DNA of 64,000 nt from Gemmatimonadota bacterium (GTDB lineage Bacteria; Gemmatimonadota; Gemmatimonadetes; Gemmatimonadales; GWC2-71-9): the NCBI GenBank assembly GCA_036679605.1, contig JAZDCZ010000324.1:32001-96000 (forward strand), given 5' to 3'. This document shows, piece by piece, positions 1 to 64,000 of this stretch; the stretch's first letter is position 1; every line of letters starts with the position of its first letter. The translations under genes and the position numbers were made by a program. Below the pieces are notes generated by a model. It was not told the origin of the DNA, searched no databases, and saw nothing but the letters and a program-made list of their open reading frames with translations.

Positions 1-134
1 TCACCGAAGTTGGTGTCCGGATTTTTTTCGCTGTGAGATCCTCGTCGCATGTTATGCTGCGTTGCTACCCACTGGCTGGCGACCTGCGTCCTCGCGCCGC
101 ATCTTAGTGATGCTACCAGCCGGAGCGCTGCGCC

Positions 135-257
135 GTGACCGAAGCCATGGAACGCCTCAAGACCGCCCTTGCAGACCGCTACGCCATCCAGGAAGAGATC
201 GGCGCCGGTGGCATGGCGACCGTCTACCTCGCTGAGGATCTGAAGCACAACTGTTGA
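135..257 (+). pseudogene. Truncated N-terminus of a Ser/Thr protein kinase
   Basis: Reads (VTEA)MERLKTALADRYAIQEEIGAGGMATVYLAEDLKHNC*. Aligns by eye with the start of the intact kinase at 54042 (LERLQNSLSDRYSIEREIGHGGMSVVLLARDLRHDR) but stops before the VAIK lysine. Confidence 0.85.
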
Positions 258-266
258 GGAGACGCC

Positions 267-452
267 ATGGTTAAGGGCACCAAGAAGAAGCCAGATAGGC
301 GGAAAGCCGTAAGACGGCTCGCGAACATCCCCGTGATGGTCGATCACCGCGTGCATCAGCGTCGTAAGCACTCACCGATGAGCCAGGCACGTTACTGCGT
401 CAAGTGCGGCACTCAGCTTGATCCGCCGGGTAGCACCTGTCCTGTTTGCTAA
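267..452 (+). CDS. Small basic protein with C-terminal zinc ribbon
   Basis: GAGGAG RBS before the ATG; CVKC...CPVC motif. Confidence 0.55.
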   Translation: MVKGTKKKPDRRKAVRRLANIPVMVDHRVHQRRKHSPMSQARYCVKCGTQLDPPGSTCPVC

Positions 453-560
453 CGACGACGCCGGAGTCCGTTTCCAGTCACACTCTCCGAGTCGACGCTG
501 ACGTTGTAGACTCCCGATGACCGAGCGGCTAGATCAACGACGAGGATACGATGAAGACGA

Positions 561-1001
561 ATGACCAACGGGGATGCACGGCGACGCTCATTCGACCAAG
601 GACGATGGATGTCCGAACGACAAAAACGTAGGTTGCTCGTCGTCGACGACCCTGCACCAGAAGATGGCGAACGAGCGGTATTTAAGGCCGACGTGAACCC
701 CGCTCTCAAGGGCTCAGGAGAGCTAGATCTTGAGTGTGGGAGTTGTGGCGCCGTGCTCGCTCAATCCATCTGGCCTTATGTGGTCTATGACGTTGGATTG
801 ATCTGTGCAGATTGTGGAGCTTTCAACGACACACCCTCAGCGGTAGGTGGGATGGCGTTAGGGCCCGTGCTTTACGTGCCTGTGGGAACTTATATATTTC
901 CCGCGAGCCTTTCAGTCAGAAAAGATGTCCCGATTATTGGGGAAGCGTTTCCAGGAGCCGGTCCGCCTGCAGCGGGAAGTCTCGTCGAGCTACCTCACTA
1001 G
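561..1001 (+). CDS. Hypothetical zinc-ribbon protein
   Basis: 146 aa ORF with CGSC...CADC pairs; same strand as neighbours. Confidence 0.6.
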   Translation: MTNGDARRRSFDQGRWMSERQKRRLLVVDDPAPEDGERAVFKADVNPALKGSGELDLECGSCGAVLAQSIWPYVVYDVGLICADCGAFNDTPSAVGGMALGPVLYVPVGTYIFPASLSVRKDVPIIGEAFPGAGPPAAGSLVELPH

Positions 1002-1007
1002 TAGCAA

Positions 1008-1358
1008 ATGGTAACCCCGAACAAAGGGACAGAAGGCGATATTATAGCACGCAGGTATCAACACGGTGTCCTGAAAGAGTTTTTCGTAATGCAATTCCTC
1101 AATGGCAAGATACATGACGGTGAGCGAACACTCCTAGAGGGTCTCTCGATCTACATCAAAGAGGTAACCAAGCCGTCTGGCATCAAGTCATGGTCCGGCG
1201 GGTTTGATCTACCCGAGGACAAATATATTGAAGTAGGTGGACCGTACAGAATCTCTCTTGAGGACGGACGCACAGGCGACATACTCGTAACCGAGGTAAA
1301 TTATTCGTCTCGCTCACCAATTCGGGTGTTCTTCAAAGGAGTTAGCCCGCTTGATTAG
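1008..1358 (+). CDS. Hypothetical beta-rich protein (true start may be an internal Met)
   Basis: Protein-like ORF (WSGGFDL...YRISLEDGRTGDILV); no family recognised with confidence. Confidence 0.55.
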   Translation: MVTPNKGTEGDIIARRYQHGVLKEFFVMQFLNGKIHDGERTLLEGLSIYIKEVTKPSGIKSWSGGFDLPEDKYIEVGGPYRISLEDGRTGDILVTEVNYSSRSPIRVFFKGVSPLD

Positions 1359-1403
1359 AACCGTCCATCGGTGGTCGGGAGACATTAAACTCAACGGAGA
1401 GGA

Positions 1404-1664
1404 TTGCAAGAGAGAATGACAGGTTCACAGTACGACAAGTCTGAAATCGAAACAATCCGCACCCGAGCACGGCTCGGCGATCTCAAGGAGCTACGGTGCC
1501 CACGGGACAGCGAACGCTTGCTCACCGATATAGTAGCACGCTTGATCGACGAGGAAGAACCAGCCGTCGGTGTCAGATGTGGAGATAATCTCGACGTAAA
1601 GACTGTTTCGGTGACGTGCACGAAATGTGGCGCTGAGGCCGCTCTGATTCGCCTGGGTCGATAA
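1404..1664 (+). CDS. Hypothetical small Cys-containing protein
   Basis: LRCPRD ... CTKC pattern, zinc-ribbon-like. Confidence 0.5.
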   Translation: MQERMTGSQYDKSEIETIRTRARLGDLKELRCPRDSERLLTDIVARLIDEEEPAVGVRCGDNLDVKTVSVTCTKCGAEAALIRLGR

Positions 1665-1695
1665 GGGAGGCACAGAGTACCGTACTCGATGCGTT

Positions 1696-1998
1696 GTGCA
1701 AACAGTTGGACTGAGAGAGAGCTTGACGAGGAGACGAGTGGGTAAGGTTTCTGACACCGACCACGAAATAGCTCGAAGACTACCTGACGAATTCCTCAGA
1801 GGTAGCGGCATCTCGGGTAACCGGGTTGTGCGACTGGTGAACGCGCATTGGGGGTCGTATGATAATCCAGCCCGTGCCGAACTTGCCCAGGCACTGCTGC
1901 CGATCCTGGAGGAACTTCTCTACGCCGGAGCCTACGTCACTGACGAACATCGTGATCTCTGCGAGGGTGTGGTGACGGTTTGGTTGGAGAGACAGTAG
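1696..1998 (+). CDS. Hypothetical protein
   Basis: ORF co-oriented with the cluster; helical C-terminal half; start uncertain. Confidence 0.4.
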   Translation: MQTVGLRESLTRRRVGKVSDTDHEIARRLPDEFLRGSGISGNRVVRLVNAHWGSYDNPARAELAQALLPILEELLYAGAYVTDEHRDLCEGVVTVWLERQ

Positions 1999-2106
1999 GC
2001 TCTGTGTCTACGTTGCAGAGAGCCACCTTACCGATACCCCAGCGAAAGCATAACTTGAATGCCCAACGACTATCTGGCAGCAAACCTCAGACAGTGAGAG
2101 CAAGCG

Positions 2107-2370
2107 ATGAACAAGAGGCTTAGTTGCGGTGGACACATTATCGTCGCGATCCCAGAACGTGTGCCAGAATCGACGGAGTGGTACGCCAATGGTCGTATTG
2201 AACGCCTACGCGCCGATGGACCAGCGGTGTACGAGCGTAGTCCCGGTAACATATGTGCCACCGAGGAAGAAGCTGTGAAGTGCTACCACGCCTTCGGACA
2301 GCAGGTCATTTACGATGGCATTCAACTCACCCTGTCTACCGGTGATCCGAAACAGTTGGGGAAGCAATGA
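2107..2370 (+). CDS. Small protein, CV_2116/HlyU-like, paralog 1
   Basis: Shares MNKRL...IVA.P...ATEEEAV...HAFG with the next ORF; ATGA overlap. Confidence 0.65.
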   Translation: MNKRLSCGGHIIVAIPERVPESTEWYANGRIERLRADGPAVYERSPGNICATEEEAVKCYHAFGQQVIYDGIQLTLSTGDPKQLGKQ

Positions 2371-2882
2371 ACAAGAGGCTTGAGTATCAGGGATACGTTA
2401 TCGTCGCGACCCCCACTCAAGTGCGAGAATCGGAGTGGAGCACCCGATGTGATATTGAACAACACTCCGACGACGGTTTTGTTATGATAAAGTACTTCGA
2501 CGCAACCGCGGATACATGGGCCACCGAGGAAGAGGCTGTGAGAGAGTCCCACGCATTTGGGATGCGGATCATAGACTGCGAAGTCCCCGGTCTGTCCATC
2601 GGGGGGTTGTAGGAGAATCACGTTAACAGGTTTTCTCGGCCTAACGACCTCTTTGAACGGTCTGAAGAACTGACCTAAGCTGATGTCCAGCGGTGCCAAG
2701 ATCGCCGCCAGTGTCTCCACCGTAACGCCGCTCTCGCCGCGTTCTAACCTACCCACATAGGTACGGTGCACCCTGGCCTTCTGGGCCAGAGATTCCTGCG
2801 ATGTAATCCCCGCCCTTAGCCGCAACTCTCTTAGTCGTTCGCCAATCCTCTTCCTGAACTTGGCGTTGATGTGTTGAGCCAT
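2322..2882 (-). CDS. XRE-family HTH regulator; functional part about 2623-2882, C-terminal extension probably from a lost stop
   Basis: GERLRELRLRAGITSQESLAQKARVHRTYVGRLERGE is a classic XRE/C-protein HTH. Confidence 0.8.
   Translation of the reverse strand: MAQHINAKFRKRIGERLRELRLRAGITSQESLAQKARVHRTYVGRLERGESGVTVETLAAILAPLDISLGQFFRPFKEVVRPRKPVNVILLQPPDGQTGDFAVYDPHPKCVGLSHSLFLGGPCIRGCVEVLYHNKTVVGVLFNITSGAPLRFSHLSGGRDDNVSLILKPLVHCFPNCFGSPVDRVS
2367..2612 (+). CDS. Small protein, CV_2116/HlyU-like, paralog 2
   Basis: EYQGYVIVATP...DTWATEEEAVRESHAFGMRIID; tandem duplicate of 2107..2370. Confidence 0.7.
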   Translation: MNKRLEYQGYVIVATPTQVRESEWSTRCDIEQHSDDGFVMIKYFDATADTWATEEEAVRESHAFGMRIIDCEVPGLSIGGL

Positions 2883-3008
2883 AGAGGATCATGCTACTTC
2901 TATGATTCAACTATGCCGCGTGCATTGCAGCGCCAGAAATGGAAAGGAGGACAGAAGGATATCGTACAGCGGTGCCGCAGACCAGTTGCTGTCGGCCTCA
3001 GCGACGGC

Positions 3009-3623
3009 CTATACCTCGCTCCGTTCGAATGGCACACGCGCCGCCCTCTGAAAAAGCAAAGCGGATCCAACGAAGAGCACGACGAAGAACGCGTTCAACC
3101 CCACGATCTCTCGCGGCCCGTTTACTGGGGCACCCAACCCGGCGATGAGCGCGATCACGGCGATCAACGCCTGGGTGAACGCCGCCGCGAACAACGCGCG
3201 TGCCATTCCACGGGGTCGGAAGCGCGCGATGATGGCACCGATGATACCGACTGCCAGCACCCCGCCATACATCAGGTTGGCGTCGTTGTTCTCGGACCCG
3301 ATGATGCCAACTGCGCCGTTCACCCAGACCAGGATGAACGCGGCCACGAGCGCAACGCCAACGCCGGCGCGGTACGCAGTGTCGCCTGACTTTCTCACTG
3401 CCAGTTCAAGGGGAATGCCGACGCCGAGCAGAAGGGCGCCGGCTAGAGCGAAGTCGGCCACACTCCAGTTCACCTCATCGGTGAACTGCATTGCAACCAG
3501 GGGCAGCAGCAGGACAACCGCCGCGGCTGACCAACCCGCGATCCTCCAACTGCTCCTGCGCCGTTCGCCTCCGCTTCCCGAGTCTCGTGTCATCGCCTTG
3601 TCTCCATGTCCGTCTATGTCCAT
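3009..3623 (-). CDS. Multi-pass membrane protein
   Basis: About 6 hydrophobic segments; LLLPLVAMQFTDEVNWS..DF and WVNGAVGIIGSE motifs. Confidence 0.75.
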   Translation of the reverse strand: MDIDGHGDKAMTRDSGSGGERRRSSWRIAGWSAAAVVLLLPLVAMQFTDEVNWSVADFALAGALLLGVGIPLELAVRKSGDTAYRAGVGVALVAAFILVWVNGAVGIIGSENNDANLMYGGVLAVGIIGAIIARFRPRGMARALFAAAFTQALIAVIALIAGLGAPVNGPREIVGLNAFFVVLFVGSALLFQRAARVPFERSEV

Positions 3624-3641
3624 TGCCCAGCCATGATTCAG

Positions 3642-3664
3642 TAAAGTACTTTATGATACAAAGT
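3642..3664. promoter_or_regulatory. Palindromic operator candidate upstream of the membrane protein
   Basis: Perfect 12-bp palindrome TAAAGTACTTTA overlapping ACTTT-N7-AAAGT in an AT-rich patch. Confidence 0.5.
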
Positions 3665-3711
3665 TCGTCAACCGCTTAAGCTGCCCACCGAGCGGGTGAC
3701 CTCCACTATCT

Positions 3712-3810
3712 TCAACGTGGAGTCCTCGGTCTCACCACCTGCTTGAACGGTCTGAAGATCTGACCACGGCGGCCAAGATCGCCGACTCCGCTCTCACCGC
3801 GTTCTAGCCC
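3712..3810 (-). pseudogene. Degenerate second copy of the XRE regulator C-terminus
   Basis: LERGESGV...GQIFRPFKQVVRPRTPR* matches LERGESGV...GQFFRPFKEVVRPRKP of 2322..2882, with two short internal deletions. Confidence 0.8.
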
Positions 3811-3898
3811 ATCGGGGTCAGTGAGTGTTCGCATCGTGGATGGTCGCGTTGAATCGGTTCTGTTTTCGACCGGAGCCCCATAGTATCTTTGTCGCATC

Positions 3899-4354
3899 AT
3901 GGTCACGCTACATCGGTTCGGCCACAGTCAGAAGAGGACGAGGTTAGTGGCATACTTTCGACGGGCCAGTCGTCTTAGTGAACTCGTGCTACCGCTGTTC
4001 ACTGCGCTGCTTCTCTTTGGGGGCGTCACGCTTCAGAGCGTGCGCACCTGCCCGCACCACGCTGCTCGCCACCATGGACCGAGTCAATCGGCGCTCGCGC
4101 CTACTCCAGAGTCTCAATCCGCTGAACAGACACACGCCGCAGCGGGCGAGAACCATGAGGGACGACCAGGCCCTTGTTCGTGCCTCGGCGCGTGTGAACT
4201 CGTGCAGAGCGCAGATCATGCCCATACCGGTGGAAGCACCTTTCTTGGTCTCCGCCCAACGCATGCACTCTCACTAGACAGACAGAGCACCGCCGCCGTA
4301 TGCAGCGCCGTCGCCCTGTTGCCTCCCGCGCGCGCCCCTCCAGTCACTTCCTAG
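3899..4354 (+). CDS. DUF2946/CruR-like His/Cys-rich leader protein with C-terminal RAPP arrest motif
   Basis: Hydrophobic segment, CPHH, His-rich linker, CSCLGAC, ends PPARAPPVTS*. Confidence 0.7.
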   Translation: MVTLHRFGHSQKRTRLVAYFRRASRLSELVLPLFTALLLFGGVTLQSVRTCPHHAARHHGPSQSALAPTPESQSAEQTHAAAGENHEGRPGPCSCLGACELVQSADHAHTGGSTFLGLRPTHALSLDRQSTAAVCSAVALLPPARAPPVTS

Positions 4355-4383
4355 CCACAACTCAGACTGCAAACAGCAAGCGG

Positions 4384-4450
4384 GCCGTAGCACGCTAGAA
4401 CAGGTGCTTACGGCTGTACGAGCGTCGTGGTGCCAACTCCTGAAACGGAG
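4384..4450 (+). promoter_or_regulatory. Intercistronic hairpins, one pairing with the downstream Shine-Dalgarno
   Basis: GCCGTAGCAC/GTGCTTACGGC stem, then CTCC-TGAAAC-GGAG covering the GGAGG RBS before GTG 4458. Confidence 0.45.
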
Positions 4451-4457
4451 GACAAGC

Positions 4458-5297
4458 GTGCATATCAGAAGGTCTGAAATTCAAAGGATTACGGGGTCAA
4501 CTGTTCGAGTAGCATTAATGCTCGCAGTGCTCACATTCGGAGCACGTGAAGCCCGAGCCCAAGAGGGCGAGTCGCACGAAGAAGATGGTCACAGTCATGG
4601 ACTGCACTTCTCCCACCCACTGTTTACCGAGTCCATCTCTCCGGATACCAAACTCCGAGCCAACACTGGACGCGAGTGGGAAACGGACGGCAATGCATGG
4701 GAACTCGAAGCGGAGGGAGAATACGCTTTCGACCGCTCCTTCAGCATCGAGGTTGGCCTTCCCTACTTGGTTCTCCAACCATCCGGTCTGAGCAGCACTT
4801 CAGGAGTGGGAAACCTCGAGGTCCTTTTCAAGTTCGCGAACTTTGCGTTTGAAGAGCACGGGTTACTGCTGGGCTACGGCATCGAGTTCGAAGTTCCCAC
4901 CGGTGATGACGCCAAGGGCATTGGAAGCGGCCACATCTGGGAGGTTGCGCCCGTCTTGAACGTGGGCTACAAGCGCGGCAACTTCGAACTGGTCGGTTGG
5001 ACGATCTTTGGGATCCCGTTCGGCCAGGAAGCCGGCGAGGCAGTCGAGACCGACTTCGTGTATAACGGCTCCTTGCTCATGCACGTATCGCCGCGGGTCC
5101 AGTTGCTCGCAGAGCTAAACGGCGAGACCGTGCTGAGTGGTGCTGAGGCGGGCACTACACTGGTGCGGCTTTCACCCGGTGTGAAAGTCGCGCCGTCGCG
5201 TGCCATTCCGCTCCTTCTCGGTGTCGGTGTGACGTTTCCGTTGTCGGACTCGGAGCTAGACGCTGGAGTGCTGGTGTCACTGTTTTACCATTTCTGA
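4458..5297 (+). CDS. Outer-membrane beta-barrel/transporter-family protein with His-rich N-terminus
   Basis: Signal peptide (ARA-Q), HEEDGHSHGLHFSHP, amphipathic beta strands, C-terminal YHF. Confidence 0.75.
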   Translation: MHIRRSEIQRITGSTVRVALMLAVLTFGAREARAQEGESHEEDGHSHGLHFSHPLFTESISPDTKLRANTGREWETDGNAWELEAEGEYAFDRSFSIEVGLPYLVLQPSGLSSTSGVGNLEVLFKFANFAFEEHGLLLGYGIEFEVPTGDDAKGIGSGHIWEVAPVLNVGYKRGNFELVGWTIFGIPFGQEAGEAVETDFVYNGSLLMHVSPRVQLLAELNGETVLSGAEAGTTLVRLSPGVKVAPSRAIPLLLGVGVTFPLSDSELDAGVLVSLFYHF

Positions 5298-5307
5298 GCG
5301 GGCTCGG

Positions 5308-5368
5308 TTCGCGAATGACTTACGGGATGACCACCGGGAAACTTCGGTGACACAGTGACTCTCGTCAT
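5308..5368 (-). pseudogene. Remnant of an AbrB/MazE/SpoVT-family antitoxin
   Basis: GGAGG RBS then MTRVTVSPKF / frameshift / VVIP*VIRE, matching the typical 'TVSPKFQVVIPK.IRE' N-terminus. Inverted repeats (CGGTAT..ATACCG) upstream at 5383-5420. Confidence 0.7.
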
Positions 5369-5482
5369 CCATTCCTCCGTAGTACGGTATATATATCGAT
5401 ACCGATATCGTAATACGGTAACCGCATTGAGGTGCACAACAATCTTTTGGAGAGGCTCTGGCCGAAGTAGACCTAGGTACGA

Positions 5483-5893
5483 TCAGGCGCCTGCGGCCCA
5501 CATTGTCTTTACAGCTTTGTAGCGTGCGATTCGCTGGTCGGCCGTTACCACGGTCGCTCCCAAAACGAGTGCGGTCGCGATGATCAAGCGATCGGCCGGA
5601 TCCCGGTGCACAAACCCCGGCAGCGCTATGGCGCGGAGAGCTATACGGTTATCGACCGGGACGAATTGGAGGAACGGCTGCGCCTCAGATCTAGCAACCC
5701 AATCGGCTATGCCAACAGTCAACTCCAGTCGCCCCCGCTCCACCAACATCGCCACCTCCCAGGTGCTGATGGACGAGACGTAGAGGCGGCCGCCGTCGCC
5801 GACGGTTTTATCGATGGTGGAGCGTGTGCGCCTGGGAATGCGTTTTGGATCTGCCACCCACCACACCCAGGCGTGGGTGTCGAGCAGCATCAC
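5483..5893 (-). CDS. vapC: Type II toxin, PIN domain (VapC)
   Basis: LLDTH...SSISTWEV...HRDPADRLIIATA...VTAD PIN motifs. Confidence 0.92.
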   Translation of the reverse strand: MMLLDTHAWVWWVADPKRIPRRTRSTIDKTVGDGGRLYVSSISTWEVAMLVERGRLELTVGIADWVARSEAQPFLQFVPVDNRIALRAIALPGFVHRDPADRLIIATALVLGATVVTADQRIARYKAVKTMWAAGA

Positions 5894-6132
5894 GAGCTGG
5901 TTGCTTCCCAGTCGTCTTCGGCCACCGGTTCTGTCGGTGCGTCATAGCGGACAACGGTGTCACGCAGAGCACGCAAGGACTCGGTAGGATCCTCGGAAAA
6001 CGGAACGAGTTTCAGAACCGGCGTGCCGCGATCGGTGATCACTATGGGCCGGCCCGTGCGCTCTACATCGCGAAAAAACTCGAGAGCCCGCGACTTGAAC
6101 TGCGATTTGGAAACCTTCGACAGATCTGACAT
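5890..6132 (-). CDS. Phd/YefM-family antitoxin
   Basis: SQFKSRALEFFRDVERTGRPIVITDRGTPVLKLVP; 4-nt overlap with the toxin. Confidence 0.9.
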   Translation of the reverse strand: MSDLSKVSKSQFKSRALEFFRDVERTGRPIVITDRGTPVLKLVPFSEDPTESLRALRDTVVRYDAPTEPVAEDDWEATSS

Positions 6133-6158
6133 GACTGTAGATATATTACTATAGTCAT
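6131..6158. promoter_or_regulatory. TA autoregulatory inverted repeat
   Basis: ATGACTGTAG...CTATAGTCAT imperfect palindrome abutting the antitoxin start. Confidence 0.6.
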
Positions 6159-6214
6159 AAGCTCACGGCAAGGCCCTGCGGGGGGGCTCTCCGCGGATAA
6201 CCCGATCATGGTGC

Positions 6215-6871
6215 TCATGCGGGAGGTATTACGTAGAACAGCACGGCGAAGAAGTGAAACAAGCTCCCAACCAGCACGAACAGGTGCCAGATGGCGTGAT
6301 GATATCGTAGTAGTCGCCAACCGTAGAACGCCACTCCTCCAGTGTACGCCAATCCTCCCGCGATCAGCAGCGCGATGCCGCGACTCTCCACGGAATGCAG
6401 CAGTGGCTTCACGGCTATAGCCGCGATCCAGCCCAACCCTAGGTACAACACAATCGAGAGAATCCTGAAGCGCTGCTTCGCTGTCGCTTCCAACACGACG
6501 CCGAGAGCAGCGAGCCCCCACACCAGTCCGAATAGGGTCCATCCCCAGCCACCTCTAAGGTTCACGAGAGTGAAAGGAGTGTAGGTACCGGCTATCAACA
6601 GGTAGATGGCGGCGTGGTCCAGGATGCGAAAGACACTCTTCGCTCCCGGCTTGGTCAGTGCATGATAGAACGTCGATGCAGTGTACAGGAGAACCAGCGT
6701 TGTGCCGTAGATGCTGACCGAGACGATGTGCCAAGCATCGCCGCGCAAACTGGCGAAGACGACGAGGATCACGAGGCCAGCGATGCTTAGCAGCAGCCCA
6801 GCCCCGTGTGTGATTGCGTGTGCAATCTCCTCTGCAACCGAATAGCGTTTGCTTGCCGCGTCGCTAACCAC
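6215..6871 (-). CDS. Hemolysin III / PAQR-family membrane protein
   Basis: EEIAHAITHG, STFYH, DHAAIYLLIAGTYTP, HAIWHLFV motifs. Confidence 0.93.
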   Translation of the reverse strand: MVSDAASKRYSVAEEIAHAITHGAGLLLSIAGLVILVVFASLRGDAWHIVSVSIYGTTLVLLYTASTFYHALTKPGAKSVFRILDHAAIYLLIAGTYTPFTLVNLRGGWGWTLFGLVWGLAALGVVLEATAKQRFRILSIVLYLGLGWIAAIAVKPLLHSVESRGIALLIAGGLAYTGGVAFYGWRLLRYHHAIWHLFVLVGSLFHFFAVLFYVIPPA

Positions 6872-7024
6872 TTGGACCCTCCATTGAGATTTGCCTCAAG
6901 CCCTTCGGCTTGAACCTATCGTCACTGAGCGCTATGTTGCATAAAACATCAATAAACAGTAAAATATAGCGCCAAATCGTAGCATTTCTACCTCCGATTC
7001 GCTTGAGGCACAGAGGGGCAAATC

Positions 7025-7843
7025 ATGTCGGATACTAGCGAACAACCGCCCTCAGAGATTTCATCCAGCTACCAGAGCTTCGTGACCGCCCTCCTGTCCG
7101 ATCGAGAACGGCTGTTTTCGGAGGTCGTCGAAAGTGCCGACCTTGTGCGCAAGCTCAGGTACGCGGTGCTGACGGTCCTCTTGCTTTCGTCGTTTTACGG
7201 CCTGGCGACGGGTGCATATGCCGGTGTTCTCCAGGCGTTTGCCGCCGCCGTGAAGCTCCCGCTGCTCGTCCTGGCTACCTTCGTCATCTGTTTCCCTGCC
7301 TTCTATGTAGTTCAGATACTCGTTGGATCGCAGCTTCGGCTTACACAGGTGCTGGTGATGGTGCTGTCTGCTCTGGCGCTGACGGCAGTCCTCTTGGCAG
7401 CCTTCGTCCCTGTTACCGTATTCTTTCTGATCACGGGCGCCAACTACTACTTCCTTCAATTGCTCCATGTCTTGGCGGTGCTCGTCGCTGGATTGTTCGG
7501 TATGTATGCGCTCCATGAAGGACTGGCGGTCGTTTGCGAACAGCGGGGAGTCTATCCGAAAAAAGCCCTCACCATTATGCGAGCTTGGGCGGTGCTATTC
7601 GCCTTTGTTGGAATTCAAATGGCATGGAACCTAAGGCCCTTCCTGGGTGACCGCGGAGAACCGTTTCGCGTGTTCCGCACCTACGAGGGGAACTTCTATG
7701 CGGCGGTCGCCTACTCGGTAAACAAGTTGCTCACAGGTGGGGACAAGGCAGCCGGCCCCGCAGAGCGGACTGAACCGTCAACCGTCCTCGAAGACCTCTT
7801 GGCGTCGCCGGTAGACACCGGTGTGAAGCGACAAGAGCGGTGA
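7025..7843 (+). CDS. Conserved multi-pass membrane protein
   Basis: About 5 TM segments; AVKLPLL...CFPAFY and QMAWNLRPFLG motifs. Confidence 0.75.
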   Translation: MSDTSEQPPSEISSSYQSFVTALLSDRERLFSEVVESADLVRKLRYAVLTVLLLSSFYGLATGAYAGVLQAFAAAVKLPLLVLATFVICFPAFYVVQILVGSQLRLTQVLVMVLSALALTAVLLAAFVPVTVFFLITGANYYFLQLLHVLAVLVAGLFGMYALHEGLAVVCEQRGVYPKKALTIMRAWAVLFAFVGIQMAWNLRPFLGDRGEPFRVFRTYEGNFYAAVAYSVNKLLTGGDKAAGPAERTEPSTVLEDLLASPVDTGVKRQER

Positions 7844-8094
7844 CCGATCATCGGAGGGATGGATCGCACCTCGAAAATGAGATCCTTACGATAGAGGAGG
7901 TGGCAACCTATTTACGCCTCAAGCCGCAGACGATCTACAAGTGGGCGCAGGACAAGCGCATTCCGTCGGCGAAGCTCGGTAAGGAATGGCGGTTTAGGAG
8001 GAGTGTGATCGATCGGTGGCTCGACGATCAGATGTTCGGCGAGGACTCGAGGTTTCACCATTTGAGGGAAGGGCACGAACAGGCCAACGGGTGA
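7840..8094 (+). CDS. Excisionase-like HTH_17 DNA-binding protein
   Basis: ILTIEEVATYLRLKPQTIYKWAQDKRIPSAKLGKEWRF; overlaps the upstream stop. Confidence 0.9.
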   Translation: MTDHRRDGSHLENEILTIEEVATYLRLKPQTIYKWAQDKRIPSAKLGKEWRFRRSVIDRWLDDQMFGEDSRFHHLREGHEQANG

Positions 8095-8255
8095 GACTGA
8101 ACAACGTCTTGTTTTTGTCTATGTTCCGTCTTTGCACAATCGCTCGAAGAATGATGATCGGTTTCGGCAGGCGCTGGCAACAGTACGATGCAAAGAGACT
8201 GTCGACAACCTCCGTAGGACGTGACGACGTGACTCCTAGGGTGGACGGGACCTAG

Positions 8256-9752
8256 ATGCCCTCGACAGACGACATTCACAAGGACGCCCGAGACTTGGTG
8301 CAGGGTGCGCTGCTTAGTCTCCTAGGCACCGCTGCCAAAGTAAGCAAGTTTCTGTTTATCCTGATCGCGGCGCGCGTGTACGGTCCGACCGCTCTCGGGA
8401 TTTATTTTTTGGCCTGGAATGTCGTCGACTTTGCTTCCAAGTTTGGACTGTGGGGCCTGGACCGCAGCCTCATTCGTGATATTGCCAGAACTCTGTTCGG
8501 GATCATTCGCTTCAACCTCAGCGTAGCCATCGGCCTGAGTCTACTCGCAACGGCCGTTCTGCTCTACGCCAGCCGGGCAATAGCGCAAGGTTTCTTCCAC
8601 GATCTGCAACTACTCGTCCCGCTCCGCCTGCTTGCAGTGGCGATCCCCTTTGTCGTTCTGACCCAAGCTCTAATCGCCACTACCAAGGCGCTTCGGTTCG
8701 TCCGCTACGAAGTAGCCATCCGCCAAGTCCTGGAGCCTCTCGTTCTCTTGCTTGCCATGGTCGCGTTGATCCCATTCTCGTGGGGGGCCCTCGGTCTGGT
8801 TGTGGCTCACGTCTTCGCGAGTATTGTCGGGACGGGAGCCGCGGTCTTCGTTGCTTTCCACAAGTTCCGGTTCGTCGGATGGCGACCGGCGCCGCTTCCG
8901 GGTGCGATCAAGCGGGACACGCTGCGCTTCATATCACCGATGGCAGTCATGGACGGCCTCAATCTCATGGCTGCCCGAGTCGATATCCTGCTTGTCGGTG
9001 CGCTGCTTAGCGTCACCGCCGCGGGCTCATATGGTATTGGTATCGAAATCATTTCGGTGATCAAGCGCGTTCGCCAGGGGTTCGAGCCGATCTTCTCGCC
9101 CATCGTTGCCGAACTCCATTACGGCGAGCAACAAGCTCGGCTGCGCCGAAATTATGTCATCGTCACCCGCTGGCTATTGGCAGGTACGCTTCCCACCGTC
9201 ATCGCCGTCGGACTGTTTCCGACGCAGCTGTTGGCACTATTCAACGAACAGGCGACAGCCGCGGCCGGAGCACTTCTCGTACTCGCTGTGGGCCACGGGC
9301 TGGTCGCGGTGTTCAACGCCTCGGAAACGCTACTAGTGATGTCTGGGAAATCGTGGCTCAATACGTTTCTGGCGGCTGCGACGCTGACACTGAGTGCAGC
9401 CGTCGCGATTATCCTGATCCCGGAACTAGGTATCGTCGGTGCTGCGCTGGGAACGCTCGTCGGCTATGCGTTTGTGAGCGGATCGCGTGTTCTCCAGGGA
9501 TACCGCCTTATGGGGCTACACCCGTTTGGCTACACCCTGTTGTGGCCTATCGTAGTTGCCGGGCTGACTGCGGTGGTCGTCTATGGCGTCGGTGCAGCGA
9601 TCACGGTCGATTCAGTCTACAAGCTGATCATCATGCTGGTGATCACCGCCGTCACGTACGGCGGACTCTTCTTCTGGGGCGCGCGGGAGCCTGAGGAGCG
9701 GCAATTGATCGGCAAGCTAGTGGCCAAGTTCAAACGCGCCCCGAAGCGGTAG
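8256..9752 (+). CDS. Wzx-like oligosaccharide flippase (MOP superfamily)
   Basis: About 14 TM segments; AR.YGP..LG.Y, DILLVG, LIPELGIVGAA motifs. Confidence 0.85.
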   Translation: MPSTDDIHKDARDLVQGALLSLLGTAAKVSKFLFILIAARVYGPTALGIYFLAWNVVDFASKFGLWGLDRSLIRDIARTLFGIIRFNLSVAIGLSLLATAVLLYASRAIAQGFFHDLQLLVPLRLLAVAIPFVVLTQALIATTKALRFVRYEVAIRQVLEPLVLLLAMVALIPFSWGALGLVVAHVFASIVGTGAAVFVAFHKFRFVGWRPAPLPGAIKRDTLRFISPMAVMDGLNLMAARVDILLVGALLSVTAAGSYGIGIEIISVIKRVRQGFEPIFSPIVAELHYGEQQARLRRNYVIVTRWLLAGTLPTVIAVGLFPTQLLALFNEQATAAAGALLVLAVGHGLVAVFNASETLLVMSGKSWLNTFLAAATLTLSAAVAIILIPELGIVGAALGTLVGYAFVSGSRVLQGYRLMGLHPFGYTLLWPIVVAGLTAVVVYGVGAAITVDSVYKLIIMLVITAVTYGGLFFWGAREPEERQLIGKLVAKFKRAPKR

Positions 9753-9825
9753 GGCCGCGGCAACGCTCCTTCATGCGTCACCGCGGCCCATCAGCAGGAT
9801 CACGCCAAATAACTAACCGGGCCGG

Positions 9826-12489
9826 TTAGAACGTAGCGGTCGCTCCTCCCAACATGCGACGGCCGACCAACGACCCGCCAAACAGATGGAACCGGTCTTG
9901 ATCGAACAGATTGGTCACCAGGACCGACAGCCGAAGGTTGGGATTCAGTTGGTAGCCGGCGGTGACGTCGAAAGTCTGGCTGGACGGAATGCGACCCTCG
10001 AAAACTCCGGCAGCCCAGTCGAAACTATCAACGAGGCGTGCCTTGACCGACGCGTCGAAACCCTGGAGTCCGTTGTAAGAGAGCGCGATGGATCCCTTGT
10101 GCTTCGGCGTATTCGGCACGATGTCGTCAGGCGATATCTGGTCGATGTCGAAATCGAAAAAAGTGTACGTACCGTCTATCCGAAACTCAGGTGAAGCAGC
10201 AACGCCTATCCCGACCTCTACGCCCTTTTCGGTCACCTCTCCAGCGTTGGCATATGAGATCACCAGGGCACGGTTGCCACCCGGCAACGTCGCCAGCAGT
10301 GGACCGGCGCCGGCAGCTAGCTGCTGGAAGCCTGGGCGCAACAACGTGTCTATTATCGCGCGCAGAGGATGTGCCGCAGGCAATCCAGCGCCTGCCAGCA
10401 CAGCGTCGATGTTAGTCAAGTCTCCAAGAACGTCTGTGCCGCCGTCTGACAGGCTGTAACCCGAGTACTTCGGATTCCCACCCGGCAGCAACACCGCCGG
10501 TAGCAGGTCGGTGACGAAGTCGGTGATTTTGCTGAGAAAGAAATCGACGCTCACATAAGCGCGGTCTGCTATCGTGCCCTTATAGCCCAATTCGAATGAG
10601 GTGACGTGCTCTACGTTGGTAGTCGGATTCCCCAGAGCGAACGCGCCGGTCGCCGCGTCGAAGTTCCAAGGGATGTCCGCTGGGAGTCCAAGACCGCCCA
10701 TCACCGCGGCGAGGCCCGGTCCGACGACCAATGGATTCTGCACTGTGGCATAGTAACCCTCGAGTCCGGCTTCCAAATCACCTGGGCTCGTGGTCCCGTT
10801 CCCCGGTATGTTGACCCGAAGGAAGAACTCGGAGTAGTTAGGGACCTGGAACGCGCGGTTCACCGTGAACCGGATGGCGTGGTCTTCATTCGGACTGAAA
10901 ACTATCGCTCCCTTTGGCGAGAACTGAGTGTTGAACAAGTCACCCTTGTCGACACGAGACGCCGCCACGATGCGCCATTGAGGCGTCAACTTGTACTCGA
11001 ACTGTCCGTAACCGGAGAAGTAGCCATCAGTACGGTTGTCGTCGGCCAACGACATGAGCGTGTTCTCGGTGTCGACGTGGTAACTACGTGCCGAGCCGCC
11101 TAGAACGATTCGCGCCCGGTCCTCGGCGAAGCTCCGGTTATACTGACCTTCGATATGGAGAATTCTCGAACTTTCCTCCAGCGGCACTCCACTGGCCAAT
11201 GAAAACTGCGGGTCAAGCGACTTCCTGCCACTGTACCAGGCCATCAGGTTGTAGTTGGGATTGCCCCAGCTCACACGTGCCCACGGTCTCAAGGCCTTGG
11301 TTACCTGAACGCGCCCGATGCCTGTTACGAATACCTCGTTCTCGACCTGCGTGGCACCACCTTCGATGCTGAAGAGTGAGTTGTTGCCGTAGTAGTCGAA
11401 GCGGCCGGATCCGAAAATATTCCTCAAGTCGTCCCGGTCTCCGGTGGCCGAGGTACCGGGTGCGCCCGTCTGTCCGTCCAGCGGCCGCAATTCGAATCCG
11501 GGTGTCGGGGCCGTGATCACCTCGTCGGTGACGCCGGCGTACTCGCTTGCCAGATCTGTTGCACCAGTGCGCGACCGGGTCCAAGTACCGCTGGTGTAGA
11601 AACCGGCGTTGAACTTGTAGCCGAACTTGCCGTCTGGAGTGACACCGGCATGCCGGATGTCTGTCTTGAACGTGCTCAATTCGCCGCCGCCCACGGAGAT
11701 CTTGGTTCCGATCACTTCGCGGGCGGTTGGCGTAGTGATATTGATGACTCCGCTAAAGGCATTGGCTCCGTAAAGCGCGGAGCCAGGGCCCCGTACCATC
11801 TCCATCGTACCGATGTCTTCCAGCGGCATGGACAGGCTGTTCCACTCCTGCGAGCCGAGGAAAGCGATCGCCAAGTCGCGGCCGTCCTGGAGCACAAGCA
11901 CTCGGCGGTTGAGCGAAGAGTTGAATCCTCGAGCATTGACGTTGAAGTCGTTGACACCGCTCTGTACCACGTCGGTACCAGGCAAGTGGGCGAGCGCCAG
12001 CGGCACCTGGCTGGTTACTGAGATATCACGAAGTGTGGCGGCACTTACCACGCTGACTGCCGCCGGTGCCTCTACCACCCGTTCCGGCGCACGCGACACG
12101 CCGGTCACGACTACCTCGCCAAGAGAGATCGCCTGAGCCACCAGAGCTGCGTCGGCTGTGGCACTCCCACCAGCGGTTACGGTGACAGCCACCTCAGCAG
12201 GTTGGTAGCCGATCCACCTAACCAAAATGACCTGCGGCCCGACTGGAACGCGGGCGAATTCGTACTGCCCATTGCTGTTGGTCACCGTGCTGATGCGTGT
12301 GCCACGGATGGTCACTGTCACGCCGGCGAGCGGCGCTCCGTTATCGGCCCGGGTCAAGGTTCCTCGGACGGCTGCAGTTCCTTGGGCAGCCAGCGTTGAC
12401 GGAACTGCCCAGGACAGTAGTGCCACGAGCATGGCTAGAAACACGGGCCAGCGGCATTGGGCTCGCGGGACGCTCTTGAACATGTGCAC
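9826..12489 (-). CDS. TonB-dependent receptor with N-terminal carboxypeptidase-regulatory-like domain
   Basis: Signal peptide; EVVVTG TonB box; plug motif EMVRGPGSALYGANAFSGVINI; NLFD near the end; terminal Phe. Confidence 0.93.
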   Translation of the reverse strand: MHMFKSVPRAQCRWPVFLAMLVALLSWAVPSTLAAQGTAAVRGTLTRADNGAPLAGVTVTIRGTRISTVTNSNGQYEFARVPVGPQVILVRWIGYQPAEVAVTVTAGGSATADAALVAQAISLGEVVVTGVSRAPERVVEAPAAVSVVSAATLRDISVTSQVPLALAHLPGTDVVQSGVNDFNVNARGFNSSLNRRVLVLQDGRDLAIAFLGSQEWNSLSMPLEDIGTMEMVRGPGSALYGANAFSGVINITTPTAREVIGTKISVGGGELSTFKTDIRHAGVTPDGKFGYKFNAGFYTSGTWTRSRTGATDLASEYAGVTDEVITAPTPGFELRPLDGQTGAPGTSATGDRDDLRNIFGSGRFDYYGNNSLFSIEGGATQVENEVFVTGIGRVQVTKALRPWARVSWGNPNYNLMAWYSGRKSLDPQFSLASGVPLEESSRILHIEGQYNRSFAEDRARIVLGGSARSYHVDTENTLMSLADDNRTDGYFSGYGQFEYKLTPQWRIVAASRVDKGDLFNTQFSPKGAIVFSPNEDHAIRFTVNRAFQVPNYSEFFLRVNIPGNGTTSPGDLEAGLEGYYATVQNPLVVGPGLAAVMGGLGLPADIPWNFDAATGAFALGNPTTNVEHVTSFELGYKGTIADRAYVSVDFFLSKITDFVTDLLPAVLLPGGNPKYSGYSLSDGGTDVLGDLTNIDAVLAGAGLPAAHPLRAIIDTLLRPGFQQLAAGAGPLLATLPGGNRALVISYANAGEVTEKGVEVGIGVAASPEFRIDGTYTFFDFDIDQISPDDIVPNTPKHKGSIALSYNGLQGFDASVKARLVDSFDWAAGVFEGRIPSSQTFDVTAGYQLNPNLRLSVLVTNLFDQDRFHLFGGSLVGRRMLGGATATF

Positions 12490-12716
12490 TCCTTGGTTCG
12501 ATCGAAGGACAACGGCTGCCGGGAGCGGTCTGGTCCCCCCGGGGGATCGGGAACAAGATGCAACCTATAGGGCGTTTGCGCGAGGTCTTTCGCAAGTCCC
12601 ACCTCTTGAGCTCCGCTCAGTGAACGCCCGCGCCGATCATTCCTACGGACACAGGACGTTAAGTTTCGATGAAATTTGTGTGAAGCGTCCCGCCAATCCG
12701 ACAGGGATGGTTTCCA

Positions 12717-12843
12717 ATGACAGCGTATTTGCTAGTAGATATCGAGATTACTGATCCAGAAGGCCTCTGCTGAGGCCAAAAAACTGAGACAGCAATGTGC
12801 GACGACCCGGATGGTTGCAGTCGAGGGGGTCTCTAGCTATTGA
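12717..12843 (+). pseudogene. Internally deleted DUF1330-family gene
   Basis: MTAYLLVDIEITDPEG (DUF1330 N-terminus) joined out of frame to EAKKLRQQCATTRMVAVEGV (DUF1330 C-terminus). Confidence 0.75.
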
Positions 12844-12877
12844 GTACTGGGAGGCACCACGCGCATCGAAGCTGATA

Positions 12878-13318
12878 TTAGGAAGCGACAGATTCCACCA
12901 CGATCTCTCTCGCGATATCAGGATCCAGCGCCAGCTCGGTTTCGTCTACTCGGATCACACACGACGGGAGTTGTTGCAGGACGGTGACAACTGTTCCCGG
13001 TACTAGTCCGAACGTTGCCAACGTGTTGTGACGTGATGACCGATCGGCACCGAGACAGAGAACCTTTGCCCTCGTGCCACTCTTCAGTAGCCGTAGAGTT
13101 TGGAACTCTTCAGAAACCTCCTGCGTCTGTCGTGGCTTCATACGCATCAACCGCTTGAACCACGATACTCCACGCGGTGTCTCAGGAAATTCGTACGCGC
13201 AGCTAGGGCAGCGGATCAAGCGGCACAACGGTCCTAAGGGACAACCGTGTGCACACAGGGTGTCTTCCTTCTCGAACTCGAATCCGCAAAACGGGCACGT
13301 TAGATATTGGCTATCCAT
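12878..13318 (-). CDS. feoA: FeoA with N-terminal Cys-rich domain
   Basis: C-terminal FeoA SH3-like (LATFGLVPGT...LALDPDIAREIVV); N-terminal CPFC..CAHGC..C..CPSC; overlaps the feoB stop. Confidence 0.85.
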   Translation of the reverse strand: MDSQYLTCPFCGFEFEKEDTLCAHGCPLGPLCRLIRCPSCAYEFPETPRGVSWFKRLMRMKPRQTQEVSEEFQTLRLLKSGTRAKVLCLGADRSSRHNTLATFGLVPGTVVTVLQQLPSCVIRVDETELALDPDIAREIVVESVAS

Positions 13319-15306
13319 CTTCCGATCCAATTCACCAGTCCACCGACGAAAAACGCAAAGGGGAAAATGAACCCTGCCATACGCCACGCCATTTTCTGGC
13401 CTTGTTCCTTGGAGATCATGAGAAAATTGGCGATGCAGGGCATGAACAAGGTGATCGTCACCATGGCAACCAACACCTGATGGCTGGTCAAGACAGCGTT
13501 AGGACCGATCGCAGCATCTAGGATGTATACGGCACCGAAATCACGCCGCATGAATCCAACAAGGAAGGCGTTTGCCATATCGCTTGGCAATCCGAGCCAC
13601 CCGACGACGAGTGGTTCTCCGAGTCGGCTGATCTTTCCTAGGATATGCAGCTTGTCGAGAATGAAGAGTAGTGCCGTCCCCAACACGAAAATTGGGATTA
13701 CTTCCTTGATGTACCAGTTCAAACGGCTCACGGTCTTGACGAGTACGTTCGAGATTTGCGGTCGCCGCATGGGCGGGATCTCGAGAATGAACTCGCTGGT
13801 ATCACCTTTGAAGAGACGAGAGGTAAGCCATCCTACCGAGAACATGATGCCGACCACCAATCCTACCCACACGGCAGCGCCCACCGGCGACAGCATCGAC
13901 ATCATTGCCAACAAGACTCCCAGTTGAGCGGAGCACGGGACGGCGAGTGCCAGTAACATTGTCGTGACGACACGTTCCCTGCGCGTCTCGAGGATCCGGG
14001 TGGTCATGGTGGCCATGGTGTCGCAGCCGAGCCCCAAGATCATCGGCAGCACCGCCTTGCCGTTGAGCCCCATCGGCCGGAAAATCCGATTGACCATGAT
14101 GGCCATGCGCGAGAAATATCCCGAGTCTTCCAGAACACTGAAGACGAGGAAGAAAGTGGTGACGATCGGCAGGACGATGGCGAACGCGTAACTGAGCGCC
14201 ATGGTGATAGCACCGTATTCACCGACAAAGAAGTCGTGCACGAATTGCAACGTACGTTGCAGCCAACTCAGGTTCGTGTTGGGCTCGATCGTGTACCCTG
14301 GAACAACAACGTCCTTAATGACCGAACCAATCGCAATCTCGTCCACCGGCGTGATCGGAACGGAGAGCGAGTAGGTCACAACCTCAGTGTCGTGGATATG
14401 CGGAAACGGCAGAGTCGCATCGACTGCGCCGATGACCAGCGGACCTATTCGTTGTTTGAAGACGGCCGTTTCCGCCATGTCCACCAGCGTACCCGCACCG
14501 AACAACCCAACGAACCAGAATACCGCCAACAGTACGACGCCCAAGAACGCGAGCCCTTTGACGGGGTGCATGGCCCAGAAGCCGAGCCGCACTTGTAGGG
14601 ACGCACGGTCAGGCTGGCTGATGGTGTAGGTCTGGGAAACGATCTCCTTCACTCGCGCGAGGCGTTCCCGGTTGGACTCGTAGTTATGATTCTGCTGTTC
14701 CTTGGCGGCTCCGTTCACGGTAGGCGGACGGGCGGCGGGCAATGCCCGAATAAGTTCCTCGGTTCCCTGGTTACGGACCGCAACCGTGCCGACGACTGGT
14801 ACGCCCAGCAGTGCGCTCAGCCGTTCGAGGTCGATGCTGCCACCCCGTTTCTCTAGCTCGTCCAGCATATTGAGCACTAAGATCATGGGACGGTGCAGCG
14901 TGGCCAGTTGCAAGGTGAGCAGGAGTGCGCGCCGCAGGTTCTTTGCGTCCGCTACCTGAACCACAACTGCGTCCTGATACTGATCGAGCACTTTGGCGGT
15001 GACTCGAGCGTCTTCGCTGCGAGGAGCCAGGTCGTTGACTCCGGGAGTGTCGATTACCTCTACGCTATCTGAACCAATATTCGTCCGTGCCCTAACGATC
15101 TCTACTGTGGTCCCGGGGAAGTTCGATACAGTGACGTATCGATTTGTGAGGTTCTTGAAAAGGACGCTCTTCCCGACGTTGGGATTGCCCACGAGCAACA
15201 TCGTCTTCGATAGCGCGGCCGTGTTGTTCTCAGTCGCAACACCACCATGGCACCCGCACGCGGCTGGGCCGGTCCTCTTCTTCCGAAGTACAAGCGATCG
15301 CAACAT
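13300..15306 (-). CDS. feoB: Ferrous iron transporter FeoB
   Basis: G1 GNPNVGKS, NFPGTTVE, DTPG, NMLD; LEDSGY, LGLGC, PCSAQ. Confidence 0.95.
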   Translation of the reverse strand: MLRSLVLRKKRTGPAACGCHGGVATENNTAALSKTMLLVGNPNVGKSVLFKNLTNRYVTVSNFPGTTVEIVRARTNIGSDSVEVIDTPGVNDLAPRSEDARVTAKVLDQYQDAVVVQVADAKNLRRALLLTLQLATLHRPMILVLNMLDELEKRGGSIDLERLSALLGVPVVGTVAVRNQGTEELIRALPAARPPTVNGAAKEQQNHNYESNRERLARVKEIVSQTYTISQPDRASLQVRLGFWAMHPVKGLAFLGVVLLAVFWFVGLFGAGTLVDMAETAVFKQRIGPLVIGAVDATLPFPHIHDTEVVTYSLSVPITPVDEIAIGSVIKDVVVPGYTIEPNTNLSWLQRTLQFVHDFFVGEYGAITMALSYAFAIVLPIVTTFFLVFSVLEDSGYFSRMAIMVNRIFRPMGLNGKAVLPMILGLGCDTMATMTTRILETRRERVVTTMLLALAVPCSAQLGVLLAMMSMLSPVGAAVWVGLVVGIMFSVGWLTSRLFKGDTSEFILEIPPMRRPQISNVLVKTVSRLNWYIKEVIPIFVLGTALLFILDKLHILGKISRLGEPLVVGWLGLPSDMANAFLVGFMRRDFGAVYILDAAIGPNAVLTSHQVLVAMVTITLFMPCIANFLMISKEQGQKMAWRMAGFIFPFAFFVGGLVNWIGRWIANI

Positions 15307-15418
15307 GTACGTAAGGTGTACTCCACCGGTGCTGCCGGTGGTGAAGGCGGTATGAAGAAATCATGAAGCCCGAAGGTCTAGCTGTTCCTGGGCGCGGAGG
15401 GTATCGTTTAGGTAGATA

Positions 15419-15871
15419 TTGCTCGAGGGCCAAAACGTGTCGGATCAGGATGGGACGGGCGTCGCCGAGAGACTGGCGGCGTACTTAGACTCAAGCAGCG
15501 GCAGACCGTTACACCGGCAGATCGTCGATCGGTTGTGGTTGGAGGTAGTGACGGGAACACTGGAAACCGGTGAGAGGCTACCCACGATTCGGCAGCTCGC
15601 CGTGGACTTGAATCTCAGCCCCAATACGGTCGCCCAAGCCTTCAAGGAGCTGGAATCTCTCGGCGTTGTGGTTACGCGTCAGGGAACCGGAACTTTTGTC
15701 GGGTTGCGCGATCCGGATCGATCGGAACTAGAGCGCCGCGCCCAACTCGAACGCCTATGCGATGACGTCGTGTCGCAGAGCAGCGCATTGGGAATACCGT
15801 TGGGTGATGTAGTAGATGCGCTCGAAGATATGCACTCGCCTGGCCACGATGGAAACTCCAGTGGGAGATAA
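15419..15871 (+). CDS. GntR-family regulator (YtrA-like)
   Basis: PLHRQI...GERLPTIRQLAVDLNLSPNTVAQAFKELE...GTGTFV with a short C-terminus. Confidence 0.9.
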   Translation: MLEGQNVSDQDGTGVAERLAAYLDSSSGRPLHRQIVDRLWLEVVTGTLETGERLPTIRQLAVDLNLSPNTVAQAFKELESLGVVVTRQGTGTFVGLRDPDRSELERRAQLERLCDDVVSQSSALGIPLGDVVDALEDMHSPGHDGNSSGR

Positions 15872-15873
15872 CT

Positions 15874-16866
15874 ATGACCCTCGTTCCAGTGTCCACCGGA
15901 ATACGTGCGGCAAAGAAGAGATCTCAGCAAGTGGCCATGACTAGGCAATCTCCCAACGATACTCGTTATCCGTTCCCTGCGATCGTATCGGGCGTGATCG
16001 CTGGCGCGGGTCTGGCCGGCGTCCTGTCGCTGTTTCCCTTCGGGGGTGAGTTGTGGAATGGAGTTCTGTTGCCTGCGATATCTGTGTTGGGTGGCGTCTT
16101 GACCGGCACGTCGATGAAGTTTGCGGATCAATGGGAAAAGGCAGTGGTGTTGCGGCTGGGAAAATACCGCGGGTTGCGAGGCCCCGGGGTTTTCTTTGTG
16201 ATCCCGGTGGTGGACCGGATACCCTACCACATCGATCAGCGGATCCGCACTACCGATTTCGGAGCAGAGTCGTGCCTGACTAAGGACACGGTGCCTGTCG
16301 ATGTCGATGCTATCGCGTTCTGGATCGTCTACGATGCCGAACGTGCCGCACTGGAGGTTCAGCAATACGAACAGGCCGTGATCCTCGCTGCGCAGACCGC
16401 GTTGCGGGATGCCATTGGCAAACACGATCTGGCCGAGTTGATACAGTCCCGCAAGGAACTGGGACACGGGCTCCAGCGAATCCTGGACGAGAAGATGCAC
16501 GACTGGGGAATTCAGGTGCAGTCGGTCGAGATCCGCGACGTGATTATTCCCAAGGCCCTGGAGGAAGCGATGTCGCGTCAGGCGCAGGCCGAAAGAGAGC
16601 GTCAAGCACGCATCATCCTAGGAACCGCTGAAACGCAGATCGCATCGAAGTTCGTGGAAGCGTCCAAGAGTTACGCCGACAATCCGGTAGCGCTCAACCT
16701 GCGCGCTATGAACATGTTGTACGAGAGCATAGTCAAGCGCGGATCGCTCATGGTCGTACCTTCCGGCCTGGCGGACTCGCTAAATCTCCCGGGCATATTG
16801 GGACTGGCCGGCGCGAAAGGTCTGGCGAATCCCACCGATGAGAAGGAGGATGAGGCCGAGGGTTGA
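15874..16866 (+). CDS. SPFH/stomatin (slipin) family protein
   Basis: WEKAVVLRLG, LTKDTVPVDVDA, AQTALRDAIG, AMSRQAQAERERQA. Confidence 0.92.
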   Translation: MTLVPVSTGIRAAKKRSQQVAMTRQSPNDTRYPFPAIVSGVIAGAGLAGVLSLFPFGGELWNGVLLPAISVLGGVLTGTSMKFADQWEKAVVLRLGKYRGLRGPGVFFVIPVVDRIPYHIDQRIRTTDFGAESCLTKDTVPVDVDAIAFWIVYDAERAALEVQQYEQAVILAAQTALRDAIGKHDLAELIQSRKELGHGLQRILDEKMHDWGIQVQSVEIRDVIIPKALEEAMSRQAQAERERQARIILGTAETQIASKFVEASKSYADNPVALNLRAMNMLYESIVKRGSLMVVPSGLADSLNLPGILGLAGAKGLANPTDEKEDEAEG

Positions 16867-16875
16867 TCGGAGCGA

Positions 16876-17379
16876 TCAGCCCCCGTAAAAAATCTTCTCG
16901 CCCAAGTCCTTGAGCCACAAAGTGACATCGTCGGGGCGGCCTTCGATTTCTCCTGGAACCGATGCCTCCACCACCTCACCCACAACGATCGAGTGATCGC
17001 CTTTTTCGATGAACTCTACGACAGAACACTCTATTGATGCCGGAGCGCTTGCGAGAATAGGTACCCCGGTAGCGCCGGTGCCAAACGTGTGACCACCGAT
17101 CTTGTCACCGTCACGACTTGCTGGTTTGAAAAAGTCGTATGCGATGCCACCCTGATCCTTGCCCAAGACACTCAGTGCAAAGCTACCGGTATCCTTGATA
17201 ATTCCATGAACGCCCGAATCGGCCTTCACGCCCACGACCAATAGAGGTGGTGCGAATGACGCCTGTGTTACCCAGTTAACGGTTGCCGCTCCGACTCGGC
17301 CATCCTCGGCCTCGGCGGTCAATACGTACAGGCCGTACGGGATCATTCGCAAGGCAGTCTTCTTGGCGTCGGTATCCAT
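16876..17379 (-). CDS. Flavin reductase-like protein
   Basis: IPYGLYVLT, WVTQASFAPP, GDHSIVVGEV. Confidence 0.9.
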   Translation of the reverse strand: MDTDAKKTALRMIPYGLYVLTAEAEDGRVGAATVNWVTQASFAPPLLVVGVKADSGVHGIIKDTGSFALSVLGKDQGGIAYDFFKPASRDGDKIGGHTFGTGATGVPILASAPASIECSVVEFIEKGDHSIVVGEVVEASVPGEIEGRPDDVTLWLKDLGEKIFYGG

Positions 17380-17418
17380 GTAATCCTCTTCGTTAGTTGT
17401 GTGTTCAAAGAAAGCCCG

Positions 17419-17874
17419 TTATGGGTATTCCGGTCCCAGCGGCCATACTCGCAGCGGAATTTGCCGCTGCGTACATGCGTTCTCGAGAACGGAGTAATAG
17501 GGTGCCCAGCCATCCGTCTCCCGAGGCCTGGCGTAAAAAAGAATCGATGTCGCACCTCGCGTAACGAACCGTTCCGCTACTCTTGCAACAAGAGTGGCAA
17601 TGCCATCGGCGACTAGCAAGTGATCGTAGTGGGGAATCCGGTCGTCGGCGTCGAGTAGTCCGTACTTTCCGGAGAGAATCGCGAACGGCAGATCCAATCG
17701 CTTGCTCTCGGCAAAGACGTATTGAATCCGCTTACTGATGTATCTGTGAATGGCCGGTAGCGGATCCGGATCCCTACGCTTTCGCTTGCAGCAAATTGTG
17801 CAGAGATATTGCACGGCGATTCCCAGGTCTCCAAGGTGCTCGGCCATAGGCCGAGTTGTCTCGCTCGGCACCAA
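17419..17874 (-). CDS. DUF6884-like hypothetical protein
   Basis: C.KRK...A..RY...ILSGKYGLL....I..YD..L pattern. Confidence 0.6.
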   Translation of the reverse strand: MVPSETTRPMAEHLGDLGIAVQYLCTICCKRKRRDPDPLPAIHRYISKRIQYVFAESKRLDLPFAILSGKYGLLDADDRIPHYDHLLVADGIATLVARVAERFVTRGATSILFYARPRETDGWAPYYSVLENACTQRQIPLRVWPLGPEYP

Positions 17875-17927
17875 CGTCAGTCTGACCTCGTGCGTAATCC
17901 TACATAGTCAACAGGTTTACTTGAAGG

Positions 17928-18614
17928 GTGAACAGAGACCTAACCGATAGCGAGAGGCGGAGAATGGTAGAAGCAAAGGTGGCGGTATCGATAGTAGCGC
18001 TTACGGTCTTGCTTGGAGCGACGGGAATGAAGCCCGCAGTATCGCCGTCGAGCGTAGGAGATAGCACTAGGCTGGTGCTGGCGCCCGAGGGTAACGAAGC
18101 GCGCTACATGGTACGGGAGCAGCTCGCACGATTGTCGTTCCCCAGTGATGCCGTGGGTATGACCAAGGACCTTACAGGTGCACTCGTGATCGATGAGCAT
18201 GGCAAGGTGGTGCCGTCGGAGTCGAGGTTCACGGTAGACGTTACCACACTGAAGAGCGATCGTGAGCGCCGCGACCGGTATCTTCAACGCCGCACACTTC
18301 ATACGAGTGAGTTTCCCACGGTCGAGCTGAATCTGACCGAATTACCGGGGCTCCCTGTTCCCCTACCCGCGTCTGGGGCCTTCGACTTCGAACTCGTGGG
18401 TGATCTAACTGTTCATGGAGTCACGCGGTCTACAAGGTGGAAAGTCGTTGCGGAGGCTGAAGGTGCAGGGTTCTCCGGCACGGCGTCCACGTCATTCACC
18501 TTTGGCGACTTTGGTCTCGCCAAGCCCCGCATCGCCATGCTGTTAAGCGTCGCAGACACCATTCGGCTGGAGTACGATTTCCACTTGATCCCCGATCAGA
18601 AAGCTGAGCCATAG
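17928..18614 (+). CDS. YceI-family periplasmic protein
   Basis: Signal-like segment; TLKSDRERRD, GDLTVHGVTR, DFGL. Confidence 0.88.
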   Translation: MNRDLTDSERRRMVEAKVAVSIVALTVLLGATGMKPAVSPSSVGDSTRLVLAPEGNEARYMVREQLARLSFPSDAVGMTKDLTGALVIDEHGKVVPSESRFTVDVTTLKSDRERRDRYLQRRTLHTSEFPTVELNLTELPGLPVPLPASGAFDFELVGDLTVHGVTRSTRWKVVAEAEGAGFSGTASTSFTFGDFGLAKPRIAMLLSVADTIRLEYDFHLIPDQKAEP

Positions 18615-18625
18615 AGGTTCTCGAG

Positions 18626-19162
18626 CTAGCGGTTCAGTTGCGCGAGGCGGGCCGAGCATTCTGCAACACCCGTCTGCACATTGAGCGCCGTGTAGAGTGC
18701 CTTGGCCTCTTCCCACAATCGTCTCGCTTCTGCCACATCTCCCGAATCTTGTTTGAGGATCGCCAGCGGCCGGATGGCGTTTGCGAGATCGAGCTTGGGA
18801 GCCCGCTCGTGGTTGCGATATAGAGCAAGCGCCTCGTGGTAACATGGCTCTGCTAGTTCCGCGCAACCCGCATCCCGGTGGATGTCGCCTAAGTGTCGCA
18901 CGGTGTGCGCCAATGTGAGAGGGTCACTCTCTTCGCGGCAAAGGGCGACGGCCTCCTCGTACAACGGCCGCGCCGCATCGCCGTGTCCGGAATCTCGCTC
19001 GATTTGCCCCAGTGCCTTGAGCGCCCGCACCAACTCCTGTCGTTGGCCGGCCTGACGACAGAGCGACACCGCCGCCAGCAGATCGCGATGGGCATCGGCC
19101 AGTCGGTTCTCTCGCCGCGCGGAATCGGCGCGTCGAAGGAGTGTTTCGGCAGAATCTGACAT
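18626..19162 (-). CDS. Tetratricopeptide-repeat protein
   Basis: Repeated LG.I..D.G....A...Y.EA..L helices. Confidence 0.85.
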   Translation of the reverse strand: MSDSAETLLRRADSARRENRLADAHRDLLAAVSLCRQAGQRQELVRALKALGQIERDSGHGDAARPLYEEAVALCREESDPLTLAHTVRHLGDIHRDAGCAELAEPCYHEALALYRNHERAPKLDLANAIRPLAILKQDSGDVAEARRLWEEAKALYTALNVQTGVAECSARLAQLNR

Positions 19163-19233
19163 TCTGGCCTCGTTGGTGAGGACGTCGCGCGATGCAAGGA
19201 CCGCCATGGCAATATCGGTGAGTTGAGAGTGAC

Positions 19234-19362
19234 CGGCAACTCGGCGACGGTGAGGTTCATGCGTTACTCGGTCATCGCGACGTGCGGACAACGATGATCA
19301 ATGCGCACGTGCTGAACCGGCCGGGGCTCGGTGTTAGGAGCCCGGCGGACGAGATGGGATAA
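19234..19362 (+). pseudogene. intI: Integron integrase remnant
   Basis: [42 protein letters not shown]. The C-terminus matches IntI 'LLGH.DV.TTMIYTHVLNR.G.GVRSP.D' with catalytic Tyr changed to Asn. The first residues resemble the IntI N-terminal 'HP.E.G..EV.AFL' segment. Confidence 0.85.
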
Positions 19363-19419
19363 CCCGCTTGCTAACTCGCTACGCGGCGTAGTGGACTGCT
19401 TCCCAGGCTGCATATTGCC

Positions 19420-19466
19420 GGGTGCAGATCGGAACCGTATTCTTGAAGTTGTTGTGAGTGTTGGAC
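19420..19466 (+). other. Candidate attI site
   Basis: Lies between the intI stop and the first attC; ends in GTTGGAC (GTTRRRY core). Confidence 0.35.
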
Positions 19467-19580
19467 TAACGCGAAGGGCCCTTGCGCTAACTGGCCGGAA
19501 AGCAATAGGAGCCACGGCGAGACAACTCGGAGCCGTGTTTCACCCCTGTGCCACGCAGCTGAGCGCCCAATCCGTTATGC
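19464..19580 (+). repeat. Degenerate attC site
   Basis: GACTAAC ... CGCAGCTGAGCGCCCAATCC-GTTATGC; typical right arm, eroded left arm. Confidence 0.55.
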
Positions 19581-19599
19581 CGCAGAGGATGGGGGAGAT

Positions 19600-19686
19600 A
19601 TGGGACCGGGACGGTACATCGAGGTGAGATGTCTAGTTGGCTTGGTCGCCTGCTTCGTGATCGGCCATCCGCTGAGTGCGTTCTAA
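19600..19686 (+). CDS. 28-aa hydrophobic micro-ORF in a mini-cassette
   Basis: GGGGGAG RBS; MGPGRYIEVRCLVGLVACFVIGHPLSAF*; stop lies inside the attC R'' box. Confidence 0.4.
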   Translation: MGPGRYIEVRCLVGLVACFVIGHPLSAF

Positions 19687-19781
19687 CAAGCGATTGCTAC
19701 TGGCACGTATGACATCAGGGTCGCGCGCTACGCACGCGGAGGTCAGATTGCACACGCGGTAGAATTGCAAATCCGTTATAC
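19681..19781 (+). repeat. attC site
   Basis: TTCTAAC...GTTATAC with complementary inner boxes (GATTGCTACT / GGTAGAATTG). Confidence 0.8.
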
Positions 19782-19821
19782 CGCACAAGTTTACGATCCG
19801 ACCCCATCATTTCGTCCTCGG

Positions 19822-19859
19822 TTGACCCCCTTCGACAGAGTAATTACATTGTAATTACT
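19822..19859 (+). promoter_or_regulatory. Sigma70 promoter and palindromic operator of the TA cassette
   Basis: TTGACC-N17-TACATT; AGTAATTAC-ATT-GTAATTACT palindrome overlapping the -10. Confidence 0.75.
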
Positions 19860-19875
19860 ACATCAGAGGTAAACA

Positions 19876-20124
19876 ATGAAAACTAGGATTGTCAAAATCG
19901 GAAACTCTCGCGGGATCCGGATTCCCAAGCCGTTACTTGAACAGGCTGGCCTCCAAGATGAAGTCAAACTCGAGATCGATGAAGATGGCCTCCGTATTAC
20001 ACCTTCAGCCAACGTGCGTAGGGGGTGGAGTGAAGCAGCTCAAGTGATCGCAAATCGGGGCGAAGATGGCCTGCTTGATACGGAGACTCAGACCAACTTC
20101 GACGTGGCGGAGTGGACGTGGTAA
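19876..20124 (+). CDS. mazE: AbrB/MazE-family antitoxin (cassette)
   Basis: MKTRIVKIGNSRGIRIPKPLLEQAGL. Confidence 0.92.
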   Translation: MKTRIVKIGNSRGIRIPKPLLEQAGLQDEVKLEIDEDGLRITPSANVRRGWSEAAQVIANRGEDGLLDTETQTNFDVAEWTW

Positions 20125-20453
20125 CGACTACCCGGCCCCGAAGAGGTGACGTGTTCCTGATTGGACTAGATCCGACAAGAGGGCGAGAGATCCGCAAAAC
20201 GCGGCCCTGTCTGGTAGTGTCGCCCGACGAACTGAACGCCCATCTCAGCACGACTATTGTCGCACCAATGACCACCGGAGGGCATGCGTACCCTTTCCGC
20301 ATTCAATGTCGTTTTCAGCGCAAGTCGGGCTTCGTGGTGCTAGATCAACTCCGCACCATCGATTCTGCTCGATTAGTGAAGAAACTTGGCAAGGTATCTC
20401 CGACAATCCTGTCTAAGGTGCTGGACAGACTCCGCGAGATGTTCACGGCCTAA
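20112..20453 (+). CDS. mazF: PemK/MazF-family endoribonuclease toxin (cassette)
   Basis: RGDVF...LDPTRGREIRKTRPCLVVSP...DQLRTID. Confidence 0.93.
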   Translation: MDVVTTTRPRRGDVFLIGLDPTRGREIRKTRPCLVVSPDELNAHLSTTIVAPMTTGGHAYPFRIQCRFQRKSGFVVLDQLRTIDSARLVKKLGKVSPTILSKVLDRLREMFTA

Positions 20454-20462
20454 AGGAGTGCG

Positions 20463-20598
20463 GCATAACTAGCGCATGATACTGACGCCGCCGCGAGCGT
20501 CCGTAGCGGTGGATACTTGGTTCAATACGAGAGTACTATCATGGGTATGAAGAGGAGGGTTGGAGGAGCGGCGCAGTATACGCGCAATGTCGTTAGGC
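20463..20598 (+). repeat. attC site
   Basis: GCATAAC...GTTAGGC; arms GCGCATGATACTGACGCCGC / GCGGCGCAGTATACGCGC. Its R'' flank GTGCGGCATAAC complements the previous R' GTTATACCGCAC. Confidence 0.85.
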
Positions 20599-20763
20599 GG
20601 ACAGGTTCAGCTCGCGAAGGAGATCATGACAGTGGCCAAAGCGATCATCGGTTTCTTGGCGGGCAGCCTCGTAACGTCGCTCATCGCCTGGGCCTTCGCC
20701 ATCCCGCAGGTACGCCAATCGTACCGCACGCCACCCCCCAACCACCGCACATCGGAGGTTCAC

Positions 20764-21150
20764 ATGAAGCGAGTCACTGGCATCGGCGGCATCTTTTTCA
20801 AGGCGAAGGATGCACCGGCGCTGCAGGCTTGGTACAAGGCTCATCTCGGCATCGATGTCCAGGCGTGGGGCGGTGCCGCATTCGACTGTGTCGACTCGGA
20901 TGGCAAGCCCACCGGCGGAACGACCACCTGGTTGGTTGCTTCGGAGGAAAGCAAGCAGTTTGCTCCAAGCAAAGCCTCGTTCATGGTCAACTACCGCGTT
21001 GAAGACCTTCACGCTCTGGTCGCGGCGCTCAAGGCGGAGGGCTGCAACGTCCTCGACAAGATCGATGACTCTGAGTACGGCAAGTTTGGCTGGGTCATCG
21101 ATCCCGAGGGAAACAAGGTTGAATTGTGGCAACCACTTGCCGGTCAGTGA
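20764..21150 (+). CDS. VOC/glyoxalase-family protein (cassette); in-frame hydrophobic extension from ATG 20626
   Basis: MKRVTGIGGIFFK...YGKFGWVIDPEGNKVELWQP; own GGAGG RBS. Confidence 0.9.
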   Translation: MKRVTGIGGIFFKAKDAPALQAWYKAHLGIDVQAWGGAAFDCVDSDGKPTGGTTTWLVASEESKQFAPSKASFMVNYRVEDLHALVAALKAEGCNVLDKIDDSEYGKFGWVIDPEGNKVELWQPLAGQ

Positions 21151-21181
21151 AACGCGCCCACGCTCCCTGCGGCAGTCTGCG

Positions 21182-21259
21182 GCCTAACCCTTCGCTGCAG
21201 CCGACCTGCTACCCCTGGCTCCGCCAGCCTCCGCAGGCGGCTGAACTCAATCGTTAGGT
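21182..21259 (+). repeat. attC site
   Basis: GCCTAAC...GTTAGGT; arms GCTGCAGCCGACCTGC / GCAGGCGGCTGAAC. Confidence 0.88.
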
Positions 21260-21281
21260 GGCTCCGACGGGAGGTCAAGAT

Positions 21282-21887
21282 ATGACCGCCATCGCGACAA
21301 ACGGGGACGACGTGAGAATGGAAGCGGCGCGCATCGCCTTCGCACTGATCCGCTTTGAGGGAGTCGCGGCCCACCCGATGGGAGCGTCCATACCGCCAGA
21401 CTCGCTCCGGGTCGGGACCGAGGCGTTCTTCCTCCCGTCCTGGCGCGAAGTTCCATACGACGAGGTCGAAGCCTTCCTCGTCGGCTTGCCGTCCCCCGCG
21501 CTACTGGCACCGACCACGATGCGCGGCGTAATTGCGCTCGCGCTATTGCACGAGCTGAGTGGCGATCGGCAACGCTGGGCCGAGAAGACCCTGAGCAACT
21601 TCGCCGCAGGGCTTGAGGAGATCGCCCCGCAGCTTGGCTTGTCGCCCACGTCGCGCATTCTGCTCGAGTTTGACCAAGAATCGCATGCTTTTTCCTTTGC
21701 CGGGATCCGCGAATGGACGCAGCAACTTCCCGTGCAAGTGGGGTGGAGCATCTCGCCGCTTGAGGGCGACGACCGCGCGGACGCTTGCATGATGCTGAGG
21801 CGCAGCGATGGCAAGCGGTTTCCGGGACAGTCGTGCACGATCCCGCCCGGTTGGTCGCCTCGTGAGCCTGAGAGCGGAGCCACCTAA
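21282..21887 (+). CDS. Hypothetical cassette protein (201 aa)
   Basis: GGAGG RBS; stop within R''; cassette ends are complementary (GTTAGGTGGCTCC / GGAGCCACCTAAC). Confidence 0.75.
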   Translation: MTAIATNGDDVRMEAARIAFALIRFEGVAAHPMGASIPPDSLRVGTEAFFLPSWREVPYDEVEAFLVGLPSPALLAPTTMRGVIALALLHELSGDRQRWAEKTLSNFAAGLEEIAPQLGLSPTSRILLEFDQESHAFSFAGIREWTQQLPVQVGWSISPLEGDDRADACMMLRRSDGKRFPGQSCTIPPGWSPREPESGAT

Positions 21888-21994
21888 CGCGCGCCTGAAG
21901 CTGGCAGGCGGAGAGGATTCGATTGGTTGGTGCGTATGGTGAGAGTTAGAGAACGACTGAGTCGCCTGTAGCTTACGCGCCGGAGCCGTTAGGC
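21882..21994 (+). repeat. attC site
   Basis: ACCTAAC...GTTAGGC; arms GCGCCTGAAGCTGGCAGGCG / CGCCTGTAGCTTACGCGC. Confidence 0.85.
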
Positions 21995-22013
21995 GGCGCC
22001 ATAGGAGGCTTAT

Positions 22014-22208
22014 ATGACTGAAACCGACTCACCGTTAGGACGATCAATCGGCCTCTCTGGTGTCATTCGCTTCTTAGTTGCCGTGGCCGTGGTCGTCGCT
22101 GTTGGCGCGGCGTTCGCTGACGGTCACTACAGGTTGGGGATCGCTGGCGTCATATTCGTCGTGGCCGCTGTGATCCTGGGGTATCGGGCTTGGCGCGCTC
22201 GGCAGTAG
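22014..22208 (+). CDS. Small two-TM membrane protein (cassette)
   Basis: AGGAGG RBS right after attC; two hydrophobic helices and a basic tail. An isolated R'' half-site GCGCCGCCGAAC follows at 22246-22257. Confidence 0.7.
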   Translation: MTETDSPLGRSIGLSGVIRFLVAVAVVVAVGAAFADGHYRLGIAGVIFVVAAVILGYRAWRARQ

Positions 22209-22303
22209 GCTGGAGTGCCCCGACGGGGCAGCGATTCTAAGTCGAGCGCCGCCGAACTCCTAATAAGGCCTCCCTTGTCAAGCGCATACAAAAGGAGTCG
22301 GAT

Positions 22304-22519
22304 ATGAGGGCGTACATGAAATCATTTATCAGTTTTCTAGTCGCGCTCACCGGAGCAGACGCGATTTTCACGGCGTTGGATATTGACCACCATATCTTCC
22401 GTGATCCGTTTAAAGCCGTAAACGTCGTTATTTATCTCGGTGTTGTGGCTGGCTTCTTTCGGCTTACAATTTGGCTCTTGGAGCGACTTCCTTATTTCAG
22501 CAACAAACGCGGTGCCTAA
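22304..22519 (+). CDS. Small two-TM membrane protein (cassette)
   Basis: AAGGAG RBS; lower GC; stop lies in the R'' of the next attC. Confidence 0.7.
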   Translation: MRAYMKSFISFLVALTGADAIFTALDIDHHIFRDPFKAVNVVIYLGVVAGFFRLTIWLLERLPYFSNKRGA

Positions 22520-22609
22520 CTCGCCGTTGCTACCGACGGCGCCCGGCGGTGGCGAGCTAGACTGAGCGATTCAGTAGGGCGCCGTAGCAGAACGGCAGAG
22601 CTGTTAGGC
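22514..22609 (+). repeat. attC site
   Basis: GCCTAAC...GTTAGGC; arms GCCGTTGCTACCGACGGCGCCC / GGGCGCCGTAGCAGAACGGC. Confidence 0.9.
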
Positions 22610-22654
22610 GGCGTCGGATGTTCGGTTCTACCATGTCGGATCATTGGAGGAAAC

Positions 22655-22804
22655 ATGTTCGAAATCTGGGTTAGCGTCGCGTTGCTGGGGCTGTGGAGTT
22701 GCGTCGGAGTCCTGTATGGCAACAGCAGGAAAGCCTCCAAACAACTTGATGAAATAGTGGCGCTCCTGACACGAATGGCGGGAGAGCAGCCCGGTCGCGA
22801 CTGA
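22655..22804 (+). CDS. 49-aa single-TM micro-protein (cassette; below the ORF-track cutoff)
   Basis: GGAGG RBS; MFEIWVSVALLGLWSCVGVLYGNSRKASKQLDEIVALLTRMAGEQPGRD*. Confidence 0.65.
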   Translation: MFEIWVSVALLGLWSCVGVLYGNSRKASKQLDEIVALLTRMAGEQPGRD

Positions 22805-22879
22805 CTTCCCATTCCCATGCCGCTTTGCCCTTCGCTAAGGTGAAGCATCTTGGAAATCGGAGATCGAGATTCTCACGCC

Positions 22880-22985
22880 GTTTAACTAGCAAATGATACT
22901 GACGCCGCCTTCGGGGGTCTAAGATATGGACATGTGGTGAGGGACGAGAGCAAACTATGAAAATGAAGAATTTGATGAGGATTGG
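22880..22985 (+). repeat. Truncated attC (left part only), end of the array
   Basis: TAACTAGCAAATGATACTGACGCCGCC is nearly identical to the start of attC 20463; no matching right arm found. Confidence 0.7.
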
Positions 22986-23167
22986 GACCACGGCATGACG
23001 ATCACGCTGCTGGGGAAACCTCACCTCTAGCTCGGCACATCGCATTAGCGCAGCCACTCCATTGCAATCCTACTGCATGGGCAGGTTGTTCAGTTGCCCC
23101 CGTTGGACTGGCAACCTCGCCGACCGACGGGTAAGTTCGTCAGCCCCGAGTGTCACAGGAGGCCACC

Positions 23168-24769
23168 GTGCAACGAATCGCGCAACTCTCTTTCATCGCA
23201 GCGGCCGCTCTAATTGCGGTCCCCCAGCAGGCAACCGCTCAGCAACGTGAGGTAACCCCGGCACCCAACCGCGCCGAGGGTGAAGGCCCATTCAACCGGT
23301 TGGTAATTCGCGGCGCAATCGTCATAGACGGTACCGGCGGGCCGCCCCGTGGTCCGGTGGACATCGTCATAGAAGGCAATCGCATCGAGCGAATCCAAGG
23401 AGTGGGTGTGCCGGGAGTACCGCTCGACTCGATGGGTCGACCGGCGCCCGGCACCAAAGAAATCGACGCCACCGGCATGTACGTGCTGCCGGGTTTTGTG
23501 GATATCCACCTGCACACGGGCGGGGTCCCCAAGGCACCCGAGGCTGAATACGTCTACAAGTTGTGGATGGCACACGGGATCACGACGGGGCGAGGCGTCG
23601 CGTTCGGGCCGGTCGATTGGTCGCTTAGCGAGAAGAAGAGAAGTGCGGCAAACGCGATCACGGCACCACGCATGTGGGTATACCAACGTCCTGGCCAGGG
23701 GTGGGACGGCGGCCCGATAAGAACCCCCGACACCGCGCGCGCATGGGTGAAATGGGCCGCCAAGAAAGGCATCGACGGCATCAAGCTCACAGCCCATCCG
23801 CCGGCCATCATGGAAGCGCTGCTTGATGAGGCCAAGAAGAATCACATGGGCTCGGTGGCGCATCTTGCCCAAACCGGTGTGGCGGAGATGAATGCCTTGG
23901 ACGCCGCGCGACTTGGCTTGGGCACCGTAACACACTACTACGGTTTGTTCGAAGCTCTGTACGACGACCACGACGTGCAGCCGTGGCCGGCCGACATGAA
24001 CTACAACAACGAGCAGCACCGCTTTGGCCAGGTTGCGCGACAGTGGAACATGATCCATCCGCAGGGGAGCGACGAGTGGAAGGCGATGCTCACGGAACTC
24101 AAGGAGCTGGACGTGACGCTAGACCCCACGATGACCGCGTATCTCGCGAGTCGTGACGTCATGCGCGAGCGAAGGGCCGAGTGGCAAGACAAGTACACGC
24201 TCCCCAGCCTGTGGGATTACTATCAGCCGAGCAGGACGAATCACGGTTCCTATTACTACAATTGGACTTCCACCGATGAGGTGGCGTGGAAGAATTTCTA
24301 TCACGTGTGGATGCAGCTCTTGGACGACTACAAGGACATGGGTGGTCGTGTGACCGTGAGTTCTGACGCCGGGTACATCTACAACCTGATGGGATTTTCG
24401 ACAATCGAAGAGATGGAATTGCTCGAGGAAGCCGGGTTCCATCCGTTGGAGGTCATTCGCAGCGCAACCAAGTACGGTGCGGAAACGTTGATGAAACCGC
24501 TCGGCAAGCCAATCGATTTCGGGATCGTGCGCGAGGGGTTCTTGGCGGACCTCGTGATAGTGGACGAGAATCCCATCGAAGATCTCAAGGTCCTCTATGG
24601 GACCGGCGTGGTGCGGCTAAACGACAAGACCGGAACGGCCGAACGAAGGGGCGGCGTGGTTTACACGATCAAGGACGGGATAGTGTACGACGCGAAGCAA
24701 CTCCTGGCCGACGTGGCTCGCATGGTGGCCGACCAGAAGCGTGCTCGAGGCATGATACCGCAGCAGTAG
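23168..24769 (+). CDS. Secreted amidohydrolase-family protein
   Basis: Signal peptide; VLPGFVDIHLH metal motif; ADLVIVDENP. Confidence 0.88.
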   Translation: MQRIAQLSFIAAAALIAVPQQATAQQREVTPAPNRAEGEGPFNRLVIRGAIVIDGTGGPPRGPVDIVIEGNRIERIQGVGVPGVPLDSMGRPAPGTKEIDATGMYVLPGFVDIHLHTGGVPKAPEAEYVYKLWMAHGITTGRGVAFGPVDWSLSEKKRSAANAITAPRMWVYQRPGQGWDGGPIRTPDTARAWVKWAAKKGIDGIKLTAHPPAIMEALLDEAKKNHMGSVAHLAQTGVAEMNALDAARLGLGTVTHYYGLFEALYDDHDVQPWPADMNYNNEQHRFGQVARQWNMIHPQGSDEWKAMLTELKELDVTLDPTMTAYLASRDVMRERRAEWQDKYTLPSLWDYYQPSRTNHGSYYYNWTSTDEVAWKNFYHVWMQLLDDYKDMGGRVTVSSDAGYIYNLMGFSTIEEMELLEEAGFHPLEVIRSATKYGAETLMKPLGKPIDFGIVREGFLADLVIVDENPIEDLKVLYGTGVVRLNDKTGTAERRGGVVYTIKDGIVYDAKQLLADVARMVADQKRARGMIPQQ

Positions 24770-24815
24770 CTTGGCGGATAGGCGATCGAACAACCATTTA
24801 CGGAAGGACCTGTTG

Positions 24816-27800
24816 ATGTGTAAGCTCACTTGCAAAGTGGGATTCGTCCTGCTGGTTGCATTCACGTTTCCCTTTGGTGCTGAGGCCACCGCCCAGGTAC
24901 TGAACCGCGACAACATTGCAGGGGCAGTGGCGGGTCTCAAATTGAGAGGTATTGGGCCCGCGGTGATGGGCGGGCGCATTGCGGACGTTGCAGTGGACTC
25001 CCACAGAAAATCCACGTGGTACGTGGCCGCAGCGTCCGGTGGTGTCTGGAAGACCACCAACGCCGGAATCACGTGGAAGCAGGTGTTCGGCAATCAACCG
25101 TCTTACTCAATCGGTACCGTCGCGCTCGATCCCAACAATCCCGCAGTGGTTTGGGTGGGCACAGGCGAGAACGTGAGCGGCCGGCACGTGGGTTGGGGTG
25201 ACGGTGTGTACAAGAGTTTGGACGGCGGCGCGTCGTGGCGCCGCATGGGGCTCGAGACATCGCAGCACATCGGAAAGATCCTCATCGATCCACGCGAAGG
25301 GAACGTCGTTTTGGTTGCAGCCGAGGGCCCGCTCTGGTCATCGAGTGGAGAGCGCGGTGTTTACAGGAGTACTGATGGTGGCAACACGTGGAGGGCGGTG
25401 CTCGAGATCGATGAGAATACAGGTGTAACGGATATCGAGTTCGATCCCTCCAACCCGGACGTAGTATACGCGGCTGCGTATCAACGTAGGCGGCGCATCT
25501 GGTCGTTGCTGGGCGGCGGTCCCGGCTCGGGGATCTACAAGTCGACAGATGGGGGCGAGAGTTGGCGCAAGATCACGAAGGGTCTTCCCAAGAGCGAAAT
25601 GGGCAAGATCGGTCTCGCGGTTACGCCGGCCGATCCTGCTCTAGTGTATGCAACGATCCAGGCGAGCGACGAGGAGCGCGGCTTCTACCGCTCGCGCGAC
25701 AATGGCGAGAGCTGGGAGCGGAGGAACTCGTACATCTCTGGCGGTACGGGTCCCCACTACTACCAGGAGATCGAGGCGTCGCCCACGAACCCCGACCTCG
25801 TATATCAGATGGACGTGTTTCTTCACGTGACGCGCGACGGTGGTGCAAACTTCGACTACCTGGGGACGGGCAGTGAGAAGCACAGCGACAATCACGCGCT
25901 GTGGATCGATCCCGCGAACGGCGATCACATGATCGCGAGCACCGACGCCGGTCTGTACGATACGTTCGACGAGGGCACGACCTGGCGTCACTTTCCCAAC
26001 CTGCCGGTCTCCCAATTCTACAAGCTCGCGCTCAGTAACGCCGAGCCGTTCTACGACATACTGGGCGGAGCGCAGGATCTGGGAACGCTGTTCGGGCCTG
26101 CGCGCACCGCGAACGTGGAAGGTGTGCGCAACCGCGATTGGTACGCGCCCATGGGTGCAGACGGATACAGCGTGGCGATCGATCCCACAGATCCCAACAC
26201 GCTCTACCTGGAAACGCAGGTGGGTAATCTGTACCGCTACGACCGCGCGAGTGAAGAGGCGCTGGGTATCCAGCCTCAGTCTGAGCCGGGCGATCCACCC
26301 GAGCGCTGGAACTGGGATTCACCGATCGTCATAAGCCCGCACGCATCCAACCGTCTCTACTTCGGTTCGCAACGACTGTGGCGTAGTGACGATCGCGGCA
26401 ACTCGTGGACGCCCGTTAGCGGAGATCTCACGCGTAACCGCAACCGTTACGAGCTGGAACTCATGGGACGCGTGTGGAGTGTGGATGCTCTGTACGAAAA
26501 CTCAGCCATGTCGCAGTACGCGACCATAACCACGATCTCCGAGTCTCCTGTAGCGGAAGGCTTATTGTATGTGGGGACCGACGACGGCTTGATCCAGGTG
26601 AGTGAAGACGGCGGGGAGAATTGGAGAGCGGCTGACGATCTTCCCGGCGTACCCGAGCTGTCGTTCATCAATAGGGTCGTGGCCTCGCAGAACGATGCCG
26701 CTACTGTGTTTGCCGTTGCCGACGCTCACAAGACGGGCGATTTCAGTCCCTACCTGTTCCAGAGCAGGGATCGCGGTGGCAGTTGGCGCTCGATCAGTGG
26801 TGACCTTCCGGCCGGTACCATCGTGTGGGCGGTGCAGCAGGACCATGTCGATCCCGATCTGCTGTTCGTAGGTACCGAGTTCGGCCTCTACTTCACGCCG
26901 AACATGGGAACCAACTGGTTCAAGTTGAGTGGTGGTGTGCCGACCATCGCGTTCCGCGACATCAAACTCCAGAGGAGAGATCAAGATCTAGTGGGCGCCA
27001 CGTTCGGCAGAGGGTTCTACGTGCTGGACGATTACTCGCCGCTCAGGGAGATCGCCGCGGGTGCGTTACAAGCGACCACGCTGTTCCCCGTACGGGACGC
27101 GTGGTGGTACGTGCCATACGTTCCCATGCAGGCTCGCGGTAAGCCCACGCTCGGGAGCACCGATTACACCGCACCCAACCCGCCGTTCGGGGCGACGTTC
27201 ACCTATTACCTGGCGGACAGCACCGTGACCGAACGCGATGCGCGTCGTGCGACCGAGCGTGCGCTCAGCGAGCGAGGCGAAGACGTGCCGTTTCCCGGGT
27301 TCGATGTGCTGCGGCAGGAAGTGATGGAGAGTGCGCCGCGCGTTTTGTTGATGGTGAAAGATACTGACGGTGCGCCCGTGCGGTGGGTCGAAGGGTCTGC
27401 CAAGCAGGGACTTCACAGGGTCAGTTGGGACTTGCGGAGGCCGCCGCCCGACCCGACTAACCTCGATCAGCAGGACTTCACTCCACCGTGGGTGTCGCCG
27501 CCGCAGGGTGCACTCGTTGCGCCGGGGAAGTATAGTGTCGAACTGGTACGTATCTCGAGTGCCGGTGTGGAACTGTTGGGCACGCCGCACGAATTTCAAG
27601 TGAAACCCGTGCCGACCACTGCTACCGGCACAGACTTCGTTGCCGTAGCCCAGTTTCAGCAGGAGACCGGCGAACTCATGCGGCGCGTGGCCGGGGCCGG
27701 GCGTGAGCTAGGGCGTGTGCGCACGCGTCTTCGGTTGATGCGGGCCGCGCTCGTGGAGACGCCGCGTGCCGATCCCGTGCTGTTTACGCGCATGGATCAG

Positions 27801-28103
27801 CTCGGCGCACGGCTCGACAGTCTACAGACTCGGCTCGGCGGCGACCGCGTGCGCCGCCAATTGAACGAGGCGACCGTACCGTCGATCCGTGGCCGAGTGG
27901 GCAGTGTGATCGGAGGACATTGGGACACTAGGCAGCTGCCCACCGCGACACAGCGAAGCAACATCGCGATCGCGCGCGAGGGTTTTGACAGACTACGCAC
28001 GGAGCTGTCGGCTCTGGTAGATACCGATTTGGCAAAGCTCGAGGCGGATCTAGCGGCGGCGGGGGCGCCGTGGACGCCGGGTCAGCGGCTGCCTGCGCGT
28101 TGA
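24816..28103 (+). CDS. VPS10/BNR-repeat glycosyl-hydrolase-like secreted protein
   Basis: RGIGPAVMGGRI; many S.DGG.TW (BNR/Asp-box) repeats; ATFGRGFYVLDD. Confidence 0.9.
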   Translation: MCKLTCKVGFVLLVAFTFPFGAEATAQVLNRDNIAGAVAGLKLRGIGPAVMGGRIADVAVDSHRKSTWYVAAASGGVWKTTNAGITWKQVFGNQPSYSIGTVALDPNNPAVVWVGTGENVSGRHVGWGDGVYKSLDGGASWRRMGLETSQHIGKILIDPREGNVVLVAAEGPLWSSSGERGVYRSTDGGNTWRAVLEIDENTGVTDIEFDPSNPDVVYAAAYQRRRRIWSLLGGGPGSGIYKSTDGGESWRKITKGLPKSEMGKIGLAVTPADPALVYATIQASDEERGFYRSRDNGESWERRNSYISGGTGPHYYQEIEASPTNPDLVYQMDVFLHVTRDGGANFDYLGTGSEKHSDNHALWIDPANGDHMIASTDAGLYDTFDEGTTWRHFPNLPVSQFYKLALSNAEPFYDILGGAQDLGTLFGPARTANVEGVRNRDWYAPMGADGYSVAIDPTDPNTLYLETQVGNLYRYDRASEEALGIQPQSEPGDPPERWNWDSPIVISPHASNRLYFGSQRLWRSDDRGNSWTPVSGDLTRNRNRYELELMGRVWSVDALYENSAMSQYATITTISESPVAEGLLYVGTDDGLIQVSEDGGENWRAADDLPGVPELSFINRVVASQNDAATVFAVADAHKTGDFSPYLFQSRDRGGSWRSISGDLPAGTIVWAVQQDHVDPDLLFVGTEFGLYFTPNMGTNWFKLSGGVPTIAFRDIKLQRRDQDLVGATFGRGFYVLDDYSPLREIAAGALQATTLFPVRDAWWYVPYVPMQARGKPTLGSTDYTAPNPPFGATFTYYLADSTVTERDARRATERALSERGEDVPFPGFDVLRQEVMESAPRVLLMVKDTDGAPVRWVEGSAKQGLHRVSWDLRRPPPDPTNLDQQDFTPPWVSPPQGALVAPGKYSVELVRISSAGVELLGTPHEFQVKPVPTTATGTDFVAVAQFQQETGELMRRVAGAGRELGRVRTRLRLMRAALVETPRADPVLFTRMDQLGARLDSLQTRLGGDRVRRQLNEATVPSIRGRVGSVIGGHWDTRQLPTATQRSNIAIAREGFDRLRTELSALVDTDLAKLEADLAAAGAPWTPGQRLPAR

Positions 28104-28154
28104 GAGGGGGTCGGTGCAGGGAAAGCCCGGCATCACACTGTGAACCCGGGGTCG

Positions 28155-29225
28155 CTACTTCGCTTTCAACTCGGCCAGATACTCCCGGCACTCGATCTCC
28201 TCGAGTGTACGGGACTTGTCCGTCTGGATGACGAAGTCGCCCCACTTGCCGTCAGGGGCGGGCTCGAAGGTGTCGATGTCCTCCACTGGTCGCAGGACAA
28301 CGATCATACGCGAGGTGCCGGGTCGGTAGGTCTCGAGGTGCTCCGGCGTGCCGGTACCGCGCGCAACGTGGAAACCGCCGACCATGTGCAATACGATGGC
28401 GTCCGGCTTCTGCTCCAGGTACTCTGAGATCCAGTACGCCATCGTCGCGTCCCACAACACCTGGCTGTGGAGCTGATTTCCCATGTTGTCGTGTGATCCG
28501 ACGGGGGCCCGGGCCTGCACCGCCTCTTCACCTTCCTCGGGCTCAGGGATCGGCAGGCCGCACTTCATGCCCTCTTCCTGCATCACTTGGGAGATGACCT
28601 GGATCCACTGGTCGCGGTATTCCTTGGAGGGTTGTCCATAGGGCAGGGGTGCCAAGCTTGCCAGGGCCTCGGCACTTAGGTCGTAGAGTGACTCGCGCCC
28701 GTTCCTCGTCACCCGGGTCGTGTACCTCCGCGGTGCGTTCGCCGCGATCACTGCCAACCCGTTCTCCTTCGAGAACTTGATCAGGGAGCGGTAGTCAGTC
28801 TCGTATCGGGGCCAGGGCCGACTGTCGTTTCGAAACGACTTCTCGGTGATCAGGCCGGCTAGATATTCGTCGACGATAGGCTGCACGTCATGTTGAAAGA
28901 ACTCGAGCGATAGCGCCACTGTGCGTGGGGCGCTGTTGTTCGACTCCCGGTGCCCGTAGGCCTCGTACGCCCGCTTGAGCAGCTCTGCCTCGAGCATGTG
29001 GCCGGTCGGGTCGTCATGGGTCTCGCCGACGAACACGACCTGGTGCCGTCCCATCTCGGCGACGATGTCATCGATCGAGGCAGGCTCGCCTGCCCCAGTA
29101 AACACGCGGTATTCGCCCGCAACGTACGCGCTGTCTCCCAATCTCGGGGAAGAGTCCTGCGCGCGCGCCGGCGTGGCGATCAGGACAACGAGCGGCAGGG
29201 CCGCAAGAATCATTTTTCTATCCAT
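28155..29225 (-). CDS. ChaN-family (heme-uptake/Tiki-like) exported protein
   Basis: VVFVGETHDD, LSLEFF, AANAPRR, WDATMA, GGFH. Confidence 0.85.
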   Translation of the reverse strand: MDRKMILAALPLVVLIATPARAQDSSPRLGDSAYVAGEYRVFTGAGEPASIDDIVAEMGRHQVVFVGETHDDPTGHMLEAELLKRAYEAYGHRESNNSAPRTVALSLEFFQHDVQPIVDEYLAGLITEKSFRNDSRPWPRYETDYRSLIKFSKENGLAVIAANAPRRYTTRVTRNGRESLYDLSAEALASLAPLPYGQPSKEYRDQWIQVISQVMQEEGMKCGLPIPEPEEGEEAVQARAPVGSHDNMGNQLHSQVLWDATMAYWISEYLEQKPDAIVLHMVGGFHVARGTGTPEHLETYRPGTSRMIVVLRPVEDIDTFEPAPDGKWGDFVIQTDKSRTLEEIECREYLAELKAK

Positions 29226-29290
29226 GGTATTGATGATATAACGGTGAGAGGCCCGCGGGGAGTCTCGATCCAAACTATCGAGACGATTCA

Positions 29291-30199
29291 CTACGGCAAC
29301 TCCGTCAACCAACGCTGTGCCGCGGGATGCAGTGGAATAGGCGCGCGACCGAGCGCAGTGAGATCGATTTGCCGGGCAATGGCGTTCACCTGGATCAAGT
29401 GATCGCGCCGATCACGCAAGATGTCCAATAGATGCTGCACCACCTCGTCCTCCAATCGCTCGGGCCCCACGATCCAATTCATTACAGCAACTGTTGGGAT
29501 GTCGGTATCGACGCCGCGATAACTTCCCGCCGGAATTGTCCCCGCCATGTAGTACGGATAACGCGCGGCCAATAATCCAACGTGGGAAGAGTCGACAGGC
29601 AGCAGCCGTGCACGGGCGGTTGTGGTGGCCTCGAGTACGGCCGACGCGGGATAACCGACCGATATAATTGCTGCGTCGATCGCGCCGTCGCGCAACGCAT
29701 CGGCAGATTCGCGGAACGATAGGTAACGCACGTCGATGTCGCCGTAAGCGATTCCGTACGCTTCCAGCGCCTGCCGTGATAGCTGCTCGGTGCCGCTGCC
29801 GGCGGAACCAACCGACACTTTGCGCCCGCGTAGGTCACCTGGCGATTGCGCAGTCGAGTTGCGCGGCACGAGTATGTGCGTAACGTTGGGATACAGCGGC
29901 GCCAAGATCCTCAAGTCTCCGCCGTCGTAGCCCTGGTACACTGCGGTAGCCATCGCGAAGCCCAGGTCCATCTCACCGTTCTTGATCCGGTTCACGTTCT
30001 CTACCGACCCCCCGGTAACCTCAGCGGTGTAGCGATGTGTGGAATCGGCAGTCGACATGAGATTTGCGAGTGCGCCGCCTAGCGGATAATAGATTCCGCC
30101 GGTGCCGCCCGTACCGATGCTCAAGAACGAACCGGAACCACCCCCCGCGGAACAACCAGCAAGCACGCAAACCACTGCCAAGCAGAACTGTTTTCTCAA
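29291..30199 (-). CDS. TAXI-family TRAP substrate-binding lipoprotein
   Basis: LAGC lipobox; IGTGGTGGIYYPLG, TGGSVEN, GSAGSGTE. The real start is a TTG overlapping the permease stop. Confidence 0.9.
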   Translation of the reverse strand: MRKQFCLAVVCVLAGCSAGGGSGSFLSIGTGGTGGIYYPLGGALANLMSTADSTHRYTAEVTGGSVENVNRIKNGEMDLGFAMATAVYQGYDGGDLRILAPLYPNVTHILVPRNSTAQSPGDLRGRKVSVGSAGSGTEQLSRQALEAYGIAYGDIDVRYLSFRESADALRDGAIDAAIISVGYPASAVLEATTTARARLLPVDSSHVGLLAARYPYYMAGTIPAGSYRGVDTDIPTVAVMNWIVGPERLEDEVVQHLLDILRDRRDHLIQVNAIARQIDLTALGRAPIPLHPAAQRWLTELP

Positions 30200-32010
30200 C
30201 TCTTCCTCACAATAATGATTGAACCCACTGCCCCGGCCGCAACGTTGCTCAACATTCCGGGCAACATCAATGTCACCCCAACGGCCAGTAGCGCCAGCCG
30301 CTCCCACAGCATGAGCGTCCGGCGTCCGTAACCTATTGTTCCTGCAGCGAGTGCTGTAACTCCCAGTGCTGCAGTGGCTGCGGCACCCAGCACTTGGAGG
30401 AACGATCCGTTCAACAATAGGGGCGGTCCGTAAACGAATGCGAACGGTACGGCGAAACCTCCTGCCGCCAATGCGACTGCGGCCACGGCGGTCTTGATGG
30501 GCGGCGCATCGGCGATACCGGCGGCAGCGTAGGCCGCCAAGGCAACGGGAGGAGTTACGTTGGACAGCGCACCGAAGTAAAAGATGAAAAGATGTGCGGC
30601 CAAGAGAGGCACGCCGAGTTGCGTGAGCGCAGGTGCACCCAATGCTGCCAACACGACGTAGGCAGCGGTGGTGGGCAGACCCATACCGAGTAACACAGAT
30701 CCCATAGCGGTGAGAAGCAATGCAACGGGGAGGTGTCCACCAGAGAGCGTGACGATCACCTGCGACATGCGTAACCCGATGCCGGTCAACGACGCCACGC
30801 CAACCACGATGCCTGCTGCGGCGCACGCCGCCGCGACCTGAACGGTGCCGCTCGCCGCGGTCACGACTGCGGCACGAGTCTTGGACCAATCGAGTCGGGT
30901 GGATTTTGCAACCAGCGTCATCGCTGCAGCCGAGATGACTCCCCAGAACGCAGCGCGCATGGGAGAGCGACCCAGTCCCAAGAACAATACGATCACGGCG
31001 AGCGGGAGCAGCAAGTGAAGTCGCGAAAGTGTTGCGGTCGCCTCGGTAGGCGCTACCGCAACGTTCATCTTGCGGGCGCGCAGGTGAATCGCCATGAATA
31101 GCGCCACGTAGTAGAGTAGCGCGGGGATAGCAGCTGCAAGCGCGACCCGCGCGTAGGGGATGTTGGTCCAGGTCGCGAGGATGAACGCTCCGGCGCCCAT
31201 TACGGGCGGCATCAACTGTCCTCCGGTGCTGGCCGCAGCCTCGATGGCCGCTGCAAAGTGTGGTTTGAATCCCGTTCGCTTCATCACCGGAATTGTGATG
31301 GTGCCGGTCGTAACGACATTGGCTACTGCACTCCCTGACAGCGATCCCATGAGTGCACTGGCCACCGACGCGGTCTTGGCGGGTCCGCCGGCGCTGGACC
31401 CGGCGATCTTGGCCGACAGTCCTATCAGCAACTTGCCGCCGCCTGCTGCGTCGAGAACCGCGCCGAACAGCACGAAGAGATATACGAAGTCGGCGGAGAC
31501 ACCGAGTGGCACACCCCAAATACCTTCGGTGGAGAGATAGAGATGCTCGATGAGACGGCGGGCTCCATAGCCGCGGTGTGCAAGGAGCCCTGGGAGGTAC
31601 GGTCCAGCGAACGCGTAGCAGATCGCAAGCAGCGCAACGCTGAGGAGGCCCCACCCTGCCGTTCGCCGAGCGAGGTCCAGCGTCACGACCACGGCGAGCG
31701 TACCCATGAGGAGATCCAATGGCGTGGACGCTCCCGACCTGCGGACCAGTTCACCGTGCTCGATCACGATATAGCACGCAGCTACGAGTGCGGCGGCAAT
31801 AAAAAGTGTGGAGATTGCCGTCGACAGACCATCGAAGGTCCGGCGCCGGCGAACGCCCACACCGAGGTAGGCGAGAACGGCCATGAGCGCCCAGTGCACC
31901 GGCCGCTGTACCAACGCCGTGAATGGAGAGATGCCGGCGGCATACAGATGGAATACCGCCGCTGCCAGCGCTACGGCAGTAACCAGTGCACGGATCCGAT
32001 CTCCTTTCAA
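30196..32010 (-). CDS. TRAP transporter 4TM/12TM fused permease
   Basis: GGPAK, GSAVANV, ASTGGQLMPPVMGA, GMGLPTTAAY, VTPPVALAA. Confidence 0.93.
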   Translation of the reverse strand: MKGDRIRALVTAVALAAAVFHLYAAGISPFTALVQRPVHWALMAVLAYLGVGVRRRRTFDGLSTAISTLFIAAALVAACYIVIEHGELVRRSGASTPLDLLMGTLAVVVTLDLARRTAGWGLLSVALLAICYAFAGPYLPGLLAHRGYGARRLIEHLYLSTEGIWGVPLGVSADFVYLFVLFGAVLDAAGGGKLLIGLSAKIAGSSAGGPAKTASVASALMGSLSGSAVANVVTTGTITIPVMKRTGFKPHFAAAIEAAASTGGQLMPPVMGAGAFILATWTNIPYARVALAAAIPALLYYVALFMAIHLRARKMNVAVAPTEATATLSRLHLLLPLAVIVLFLGLGRSPMRAAFWGVISAAAMTLVAKSTRLDWSKTRAAVVTAASGTVQVAAACAAAGIVVGVASLTGIGLRMSQVIVTLSGGHLPVALLLTAMGSVLLGMGLPTTAAYVVLAALGAPALTQLGVPLLAAHLFIFYFGALSNVTPPVALAAYAAAGIADAPPIKTAVAAVALAAGGFAVPFAFVYGPPLLLNGSFLQVLGAAATAALGVTALAAGTIGYGRRTLMLWERLALLAVGVTLMLPGMLSNVAAGAVGSIIIVRKS

Positions 32011-32094
32011 GGAGCTTCCGCGCAGCGGCCGAGCCCGCGTTTCAACGCGGGAATACCAACCGCGATGTGAAGCGATTGATCGAGGTGCCAGTTA

Positions 32095-32484
32095 CTAGGA
32101 CTTGGACACCTCGCTCATCAGCGCTAGTAGGTTGTCCTCCGTGTCTCTGAAGAAAGCGATCCATAGATCGTGGTTCTCGGCCTTGTGGACAAGCGCCGGT
32201 TCATGCTCGAAGGTCACCCCCTTAGCGCTTAGGGCACTGCAGGTCGCGTGGATATCGTCGACTCTGTAATAGATGATGGACGCCGGGTGATCGAACTCCG
32301 GTTTGTCGGGCAGTCCGAGCAAGAGTCTTACGTCACCACAGATGAAGAATGCCATGTTGGGGGGAGCTTGGAACAGAAAGTTCATGCCAAGCACGTCACG
32401 ATAGAACGTGATTGCGCGCTCGAGGTCATGTACGTTGATGGCTATCTGACCGATGCGGGAATTTCCGAGACCTGTGTTCTCCAT
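32095..32484 (-). CDS. VOC/glyoxalase-family protein
   Basis: IGQIAINVHDLERAITFYRDVLG...FFRDTEDNLLALM. Confidence 0.9.
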   Translation of the reverse strand: MENTGLGNSRIGQIAINVHDLERAITFYRDVLGMNFLFQAPPNMAFFICGDVRLLLGLPDKPEFDHPASIIYYRVDDIHATCSALSAKGVTFEHEPALVHKAENHDLWIAFFRDTEDNLLALMSEVSKS

Positions 32485-32615
32485 TATGCGTTCCTCTGCT
32501 GATCTGCTGGACTGGACGATACCTCGAAGGACGAGACTTCAGGACGGACGGCCTTCAAGCGAACCGAGGATGCCAATGACGAAAGGGCTCAGAGAATCCC
32601 CGCCACGCCAAACTA

Positions 32616-32813
32616 CTACATGCCCTTGGTCACTCCGTCCACAACAACCTTCATCACACGGTCACGGGCCGTGTCCACATCCTGCTGCAGTGAGACCTTG
32701 GTTCCGAGCAATTTCTTGTGCTCGCGACGCACTATGGCGTCTTCAAGATCTTTTAATGCTCCCCGCAACTGCTGTTGGAATTCGAGTCCTTTGCTGATTG
32801 GTGGCTCGGCCAC
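32616..32813 (-). CDS. Small helical hypothetical protein
   Basis: GGAG RBS then GTG; amphipathic coiled-coil-like sequence. Confidence 0.5.
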   Translation of the reverse strand: MAEPPISKGLEFQQQLRGALKDLEDAIVRREHKKLLGTKVSLQQDVDTARDRVMKVVVDGVTKGM

Positions 32814-33096
32814 AAACACCTCCGTGTTCTTCTGAGTTAACCAGTGAATCCTTCCAGTTCCACCACTTGAGCAGTTCCTTTTCAGGTGCCTCTTGCTCCG
32901 CATAGTAAACGGCACAGCGGAACACGTACAGCACGCACCGGTCTATGTGAGATCGCCGCAGTCTGCAGAGTTCGTCGTACATGTGTTCGGCACTCTGGCC
33001 TCGGAGATCCGCGACGCAGCTGAAACCCAGGTCGATCAGGCAAGTGGCAATACTGGGACCGACGCCCGGAATCGTCTTGAGGTCTGCACTAATCAC
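32743..33096 (-). CDS. Helix-hairpin-helix 'pathogenicity locus' (Cdd1-like) protein
   Basis: LKTIPGVGPSIA...DRCVLYVFRCAVYYA...WWNWKD. Confidence 0.8.
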   Translation of the reverse strand: MISADLKTIPGVGPSIATCLIDLGFSCVADLRGQSAEHMYDELCRLRRSHIDRCVLYVFRCAVYYAEQEAPEKELLKWWNWKDSLVNSEEHGGVCGRATNQQRTRIPTAVAGSIKRS

Positions 33097-33107
33097 GTGA
33101 CTTCCTC

Positions 33108-33716
33108 CTATCTTATTTCCGGCCCACCTTTTCTGTTATCTGGCACGAATCGGTTCCGCGCGGGCATCACGACATTGGGTAACGTCTCTGCGTTCATTAC
33201 GGCGTCCTCGGGAATGATCTCATTGCGGACCAGTAGAAACGCTACGAGGCCATAGACCTCGTTCGCGCTCAAAGAACCCGGCGAGCCGAATGGCATGGCA
33301 CGACGAGTATAATCGAATAACGTCGTGGCGTAAGGCCAATAGTTACCGACGGTCATTACGTAACCGAAGCCATTCGCAAAGGGGAATCCCTCCCTCGGGT
33401 TCCTCCCGACGAGACGGGTGGACGGTCCCTCAACGCCACTGGCGCCATGGCACGCCGCGCACTTCGCGGCATAGACAGCCGCGCCCTGTGCTGCCGTGCC
33501 GCTACCCTCTGGAAGGCCGGTGCCGTCGGGCATAATGTCTATGTCCAGTGCAGCGATCTCCTGAGAAGTTGCTGGGCGACCGAACCCAAAGCGAGTGGGG
33601 ATCTGTTCTGATTGGTGTCCAGCTGATCCGATCGTTGCCAGGCGCTCGCCGCTGCATGCCCAGCCCGCTGCAAGCGCGCACATGACCGCGATTCCGTGTT
33701 TCCACTTTGTGCTCAC
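33108..33716 (-). CDS. soxD: SoxD-like monoheme cytochrome c
   Basis: DGTGLPEGSGT, CAACH, TVGNYWPYATTLFDY.RRAMP. Confidence 0.85.
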   Translation of the reverse strand: MSTKWKHGIAVMCALAAGWACSGERLATIGSAGHQSEQIPTRFGFGRPATSQEIAALDIDIMPDGTGLPEGSGTAAQGAAVYAAKCAACHGASGVEGPSTRLVGRNPREGFPFANGFGYVMTVGNYWPYATTLFDYTRRAMPFGSPGSLSANEVYGLVAFLLVRNEIIPEDAVMNAETLPNVVMPARNRFVPDNRKGGPEIR

Positions 33717-33724
33717 GTCATCAC

Positions 33725-34984
33725 CTAGTCTTCCAGCCCGAATGTAACGATTCCGTCACTCTGCACTCGCCACGCCCGAATGTTGTTAAAATGGTAGTGG
33801 GTTGCCACACCACGCGCCTCCCTCAACTGCTCCAGTGTAGGCTGCACGTAACCCGTCTCATCGACGGCGCGGCTCATTAGCAAGGAATCTTCTCCTTGCC
33901 AATTCCATGGCAGTCGAAAGCGCGTGTGACACCTAGGTAGTACAGGTTGTTCAAGCTTCGCTTCTTGCCAGCTCTTGCCTCCGTCGGTGCTAATATCGAC
34001 ACGAGTGATCTTGCCGCGGCCGGTCCACGCGACCCCTGTAATCTCCCAGTATCCGTGCTCGGCCAGTCGATTGGGATATGCAGGAAACGTGATGATCGAC
34101 TTTGCGTCCATCACGAAACTGAATTGGCGTGCGGTGCCGTCCCGAAGAGGATCTGTGTACTTGGATGTCTCTTCGCGGGTCATGAAGGGCCTGTCGGATA
34201 GCTCGATTCGCCTTATCCATTTGACATTGCTGTTTCCTTCCCAGCCGGGCAGAAACAGCCGTGCCGGATAACCTTGCTCGGGTCTAATGGCTTCACCGTT
34301 CTGACCGTAAGCGATCAAGGCATCGTCTAGAGCCTTGTGCATCGGAATGCTCCGCGTCATCACGGCGGCGTCCGATCCTTCGGCAAGAAACCAAGTCGCA
34401 TCGGAGCTGGCGCCCACCTCCCGGAACAGCGTGGCGAGTGGAACACCGGTCCATTCACTTGTGCTGGTCAGGCCGTCAATCTGTTGTGGCGTTCGTTGTG
34501 GACGGAGCCCTCTGTAGGCGCCGCCTCCGTTGCCGGAGCATTCCAAGAAGTAGACCTGGGATCGTGCCGGAAACCGCTTGAGATCGGCTAGCGTGAATAC
34601 CATCGGTCTCGTAACCATCCCGTGGATCAAGAGTGAATAACCAGCTGGATCGATCTGCGGGACTCCGGCGTGATGGCGCTCGAAGTGTAGGTCCGATGGT
34701 GTCATGATGCCCTGGAGATCCTGAAGGGGGGCGAGCGATCCTTGGGGTGGGTTGCCGTAGGTCATCCGCTGTGGTGCTTCGCTTTGAGCACGTTCTCCAA
34801 CTGAGCGCGCCGGGTGTCCCTGCACCTTTGTCGTGTCCTGGGATCGCTGTGCCGCGGTCACTACAGGGCTCCCGTCCCGCGTCTCGGGAATGATGGCGGC
34901 ACCGAGTGTACCCGCCGCTCCGGCCAAAAGGGTACGCCGGCTGATCCCGGGTTTCTTCTTGGGTGGCTGTTTGCGCAAAGACAT
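33725..34984 (-). CDS. soxC: SoxC-like sulfite dehydrogenase molybdoprotein
   Basis: Tat signal SRRTLL; HFERHH, LECSGNG, EQGYPARL..PGWEG..NVKW. Confidence 0.9.
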   Translation of the reverse strand: MSLRKQPPKKKPGISRRTLLAGAAGTLGAAIIPETRDGSPVVTAAQRSQDTTKVQGHPARSVGERAQSEAPQRMTYGNPPQGSLAPLQDLQGIMTPSDLHFERHHAGVPQIDPAGYSLLIHGMVTRPMVFTLADLKRFPARSQVYFLECSGNGGGAYRGLRPQRTPQQIDGLTSTSEWTGVPLATLFREVGASSDATWFLAEGSDAAVMTRSIPMHKALDDALIAYGQNGEAIRPEQGYPARLFLPGWEGNSNVKWIRRIELSDRPFMTREETSKYTDPLRDGTARQFSFVMDAKSIITFPAYPNRLAEHGYWEITGVAWTGRGKITRVDISTDGGKSWQEAKLEQPVLPRCHTRFRLPWNWQGEDSLLMSRAVDETGYVQPTLEQLREARGVATHYHFNNIRAWRVQSDGIVTFGLED

Positions 34985-34997
34985 ATTGGGCTCGCTC

Positions 34998-36113
34998 CTA
35001 AAACATTCTGATCTTGGTGATTCTTCCTTTAGGTCCCACCGCCCAACCCGACTCAGGAGTTGCGAACGCCACACTCCAATAATCAAGCGTATCCAGAGTT
35101 ACCCAACTCGATCCATTGTCGATAGAGTAATCCAAACCGCCCGGACCTACAGCTACTACAGTGGGAATAGGCGCACCAGGCACGGCAGCGATGCCATAGA
35201 TAGCGCCAGGTAGTTGCGGATGCGAGACCAATCGCCAAGTGTGCCCGCCGTCGATTGTGATGGCCACGTTTTCACTGTATTCGCCTGGTTTGGAAATCTC
35301 ACCGCCAGCCACCATACCGTTCAGATCGTCGCGGAACAGTAACGAAGTTATGCCAGAAGCGTCTCCGCTGACGATGGGTGTGTCCTGCGCAGACCATGTC
35401 TGCCCCTGGTCCGTCGTCTGGAGAACGCGGGCGATCTCACTTGCCCCAGTTCCGAGCCAGGCCGTGCTGTCACCGACCGTAGTCACGCATGTACCACTTG
35501 CGGCGAACCCACCTTCACCGGGAAGCGCAGCTGGAACATTCTTTGAGGGTACCCTATGCCATGTAGTTCCGTCAGATGTGGTGATGATTATGAACTGGCC
35601 GTCGACAGCGTCGCTGAACGCCACCCCGTGTTCGGAGTCCCAAAACGCCATACAGTCAAAAAACGCCTTGGGCTCGGTGTTTTGGAACTGGAGCGCCCAC
35701 GTGCGACCGCCATCGCTCGTCTTGTAAATGCGAGACAGGTCTCCTGAGCCCGCGCTCAATAGGTAGGCGGTACTGGAGTCAACAGCGTGAACGTCTCGGA
35801 ACTGAAGTGAATCGGTGCCAGGCACCACTGAAATCTCCCAGGTCGAGCCGCCATTCGTCGTGCGCGCATAGGTCCCTGATACGCCGCTGGCCCACACCAC
35901 GGATTGATCGACTGGGCTAACAGCTTGGAACCGAATAGACGTACCGGTCGTTTGTTGCGAGAGGACTGGATGGGGGCGAGGCGGATTGACTTCGTTCACG
36001 CATGCACCGAGACCGCATGCTGCGCAAATCATCCCCACTTGCAAGAGTCTCTGCACGTAGTTACAAGGGGCCGAATAAAAACCGTGAGTGGGGTTCAACA
36101 CGCTTACTTGCAC
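34998..36113 (-). CDS. BNR/YCF48-like beta-propeller protein
   Basis: Repeated T.DGG.TW; FFDCMAFWD; GEGGFAASGT. Confidence 0.85.
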   Translation of the reverse strand: MQVSVLNPTHGFYSAPCNYVQRLLQVGMICAACGLGACVNEVNPPRPHPVLSQQTTGTSIRFQAVSPVDQSVVWASGVSGTYARTTNGGSTWEISVVPGTDSLQFRDVHAVDSSTAYLLSAGSGDLSRIYKTSDGGRTWALQFQNTEPKAFFDCMAFWDSEHGVAFSDAVDGQFIIITTSDGTTWHRVPSKNVPAALPGEGGFAASGTCVTTVGDSTAWLGTGASEIARVLQTTDQGQTWSAQDTPIVSGDASGITSLLFRDDLNGMVAGGEISKPGEYSENVAITIDGGHTWRLVSHPQLPGAIYGIAAVPGAPIPTVVAVGPGGLDYSIDNGSSWVTLDTLDYWSVAFATPESGWAVGPKGRITKIRMF

Positions 36114-36223
36114 AAACGTTCTCTCTGGCCCACGGTGGCCGATAAGGGTTTATTCCAGTTGGCAGGATCTATGATCAGGCCGAAGGGTAATAAAAAAACT
36201 ACGCTCGAAAACGTAGTAAATCT

Positions 36224-38035
36224 ATGAAACTACCAATTCAAGAATACCAGACCTGGTGGAGAGCAACTGGACTCCTCGTGGCTGTGTCGCTAGCAGGTTG
36301 TGGTGACGACGCGCAAATCACCGAGCCTGAGCCCATGGAGCGTATAGAACCTGCTGATATCTCCGGTGTCTGGGATTTTACCGAGGTGCTAGTGAGGAGT
36401 GCCCTCGTGGCGGCGTGCCGAGACACTGGTTCTTTCTCTTTCGGAGCCACCGCCAGTTTCTTGTCCGGAGAAGGGGAGCAGGTCGGAACCTGCGGAGGTG
36501 TGATCGGCGAATTCCCGAATGACCGAATCTTCCGGCTGCAGAATGTAGCGGTCGACGACTCCGCGATCAGCTTTGAGGTGGAGAGTGGTTGTAGGTACCG
36601 CGGTTCAATTTTTGCCGGCCCACCTGTGCGCATGGAGGGAGAGTCCGCGTGCAGCATTAATTTCGACGGGAACTGGGTGGCATTTCGCGGCGCGCCTGTG
36701 GCATCGCTCGATTTGCTGCCTGACTCGGTCGAAGTCGTTTTTGGAGAAACGGTCTTTCCGCTTCCAGTTTTGGTGAGTCAAACAGGGGCCCGCGTCTTCA
36801 AACGTCCCCTTACTTGGACCACATCCGATGCTGCGGTGGCTACAGTAACTGACAGTGGGGAGGTACAGGGAGCCGGAACAGGCACCGCAGTGGTGGCCGT
36901 AGCGGTGGAATCACTCGGGGCGCAGATCAACATCGCGTCTCGATTCGTGGATTTCGTGTCGGTCGAAGTCGGCCAATTTCACAGCTGCGGTATATCCACC
37001 GATGGATTTGTGTACTGCTGGGGAGTGAACGATGCCGGGCAGGTCAGCTCGATGCCAAGCGTAGCACCGTGTTTGGGCGTCAGATGCCACCGGGCGCCTA
37101 GCAGAGTAGCGGAAGTACCCCAGTTCGTAAGCGTCAGTGCAGGGTTTCGAAATACGTGCGGTGTGGTGACTGGTGGCGTGGTCTACTGTTGGGGCGTAAA
37201 CGACGCCGGGCAGCTCGGTAATGGGTCGAGCATTATTGCGAGCGACGTGCCGGTCGCGGTGTCGGGCGGCCTCGTGTTTTCCTCGGTTTCCGTAGGTACG
37301 AACCATGTGTGCGGGGTAGTCATGGGCGGTAGCGTGTACTGCTGGGGCTTCAATTTCGATGGAGAATTGGGCACGGGATCCACCGAGTCGCGCAATGTTC
37401 CGACCAAGGTTACCAGTAGCGAGGTATTTGTGTCTGTCACCGGCGGTGAGCGACACACCTGCGGGCTCACTGTCAACGCAATGGCCTATTGTTGGGGTTT
37501 CAATTTTGATGGGCAACTGGGCGCCGATGACTCGACCTTCCAAAGTGCCGTTCCGTTGGCAGTGGCTGGTGGACTGACGTTGGCCGGGGTGAGCGCCGGT
37601 CGGCTCCATACCTGTGGGCTTGCCACTGACGGCAAGACATACTGCTGGGGAGCGAACCGGGACGGTCAACTCGCACAAGATTCCATAGGCTTTAGTCTGG
37701 CGCCTTTGCAGGTGGCCACCGCCCCCGATTTCTCATCGATTACCGCCGCCGGCCGCCACACGTGCGGACTCACGGCCGATGGAACAGCCTTTTGCTGGGG
37801 GAGAGGCGCGGAGGGCCAGCTTGGCGATGCACAGACAGTTGAGCGGAGAACCCCTGTCATGGTGCGAGGTGGCCTCAAATTCACATCGCTGTCGGCAGGT
37901 GGATCCCACACATGTGGTCAAGCGACAGACGGCTTCCTGTATTGTTGGGGCTCTAACGCCGATGGTGAATTAGGGGACAACACACTGAACAGCCGCACGG
38001 TCCCGACGAAAGTGGTTGGCCAGACGGGCACCTAG
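36224..38035 (+). CDS. Lipoprotein with Ig-like (Big_2) domain and RCC1 repeats
   Basis: LAGC lipobox; WTTSDAAVATV; about 7 H.CG....G..YCWG.N..GQLG repeats. Confidence 0.9.
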   Translation: MKLPIQEYQTWWRATGLLVAVSLAGCGDDAQITEPEPMERIEPADISGVWDFTEVLVRSALVAACRDTGSFSFGATASFLSGEGEQVGTCGGVIGEFPNDRIFRLQNVAVDDSAISFEVESGCRYRGSIFAGPPVRMEGESACSINFDGNWVAFRGAPVASLDLLPDSVEVVFGETVFPLPVLVSQTGARVFKRPLTWTTSDAAVATVTDSGEVQGAGTGTAVVAVAVESLGAQINIASRFVDFVSVEVGQFHSCGISTDGFVYCWGVNDAGQVSSMPSVAPCLGVRCHRAPSRVAEVPQFVSVSAGFRNTCGVVTGGVVYCWGVNDAGQLGNGSSIIASDVPVAVSGGLVFSSVSVGTNHVCGVVMGGSVYCWGFNFDGELGTGSTESRNVPTKVTSSEVFVSVTGGERHTCGLTVNAMAYCWGFNFDGQLGADDSTFQSAVPLAVAGGLTLAGVSAGRLHTCGLATDGKTYCWGANRDGQLAQDSIGFSLAPLQVATAPDFSSITAAGRHTCGLTADGTAFCWGRGAEGQLGDAQTVERRTPVMVRGGLKFTSLSAGGSHTCGQATDGFLYCWGSNADGELGDNTLNSRTVPTKVVGQTGT

Positions 38036-38166
38036 TTCCTAGGCACTCGGCTATTTCCCAATAAAATCGCGATTTTCTGGCAACGAGTGCTTGCTCGACC
38101 GCTGAGTAATAATTATATAGACGGTGTAACAACTAAGAATATCATGTCCAACGTACCTCAATCCCG

Positions 38167-38838
38167 TTGGGAACCGAGCCTTTGAGTCGAGCTGGAAGAC
38201 CCAAGGCGCCGCTGACTGCGCCGGCCCATCTGATTACCAGGCGGGTGCGGCGGCTGGTAGACCAGGTACATGGCGGGAACCTTCGGCAGGCATGCCAATT
38301 GACGGGTCTGCCATACCCTACGCTACGGGATCTCTACATCGGGGGTACGGTCAATCCCGGCCTAGGAACTCTGGAAACTCTTCGGGCGCCATACGACCTT
38401 GGTCTCGAGTGGTTCACGAATCTTGACGAACCGACTCAGGGCCCGGCTGAGGGCCTCAAGGGTGTGGTGCCGCCCAAACCAGCCGCTGGTGCGAGAGGTC
38501 GATCCTTGAGAGAAGTATTGATTCCGTTTACGGCGTGGCCGATGTACGAGATCATGGTCAAGGTAGAGCGGCGCTTGGCGAGCGAGCGGGTCGGTCCGGA
38601 CCGTGCGATAGTGGCGGAGGCCACGGGCGATGCGTTCACTTTTCGACTCACGACCTTCTTGTTGCAGCCGTTACTGGCAGCGGAGAAGGCGGGCCTCGAA
38701 TCTATTATTCTGACGCTCGCCGAGTTCGAGAGTGGAGCTGACAGCACTGTGATCGAAGCACGTGAGCTGTGGGTCGGGCGGCTTCGGGCGTTGGGTGAAA
38801 CGTGGCAGGCTGTGCTGAGCGAGTTCTTGAGCGACTAG
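38167..38838 (+). CDS. Hypothetical protein with N-terminal XRE-like HTH
   Basis: GGNLRQACQLTGLPYPTLRDLYIGGTVNPGLGTLETL. Confidence 0.65.
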   Translation: MGTEPLSRAGRPKAPLTAPAHLITRRVRRLVDQVHGGNLRQACQLTGLPYPTLRDLYIGGTVNPGLGTLETLRAPYDLGLEWFTNLDEPTQGPAEGLKGVVPPKPAAGARGRSLREVLIPFTAWPMYEIMVKVERRLASERVGPDRAIVAEATGDAFTFRLTTFLLQPLLAAEKAGLESIILTLAEFESGADSTVIEARELWVGRLRALGETWQAVLSEFLSD

Positions 38839-38913
38839 CCGCGCTCTAACATCGCGCCACGTCAAGGGTTGTCATTGTGTTAGGGGGAATGCCAGAAAAC
38901 GATAGATACGTGG

Positions 38914-39135
38914 TCAGTTCTTGTGTCTGAACGTGATCCGGCCGCGACTGAGATCGTACGGCGATACCTCGACAGTGACTCTGTCCCCCGCCAGGACGCG
39001 GATCCGAAAGCGGCGCATCTTGCCGGCTATGGTGCAAAGTACGGTGTGGTCGTTCTCCAGCAGTACACGGAAGGTAGCGTTAGGTAATACTTCAGAGACT
39101 TTGCCTTGAAGTTCTATTGCTTCGTGTTTCGCCAT
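38914..39135 (-). CDS. infA: Translation initiation factor IF-1
   Basis: [24 protein letters not shown]...[13 protein letters not shown]. Confidence 0.97.
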
Positions 39136-39260
39136 ATTGGTTGTCTAGATCTCCGGCTCGACTGCGAGTGACCCGTTTATCGCGATGGAATCGCAGGGCC
39201 TAGAACGGACAAGGGGGCGGCCCAGGCATAGAACCCGGACAGCCCCCAGGTCACAACTGC

Positions 39261-39345
39261 TTAGAGGTTGGATATCGCTCAGGTCTCTACCCTAGTCATA
39301 GCCCTAGGTGTCATTGGACCACTTTGCTTTCCCGATGGTGCGCAT
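39261..39345 (-). pseudogene. Cold-shock protein (Csp) remnant
   Basis: GGGGAG RBS then MRTIGKAKWSNDT*GY, a decayed 'M.T.G.VKWFND.KGY'; far too short and with in-frame stops. Confidence 0.7.
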
Positions 39346-39479
39346 GTGTCGTACTCCCCAAATTGATTCGTCAGAGTCCGGCACTGTCGCACAGACCGAC
39401 TACTGATCACCGCTCGGATTCGAGCCCCCGCGCTTGGGCTACAACCGTTCCACGACGGTCGACTATCTCAGGTAGACCC

Positions 39480-39511
39480 AAAAAGAGGACCTGCGCACGA
39501 GCCAGGTCCTC
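39480..39511 (-). terminator. Rho-independent terminator downstream of the rhomboid gene
   Basis: GAGGACCTG-loop-CAGGTCCTC followed by TTTTT on the minus strand. Confidence 0.7.
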
Positions 39512-39579
39512 AACCTGTCCTAATCCCCAACATAGCCCCCCTCCCCGTTCGTGTCAAAACGCCACCAGCGCCGCAGTAT

Positions 39580-40344
39580 TCACTTTGCAGCAAACCGCTC
39601 GAGGAAATCCCGCTCTTCAGAACTCAGGCTGGAAACACCGCTCTCATTGATCTTATCTAGCACGCGATCCAACTCTTCGCGGTTCACAGGGTGCAAGTCT
39701 TCACGGCTGATTCGCGACCATTTTTTGACCTCGGCTTGATCAGGTCGCACTCCCCGCTTCGCGGGTGTCTGAGCCTGCGAGCGAAACTGCCCGGCAGGGG
39801 ACCTGCGTTCCCACCACTTGAGATAAAGGAACCCTCCCAAGAAACCGCCGAGATGAGCGAAATGTGCGACCCCTCCTCCTGCGCCGCCGAAGCCGGCGTA
39901 GAGCGAGAACACAGTCATTACAATGACCAACGTACGCGCTTCGATCGGGAGGATTCCCCAAATGTAGATCCTGTCTTTCGGCCAGTATTTTGCGAAGCCG
40001 AGCAGCACTCCAAAAACTGCGCCCGACGCCCCGACGATGGCTACCCGGGGTGTGAGCGGTATCGAAAGGATCGCTCCCATGAGGCCGCTCACGAAATAGA
40101 GCGTCAGAAACGGTCGGCCTCCCAGTCTCGATTCGAGTCGCGGCCCAAAAAAATACAGCGCCAACATGTTGAAGAATATGTGCCCAAATCCGGCGTGGAG
40201 AAACATATAGGTGACGAGCGTCCACGGCCGGATCAGCGCAAACATTGGTATGAACATCAACTGCGTTTCTATATTCGGGAACACTCGTGTCAGGAAGAAC
40301 AGCGCGACGTTCGCGTATAGAATTCGGGTTACCCAAGGAGTCAT
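39580..40344 (-). CDS. Rhomboid intramembrane serine protease
   Basis: HIFFNM, GASG, AHLGG; C-terminal D..LDKI..SG..SL..EE domain. Confidence 0.93.
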   Translation of the reverse strand: MTPWVTRILYANVALFFLTRVFPNIETQLMFIPMFALIRPWTLVTYMFLHAGFGHIFFNMLALYFFGPRLESRLGGRPFLTLYFVSGLMGAILSIPLTPRVAIVGASGAVFGVLLGFAKYWPKDRIYIWGILPIEARTLVIVMTVFSLYAGFGGAGGGVAHFAHLGGFLGGFLYLKWWERRSPAGQFRSQAQTPAKRGVRPDQAEVKKWSRISREDLHPVNREELDRVLDKINESGVSSLSSEERDFLERFAAK

Positions 40345-40395
40345 GCGACGAAGGGTAGATGCATGACTGCGCGTGCGCTAGACTCCGACCTTGGC

Positions 40396-41019
40396 CTATT
40401 CCCCATCGGCCTCGGGCGACTGTACGTAGGCGCGCTCGATTATCACAGGCTTCGCGGGCACATCCGCCATGCGCTCACGTCGGGTAGTCTGTACCTTGCT
40501 GATTGCGTCAACGACGTCCATTCCCTCGACCACCATGCCGAATACCGCGTAGCCAAGGGACGTATCGGTCGGATCCAGGTTTGGGTTGTCGACTACGTTG
40601 ATATAGAACTCGTCGAGCGCGCTCTGCGGGTCATTCGTTCGAGCCATTGCAACTGCGCCGCGCCGGTTGAGCAATCCGTTGTAGCTCTCGTTCTGGATCG
40701 GTGTTCCCCGAGTGGATCGCGACGCAAAGCTCGGACTGTAACGGCCTGCCTGTATCATGAAATCGGCTATCACTCGATGAAATACCAAGTTGTCGTAGAA
40801 TCCAGACTTGACGTGAGAAACAAAGTTGGAGACGCTGTGCGGCGCTTTGTCTCGGTCTAGCTTCATTACGAATCGACCCATACTGGTCTCGAAGACTACA
40901 GTAATAGCCCCGTCACCTGCGGCTGGCTTGGCCTCGTCGTTTTCGCCTTTTTCTCCAACGCACGATACTGAGAGCGTCAGCAGTGCTACAGTAGATAGAA
41001 CCCGCTGCAGTGATCTCAT
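40396..41019 (-). CDS. Cyclophilin-type peptidyl-prolyl isomerase (lipoprotein)
   Basis: FHRVIADFMIQAG, AMART, YAVFG.VVEGMDVVD.I. Confidence 0.93.
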   Translation of the reverse strand: MRSLQRVLSTVALLTLSVSCVGEKGENDEAKPAAGDGAITVVFETSMGRFVMKLDRDKAPHSVSNFVSHVKSGFYDNLVFHRVIADFMIQAGRYSPSFASRSTRGTPIQNESYNGLLNRRGAVAMARTNDPQSALDEFYINVVDNPNLDPTDTSLGYAVFGMVVEGMDVVDAISKVQTTRRERMADVPAKPVIIERAYVQSPEADGE

Positions 41020-41111
41020 TCCGTCTCCTTGCCCATCGTATGTGGCGCCCCGGCCGCGGAGCGATGCAGGACGCTGAGCGCACTCCTGCGTAAGAGCATC
41101 GGCTAATCTTG

Positions 41112-41723
41112 CTACATGTAGACCGGTCGGAAATCCTTGGTGAGTTCGTACACCAGGTGTTCAATCAGGTGGCCGTAGGCATCATCAGGATCGTCGGCCG
41201 TTAGTCGAATGTTGCCGTCGATGACGTCGAACTCTCCTACCACCTCGGTCGCCGTCGCCGAGTTGCGCCAGATGGTGCGACCAGTTTCTGTCGACACCAG
41301 GCTGACCGTTAGACGTATGCTGAGCATGTCACCCGTGTACAATGCGTCGGACAACGCGGACCGCGGGTCCACTACGGAGACCTCGATCTGGCCGACAAAA
41401 ATGGCCGGTACATCATGCTCCTTCCCTAGCGCTCGAGCTGCGCGTCCATCGAACCGATCCCGGCCAAGGCCTTCCAGTACATCGGTCAGGGGACCGAGAT
41501 CGAGTATCTCGGCTTCGGGCAATGCGGTCAGCACCTCGTCCCCAAAATATTCGGTGACGAGGTCGGGAAGATCACCTGCGGGATGTCCTGAGGTGAACAC
41601 GATAAGGCCGAGGCGGTGCATATCGAACAGGTCTACTTTGGGCGGCAGCAGCATCTTGGCCCCGCAGCCGTTGGACAATGCCGCCGCTAGGACCAGGGTG
41701 ACAAAAGGGCGAAAACCAGTCAT
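41112..41723 (-). CDS. Lipoprotein, CsgG/TolB-N-like fold
   Basis: Lipobox-like SNGC; LVSTETGRTIW. Confidence 0.65.
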   Translation of the reverse strand: MTGFRPFVTLVLAAALSNGCGAKMLLPPKVDLFDMHRLGLIVFTSGHPAGDLPDLVTEYFGDEVLTALPEAEILDLGPLTDVLEGLGRDRFDGRAARALGKEHDVPAIFVGQIEVSVVDPRSALSDALYTGDMLSIRLTVSLVSTETGRTIWRNSATATEVVGEFDVIDGNIRLTADDPDDAYGHLIEHLVYELTKDFRPVYM

Positions 41724-42166
41724 GTGAGATTCTTGTCTTCGATCCTGTGCAGCGCAACCCGCAGTTGTGCTACCCGCTCGATCACCGCTAGCAAGTCTGA
41801 GTCGAGCTTCGCGGATAGGCGGGCGTTAACCGCACCGTAGCCCTGCATTTTGGTGCTCATGCAATCGTGTAGCTGAGTCCATGCTGCTGACAGCAGGGCT
41901 GTCACCTTGTGGCGACGCGAAACGATTTTTTCTGACAAATGAAAGCGGTGGGCCAGGTCGGTGAGCTGTTGGGAGATACCGGCTATCTCGCTTCGGAGCA
42001 GAGTCTCCTCTTCGGTTGAGAAGTCGTTCTCGACGCGGGTAAACACACCCGTTGGCACCGATGTATTCGAGCCAGCGAGAGCGTCAGCCAGTTCATCGGC
42101 CACCAGTGCAAGGCTGACACTCAAGTGTCGATGCTGGGCCTCGGTCAGAAGGGTTCGGTCGGGCAT
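41720..42166 (-). CDS. Hypothetical helical protein resembling a dynamin-associated N-terminal domain
   Basis: LTEAQHRHL...KMQGYGAV motif. Confidence 0.55.
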   Translation of the reverse strand: MPDRTLLTEAQHRHLSVSLALVADELADALAGSNTSVPTGVFTRVENDFSTEEETLLRSEIAGISQQLTDLAHRFHLSEKIVSRRHKVTALLSAAWTQLHDCMSTKMQGYGAVNARLSAKLDSDLLAVIERVAQLRVALHRIEDKNLT

Positions 42167-42182
42167 TTGAACGTGACTCCTG

Positions 42183-43169
42183 TCAATCCAATTGCAACAC
42201 GGCTGCACCCTTGAGCCGGCCTTCACGTAATGCCGACAGTGCCTCATTGGCAGCTGTGAGGGGATATGGTTGTACATGGGTCCGGATCGGTATTTGCGGG
42301 GCTAGGGCCATGAACTCGATGCCGTCTCGTCGCGTGAGATTTGCGACTGACCGCACACTTCGCTCGCCCCACAGTATGCTGTACGGGAACGCTGGGATAT
42401 CGCTCATGTGAATGCCGGCGCATACCACGGTGCCACCCCGCACTACAGACCGTAGGGCCGTGGGAATGAGCGCGCCAACCGGAGCGAAGATGATTGCAGC
42501 ATCGAGTTCCTCGGGCGGAGCCTCGGATGACGAGCCGGCCCACCGTGCTCCCAGCTCCCTGGCGAATTCCTGGCCTTCCGAGTCGCCACTACGAGTGAAT
42601 GCGAAAACTTCCCGTTCCTGATAGTGCGCGACCTGCAGCACGATGTGCGCCGCGGCACCAAAGCCATATATGCCGAGCCGAACGGCGTTACCTGTAGCCA
42701 GCAGGGATCGGTAGCCGATGAGTCCGGCACAGAGCAAGGGCGCCGCCTGGAGATCGGTGTAGTCATCTGGAATCGGAAATGCAAAGCGCTCGTCGGCTAC
42801 AACATACTCGGCGTATCCTCCGTCCACATGATATCCGGTGAACTCAGCCTGGGCGCACAGATTTTCGCGTCCCGACGTGCAGTAACTGCACGTGCCGCAC
42901 GTTTTCCCCAGCCAGGGGACACCGACTCGGTCACCCGGAGTGTATCGCTCGACATCACTGCCTGTCTGCACAACGGTGCCGACGATCTCGTGCCCAGGCA
43001 CGAGAGGCAACTTGGGGTCCGGCAGATCGCCATCCACGATGTGCAGGTCTGTGCGACAGACGGCGCAGGTCCGGACCCGTATTAGGAGTTCCGAAGATCC
43101 GGGTTCGGGATCAGCGAGTTCGAGCGGTTCCAGCTCTTGGCGCGGACGTTGGAGAACCATTGCCTGCAT
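42183..43169 (-). CDS. Zinc-dependent alcohol dehydrogenase family
   Basis: CRTDLH, GHE, CGTCSYC...NLC, GIYGFG. Confidence 0.93.
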   Translation of the reverse strand: MQAMVLQRPRQELEPLELADPEPGSSELLIRVRTCAVCRTDLHIVDGDLPDPKLPLVPGHEIVGTVVQTGSDVERYTPGDRVGVPWLGKTCGTCSYCTSGRENLCAQAEFTGYHVDGGYAEYVVADERFAFPIPDDYTDLQAAPLLCAGLIGYRSLLATGNAVRLGIYGFGAAAHIVLQVAHYQEREVFAFTRSGDSEGQEFARELGARWAGSSSEAPPEELDAAIIFAPVGALIPTALRSVVRGGTVVCAGIHMSDIPAFPYSILWGERSVRSVANLTRRDGIEFMALAPQIPIRTHVQPYPLTAANEALSALREGRLKGAAVLQLD

Positions 43170-43194
43170 TATTGTCGTCCGTGTCTACCGGAAT

Positions 43195-44202
43195 CTAGGC
43201 CGGCTGATCGCGCAGACCGCCGAGTTCGATCGATGTACCCATGCCGGATTCGAGGGCCATCTGATAGACGTGTCTGCCGGCGGCGACATCCTGCACGGCA
43301 ATGCCGAGTGACTTGAATAGGGTGATCTCGTTGTCGGACGTGCGCCCAGCAACGCGCTTGAGTAGAAGGTCTCCGATTTCACCCATGATGTGATCGTCCG
43401 TAATGGCACCTTCCTTCCTAGGTATCAAGAAGTCACCGGCCTCGTTTATTGCCGATTCGAAACTATCGACGAACAGGCGTGAGTTGACGACGGCGGCCGT
43501 GTCCAATTCACGCGTCCATGGTGTCGCTGAACCAACTGCGTTAACGTGCGCGCCCGCGGCAATCCACGGACCGCAAAGCACAGGCTCGCTTGCGCCCGTT
43601 GTAGTGCATATCAGATCTGCTTCGCTGACGGTGTCGGCAACCTCAGCAAAAACCTCGATCGTGATGTCGTGCCGTGCCGATTCACGTTTTGCAAAAGCGG
43701 TGGCTCGTTCCGCGCGTCTACTCCATACACGAACCCGCGAAATCCGGCGCACGGCTATCATGGCCTCGAGGTGTGTGCGAGCCTCCACACCAGATCCTAG
43801 AATGGCTAGATCGTGAGCATCAGTGCGTGCAAGTAGGTCGGTCGCCACACCGGATGCCGCAGCTGTGCGGATCGACGTTATCTCACTCGCGTCCATCAAA
43901 GCGATCATCCTGCCGTCCTTCTCGTCAAACAATAGCACGGCTCCCTGATGTGAATCGAACGGTGTATCGAGGTTCTTGGGGAAGACCGTTATCACCTTGA
44001 TTGCAAGAGTTTGGTTTGAGGCCAGGTAGGCCGGCATCATGGCCAACACGCCACGCTCATCCGGCAGTTTCAGGACGGGCCTCAACGGTAGGACAGCCTC
44101 TCCTCGTGTAAATGAAGTGAACGCGTCGCGCATCAGGCCGATGCACCTATCCATCGGGAGCAACTGTGCCACCTCGGCTTGACTGATGATGAGCAGCGAC
44201 AT
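43195..44202 (-). CDS. Ornithine cyclodeaminase / mu-crystallin family
   Basis: ITSIRTAAAS, GSG.EA..H, FKSLGIAVQD. Confidence 0.92.
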   Translation of the reverse strand: MSLLIISQAEVAQLLPMDRCIGLMRDAFTSFTRGEAVLPLRPVLKLPDERGVLAMMPAYLASNQTLAIKVITVFPKNLDTPFDSHQGAVLLFDEKDGRMIALMDASEITSIRTAAASGVATDLLARTDAHDLAILGSGVEARTHLEAMIAVRRISRVRVWSRRAERATAFAKRESARHDITIEVFAEVADTVSEADLICTTTGASEPVLCGPWIAAGAHVNAVGSATPWTRELDTAAVVNSRLFVDSFESAINEAGDFLIPRKEGAITDDHIMGEIGDLLLKRVAGRTSDNEITLFKSLGIAVQDVAAGRHVYQMALESGMGTSIELGGLRDQPA

Positions 44203-44208
44203 GCTTAT

Positions 44209-44589
44209 CTATGGCCCTTTGAACCTCTCGATATCCCTGCGTTCCTTCTTCGTAGGGCGTCCCTTGGTACCTAAAGTCGTCTCCGAAATAGATCGTAACT
44301 GGATTGCCGCACTCTCGCGGCGATGCCTCGACTCTTCGGTTTCTTCGTAGAGAGCCTGCGCGTCAGTTGCGGGCCCGCGGCGTTCGGAGAGGGTCTTTAC
44401 TACAATTACGTACTCATAAACGCCCTTCCGAATTCGCAATTCATCTCCTGGGCGTACGGATTTGGCTCGCTTGGCGCGTTGGCTGTTTAGCTGCACCTTG
44501 CCGCCGTCTATGGCCGTTCCCGCCAAGGATCTGGTCTTGTAGAATCTGGCGGCCCAAAGCCATTTGTCGAGCCGGGTACCCTCGCTCAC
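44209..44589 (-). CDS. hslR: Heat-shock protein 15 (S4 RNA-binding)
   Basis: RLDKWLWAARFYKTRS...GRPTKKERR. Confidence 0.93.
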   Translation of the reverse strand: MSEGTRLDKWLWAARFYKTRSLAGTAIDGGKVQLNSQRAKRAKSVRPGDELRIRKGVYEYVIVVKTLSERRGPATDAQALYEETEESRHRRESAAIQLRSISETTLGTKGRPTKKERRDIERFKGP

Positions 44590-45329
44590 GGCTTGAGTCT
44601 TACAGCTCCAGCCAGTGTGTCATTGTGTCTGAGGATGAGGGTGCGAAGGTAGGTCCCGATACGATCGCTTCCCTCGAAGCCAGCTGCTAGTGCTGCCGCC
44701 TGCTGTTCTTCGGGAGGATTGTCCCCACTGGCCGCGAAGTGTTTGAGGTCCTTGTACACTCCAATGGTGAAGGAGTCCCAGGCCGCGCCTCCAGTGCGAG
44801 TAAAGAGCAAGTTCTGGGGTCGGTCGAGACTAGCCAGGTACTGGTTTTCCATCTCCCGCTCGTGGAACAGTGCACCGCGCTTTCCGGCCAGTGCCACGAA
44901 CATCTCTACGTGGTAGAACGATCCCCTGCTCATGACGGCATTCAGCTCGTCGAGCGGGGGACCCTTGGCAAATACTTCCTCGCGCCAAGAAACATGTTGG
45001 CCGAGTGCGTGTTGAAAGTCCGCGTCAGTCACACCGGCGTCAGCCGCGGCTCGCCCCCTCCGTGCGGCTCTCTGGGCGGAGTGGAATTCGGTCAGGTTGC
45101 CGACTGGAAAAATGAGCATGAGATCCCAGTGGTCACCCTGGCTGTGTCGCAACATGAACGGCACTCCGTCACCCGAAGCCTCGTAGACAGGAACGCGATC
45201 CCTGTACATTTTGATCACGTCGAGTAAACTGCCTGGCGCGGCTTGAAGCAGAAGTGTGCGGTAGAGGTAAGTGGTGTCGGCCTGTATCGGTGCCGCAACC
45301 ATCGCTGCGGCCAGCAGCACGATGCTCAT
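44586..45329 (-). CDS. Exported hypothetical protein
   Basis: Signal peptide; RHSQGDHWDLM, FYHVEMF motifs. Confidence 0.7.
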   Translation of the reverse strand: MSIVLLAAAMVAAPIQADTTYLYRTLLLQAAPGSLLDVIKMYRDRVPVYEASGDGVPFMLRHSQGDHWDLMLIFPVGNLTEFHSAQRAARRGRAAADAGVTDADFQHALGQHVSWREEVFAKGPPLDELNAVMSRGSFYHVEMFVALAGKRGALFHEREMENQYLASLDRPQNLLFTRTGGAAWDSFTIGVYKDLKHFAASGDNPPEEQQAAALAAGFEGSDRIGTYLRTLILRHNDTLAGAVRLKP

Positions 45330-45473
45330 TTAAGGCCTCCCGCCCGATGCATAAGGGTTATGATGACTTTGGCAGAAGATCGCGCCACGGGCCAAACCTC
45401 GCAACCGGAGCAACTTGCAAGGTGGCACGTATGCGAAGTATCATCAGACGCTTTCGACACGCCAATCGGAGTT

Positions 45474-46157
45474 ATGATGCAAAGGGTTTTCAACCTATAT
45501 CGGTCGTCCGTCGGCAAGAAGGTGATGATGGCTGCTACGGGCGTCGTTTTCTTTCAATTCGTCATTCTACATATGCTCGGCAACCTGAAGGCGTTTCAGG
45601 GGGCGGAGAAGTTCGATCACTACGCGGAATTCCTGCGGGAAATGGGTGCACCGATCTTCGGGCGTGGGCAAGCTCTGTGGATCTTTCGCATCGGATTGCT
45701 GCTGGCCGTCACGGTCCACATAGTTGCTGCCACTCAGCTGTGGCGTATGAGCAAGAGCGCACGCCCCGTCAAGTACAGTCATCGATTGGATGCTGGAGCG
45801 TCTACGTACGCTTCTCGCACAATGCGTTGGGGCGGGATCATCATTGCACTCTTTGTCGTTTATCATCTCCTGCATTTTACCGTGGGCACAGTACATCCCG
45901 ATTTCGTGCCCGGTTCACCCTATCACAATCTTGTGACCGGATTCCAATGGTGGCCGGTGCCGATAGCGTACATAGTTGCCATGTGTGCTCTGGCCATGCA
46001 CATCTATCACGGAGTGTGGAGCAGTTTCCAGACTGTCGGGGCTAACCACCCACGATACAATCGCCTCAGGAGACCGTTTGCAGCACTGATAGCAATAATG
46101 ACCTTCCTTGGATTCGTGTCGATACCGGTGTCGGTTCTAGCCGGTATCCTGAAATAA
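45474..46157 (+). CDS. sdhC: Succinate dehydrogenase cytochrome b subunit
   Basis: SSVGKK..MA.TG, HMLGNL, heme His residues; precedes sdhA. Confidence 0.92.
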
Positions 46158-46174
46158 GTGTTGGAGGCGAGATA

Positions 46175-48088
46175 GTGGAGCTCGATTCGAAGGTTCCATC
46201 CGGTGCCATGCAGGAAAAGTGGGACAGGCATCGCTTTGAGATGAAGTTGGTGAATCCGGCGAATAAACGGAAATACGAAGTTGTCGTAGTGGGTTCGGGA
46301 CTGGCCGGTGCGTCGGTGGCGGCTTCGCTGGCTGAGCTGGGATATCGGGTAAAGTGTTTCTGCTTCCAAGATAGCCCAAGGCGCGCCCACAGCATTGCGG
46401 CGCAGGGAGGAATAAACGCGTCCAAGAATTATCAGAACGATGGAGACAGTATCTGGCGGTTGTTCTACGACACTGTAAAGGGCGGAGATTTCCGGTCGCG
46501 CGAAGCGAATGTCTACCGTTTGGCGCAGGTAAGCGCCAATATAATTGATCAGTGCACAGCACAGGGTGTGCCGTTCGCTCGTGAATATGGCGGGCTTTTG
46601 GCTAACCGGTCTTTCGGTGGAGCCCAAGTATCACGCACGTTCTACGCGCGTGGTCAAACCGGCCAGCAACTCTTGCTTGGTGCCTACCAGGCATTGGCTC
46701 GGCAAATCGGCGCAGGTGCCGTGCAGATGTATCCGCGAACCGAGATGCTGGATCTCGTCACAGTGGATGGCCACGCACGCGGGATCGTTACGCGCGACCT
46801 CGTTACCGGGCAGATCGAGGTGCACGGTGCGCATGCGGTTGTCTTGGCCACTGGTGGGTATGCCAACATCTTCTATCTATCGACTAACGCAAAAGGGTGC
46901 AACGTCACAGCGACCTGGCGTGCGCACAAGCGTGGTGCGGCGTTTGCGAATCCCTGCTATACGCAGATTCATCCTACGTGTATCCCGCCTGGTGGGGACT
47001 TTCAGTCGAAACTCACTCTGATGAGCGAATCTCTTCGCAACGATGGACGTATCTGGGTGCCCGAGAGAAAAGGTGACAATAGGCCGGCGGCGGAAATCGG
47101 AGAAACAGACCGCGACTACTACCTGGAGCGAATCTATCCGAGTTTTGGGAATCTTGTACCTCGCGACATCGCATCCCGCCGCGCGAAGGAGATGTGTGAC
47201 GATGGGCATGGAGTAGGGGAACTCCAAAACGGAGTGTTCCTCGACTTCCGTGACGCCATTCAGCGCCTGGGACAGGAGGTGATTGCGGACAGATACGGAA
47301 ACTTGTTCGAAATGTACGAGCGCATCACGGGTGACGATCCGTACAAGGTGCCGATGCGGATCTATCCGGCTCCCCACTACACGATGGGCGGGCTTTGGGT
47401 CGACTACAATCTGATGGGAACAATCCCCGGCCTCTTCGTTATCGGCGAGGCCAACTTCTCCGATCATGGTGCCAACCGCTTGGGCGCGAGTGCACTCATG
47501 CAGGGGCTGGGAGATGGATACTTCATCCTTCCCGCAACTATCGGCGACTATCTCGCTCGTGCGGGGAGCGACACGGTCAATGTAGACGGCGCCGCGTTCC
47601 GGGAATCAAAGCAACAGGCGGAGGAGCGTGCCAAGAGGCTGCTTGCCATGAATGGTAAGCGGACGGTTGATTCCTTTCACAGAGAGCTTGGTAACCTGAT
47701 GTGGGCTCACTGCGGCATGTCTCGGAGTCGGCTCAGCCTGGAAAAGGCAATCTCCGAGATACCTGCGCTACGTGACGAATTTTGGAGCAACGTGAGAGTG
47801 ACGGGTGATGGAGACGATCTCAACCAGTCACTTGAGAAGGCCGGACGAGTCGCCGATTTCCTGGAGTTTGCCGAACTGCTCTGCCATGACGCATTGCACA
47901 GAGAAGAATCGTGCGGAGCGCATTTTAGAGAAGAATATCAGACGGCGGAAGGTGAAGCGAAACGCGACGATGAGAAATTTTCCTACGTGGCTGCGTGGGA
48001 GTTCGCCGGCGTCGGCTCAGAGCCGAAGCTCCATAAGGAGGAGCTAGAGTTCGAGCACGTGCATTTGTCACAGCGGAGTTACAAGTAA
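46175..48088 (+). CDS. sdhA: Succinate dehydrogenase/fumarate reductase flavoprotein
   Basis: [31 protein letters not shown]. Confidence 0.96.
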
Positions 48089-48828
48089 TGAACATAGTCC
48101 TCCGCGCTTGGCGCCAAGCAGGTCCACAAGCGAAAGGCGGCTTTGTTCGCTATGAAACCGATATCAGCCCGCATGCTTCTTTCCTAGAGCTTCTCGATGT
48201 CATGAACGAAGAACTAATCGAGAAGGGTGATCTGCCAATCGCGTTCGAGCATGATTGTCGAGAGGGTATCTGTGGATCGTGCGGTGTCGTAATAAACGGG
48301 ACGCCGCACGGTCCCAGCCGGGGGACGGCCACCTGCCAGCTGCACATGAGGAGTTTCGCTGATGGGGATGAGATCTGGGTAGAGCCGTGGCGCGCCGGAG
48401 CCTTTCCCGTCATCAAGGACCTCATCGTCGATCGTAGCGCCTTGGACCAAATCATTCAGGCGGGCGGATTTATTTCTGCCCGCACAGGTAGCGCACCGGA
48501 TGCCAACTCAATTCCGATAGCCAAGGAGCATGCGGACCTAGCGATGGACGCGGCATCTTGCATAGGGTGCGGTGCCTGCGTTGCAGCCTGTCCCAATGCT
48601 TCGGCCATGCTCTTTACCGCTGCCAAGGTATCTCACTTGGGACTCGTGCCCCAGGGCCAGCCCGAACGGCTGAATCGCGCTCTTTCTATGGTCTCAGCGA
48701 TGGACGGACTGGGCTTCGGCAACTGCACCAACCACGGTGATTGTGAGATAGCGTGTCCCAAGGAAATAAGCGTCGACTTTATCGCAAGACTCAATCGCGA
48801 CCTAATCAAAGCGGCGGTGGTTTCGTAG
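48088..48828 (+). CDS. sdhB: Succinate dehydrogenase iron-sulfur subunit
   Basis: [31 protein letters not shown]. Confidence 0.96.
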
Positions 48829-48856
48829 GTATAGTCGGTGGTTTGAAGACTCACCG

Positions 48857-50131
48857 ATGAGTAAATCGGCAGGGCGGAACGGCTCCCGCTTCTGGGACAG
48901 TTTCGGTCCCGGGCTACTGTGGGCGGCCGCTGCCATCGGAGTCTCACATCTGGTGCAGTCGACCAGGGCAGGTGCAACTACCGGGTTCGCTCTGGCCGGG
49001 GTGATTTTTCTGGCACTGGTTCTCAAGTTTCCCTTCTTCGAGTTTGGACCCCGCTACGCCGCAGCCACTAGGCAGTCTCTCGTCGAAGGGTACGCTAGAA
49101 TCGGCGACTGGGCCTTGTGGTTGTACCTGCTGATCACACTTGCGACGGCGCTGATATCCGAGGCGGCGATCGTTCTTTTTACAGCATTCTTGCTGCGGTT
49201 CGCCTTCGGGTTGGAGTGGTCGCTCCCGTTGACTGGTGCTATCATCACCGCGGCCTGTGCGGCTCTACTATGGCTGGGCCGATTCAGGGCGCTCGAGGGA
49301 ACAGTGAAACTGATCCTGGTTGTGTTGGGGTTGTCCACGGTCGTGGCCGCCGTCGTCACGATCCCGCACGCTGATTTCTCGACGTTTGCCGCGTGGCCGG
49401 GATCGCTGATAGGATCGGTCGTGCCATTTGCGTTCTTGCTGGCCTTGGTTGGTTGGATGCCCTCTCCGATCGATACATCGATCTGGAGTTCGCTTTGGAC
49501 TCTTGCCAAGGACGAAACGGAGAAGAGAGAGTCGTCGGTTCAGGCGGCGAGAATGGATTTTCTCATCGGTTACGTGGGGACGGGAATGCTGGCCTTTGCA
49601 TTCGTGACTCTGGGTGCCGGAGTGATGTTCGGATCGGGGGAGACCCTCAGCTCACAAGGCCCGGTATTCGCCACCCAACTGGTCGACCTCTACAGCAGGA
49701 CGCTCGGCGAGTGGACCCGACCCATGGTTCTGGCAGCGGTCCTGACGACCATGGCTTCGACCGCGCTCACCGTGATTGATGGGTTCCCTCGTGCGATAGA
49801 GCGGACCATTCTGAACCTGCGATCGCGAAAGCCGATTCAGGGAACAGTGCCCAGTTGCGGCAACCTCTATTGGACTAGCCTAGCTGCGCTTGCAGTGCTG
49901 ACCGTAGTGATTCTGTTGCTGTTCATTGGAAACCTGACGAGCATGGTGGACTTCGCTACGATAGTGTCGTTTCTGACCGCGCCGGCACTGGGATATCTGA
50001 ATTTGCGGGCTGTGACGTCGGCTGACGTACCGCCGGAGCACAGACCCGGGCGAGCGATGTTGCTCTGGTCCTGGATCGGCTTGATACTTCTGGGAGGTAC
50101 AGGGGTGGTGTATCTGATATCTCTCGTCTAA
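48857..50131 (+). CDS. NRAMP-like divalent metal transporter
   Basis: GPGLLWAAAAIGVSHLVQSTRAGA; about 11 TM segments. Confidence 0.85.
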   Translation: MSKSAGRNGSRFWDSFGPGLLWAAAAIGVSHLVQSTRAGATTGFALAGVIFLALVLKFPFFEFGPRYAAATRQSLVEGYARIGDWALWLYLLITLATALISEAAIVLFTAFLLRFAFGLEWSLPLTGAIITAACAALLWLGRFRALEGTVKLILVVLGLSTVVAAVVTIPHADFSTFAAWPGSLIGSVVPFAFLLALVGWMPSPIDTSIWSSLWTLAKDETEKRESSVQAARMDFLIGYVGTGMLAFAFVTLGAGVMFGSGETLSSQGPVFATQLVDLYSRTLGEWTRPMVLAAVLTTMASTALTVIDGFPRAIERTILNLRSRKPIQGTVPSCGNLYWTSLAALAVLTVVILLLFIGNLTSMVDFATIVSFLTAPALGYLNLRAVTSADVPPEHRPGRAMLLWSWIGLILLGGTGVVYLISLV

Positions 50132-50153
50132 ACGAGGTTGAATCGGGCGAATG

Positions 50154-50852
50154 CTAGTCTAGGGGCTCCGGGTCCCAGCGATACCCCACCTTTCTCACTG
50201 TCATGAGGTAGCGGGGTTGGGCCGCATTCTTCTCAAGCTTGCGACGGAGTTCGGCGACATGCGTGTCCACCGTTCGACTCAGAACCGAATCGTTGTACCC
50301 CCATACATCCGTCATCAACTCCAGACGCGACGCAACTGCTCCGCGGCGCCGAACAAGAGCGAGGAGAAGGTCGAATTCTTTGGGAGTAAGAGGTACGACC
50401 TCTCCGGCCCGAAGAACCCTGCGTGTCGGCGGATCAATGACTATGTCGCCGAATTGGTTTTGCGTTTCTCTTTCATCGGTGGACGGCCCCTGCGCCCTAC
50501 GCAACAAGGCTTCAATTCGGGCCAGCAGCTCAAGGACTCCAAACGGCTTGGTGACATAGTCATCTGCTCCCAAACGAAGACCACGCACCTTGTCGGTTTC
50601 GTCTCCACGCGCGGTGAGTATGAGTATGGGCATTTCATGTCCGGCACGCCGGATCTCTCGGAGGATTCGAAAGCCATCCATTCCGGGCAGCATTAGGTCA
50701 AGCACAATCAGATTTGGTTCCGACTCCAAGGCGAGCCGCAACCCCGATTCACCGTCCTCGGCAACCAGTACTTCGTAGCCCTCGATCTCCAAATTGTTGC
50801 GGAGTCCGAACGCCAAATCGCGGTTGTCTTCGACAAGTAGGATCTGTGTCAA
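50154..50852 (-). CDS. OmpR/PhoB-family response regulator
   Basis: LVEDN, LDLMLP, GADDYVTKPF, RTVDTHV..LRRKLE. Confidence 0.95.
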   Translation of the reverse strand: MTQILLVEDNRDLAFGLRNNLEIEGYEVLVAEDGESGLRLALESEPNLIVLDLMLPGMDGFRILREIRRAGHEMPILILTARGDETDKVRGLRLGADDYVTKPFGVLELLARIEALLRRAQGPSTDERETQNQFGDIVIDPPTRRVLRAGEVVPLTPKEFDLLLALVRRRGAVASRLELMTDVWGYNDSVLSRTVDTHVAELRRKLEKNAAQPRYLMTVRKVGYRWDPEPLD

Positions 50853-50859
50853 AACTAGG

Positions 50860-52533
50860 TCAGCTTCGTGCATTGGGAAATTCGACCATGAACCGTGCTC
50901 CGCCCCCGGGAGCGTCTTCGACCCAGGCAGTTCCACCATGAAGTGTGATCAGTTCTCGCACAACTGAAAGGCCGATGCCCGTGCCGGCGATAGCTTCCTT
51001 GCGATGTCTCTGATGGCGCCAGAATTTCTTCCATACTGCGTCCCGATCTTTTTGTGCGACACCAGAGCCTTGATCGTCGACCCCAATGCGTAGCGATCCG
51101 TTCCAGCGTTCGGCGGTCACTAGAATGGTTTGGTTACGTGGTCCGTACTTGAGTGCGTTGTCGAGAAGGTTGAGCAGTACCTGCCTGAAGGCCGCCGGGT
51201 CAAGCTCAGCGGTCACGTCCATGTTGAGTTCTGTTCTAACCTCAGATCCCTCGGCAGCAGCCAGCGGTACAAAGCTTTCCGTGACTTCGTGAACCAGTTG
51301 TGCGGCACGCACCCGCTCCGTATTGACTTGGATCGATCCACGTTCGGCACGAGAGAAATGGAGTACGTTCTCGACCAGGTTGGTCAGCCGTCTCGCCTCT
51401 TGATCGATTATTTCGAGCGACCGCTGCCGCTCCTTGTCTGTTCGAACTCTACCGAGTACGAGTGTTTCAGCGAACATGCGAATCTGCGCGAGTGGGGTTC
51501 GCAGCTCGTGTGACACGTTGGATATGAATTCTGTATGAAGTCGAAGAAGCTCCTGTTCACGCCGTAGTTGATACAGTGCTGCTATCACCAGGCCGATGGT
51601 GACGACCAAGAGGCCCAGCAGGAGAGGCAGGTTGGATCGAGGGAGACCACCGATGATGAGTCGCTCTGCAGCCTCCGGCCGGAGCGACACAAACGCCGCC
51701 AGCCCGCCGAACCGGCCATCGAGTTGTTGCTTCGCGTAGAACCTGGGGCCCTGGCTGGTAGCCGGTGTTCCATCCGTAGTGTTGGCCGACGAATACAGGG
51801 TCCGTCCAGAACCGTCCATCATACGAACTGTCATAACCGAATCGGGATCGAGATCCCTAATAAGCGTCGGGGGCAGCAGCGGATCGTGTTCTGCAGAGGT
51901 CGCCAGAACGCTGCGTACTCCTTCGAGGTTCGCCTGAAAGCCGAGGATCATGTTCGGTGTACCGGCGGTGTCTCGGTATACGCTGTAGATGAAAATTTGT
52001 GCGGCCGTGTCAGTTCTGACCAGAATCGCTGAGCGCCATGTTGACTGAAATGCTGTCTCTGCGTGAACTCTCAGTGTGTCACGGAGCCACGTATCTAGGG
52101 TTGCATCTCCGGATTCGTCGCTGAATTCCAGTTGCCCATCAGGCAGCGACATTCGGAAGAAGCGATCGGTTGACTGTAACGCAGCGCGCTGTAACTCGGA
52201 TGCGGACGAGATCAGTTGGGAAGGCTGCGCAAGCGGGACACTCTCCTGCTGCATTTTGTTGGAGACCAGCACCTGGAAGACAGGGTAAAAGCCGTAATAC
52301 TCCCACTCTCGCTCAACGCGGCCCGCGTACTCATGCACAGCTGCCGCTGCATAATCATGGAGCACATTCTCTGCAGTGGCCCGGTGCGAGCGCGCTGCCT
52401 GCAGCCCTTGGAAGGCCAGGACAACAACGAAGACCATTGTGAGGAGGAGAAGGATTACGACGAATCGCGATCTTGCCTCGCTCTTATTGAACCACGCTAA
52501 TTGGGGCATTTTATTTGTTTGCTTATCCGGCAC
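50860..52533 (-). CDS. Sensor histidine kinase
   Basis: Two TM segments; SHELRTPL, NLLDNALKY, D.G.G, GTGIGL. Confidence 0.95.
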   Translation of the reverse strand: MPDKQTNKMPQLAWFNKSEARSRFVVILLLLTMVFVVVLAFQGLQAARSHRATAENVLHDYAAAAVHEYAGRVEREWEYYGFYPVFQVLVSNKMQQESVPLAQPSQLISSASELQRAALQSTDRFFRMSLPDGQLEFSDESGDATLDTWLRDTLRVHAETAFQSTWRSAILVRTDTAAQIFIYSVYRDTAGTPNMILGFQANLEGVRSVLATSAEHDPLLPPTLIRDLDPDSVMTVRMMDGSGRTLYSSANTTDGTPATSQGPRFYAKQQLDGRFGGLAAFVSLRPEAAERLIIGGLPRSNLPLLLGLLVVTIGLVIAALYQLRREQELLRLHTEFISNVSHELRTPLAQIRMFAETLVLGRVRTDKERQRSLEIIDQEARRLTNLVENVLHFSRAERGSIQVNTERVRAAQLVHEVTESFVPLAAAEGSEVRTELNMDVTAELDPAAFRQVLLNLLDNALKYGPRNQTILVTAERWNGSLRIGVDDQGSGVAQKDRDAVWKKFWRHQRHRKEAIAGTGIGLSVVRELITLHGGTAWVEDAPGGGARFMVEFPNARS

Positions 52534-52652
52534 AAAGGAATCACAATCAAGATAGGTCCCTGTACGTCAAACGCTCAACGGCGAAGGGCTCAATAACCTG
52601 GAATCCTGACCGGATTCTGACATAGTCCGTGCGATTTCAGTATCTACGGACT

Positions 52653-53816
52653 CTAGAGAGGCACTGGATCTCCTGTTGTCGGGCCAACAACACGGTTGCG
52701 TCCCGCTTCTTTTGCTGCGTAGAGTCGTCGGTCGGCACAGTCAATGACGGTTCTCAAGTCCGTGCCGTCGTCAGGGACGCTTGCAACTCCGATAGAAACG
52801 GTGACACTGGATGCCTCGATTGCAACCCTGAGGCTCTCTGACTTGCTCAAAGCGCTTGCAACGGAGGTCTCCGGTAAAAGGATTACGAATTCCTCGCCAC
52901 CGTAACGCGCAACGACGTCACTCTTCCGCATGGACTTCTGCAGCATCCCGGCGATGACTCGGAGTACTTCATCGCCCACGATATGGCCGTAGTCGTCGTT
53001 GAATTTCTTGAACTCATCGATATCGATCATGATCAAGGAAAGTTCACGCTTGTAGCGAAGAGTACGCGTTATTTCTGCCTGAGCCAATTCGTCAAGAAAT
53101 CCCCGATTCATGAGGTCGGTCAAAGGGTCCTTAGCCGAGAGCCAACGGAGTCTGCGTGTACGCAGCACTGCTACGGTGCTCACCATTACAGCGCAGCCCA
53201 TTAGTACTAGGCGGCTGTAGTTGTTGGCGAGATGGAACGTGCCGTATTCGAACGGTGCGAAGCTTGGGTCGTTTAGATCCCAATGAACGTCGGCATACGC
53301 GGCCAGCGCGGCATACTGAGCTATCGCCAGCCCACCGGCCAACACACAGACACGAGGGTCGTTTCGTAGGCTCGTGGCTGCAATGGCGAGAAAATAGATC
53401 GCGAAGAGCCCACCGCTGTTGACCGCAATGTGTGGGCGGTCGGTGAGCATGAACACGAGCAGGACGCCGCTCACCAATGTCACGTCCAAGATGCCGGTCG
53501 CAAAGCCCAGAAATCGGCGAAAATCTCTGCGCTTGGCGATAACGAACACCGGCCAGGTGAGAGTCAGAGCTATTGTGGCAGCCGTCAGGCCCACTCTAGT
53601 CGAAGGTTCCGACGTGCTCCGTAGTACTTGGGTTAATGGGATGATAAGGAGGACACTGATAATTGCGAGGCGAACCTTGGCAACGGCTAGTTCTCCACGA
53701 AATCCTTCGTCCAACAATAGCGGGTCGGGCGAACGCCAGAATTCGCGCCACCCAGTCGCAAGAATACGCCGGACTCTGTGGAAGAGTGTGAGGGGGTTGA
53801 GCGAAGCTCGTATCAT
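52653..53816 (-). CDS. Membrane-bound diguanylate cyclase
   Basis: About 6 TM segments; DPLT.L.N, RKSD I-site, RYGGEEF. Confidence 0.93.
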   Translation of the reverse strand: MIRASLNPLTLFHRVRRILATGWREFWRSPDPLLLDEGFRGELAVAKVRLAIISVLLIIPLTQVLRSTSEPSTRVGLTAATIALTLTWPVFVIAKRRDFRRFLGFATGILDVTLVSGVLLVFMLTDRPHIAVNSGGLFAIYFLAIAATSLRNDPRVCVLAGGLAIAQYAALAAYADVHWDLNDPSFAPFEYGTFHLANNYSRLVLMGCAVMVSTVAVLRTRRLRWLSAKDPLTDLMNRGFLDELAQAEITRTLRYKRELSLIMIDIDEFKKFNDDYGHIVGDEVLRVIAGMLQKSMRKSDVVARYGGEEFVILLPETSVASALSKSESLRVAIEASSVTVSIGVASVPDDGTDLRTVIDCADRRLYAAKEAGRNRVVGPTTGDPVPL

Positions 53817-54041
53817 GGTTTATGACACGAACTTAAGGCCGACGGTCTGGGGGGCAAGCTATGACATATTGTTCTGGTCGCTTTCATCACTTGCCGCTAT
53901 TGTCCGTTCTCGGTGGCGCTGGGTCCGTATCGTCAATTTCGAGAACAACTTACCTAGGTACAGGGTTTCGGCCTAGCTCGCATCCCCTCTAGCGGGAGCC
54001 GGTGGCGGACTCCATGTTATGGCCGGCTCAAAACGGAGCGG

Positions 54042-56867
54042 TTGCTAGTGATCGACGCGCTGGAGCGCCTCCAGAATTCGTTGTCCGACCGCTACTCCAT
54101 CGAGCGGGAAATCGGTCATGGCGGCATGTCTGTCGTGTTGCTTGCGCGAGACCTCCGGCACGACCGGTATGTAGCCATCAAGGTACTTCGGCCCGATCTT
54201 GCTGCCACGCTTGCGGCCGAGCGCTTTCTCCGCGAGATCCGGATAGCTGCGTCTCTCCAACATCCCAACATTGTCCCGCTCTATGACTCTGGAAACACCG
54301 AAGGCCTGCTGTTCTTTGTCATGCCCTACGTGGAAGGTGAGAGTCTAAGGAATCGTCTGAACCGAGAGAAGCAGCTTCCGATTGAGGATGTCATTCAATT
54401 GACGAGCGAAGTGGCGGACGCACTGAGCTTTGCTCACAGCCACGGAATTGTTCACCGCGACATAAAGCCCGAGAACATCTTGATCTCGGAAGGCCATGCA
54501 CTAGTGGCGGATTTCGGGGTCGCCCGCGCGGTGAGACAGGCGAGTGAAGAGGGCTTGACCGAGACGGGGCTTGCCGTCGGTACACCGGCGTATATGAGCC
54601 CGGAGCAAGCGACGGGCTCTGAAGAAATCGATGGGCGGAGTGATATCTATACGCTTGGCTGCGTTGTGTACGAGATGTTGTCTGGCGAGCCCCCATTCAC
54701 CGGTCCAAGCGGACAGGCGATTCTGGCACGACAGGTGAATGAAAGGCCTCCGTCGCTTCGTGTTCTTAGGCCCACGATCTCAGTCGAGTTGGAAAGCACC
54801 GTGGAGAAGGCGCTCGCCAAAATTCCAGCGGATCGATACCGCAGCGCGGTGGAATTCGCGAATGTCATCGCGGGTCGCTCGCCCAGTGGCCATAGGGCTC
54901 CGATCGCGGCATCAGTTCGGCGGGCAAGGACCCGTGCCCTTGGCCTCGGCGCGGTCGCCGTCACCGCTCTGATCGTGTGGCGACTTCTGGCGAGTCCAAA
55001 TGTTCCGCTCAATCCCGACACTATTATGATCTTCCCACTGGATGTAAGTGGCGATGTGAACACTCAGGAAGCCGAACTCGGCGAGGACAACGCGTACCTG
55101 ATCCAGAATGCGCTTGCTGGGAGGGTACCGCTCAAATGGTTGTGCGCGTGCGAGGAGGTGTCTCTCCTGTCCGGTGCAGAGAGGGGGGCGCGAGCGCGTG
55201 AGGCAGGTGCGGGATTCTACCTACACGGCCGACTGATGCTGTTCCAGGATAGTGTCCAGACTGTTATCACGCTGCATGACGTAGCGGGAGACTCGGTGAT
55301 CTATCGCGCCGATTCGACTGGGTCACGGATCGAGGCACGACAAATGGGAACCCGTGCCATGGGCAAGCTTCTGCTATCGCTTTTGCCCGAGCAATCAGTC
55401 GACTTGTCGGCGATCGCGGGTCGGCGGCCAGAGGCAGTTCAAAGTTTTGTCGCAGGCGAACGAAGCTTCCATGCGGGGCACTTCGAGGCCGCATTCGAGT
55501 TCTATCGTGTCGCCGTAGAAGAGGACTCGGCCTTTGCGATTGCGGCGGTGAAGGCCGCTCAGGCTGCCAGCTGGCTTGACCAGCCGGAGAAAGCCAAGAA
55601 CTTGATCGCGGTAGCCCTAGAGCATGCAGATCTACTCACGGAGCGGCGTGCATCGTACGCTCGCGGCCTGGCCGCGTTTCTGAGTGACGACTCCGACGCT
55701 GTGGCGAGATCAGACTCGGCGGTGTACTGGTTTGAGCGCGCCATCGAGATCGATCCCGATTGGTTGGAGGGTTGGGTGGGACTAGGAGAGGTGTATACGC
55801 ATCTATTGCCTCGTGGACCCGGGCAGGACTCGCTGGCCCGAGATGCTTTCGCGAGAGTCTACGGAATGACCAATGGTTTCGCTCCCGTTCTGTTTCACCT
55901 CATAGAGGGCGATCTGCGGAGGGGTGATGTGGACTTCGCGGCGAGCTTGCTGGCCGAGTTCCGGCGAGCGGATCCGGATTCGGCGGCACTCTCTATTCTA
56001 GAGCTGATGTATACCTGCGTAACCAAGTCTCCATCTGCCATCGATTGGCCGGCGGCCGTACTTGAGGATGCGGAGGCTGTTTTTCAGTCAGCGAGGTGGC
56101 TCAGTGTGAAAGTAGCCAACCCGGAGTGCGCGATTTCGGGCTGGAGTGCGGTGTTGGAGAACGACACGACGGAACGGTACAGTTTCAGCTCACTGGTCGG
56201 CGTGCAGAGTCTCTTGGCCGCAACCGGCAGGGACAAAGATCTCAAGGCACTGCTGGACTCAGCCGCGGCTAGCGGTACGCCCATTGGCGGAGCGGTGTCG
56301 ACCTATTACATAGTCGATGCTATTGCTGGAGCCGAGGTGGAATCCAAGGCTCGATCGGTGGCGAAAGATCTGCGGCGCGGCTTTCAAGCCGGCACGCTAA
56401 ACGCGCCACGGCTATGGTTGCTAGGTGTTTGGGATGCCAACCGAGGCCATGTCATAGAGGCGAGCGCGATCAGAGATACGCTCAGGCGTGCGGCTGTTTC
56501 CGGTGACCGCGTGGCTAGTTTGACCGCCACCAGTATGGCGGCGCACGTCGCGCTGGCCGAGGCAGACACCGCAAAGGCGATCGAGCTATTGGAATCGCTT
56601 AGTCCAACGGCGACAAGAGGCAATCTGACTTGGCGTCCTTGGGAATCCCTCGGCCTGGAATGGCTGACCCTGGCCCGAATCTATGCAGCTCGCGAACAAT
56701 TTGATGACGCACTCAGGGTCGCAGGGAACATCGATGCGCCGGGCTCTGTCGCGAATCTCATTTTCTTGCCGGCGAGCCTGGAACTCCGGGCCGCAGCGGC
56801 AGAGAAGCTAGGTAACAAGAAGTTGGCACGGGCGCTTGCGTCGCGAATGGAGAGGCTCACGCGTTGA
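54042..56867 (+). CDS. Transmembrane Ser/Thr kinase with C-terminal TolB-N-like/TPR region
   Basis: VAIK, HRDIKPEN, DFG, GTPAYMSPEQ; TM near aa 300-317; helical repeats. Confidence 0.93.
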   Translation: MLVIDALERLQNSLSDRYSIEREIGHGGMSVVLLARDLRHDRYVAIKVLRPDLAATLAAERFLREIRIAASLQHPNIVPLYDSGNTEGLLFFVMPYVEGESLRNRLNREKQLPIEDVIQLTSEVADALSFAHSHGIVHRDIKPENILISEGHALVADFGVARAVRQASEEGLTETGLAVGTPAYMSPEQATGSEEIDGRSDIYTLGCVVYEMLSGEPPFTGPSGQAILARQVNERPPSLRVLRPTISVELESTVEKALAKIPADRYRSAVEFANVIAGRSPSGHRAPIAASVRRARTRALGLGAVAVTALIVWRLLASPNVPLNPDTIMIFPLDVSGDVNTQEAELGEDNAYLIQNALAGRVPLKWLCACEEVSLLSGAERGARAREAGAGFYLHGRLMLFQDSVQTVITLHDVAGDSVIYRADSTGSRIEARQMGTRAMGKLLLSLLPEQSVDLSAIAGRRPEAVQSFVAGERSFHAGHFEAAFEFYRVAVEEDSAFAIAAVKAAQAASWLDQPEKAKNLIAVALEHADLLTERRASYARGLAAFLSDDSDAVARSDSAVYWFERAIEIDPDWLEGWVGLGEVYTHLLPRGPGQDSLARDAFARVYGMTNGFAPVLFHLIEGDLRRGDVDFAASLLAEFRRADPDSAALSILELMYTCVTKSPSAIDWPAAVLEDAEAVFQSARWLSVKVANPECAISGWSAVLENDTTERYSFSSLVGVQSLLAATGRDKDLKALLDSAAASGTPIGGAVSTYYIVDAIAGAEVESKARSVAKDLRRGFQAGTLNAPRLWLLGVWDANRGHVIEASAIRDTLRRAAVSGDRVASLTATSMAAHVALAEADTAKAIELLESLSPTATRGNLTWRPWESLGLEWLTLARIYAAREQFDDALRVAGNIDAPGSVANLIFLPASLELRAAAAEKLGNKKLARALASRMERLTR

Positions 56868-56905
56868 GACACTAGGATCAATCACCGTCGGAGAAAGGCA
56901 AAGAG

Positions 56906-57148
56906 ATGAGTAAGGGACAGAACAGAACTCGGAAAACCGCATATCGAACCGGGCCTGGCGGTAACGTTGCGCTTCCTGCGACTGCCGAGACGAAGCCCGA
57001 TAGAGATGCTCTATTGGCATTCCTCAGGGCTTGGTTCGAGGACTTTGAGGCCTGGGGCCAGGACATACGAGATGACATTGTTCGTCTCGAAGGCCACGCC
57101 GGATTTCCAACGGGCGACCCGGGTGATCCGCCAGGCGGGCCGTTCTAG
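56906..57148 (+). CDS. Small protein with amphipathic helix and GDPGDPP tail
   Basis: Purine-rich RBS; 80 aa directly downstream of the kinase. Confidence 0.65.
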   Translation: MSKGQNRTRKTAYRTGPGGNVALPATAETKPDRDALLAFLRAWFEDFEAWGQDIRDDIVRLEGHAGFPTGDPGDPPGGPF

Positions 57149-57157
57149 AGGTTAGAA

Positions 57158-58027
57158 CTAAGGAGTAGCCAGCTGCTCGGCGAAGCGACCGGCCGTTTGA
57201 GGCCTCCTCTCAGGTCGCTTTTCGAGCGCGGCCAGCACGGCGCGCTCTACGTGCTCAGGCACGTCGGGCCGCACTACTCTAATAGAAGGTGGTGATTCAC
57301 TCGCTTGGCGTGCCATGATCGCCTGCGCCGAGTGACCGGTGAACGGAGGTTCTCCGACCAGCATGTCGTAGAGCACGCACGCGAGCGAATAGATGTCACT
57401 GCGTCCGTCCACTTGCCCTCTTCCGGTGGCCTGTTCGGGACTCATGTAGGACGGTGTGCCCACAATGACGCCGGTGGACGAGATGTTCTCGCCGGACGCC
57501 TCTACAATGGCACGTGCGACACCAAAGTCGCACAGTACTGCGCGACCTTGGTCAAACAAGATGTTGCCGGGCTTGATGTCGCGGTGCATCACGTTTTCTG
57601 CGTGGGCGTAATCCAGCGCCGATCCGATCTGCCGGGCAATATCGAGCGCCTCTTCGATCTCGAGTCTGTGATGCCCCTCCAAACGCGTGCCCAGTGAGTC
57701 GCCGTCGGCGCATGGCATCACATAGAACAACTCGCCGCCCAACTCTTCCGAATCGAGTAGCGGCAGGATGTGTGGATGCCGGAGACGTTTCAGGAGCGAG
57801 ATCTCTCGGTGGAACCGGCCGGCTCCGATGGATACGGCAAATTCAGGACGCAGGACCTTGATCGCTACGGTCTGGGAGTCTGATAGCCGAACCGCAAGGT
57901 AGACGCTTGCCATACTCCCGCGGCCAAGCAGCCGTGCGACATCATACGACCCGCGCAACGCGGATCTTACCGAGTCCAGCCGATCTTTCACCTGTCGAGT
58001 TTCGTTTCGTTTGGCCGCATCACACAC
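57158..58027 (-). CDS. Stand-alone Ser/Thr protein kinase
   Basis: VAIK, HRDIKPGN, DFG, GTPSYMSPEQ. Confidence 0.93.
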   Translation of the reverse strand: MCDAAKRNETRQVKDRLDSVRSALRGSYDVARLLGRGSMASVYLAVRLSDSQTVAIKVLRPEFAVSIGAGRFHREISLLKRLRHPHILPLLDSEELGGELFYVMPCADGDSLGTRLEGHHRLEIEEALDIARQIGSALDYAHAENVMHRDIKPGNILFDQGRAVLCDFGVARAIVEASGENISSTGVIVGTPSYMSPEQATGRGQVDGRSDIYSLACVLYDMLVGEPPFTGHSAQAIMARQASESPPSIRVVRPDVPEHVERAVLAALEKRPERRPQTAGRFAEQLATP

Positions 58028-58051
58028 ATCCGGGACCTTATTCTTGACCGG

Positions 58052-59278
58052 CTACGTTGCCGGAATCGCCGCGGTGTCCTCGAGTTCTCGTTGACTTGTT
58101 TCGGGGAGTTGCCACAACAGCAGGCCGAGGGCCACCAGCACGAAGCCCACTGTTAATGAAACGGAATTTCCCCATCCAATTCGCTCTGCAGCCTCGCCCA
58201 CGATCCATGGTGCGATCACGTAGCCGATCCGGCCCAGCAGGTTGTTGCACCAGGCGAAGGCGTCTCCCCGAAGTTCGGTCGGAAAGAGTTCGGTAGTAAG
58301 AGCGTTGAGCAGCGAAAGCAGCGCCACCGCCGCAAAAATAGCACCCATTAGAGATACGGTTAGCAGCCAGAATCCGTTCATTTGGTAGGCGGCAACCACA
58401 GAGATTGCGCAGGCCATGTAGATCATCAGTGCGCTCCGCCGTCGGCCCCAGATATCCAAGAGTCTTCCGGCGACCAGCACCAGTGGCATGCTACCCAGCG
58501 ACGCTAGCGCGATGGCAAGCCCGACCTGGCCATCTGTGAAACCTCGTTCGCCAACCGCGAACTCTTTCCAGAACACGACGGCTGGCTGAGTACACATGTA
58601 GGTAAGCCCCCAGATGACTGCTAGCTGAATCACGCGCTTGCGATAGGGAGACCTTAGGATCGCGAAGAAGCTTCTCTTCGTTGCTCTGGTCTCTCCTGCA
58701 TAGGCCGCGTAGCGCCGAGTTTCCTTCAGCGAGCGCCGACCGTATGCGACCAAGAGGACCGGGCCTACCCCGACGAAGTACACGGCACGCCAACCGAACG
58801 GAGTGAGAAGCAGAAGGGGCGTGACAGCCGCACATGTTATCGATCCCATTGCAGTGGCAGCTTGAATCACGCCTATTACGAACCCTCGCCGCTCTGCTGG
58901 AAACTCTTCTGCCGCGAATATCATACTCAGTGCCCACTCGGCGATGAGGAAAGTTCGGGCGGCTATCTGGTAGAACGCAAAATCGTATGGTGTGCGCGAG
59001 ATGCCTGTCAGGAAGGTAAAGCTTGCGTACCCCAGGATCGTGATGGTGAGAACACGTAGTCTACCCCACCGGTCGGCCAGACGAACCAGGAGGTACGCCA
59101 GCATAGTGCCCAGGCCAATGACCGAGACGAGCATTCCTCCGGCGCTCTGAGAGAGCCCCATCTCGACGCGCAGGTTCGGCAGAATTTGGCCCAGCGCAGT
59201 GAAGTCGTACCCCTCGAAAAAAGTCGCAACGCTGAGAAAGATGAAGAGGCGCTTTTGGTATCGTGATAGGCGGGGCAC
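58052..59278 (-). CDS. MFS transporter
   Basis: EGYD, LADRWGR, EEFPAERRG, ELFPTELRG; 12 TM segments. Confidence 0.92.
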   Translation of the reverse strand: MPRLSRYQKRLFIFLSVATFFEGYDFTALGQILPNLRVEMGLSQSAGGMLVSVIGLGTMLAYLLVRLADRWGRLRVLTITILGYASFTFLTGISRTPYDFAFYQIAARTFLIAEWALSMIFAAEEFPAERRGFVIGVIQAATAMGSITCAAVTPLLLLTPFGWRAVYFVGVGPVLLVAYGRRSLKETRRYAAYAGETRATKRSFFAILRSPYRKRVIQLAVIWGLTYMCTQPAVVFWKEFAVGERGFTDGQVGLAIALASLGSMPLVLVAGRLLDIWGRRRSALMIYMACAISVVAAYQMNGFWLLTVSLMGAIFAAVALLSLLNALTTELFPTELRGDAFAWCNNLLGRIGYVIAPWIVGEAAERIGWGNSVSLTVGFVLVALGLLLWQLPETSQRELEDTAAIPAT

Positions 59279-60715
59279 CTATCTCCCGGAAGACGGAAAT
59301 ACGACCACGCTCTCGTTCCCATCATTGCCCACGGCCGCCACACCAAAGAAGTAGTTGTCGATGATGAGTCCGTCGAAGGTGTAGTCTGTCACGTCACCGA
59401 CCAGTTTCGACGAATCCCAGGTCGGAGAATCGGTTAGGCGCCAGTACACCCGGAAGCCGGTGACATTGGCGGAATCCGACGGTGGCTGCCAGCGCATTCT
59501 TGCGGACGGCCGCACAGCACCAGTGATTCGCACGCTTGTGGGAGGGCCGGGTGCCCTCGCGAGCGCCGCCATCGTGGCGGCGTTGAGTGCGGTGAGCTTG
59601 GCGGCATAATCGAAATTCACGCCTTCTAGCACGTCGCCGTAGTGGATGCCGTTCTCCACCCTGATATCCTGGTGCTGCCGCGTGTAGTTCTCGTTGGTCT
59701 CCATGATCCGGACGGCCGGATACCCGAGATTGGCGAATGGCGTGTGGTGGCCGCCGCGGCCGAACCTATCTAATCGATAGATCATCACCACGTCCAGGTT
59801 CGGGAGATACATGTCTGCGACGCGATCGACGTAGCGGGCCAACTGTCTCGATATTCCATCGACGTCACCGCCGGTTCGGCGCCGGGTCTGAAGTTGTCGC
59901 AAGATCCGGTTGAACTCAAGCGCCGGCAACTCGACCGTGCCGGAGTCGCGAGCAGCACGGAACAATCCCTCTCCAGCGAATTCTGCTAGGGCCATATCGA
60001 TGGGCACTGTGCCATCGGAGAAGACACGCGCGTGTGTGTTGTCGATCACACCGCTCAGGCCCTCGATATTCCCGATCATGTCGTTGTTTAGGACACCTTG
60101 AATGTTCCACCCGTGCTCCTGCGCATATCGCGCCACGGTGCCACCGCCATAAAGCCCTTGCTCCTCACCGGACAACCCCATGTATGCGATAGATCCGTTG
60201 AAGCGATGCTTACTAAGAACCCGTGCGGCTTCGATTGCTCCCGCCATTCCGCTGGCGTTGTCGTTTGCGCCCGGGGCTGAGTCGATTGCGTTGCTGTTGC
60301 GGCTGATCCGGCTATCTATGTCACCGCTCATGATGATCATGCGGTTGGGGTCGATCGTTCCGCGCTGAATGGCTACGACATTGACGATGTTGGTAGCGTC
60401 GGGCAGTCTCCTTCCCGCCGGAAACACCTCGGAGATATAAGAAACTTCGAGACAGCCACCGCACTGTTCTGAAATACGCTCGAATTCGGCTTTGATCCAT
60501 CGTCGCGCCGCCCCTATCCCACGTGTTCGCGACAGTGTGTCGGAAAGCGTACTGCGCGTGCCGAAGCTGACAAGCTTGGTGATGTCGGCCTCCAGCCTGC
60601 TGGCCGAGACCGAAGCAACCACTTCATGAATACGGGGGTCATCGGTGCTTTGTGCAGGTTGGGACCAAAGTGGGGTAACCATGGAGAGACCTACAAAGAT
60701 CGCCGGGAATTTCAT
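59279..60715 (-). CDS. M28-family metallopeptidase with C-terminal Fn3-like domain
   Basis: PGANDNASG, GEEQGL, NNDMIG, RGGHH. Confidence 0.9.
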   Translation of the reverse strand: MKFPAIFVGLSMVTPLWSQPAQSTDDPRIHEVVASVSASRLEADITKLVSFGTRSTLSDTLSRTRGIGAARRWIKAEFERISEQCGGCLEVSYISEVFPAGRRLPDATNIVNVVAIQRGTIDPNRMIIMSGDIDSRISRNSNAIDSAPGANDNASGMAGAIEAARVLSKHRFNGSIAYMGLSGEEQGLYGGGTVARYAQEHGWNIQGVLNNDMIGNIEGLSGVIDNTHARVFSDGTVPIDMALAEFAGEGLFRAARDSGTVELPALEFNRILRQLQTRRRTGGDVDGISRQLARYVDRVADMYLPNLDVVMIYRLDRFGRGGHHTPFANLGYPAVRIMETNENYTRQHQDIRVENGIHYGDVLEGVNFDYAAKLTALNAATMAALARAPGPPTSVRITGAVRPSARMRWQPPSDSANVTGFRVYWRLTDSPTWDSSKLVGDVTDYTFDGLIIDNYFFGVAAVGNDGNESVVVFPSSGR

Positions 60716-60857
60716 CACGTCTCCTGGTGGCTGGGTGGCGCGGCGGAAAATCATAGTGACAGCGGTTACGCTATCCGGACTTACTCATTGACGCAAGTTG
60801 TCGTGTTGGTACCTTATACTCGGAATTCAAGCCATCCAGAAAAAGAGGGCGACTGCA

Positions 60858-61352
60858 ATGCGAAGTTCCAGATGGATCCTGATACTGGCATGCTCGTCTG
60901 CTCTGGCGTGTTCACCGCCGAACGTGTCATTGCGTGAGCAGGGATTGATTCAACAGGCTGTCGAGGGGCAGCTCAATTCGTGGGTACGCGCAATCAACAA
61001 TAGAGAGATCGATTCCGTTCTGACGTTTTACCGTCATTCCCCAGAGCTGACCGTTGTTTGGGCCGACGGGCAGGTATTACATGGATGGAATGAGCACGAA
61101 ACGGTGTTGAACGAACGCTTCGGTAGCATCGAGCGCATAAATTTCGTCAAGCAAAATGTCACGGTCGAAATCCTGAGCGGAGATTTCGCCATCGCGACCT
61201 TCCGTCATTCGCTCGATATAGTGAACACTGGAGGTGTCAGGCAGAGTCCGGCTTCGGGCTCGGTAACCATTCTTTGGGCTCGAGATTCGGGCGACAACTC
61301 GTGGAAGATCCACACGCAGCACGTTTCCGTGAAGCCTCCGAGTGCTAACTGA
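60858..61352 (+). CDS. NTF2/SnoaL-like lipoprotein
   Basis: ALAC lipobox; W..A.N....D...; WKIHTQHVS. Confidence 0.8.
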   Translation: MRSSRWILILACSSALACSPPNVSLREQGLIQQAVEGQLNSWVRAINNREIDSVLTFYRHSPELTVVWADGQVLHGWNEHETVLNERFGSIERINFVKQNVTVEILSGDFAIATFRHSLDIVNTGGVRQSPASGSVTILWARDSGDNSWKIHTQHVSVKPPSAN

Positions 61353-61487
61353 CTGTTTTGAGCGCGAAGTTCGACTCTCCCGACCCAACACTTGTGGCCT
61401 AATGGAGCCGCGTATTCCTGGGCAAGCTATTGTCTTATCGGAAGTTAGTTCTTATTGTGTTGCGACCTTCCAATGGAGGCCCGGCCG

Positions 61488-62606
61488 GTGTCGGACCCCT
61501 TCTTAAGTTCAGACGAGTACAGTGAGCGGGCGCATGACCTGTATAATGCGGGGCGCTACCAGGCTGCGCTCCGCGTCCTAAAGGACGGATTGGAGCTTTA
61601 CCCGTTCTCGCTGGACCTACATGTCGGTGCAGCATATGCTCGTTTGGCCAGAGACGAGTTTGCGTGGGCCCGCCGGAGCTTCGAGGAAGCCCTCGCTCTG
61701 GATCCGGATCATGAGGAAGCACTTGCAGGACTAGGTGAAACCCTTCTGAAGTTGGGAGAGCGGGCTGCTGCTCTCCGGTGCTTCGACCGGATATTGGTCC
61801 TGGGCTTTCGAGAGGACCATGACCTAATGCTTCAGGTGGGTCGTGCATTGTTCCGCGAGAATATGATCGATCATGCCCGCGGTTTCTTTGAAATAGCGGT
61901 GGATTGCCATCCGGATTCGTCGGAAGCTGCTGGGTGCCTGGGGTATTCCGCCCATCGACTGGGTGATGAGGACGGATCGCTCTACTGGTTGCGGAGAGCG
62001 CTGGATCTCGATTCCACCCATGCGGAAGCTAGGATCTACCTTGGCAATCTACTGTACGATCGAGGTGAATACGAAGCCGCGCTGTTCCATTTTGGGCGCA
62101 CTAGCCCCATTGACCATATAGACGAACTCGCGGTTTGGCGGTTGCTGGAACTCAAGAAGTCGGTCTGTCGGCTACCGGCTGACGATCCCGAACTCAAACC
62201 CTGGTCGGCCCGTCTCGTGGAGTTGGCCGACAACAGCGATCCCATCGAGCGGCTCCTCGCTGAAGTAGAGGCCACACAGACCGACGGCACGATCAGAGAT
62301 CCTCGACAGCTGGAATTATTCGGTACGCTCCTAACCGAGCTGCAAGGCATGAAGCTCCGACGCAATACAGGTGACCCACACCGGGTGAAGGCTACCAATG
62401 GCGTAACCTACGCGGGCGCTTGGGAAGAGATCATACTGCAAATGAAAATGGACGATCGTGAACTTAGTGAATCGTCCATGGACCAATATATGCTCTGGGT
62501 GGCGCGCCGCAGTCGTAGTGAAACCGGTCGGGCGATCCCGCTAACCGATGCCGAGAGCTTTATTCGCGGCGCTGCTGCGGCCGGGCTACTGACGATTATT
62601 GGGTAA
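61488..62606 (+). CDS. Tetratricopeptide-repeat protein
   Basis: Multiple TPRs (ALALDPDHEEALAGLGETL...). Confidence 0.88.
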   Translation: MSDPFLSSDEYSERAHDLYNAGRYQAALRVLKDGLELYPFSLDLHVGAAYARLARDEFAWARRSFEEALALDPDHEEALAGLGETLLKLGERAAALRCFDRILVLGFREDHDLMLQVGRALFRENMIDHARGFFEIAVDCHPDSSEAAGCLGYSAHRLGDEDGSLYWLRRALDLDSTHAEARIYLGNLLYDRGEYEAALFHFGRTSPIDHIDELAVWRLLELKKSVCRLPADDPELKPWSARLVELADNSDPIERLLAEVEATQTDGTIRDPRQLELFGTLLTELQGMKLRRNTGDPHRVKATNGVTYAGAWEEIILQMKMDDRELSESSMDQYMLWVARRSRSETGRAIPLTDAESFIRGAAAAGLLTIIG

Positions 62607-62727
62607 TCGCTTCGAGCTGAGGCAACCCACACAACTGCAGTTCCCGGCCCCTATTCCCACTTCCCCATAGCCACGAGACCGATAACGACACGGGCGTTGC
62701 TGCTGCGCACCCAATTATGTTTGTCTG

Positions 62728-64000
62728 ATGTCATGGACGACTGATGTAGTCAAAAGAGTTCTTCCCAACGGACTAACCGTGTTGGTACAGCCGGACACGT
62801 CCGCCTCCGTCGTAGCCGTAGTAACGCACGTAAAGGCCGGGTACTTCGACGAACCGGATGAGTGGGTTGGCATCGCGCACGTTCTGGAGCACATGTTCTT
62901 CAAGGGAACCGCACGCCGGAAACCTGGCGAGATCGCTCGTGATACCCAGCTGATGGGCGGCTATCTCAATGCGGCGACGATTTATGACAAGACGATCTAT
63001 TACACGGTCCTGCCTTCCGCTGAGAGAGGTCTGGCGCAGGCACTGGACGTTCAGTCGGACGCCCTGATCAATGCCGCACTCGATTCCGGTGAACTGGAAC
63101 GTGAGCTAGAGGTGATCATCCAGGAGGCAAAGCGGAAGCTCGACTCGCCCCACTCAGTGGCGGGGGAGACACTCTATCAGTTGTTGTTCTCGAAGCACAG
63201 GATGCGACGCTGGAGAATCGGTACCGAGGACGGACTGAGAAGTCTGACGGCAGATGACCTCCGTTCTTATTACACGTCCCGTTACACACCAAACCGGGTG
63301 ATTGTCGGAATGGTTGGAAATCTGGATGTTGAGGAAGCCTTACGGCTCGCAGAAGAATACTACGGCGAGTGGGATCGGGCCGAGACGGTCGTGGGACGTT
63401 CGCCGGAGGAGACGGATCAGATTCAGCCCAAGACACGAGTGGTGAACGGAGATGTAACTCGCCCGCTCGCAGTGGTCGGGTGGCGGACGGTGGGTGCGTT
63501 GCATGAATGGACGCCGGCGCTGGATGTTGCGGCCGTCGTGCTGGGCAATGGGAGAGGATCGCGACTGTACCGCGGGGTTCGGTTGGAGGGACTAGCAAAT
63601 TCAATAGGGTCGTCGCACTACACGCCGACGGAAGTTGGCGTCTTCGACATTTTCTTGGAGGGTGACTCAGACACCTTCGATGATGCGGTCGAGCGAAGCG
63701 TGCGGATTGTGAGTCACTTGATCGAGCGTGGCGCTGACGACAGCGAATTGGAGAGAGCCCGCGCCCTGGTCGCGACTAGATGGGCACGGCAATTCGAGTC
63801 CATGGACGGACGAGCTGGAGCACTTTGTGAAGCCGAGGCGCTTGGTGGCTATGAGTTGGCAGACGATCTCTACAGCCGAACGATGGAGGTCACTGCCGGT
63901 GATGTGAGGGAGGCTGCGGCGATGTACCTTCGCTCTGCTGACGCCTCTGCGGTTTTCTATCTTCCCGACGGGATGACAACCAGCGTTGCGAACGGAGGGT
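62728..64000 (+). CDS. M16 (pitrilysin) zinc peptidase, partial; runs off the window
   Basis: Open frame MSWTTDVVKRVLPNGLTV...GIAHVLEHMFFKGT (HxxEH); absent from the ORF track because it has no stop in the window. Confidence 0.92.
   Translation, partial: MSWTTDVVKRVLPNGLTVLVQPDTSASVVAVVTHVKAGYFDEPDEWVGIAHVLEHMFFKGTARRKPGEIARDTQLMGGYLNAATIYDKTIYYTVLPSAERGLAQALDVQSDALINAALDSGELERELEVIIQEAKRKLDSPHSVAGETLYQLLFSKHRMRRWRIGTEDGLRSLTADDLRSYYTSRYTPNRVIVGMVGNLDVEEALRLAEEYYGEWDRAETVVGRSPEETDQIQPKTRVVNGDVTRPLAVVGWRTVGALHEWTPALDVAAVVLGNGRGSRLYRGVRLEGLANSIGSSHYTPTEVGVFDIFLEGDSDTFDDAVERSVRIVSHLIERGADDSELERARALVATRWARQFESMDGRAGALCEAEALGGYELADDLYSRTMEVTAGDVREAAAMYLRSADASAVFYLPDGMTTSVANGG

What the first reader, a model, noticed from the sequence alone, without database searches (positions are those of the whole stretch)
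3899..5297. Candidate metal-sensing ribosome-arrest (RAPP) leader controlling a His-rich outer-membrane barrel
Seen: a 151-aa ORF with a hydrophobic segment, CPHH, a His-rich spacer and CSCLGAC, ending PPARAPPVTS*. About 100 nt follow, with a strong hairpin and a CTCC/GGAG stem covering the SD of a beta-barrel whose mature N-terminus is HEEDGHSHGLHFSH. Known: RAPP is a ribosome-stalling motif (ApdA/ApdP), and DUF2946 proteins such as Bordetella CruR use CxxC plus RAPP to regulate a downstream TonB-dependent receptor in response to copper. Inference: this is a variant with a CxCxxxC and CPHH ligand set and a non-TonB barrel as target, so possibly an undescribed metal-uptake switch in this lineage.
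Basis: partly seen in the sequence, partly recalled or inferred. Interest (0 to 1): 0.75.

Follow-up and report, generated by a model that had tools for sequence, protein, structure and literature searches.

The report
Metal-sensing stalling leader before small barrel
A short gene with conserved cysteines and a proline ending sits just ahead of a predicted outer-membrane channel gene in this and many related Gemmatimonadota bacteria; it likely stalls its own ribosome, likely senses copper or a similar metal, and would thereby switch the channel on and off, as a diverged variant of the known CruR/CutF copper switches.

Summary
Observation confirmed; interpretation largely supported, but this is a variant of a known class. 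The leader (3899-4354) has a hydrophobic segment, CPHH, CSCLGAC and RAPP, with 45 residues between Cys cluster and RAPP, as in CruR. It is the only such ORF among 28,453 in the genome. 11 of the 14 closest barrel loci with enough upstream DNA carry a similar leader. A leader profile matches 128 of 301 phylum genomes; 56 of 91 downstream genes examined are TonB receptors, so the barrel is a minority target. Cys-x-Cys, Pro-Pro and the spacing (median 46) are conserved; the Arg is not (6 of 28 barrel-linked leaders), so 'RAPP co-conservation' fails. The stall-site codons are selected to pair with the next gene's Shine-Dalgarno site (42 of 69 loci; 7 of 150 controls), though the predicted switch in this locus is weak. 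The barrel is predicted 12-stranded, COG4313/FapF-like, with invariant plug histidines. The leader misses the DUF2946 cut-off but fits the published CutF-like definition. Metal, stalling and direction are untested; stall-by-default, metal-releases (uptake) is my best guess. This scan has reported similar leaders in other Gemmatimonadota genomes.

The parts
3899..4354 (+). Leader ORF (151 aa from ATG 3899; 135 aa from GTG 3947), CutF/CruR-like candidate arrest peptide
   Evidence: family alignment; profile hits
3983..4033 (+). Hydrophobic signal/anchor segment (residues 29-45)
   Evidence: hydropathy; aligned hydrophobic stretch in homologues
4049..4060 (+). CPHH motif (residues 51-54), first predicted metal-ligand group
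   Evidence: CPHH in 11 of 28 and CPxH in 17 of 28 barrel-linked leaders; CPHH in 80 of 150 representatives
4175..4195 (+). CSCLGAC (CxCxxxC, residues 93-99), main predicted metal-ligand group; contains the CutF-type CxxxC
   Evidence: C93 and C95 invariant in 28 sequences; CxCxxxC in 23 of 28
4331..4342 (+). RAPP codons (residues 145-148), predicted stall site, 45 residues after the Cys cluster
   Evidence: P147 and P148 invariant; Arg not conserved
4328..4341 (+). Anti-SD/anti-start element inside the stall-site codons, pairs with 4447-4461
   Evidence: centroid structure; duplex -21.4 kcal/mol; family tests
4383..4415 (+). Intergenic hairpin (-17.1 kcal/mol); its left arm (4390-4396) can alternatively pair with the start-codon region 4455-4461
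4437..4451 (+). Local CTCC/GGAG stem (-5.4 kcal/mol) over the SD GGAGG (4447-4451)
4458..5297 (+). Outer-membrane barrel gene (279 aa; PF13557; predicted 12-stranded COG4313/FapF-like fold)
4560..4619 (+). His-rich mature N-terminus and conserved HF[SA]HP plug motif of the barrel (residues 35-54)
   Evidence: H53, F51, P54, E58, D63 invariant and H50 nearly invariant in 42 sequences

Best explanation
The small gene is a conserved leader that likely stalls its ribosome at the RAPP codons by default, which would uncover the barrel's ribosome-binding site, and copper or a similar metal bound by its Cys/His residues would likely release the stall and switch the predicted metal channel off. Shown here: the ORF, its motifs, their conservation and 45-46-residue spacing, its position ahead of the barrel, and codon-level selection for pairing between the stall-site codons and the downstream SD. 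Inferred from CruR/CutF: (1) the ribosome pauses with Pro-Pro in the P and A sites; (2) the paused ribosome covers 4328-4341, breaking the pairing with SD and GTG (and may also block Rho, as for CruR); (3) the Cys cluster, 45 residues from the stall site, has just left the exit tunnel, binds metal together with CPHH, folds and pulls the chain free; (4) the finished ribosome leaves, the anti-SD re-pairs and barrel synthesis stops. My odds: arrest-type leader controlling the barrel about 0.8; metal as the signal about 0.7; copper rather than another metal about 0.5; this direction (on when metal is scarce) about 0.6 of the metal-sensing case.
For: Spacing of 45 residues equals CruR's, where it is functionally required; median 46, range 41-47 in 28 barrel-linked leaders. 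CruR arrests at RAPP in a purified system and RAPP/RGPP give robust, EF-P-resistant arrest (PMC12992588, passages). Leader present before 11 of 14 closest barrel loci, by a motif rule as well as by the profile. First Pro codon is CCT (giving the anti-SD CCTCC) in 54 of 115 leaders against 132 of 838 Pro-Pro pairs in long ORFs and 66 of 823 other leader Pro codons. Own leader end and own RBS pair better than swapped pairs (-15.4 vs -13.9 +/- 0.33 kcal/mol, 0 of 5000 permutations; no such effect 36, 60 or 90 nt upstream). SD paired into the footprint at P>0.5 in 42 of 69 loci against 7 of 150 ordinary gene pairs and 9-22 of 69 after synonymous recoding. Family targets are mostly import and copper-delivery genes: 56 TonB receptors, 1 MbnP, 1 CopD, 3 PCuAC among 91. 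Barrel has a His-rich N-terminus and invariant His/Glu/Asp in the plug segment.
Against: No experiment on this family. Arg, irreplaceable in ApcA/ApdA/ApdP (PMC12992588 section 7), is absent from 22 of 28 barrel-linked leaders and 90 of 90 other phylum hits; most natural RAPP-like motifs do not stall (preprint 10.1101/2023.09.02.556018, passages). In this locus the predicted opening is weak: SD unpaired probability 0.07 free, 0.19 blocked, because the local CTCC stem takes over; 11 of 200 synonymous recodings pair as well. Where the barrel has metal neighbours they are efflux/resistance genes (CusA/CusB in 6, CopC/D in 2, P1B or oxidase motif in 2, of 149 loci), which fits the opposite direction; 139 of 149 loci have none of the metal genes tested. 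3 of the 14 closest barrel loci, and 64 of 118 overall, have no leader by the motif rule. Described COG4313 channels are linked to hydrophobic molecules, not metals (PMC4493636, passages).
Confidence: 0.5

Rival explanations
1. CutF-type direction: the leader is exported while being made, metal bound outside the membrane prolongs the pause, the SD opens and the barrel is made when metal is high, serving detoxification or buffering.
For: The motif contains CutF's CxxxC and extra upstream Cys; hydrophobic export segment conserved; control by SD occlusion is the CutF mechanism and is what the RNA tests show. Barrel genes lie inside cusB-barrel-cusA (L014, L024), right after cusA (L066, L071) or after copC/D (L065, L185). 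The Arg-less Pro-Pro endings of most homologues resemble a weaker, inducible pause.
Against: This copy has a full RAPP and CruR's exact spacing; 56 of 91 family targets are TonB receptors, usually importers; only 10 of 149 barrel loci have such neighbours.
Confidence: 0.25
2. The leader is an arrest peptide, but it monitors envelope state (export or disulfide formation) rather than a metal; the Cys residues form disulfides whose folding releases the stall.
For: Disulfide-driven release is proposed for metal-free CutF; one family member precedes a ResA-like thiol-disulfide protein; most barrel loci lack metal genes.
Against: Conserved His beside Cys (CPHH) and His-rich spacer; PCuAC, MbnP, CopD and copper-type TonB receptors among targets; His-rich barrel N-terminus.
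Confidence: 0.1
3. The small protein is an exported metal chaperone or buffer that works with the barrel; the proline ending is structural and there is no translational control.
For: Export segment plus Cys/His ligands; Arg not conserved; weak predicted switch in this locus.
Against: Length from Cys cluster to Pro-Pro is conserved while the sequence between is not; codon choice at Pro-Pro is biased to the anti-SD and co-varies with the own RBS; the same leader heads unrelated target genes.
Confidence: 0.1
4. Chance ORF or assembly artefact.
For: No Pfam DUF2946 or NCBIfam match for this protein at E<=1.
Against: 1 of 28,453 genome ORFs has this motif combination; homologues in 128 of 301 genomes and 2044 sequence clusters.
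Confidence: 0.01

Closest known systems
CruR (Bp2923) of Bordetella pertussis, DUF2946/PF11162 (PMC9426467; arrest shown in PMC12992588)
   Same: Small first gene with export signal, Cys cluster 45 residues before a C-terminal RAPP, long intergenic region, outer-membrane transporter downstream; most family members here also precede TonB receptors.
   Different: CxCxxxC plus CPHH instead of CxxC; no DUF2946 match for this protein; target is a small COG4313-like barrel; family consensus lacks the Arg; evidence here points to SD occlusion, whereas CruR acts through Rho (not tested here).
CutF of Rhodobacter capsulatus and the CutF-like class (PMC9973294; bioRxiv 10.1101/2025.02.05.636593)
   Same: Export signal, CxxxC with extra upstream Cys, C-terminal Pro-Pro, RNA structure over the next gene's SD; fits the published rule set for CutF-like proteins.
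   Different: RAPP rather than PPP in this copy; the anti-SD lies in the stall codons rather than only in an intergenic stem-loop; target is a barrel, not a multicopper oxidase; PF13557 is not among the neighbours named in the text I read (the full neighbour table was not available).
RAPP/RQH arrest peptides ApdA, ApdP and relatives (PMC12992588; preprint 10.1101/2023.09.02.556018)
   Same: RAPP a few residues from the C-terminus with an N-terminal localisation signal; QAPP and HAPP variants occur in this family too.
   Different: Those monitor Sec/YidC and need R, Q or H; the commonest motifs here are NGPP, NAPP, TAPP and TGPP, which I did not find described as arrest motifs.
COG4313/PF13557 channels Pput2725 (PDB 4rl8, PMC4493636) and FapF (PDB 5o65); PcoB (PDB 7pge)
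   Same: [quoted passage not shown]
   Different: Only 13-14% identity; His-rich N-terminus and invariant HF[SA]HP-x-ES-x-PD plug; no metal role in the passages read. The copper barrel PcoB is a weaker match (Z 14.3, rmsd 3.6 A, 183 residues).

Membership tests
DUF2946 / PF11162 (CruR) | Score at or above the Pfam gathering cut-off (23.7 bits) | tested here: not met
   No match at E<=1 for the window leader. 10 of 27 homologues in alignment A2 match below cut-off (best 18.1 bits); an alphaproteobacterial leader of the same barrel family (L069) passes at 26.6 but does not align to A2 (probability 0.2).
DUF2946 / PF11162 (CruR) | CXXC motif | tested here: not met
   The motif is CxCxxxC.
DUF2946 / PF11162 (CruR) | C-terminal RAPP | tested here: met
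   RAPP at 145-148, 3 residues from the end; met for this copy only, Arg in 6 of 28 homologues.
DUF2946 / PF11162 (CruR) | About 45 residues between Cys motif and RAPP | tested here: met
   45 here; median 46 in all three homologue sets (the sets were gathered with a profile or rule that favours this spacing).
CutF-like proteins (rule set of PMC9973294) | [quoted passage not shown] | tested here: met
   135 aa from GTG 3947 (151 from ATG 3899, one over the limit); PP 3 residues from the end; 103 nt gap.
CutF-like proteins (rule set of PMC9973294) | N-terminal signal peptide | tested here: inconclusive
   Basic N-region plus hydrophobic stretch 29-45, conserved; no signal-peptide predictor was available, cleavage unknown.
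CutF-like proteins (rule set of PMC9973294) | Cys/His metal-binding motif | tested here: met
   CxxxC within CSCLGAC, plus CPHH; binding itself untested.
CutF-like proteins (rule set of PMC9973294) | RNA structure shielding the downstream SD that a paused ribosome opens | tested here: inconclusive
   Met for the family (42 of 69 vs 7 of 150); in this locus the SD is shielded but opens only from 0.07 to 0.19.
CutF-like proteins (rule set of PMC9973294) | Belongs to one of the 29 published sequence clusters | not testable with these tools
   The cluster and neighbour tables were not among the 3 supplementary files held.
Regulatory arrest peptides (CruR, CutF, ApdA/P) | Ribosome arrest at the motif, metal-dependent, acting in cis | not testable with these tools
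   Needs toeprinting and reporters.
COG4313 / PF13557 barrels | Pfam PF13557 above cut-off and 12-stranded barrel with N-terminal segment | tested here: met
   23.7 vs 22 bits; model pLDDT 86 with 12 barrel strands; best structural matches FapF and Pput2725.

The most novel reading that the evidence does not exclude
Gemmatimonadota run a phylum-wide metal switch built on an arginine-free arrest motif ([N/T][A/G]PP, with RAPP as a rare variant) whose own Pro-Pro codons are the anti-Shine-Dalgarno sequence, and it controls a histidine-plugged COG4313 subfamily that is the first metal channel of that fold family.
Probability: 0.3. Interest if true: 0.65.

Novelty: new variant of a known kind. Interest (0 to 1): 0.4.

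Why it matters
The mechanism class is published (CruR, CutF, 5,334 CutF-like proteins), so this is not a new kind of system. Three things are worth a specialist's time. The family conserves Pro-Pro and the spacing but not the Arg that is irreplaceable in the studied RAPP peptides, which gives a natural series (RAPP, NAPP, NGPP, TAPP) for asking what the Arg does. The stall codons double as the anti-SD, a testable link between pause and translation. And a metal-type leader plus a His-rich plug suggests a substrate class for an uncharacterised COG4313 subfamily found across many phyla.

Tried and rejected
Pfam and NCBIfam give no family for the window leader. Rfam finds nothing in 3500-5600, so no known riboswitch. 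No sigma-70 consensus promoter or terminator was called for the leader; one terminator-like site at 5259-5278 is within chance. The intergenic region as a whole is not unusually stable. The local CTCC/GGAG stem as the switch: rejected, since it persists when the ribosome footprint is blocked. 'RAPP is conserved': rejected. 'Leader is specific to this barrel': rejected. Sequence search of solved structures with the barrel alignment found nothing useful. Profile comparison of A2 with the true DUF2946 leader L069 gave no alignment. No RNA holder was listed among sequencing runs, which says nothing on expression. The Atlas gave no result for the window leader itself; a homologue was nearest to unnamed Gemmatimonadota clusters and a DUF2946-named cluster (score 0.96), with no structural match above TM 0.32. 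Pfam scans of barrel neighbours (58 and 66 proteins) showed no conserved operon partner. Literature searches for a description of this family and supplement searches for Gemmatimonadota or PF13557 terms found none; the CutF neighbour table and one EMBO J supplementary file were not seen and could contain it.

Full report
1. Observation. The leader ORF 3899-4354 and barrel ORF 4458-5297 are as described. CSCLGAC is at residues 93-99 and RAPP at 145-148, with 45 residues between them. The start is uncertain: GTG 3947 has an SD-like AGAGGA 8 nt upstream and gives 135 aa; ATG 3899 has none. Among 28,453 six-frame ORFs of at least 90 aa in the genome, 218 end in x[AG]PP, 22 in R[AG]PP, and only this one has CxCxxxC at the right distance. 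The 4383-4415 hairpin (-17.1) and the CTCC/GGAG stem (-5.4) exist, but the region is not more structured than shuffles (z -0.53) and matches no Rfam family.

2. The barrel. It matches PF13557 just above cut-off and has 562 homologues at E<=0.001. In an alignment of 42 of the 120 listed, F51, H53, P54, E58, S59, P62, D63 are invariant and H50 nearly so, usually preceded by a His-rich tail. The model (pLDDT 86) has an N-terminal helix and 12 barrel strands; best matches are FapF (Z 23.8, rmsd 2.2, 223 residues) and the COG4313 channel Pput2725 (Z 23.4, rmsd 2.3, 220), with PcoB at Z 14.3. In Pput2725 the N-terminal segment fills the lumen and the family is linked to hydrophobic solutes (PMC4493636, passages). 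That the conserved His segment is the plug follows from the structural alignment beginning at residues 50-56; that it binds metal is inference. The nearest named relatives are Gemmatimonadota, so I take the window to be from that phylum.

3. Co-conservation. I fetched the best 80 of 148 genome loci, the best 80 of 207 metagenome loci and 29 loci from a phylum search in which 28 of 301 genomes matched. Dropped before counting: 18 reverse-oriented loci, duplicates, the window's own locus, loci with under 650 nt upstream and weak matches under 140 bits. Of the rest, a Cys-bearing ORF ending in Pro-Pro lies upstream in 11 of 14 closest loci, 4 of 18 next and 39 of 86 most distant; the leader profile finds 11, 1 and 16 (the profile was built from these leaders, so only the motif rule is independent of it). 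I picked 27 leaders by hand for alignment A2: mean identity 24%, invariant C93, C95, P147, P148.

4. The family. The A2 profile matches 128 of 301 phylum genomes and 2044 clusters at 50% identity; in the own genome only this locus scores well. I examined 89 loci of the 157 matches, giving 91 leader hits (4 are also training loci). Downstream: 56 TonB-receptor matches by my count, 1 MbnP, 1 CopD, 1 ResA-like; of the 32 others scanned, 3 PCuAC, 4 BBP2 porins, 6 PF13557 (4 at or above cut-off), 1 cytochrome c, 3 other domains and 15 without a match. Spacing from Cys cluster to motif has median 46 in 28 barrel-linked leaders, 90 of 91 phylum hits and 149 of 150 representatives (selection favours this spacing). 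Arg stands at the first motif position in 6 of 28, 0 of 90 and 3 of 149; NGPP, NAPP, TAPP and TGPP dominate.

5. RNA. In the window the RAPP codons pair with the SD and GTG (duplex -21.4; P 0.6-0.8 in the shorter folding windows, replaced by the local stem in longer ones). Across 115 leaders the first Pro codon is CCT in 54, against 132 of 838 and 66 of 823 in two backgrounds. Of the 115, 79 had a callable SD and start and 69 remained after removing near-duplicates; own pairs bind better than swapped pairs (0 of 5000 permutations; 353, 2428 and 1093 of 5000 for control stretches upstream), the SD pairs into the footprint in 42 of 69 (17 of 24 barrel-linked) and mean SD accessibility rises from 0.10 to 0.37 when the footprint is blocked (a looser first pass on 87 loci gave the same duplex result). 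Controls: 7 of 150 ordinary gene pairs, drawn from 309, with accessibility 0.36 to 0.37; 9-22 of 69 in 12 synonymous recodings. The genomes are related, so these tests overstate independence, and start sites were called mechanically. In the window itself the gain is small (0.07 to 0.19) and 11 of 200 recodings pair as well.

6. Which metal, which direction. Ten of 149 barrel loci (865 kb) hold CusA/CusB, CopC/D, a P1B-ATPase motif or an oxidase motif (CusA/CzcA confirmed for 4 of 4 tested), several directly adjacent; the same tests find roughly ten such sites in the 6.7-Mb own genome, so the enrichment is real but modest. With PCuAC, MbnP and CopD among family targets, copper is the best guess. 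Direction is open: RAPP, the 45-residue spacing and importer-type targets favour CruR's logic (stall by default, metal releases); efflux neighbours and SD occlusion favour CutF's (metal prolongs the stall). In both, stalling turns the barrel on.

7. Known systems. CruR: CXXC and RAPP 45 residues apart, Rho-dependent, signal dispensable (PMC9426467, parts 1, 3 and 4 of 7 and passages); arrest shown in vitro (PMC12992588, passages). CutF: CxxxC, Pro-rich end, stem-loop over the SD; 5,334 CutF-like proteins in 29 clusters with varied Cys/His motifs (PMC9973294, passages and section 11; bioRxiv 10.1101/2025.02.05.636593, part 1 of 6 and passages). PMC10951233 was seen only as a search listing. The window leader fails the DUF2946 cut-off; 10 of 27 homologues match weakly and a homologue's nearest named Atlas cluster is DUF2946. 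It works like CruR/CutF and meets the CutF-like rules, but should not be filed as DUF2946. I found no paper on this Gemmatimonadota group or on PF13557 targets (searches; supplements 20, 74, 75), but the CutF neighbour table was not visible. Earlier notes of this scan report similar leaders in other Gemmatimonadota genomes, including 45-residue spacing and anti-SD pairing; none matched this barrel by sequence. They are not independent evidence.

8. Verdict. Real and conserved; a new variant of a known kind. Interest 0.4.

Noticed in passing
G000 contig C296, minus strand, leader stop near 32463: A second, different leader in the same genome (HxxxWCHTC, RGPP ending) heads a barrel gene, a metal-binding-protein-like gene and an ABC-permease-like gene (labels from reading the translations, no family scan); the A2 profile does not find it. 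It resembles the zinc-type operons in earlier scan notes.
   Followed up: partly
L014, L024: The barrel gene lies between cusB-like and cusA-like genes with no leader, i.e. inside a heavy-metal RND operon.
   Followed up: partly
L026, L033, L037, L039, L041, L042, L044, L069, L132, L152 and others: In other phyla the same barrel family is preceded by unrelated Cys-rich Pro-Pro leaders (endings FRPP, KSPP, RAPP, RGPP, TPPP), one a true DUF2946; the barrel has been paired with different leader types repeatedly.
   Followed up: partly
L243, L280, L222 with L202, L238 with L240: Two leaders of this family within 2 to 15 kb of each other, each ahead of its own target gene.
   Followed up: no
window 5483-6132 (-): Phd/YefM antitoxin and PIN-domain toxin pair converging on the barrel gene; with the XRE-type HTH (2322-2882) and DUF6566 gene (2367-2612) this looks like a variable region.
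   Followed up: no
window 5377-5418: AT-rich imperfect palindrome (23-nt arms, 78% complementary) between the barrel and the toxin gene; role unknown.
   Followed up: no
window 3009-3623 (-): 204-aa multi-pass membrane protein divergent from the leader, no family above cut-off.
   Followed up: no
window 2107-2370 and 2367-2612 (+): Two adjacent short ORFs with similar sequence (both begin MNKRL), an apparent tandem duplication; only the second matches DUF6566.
   Followed up: no
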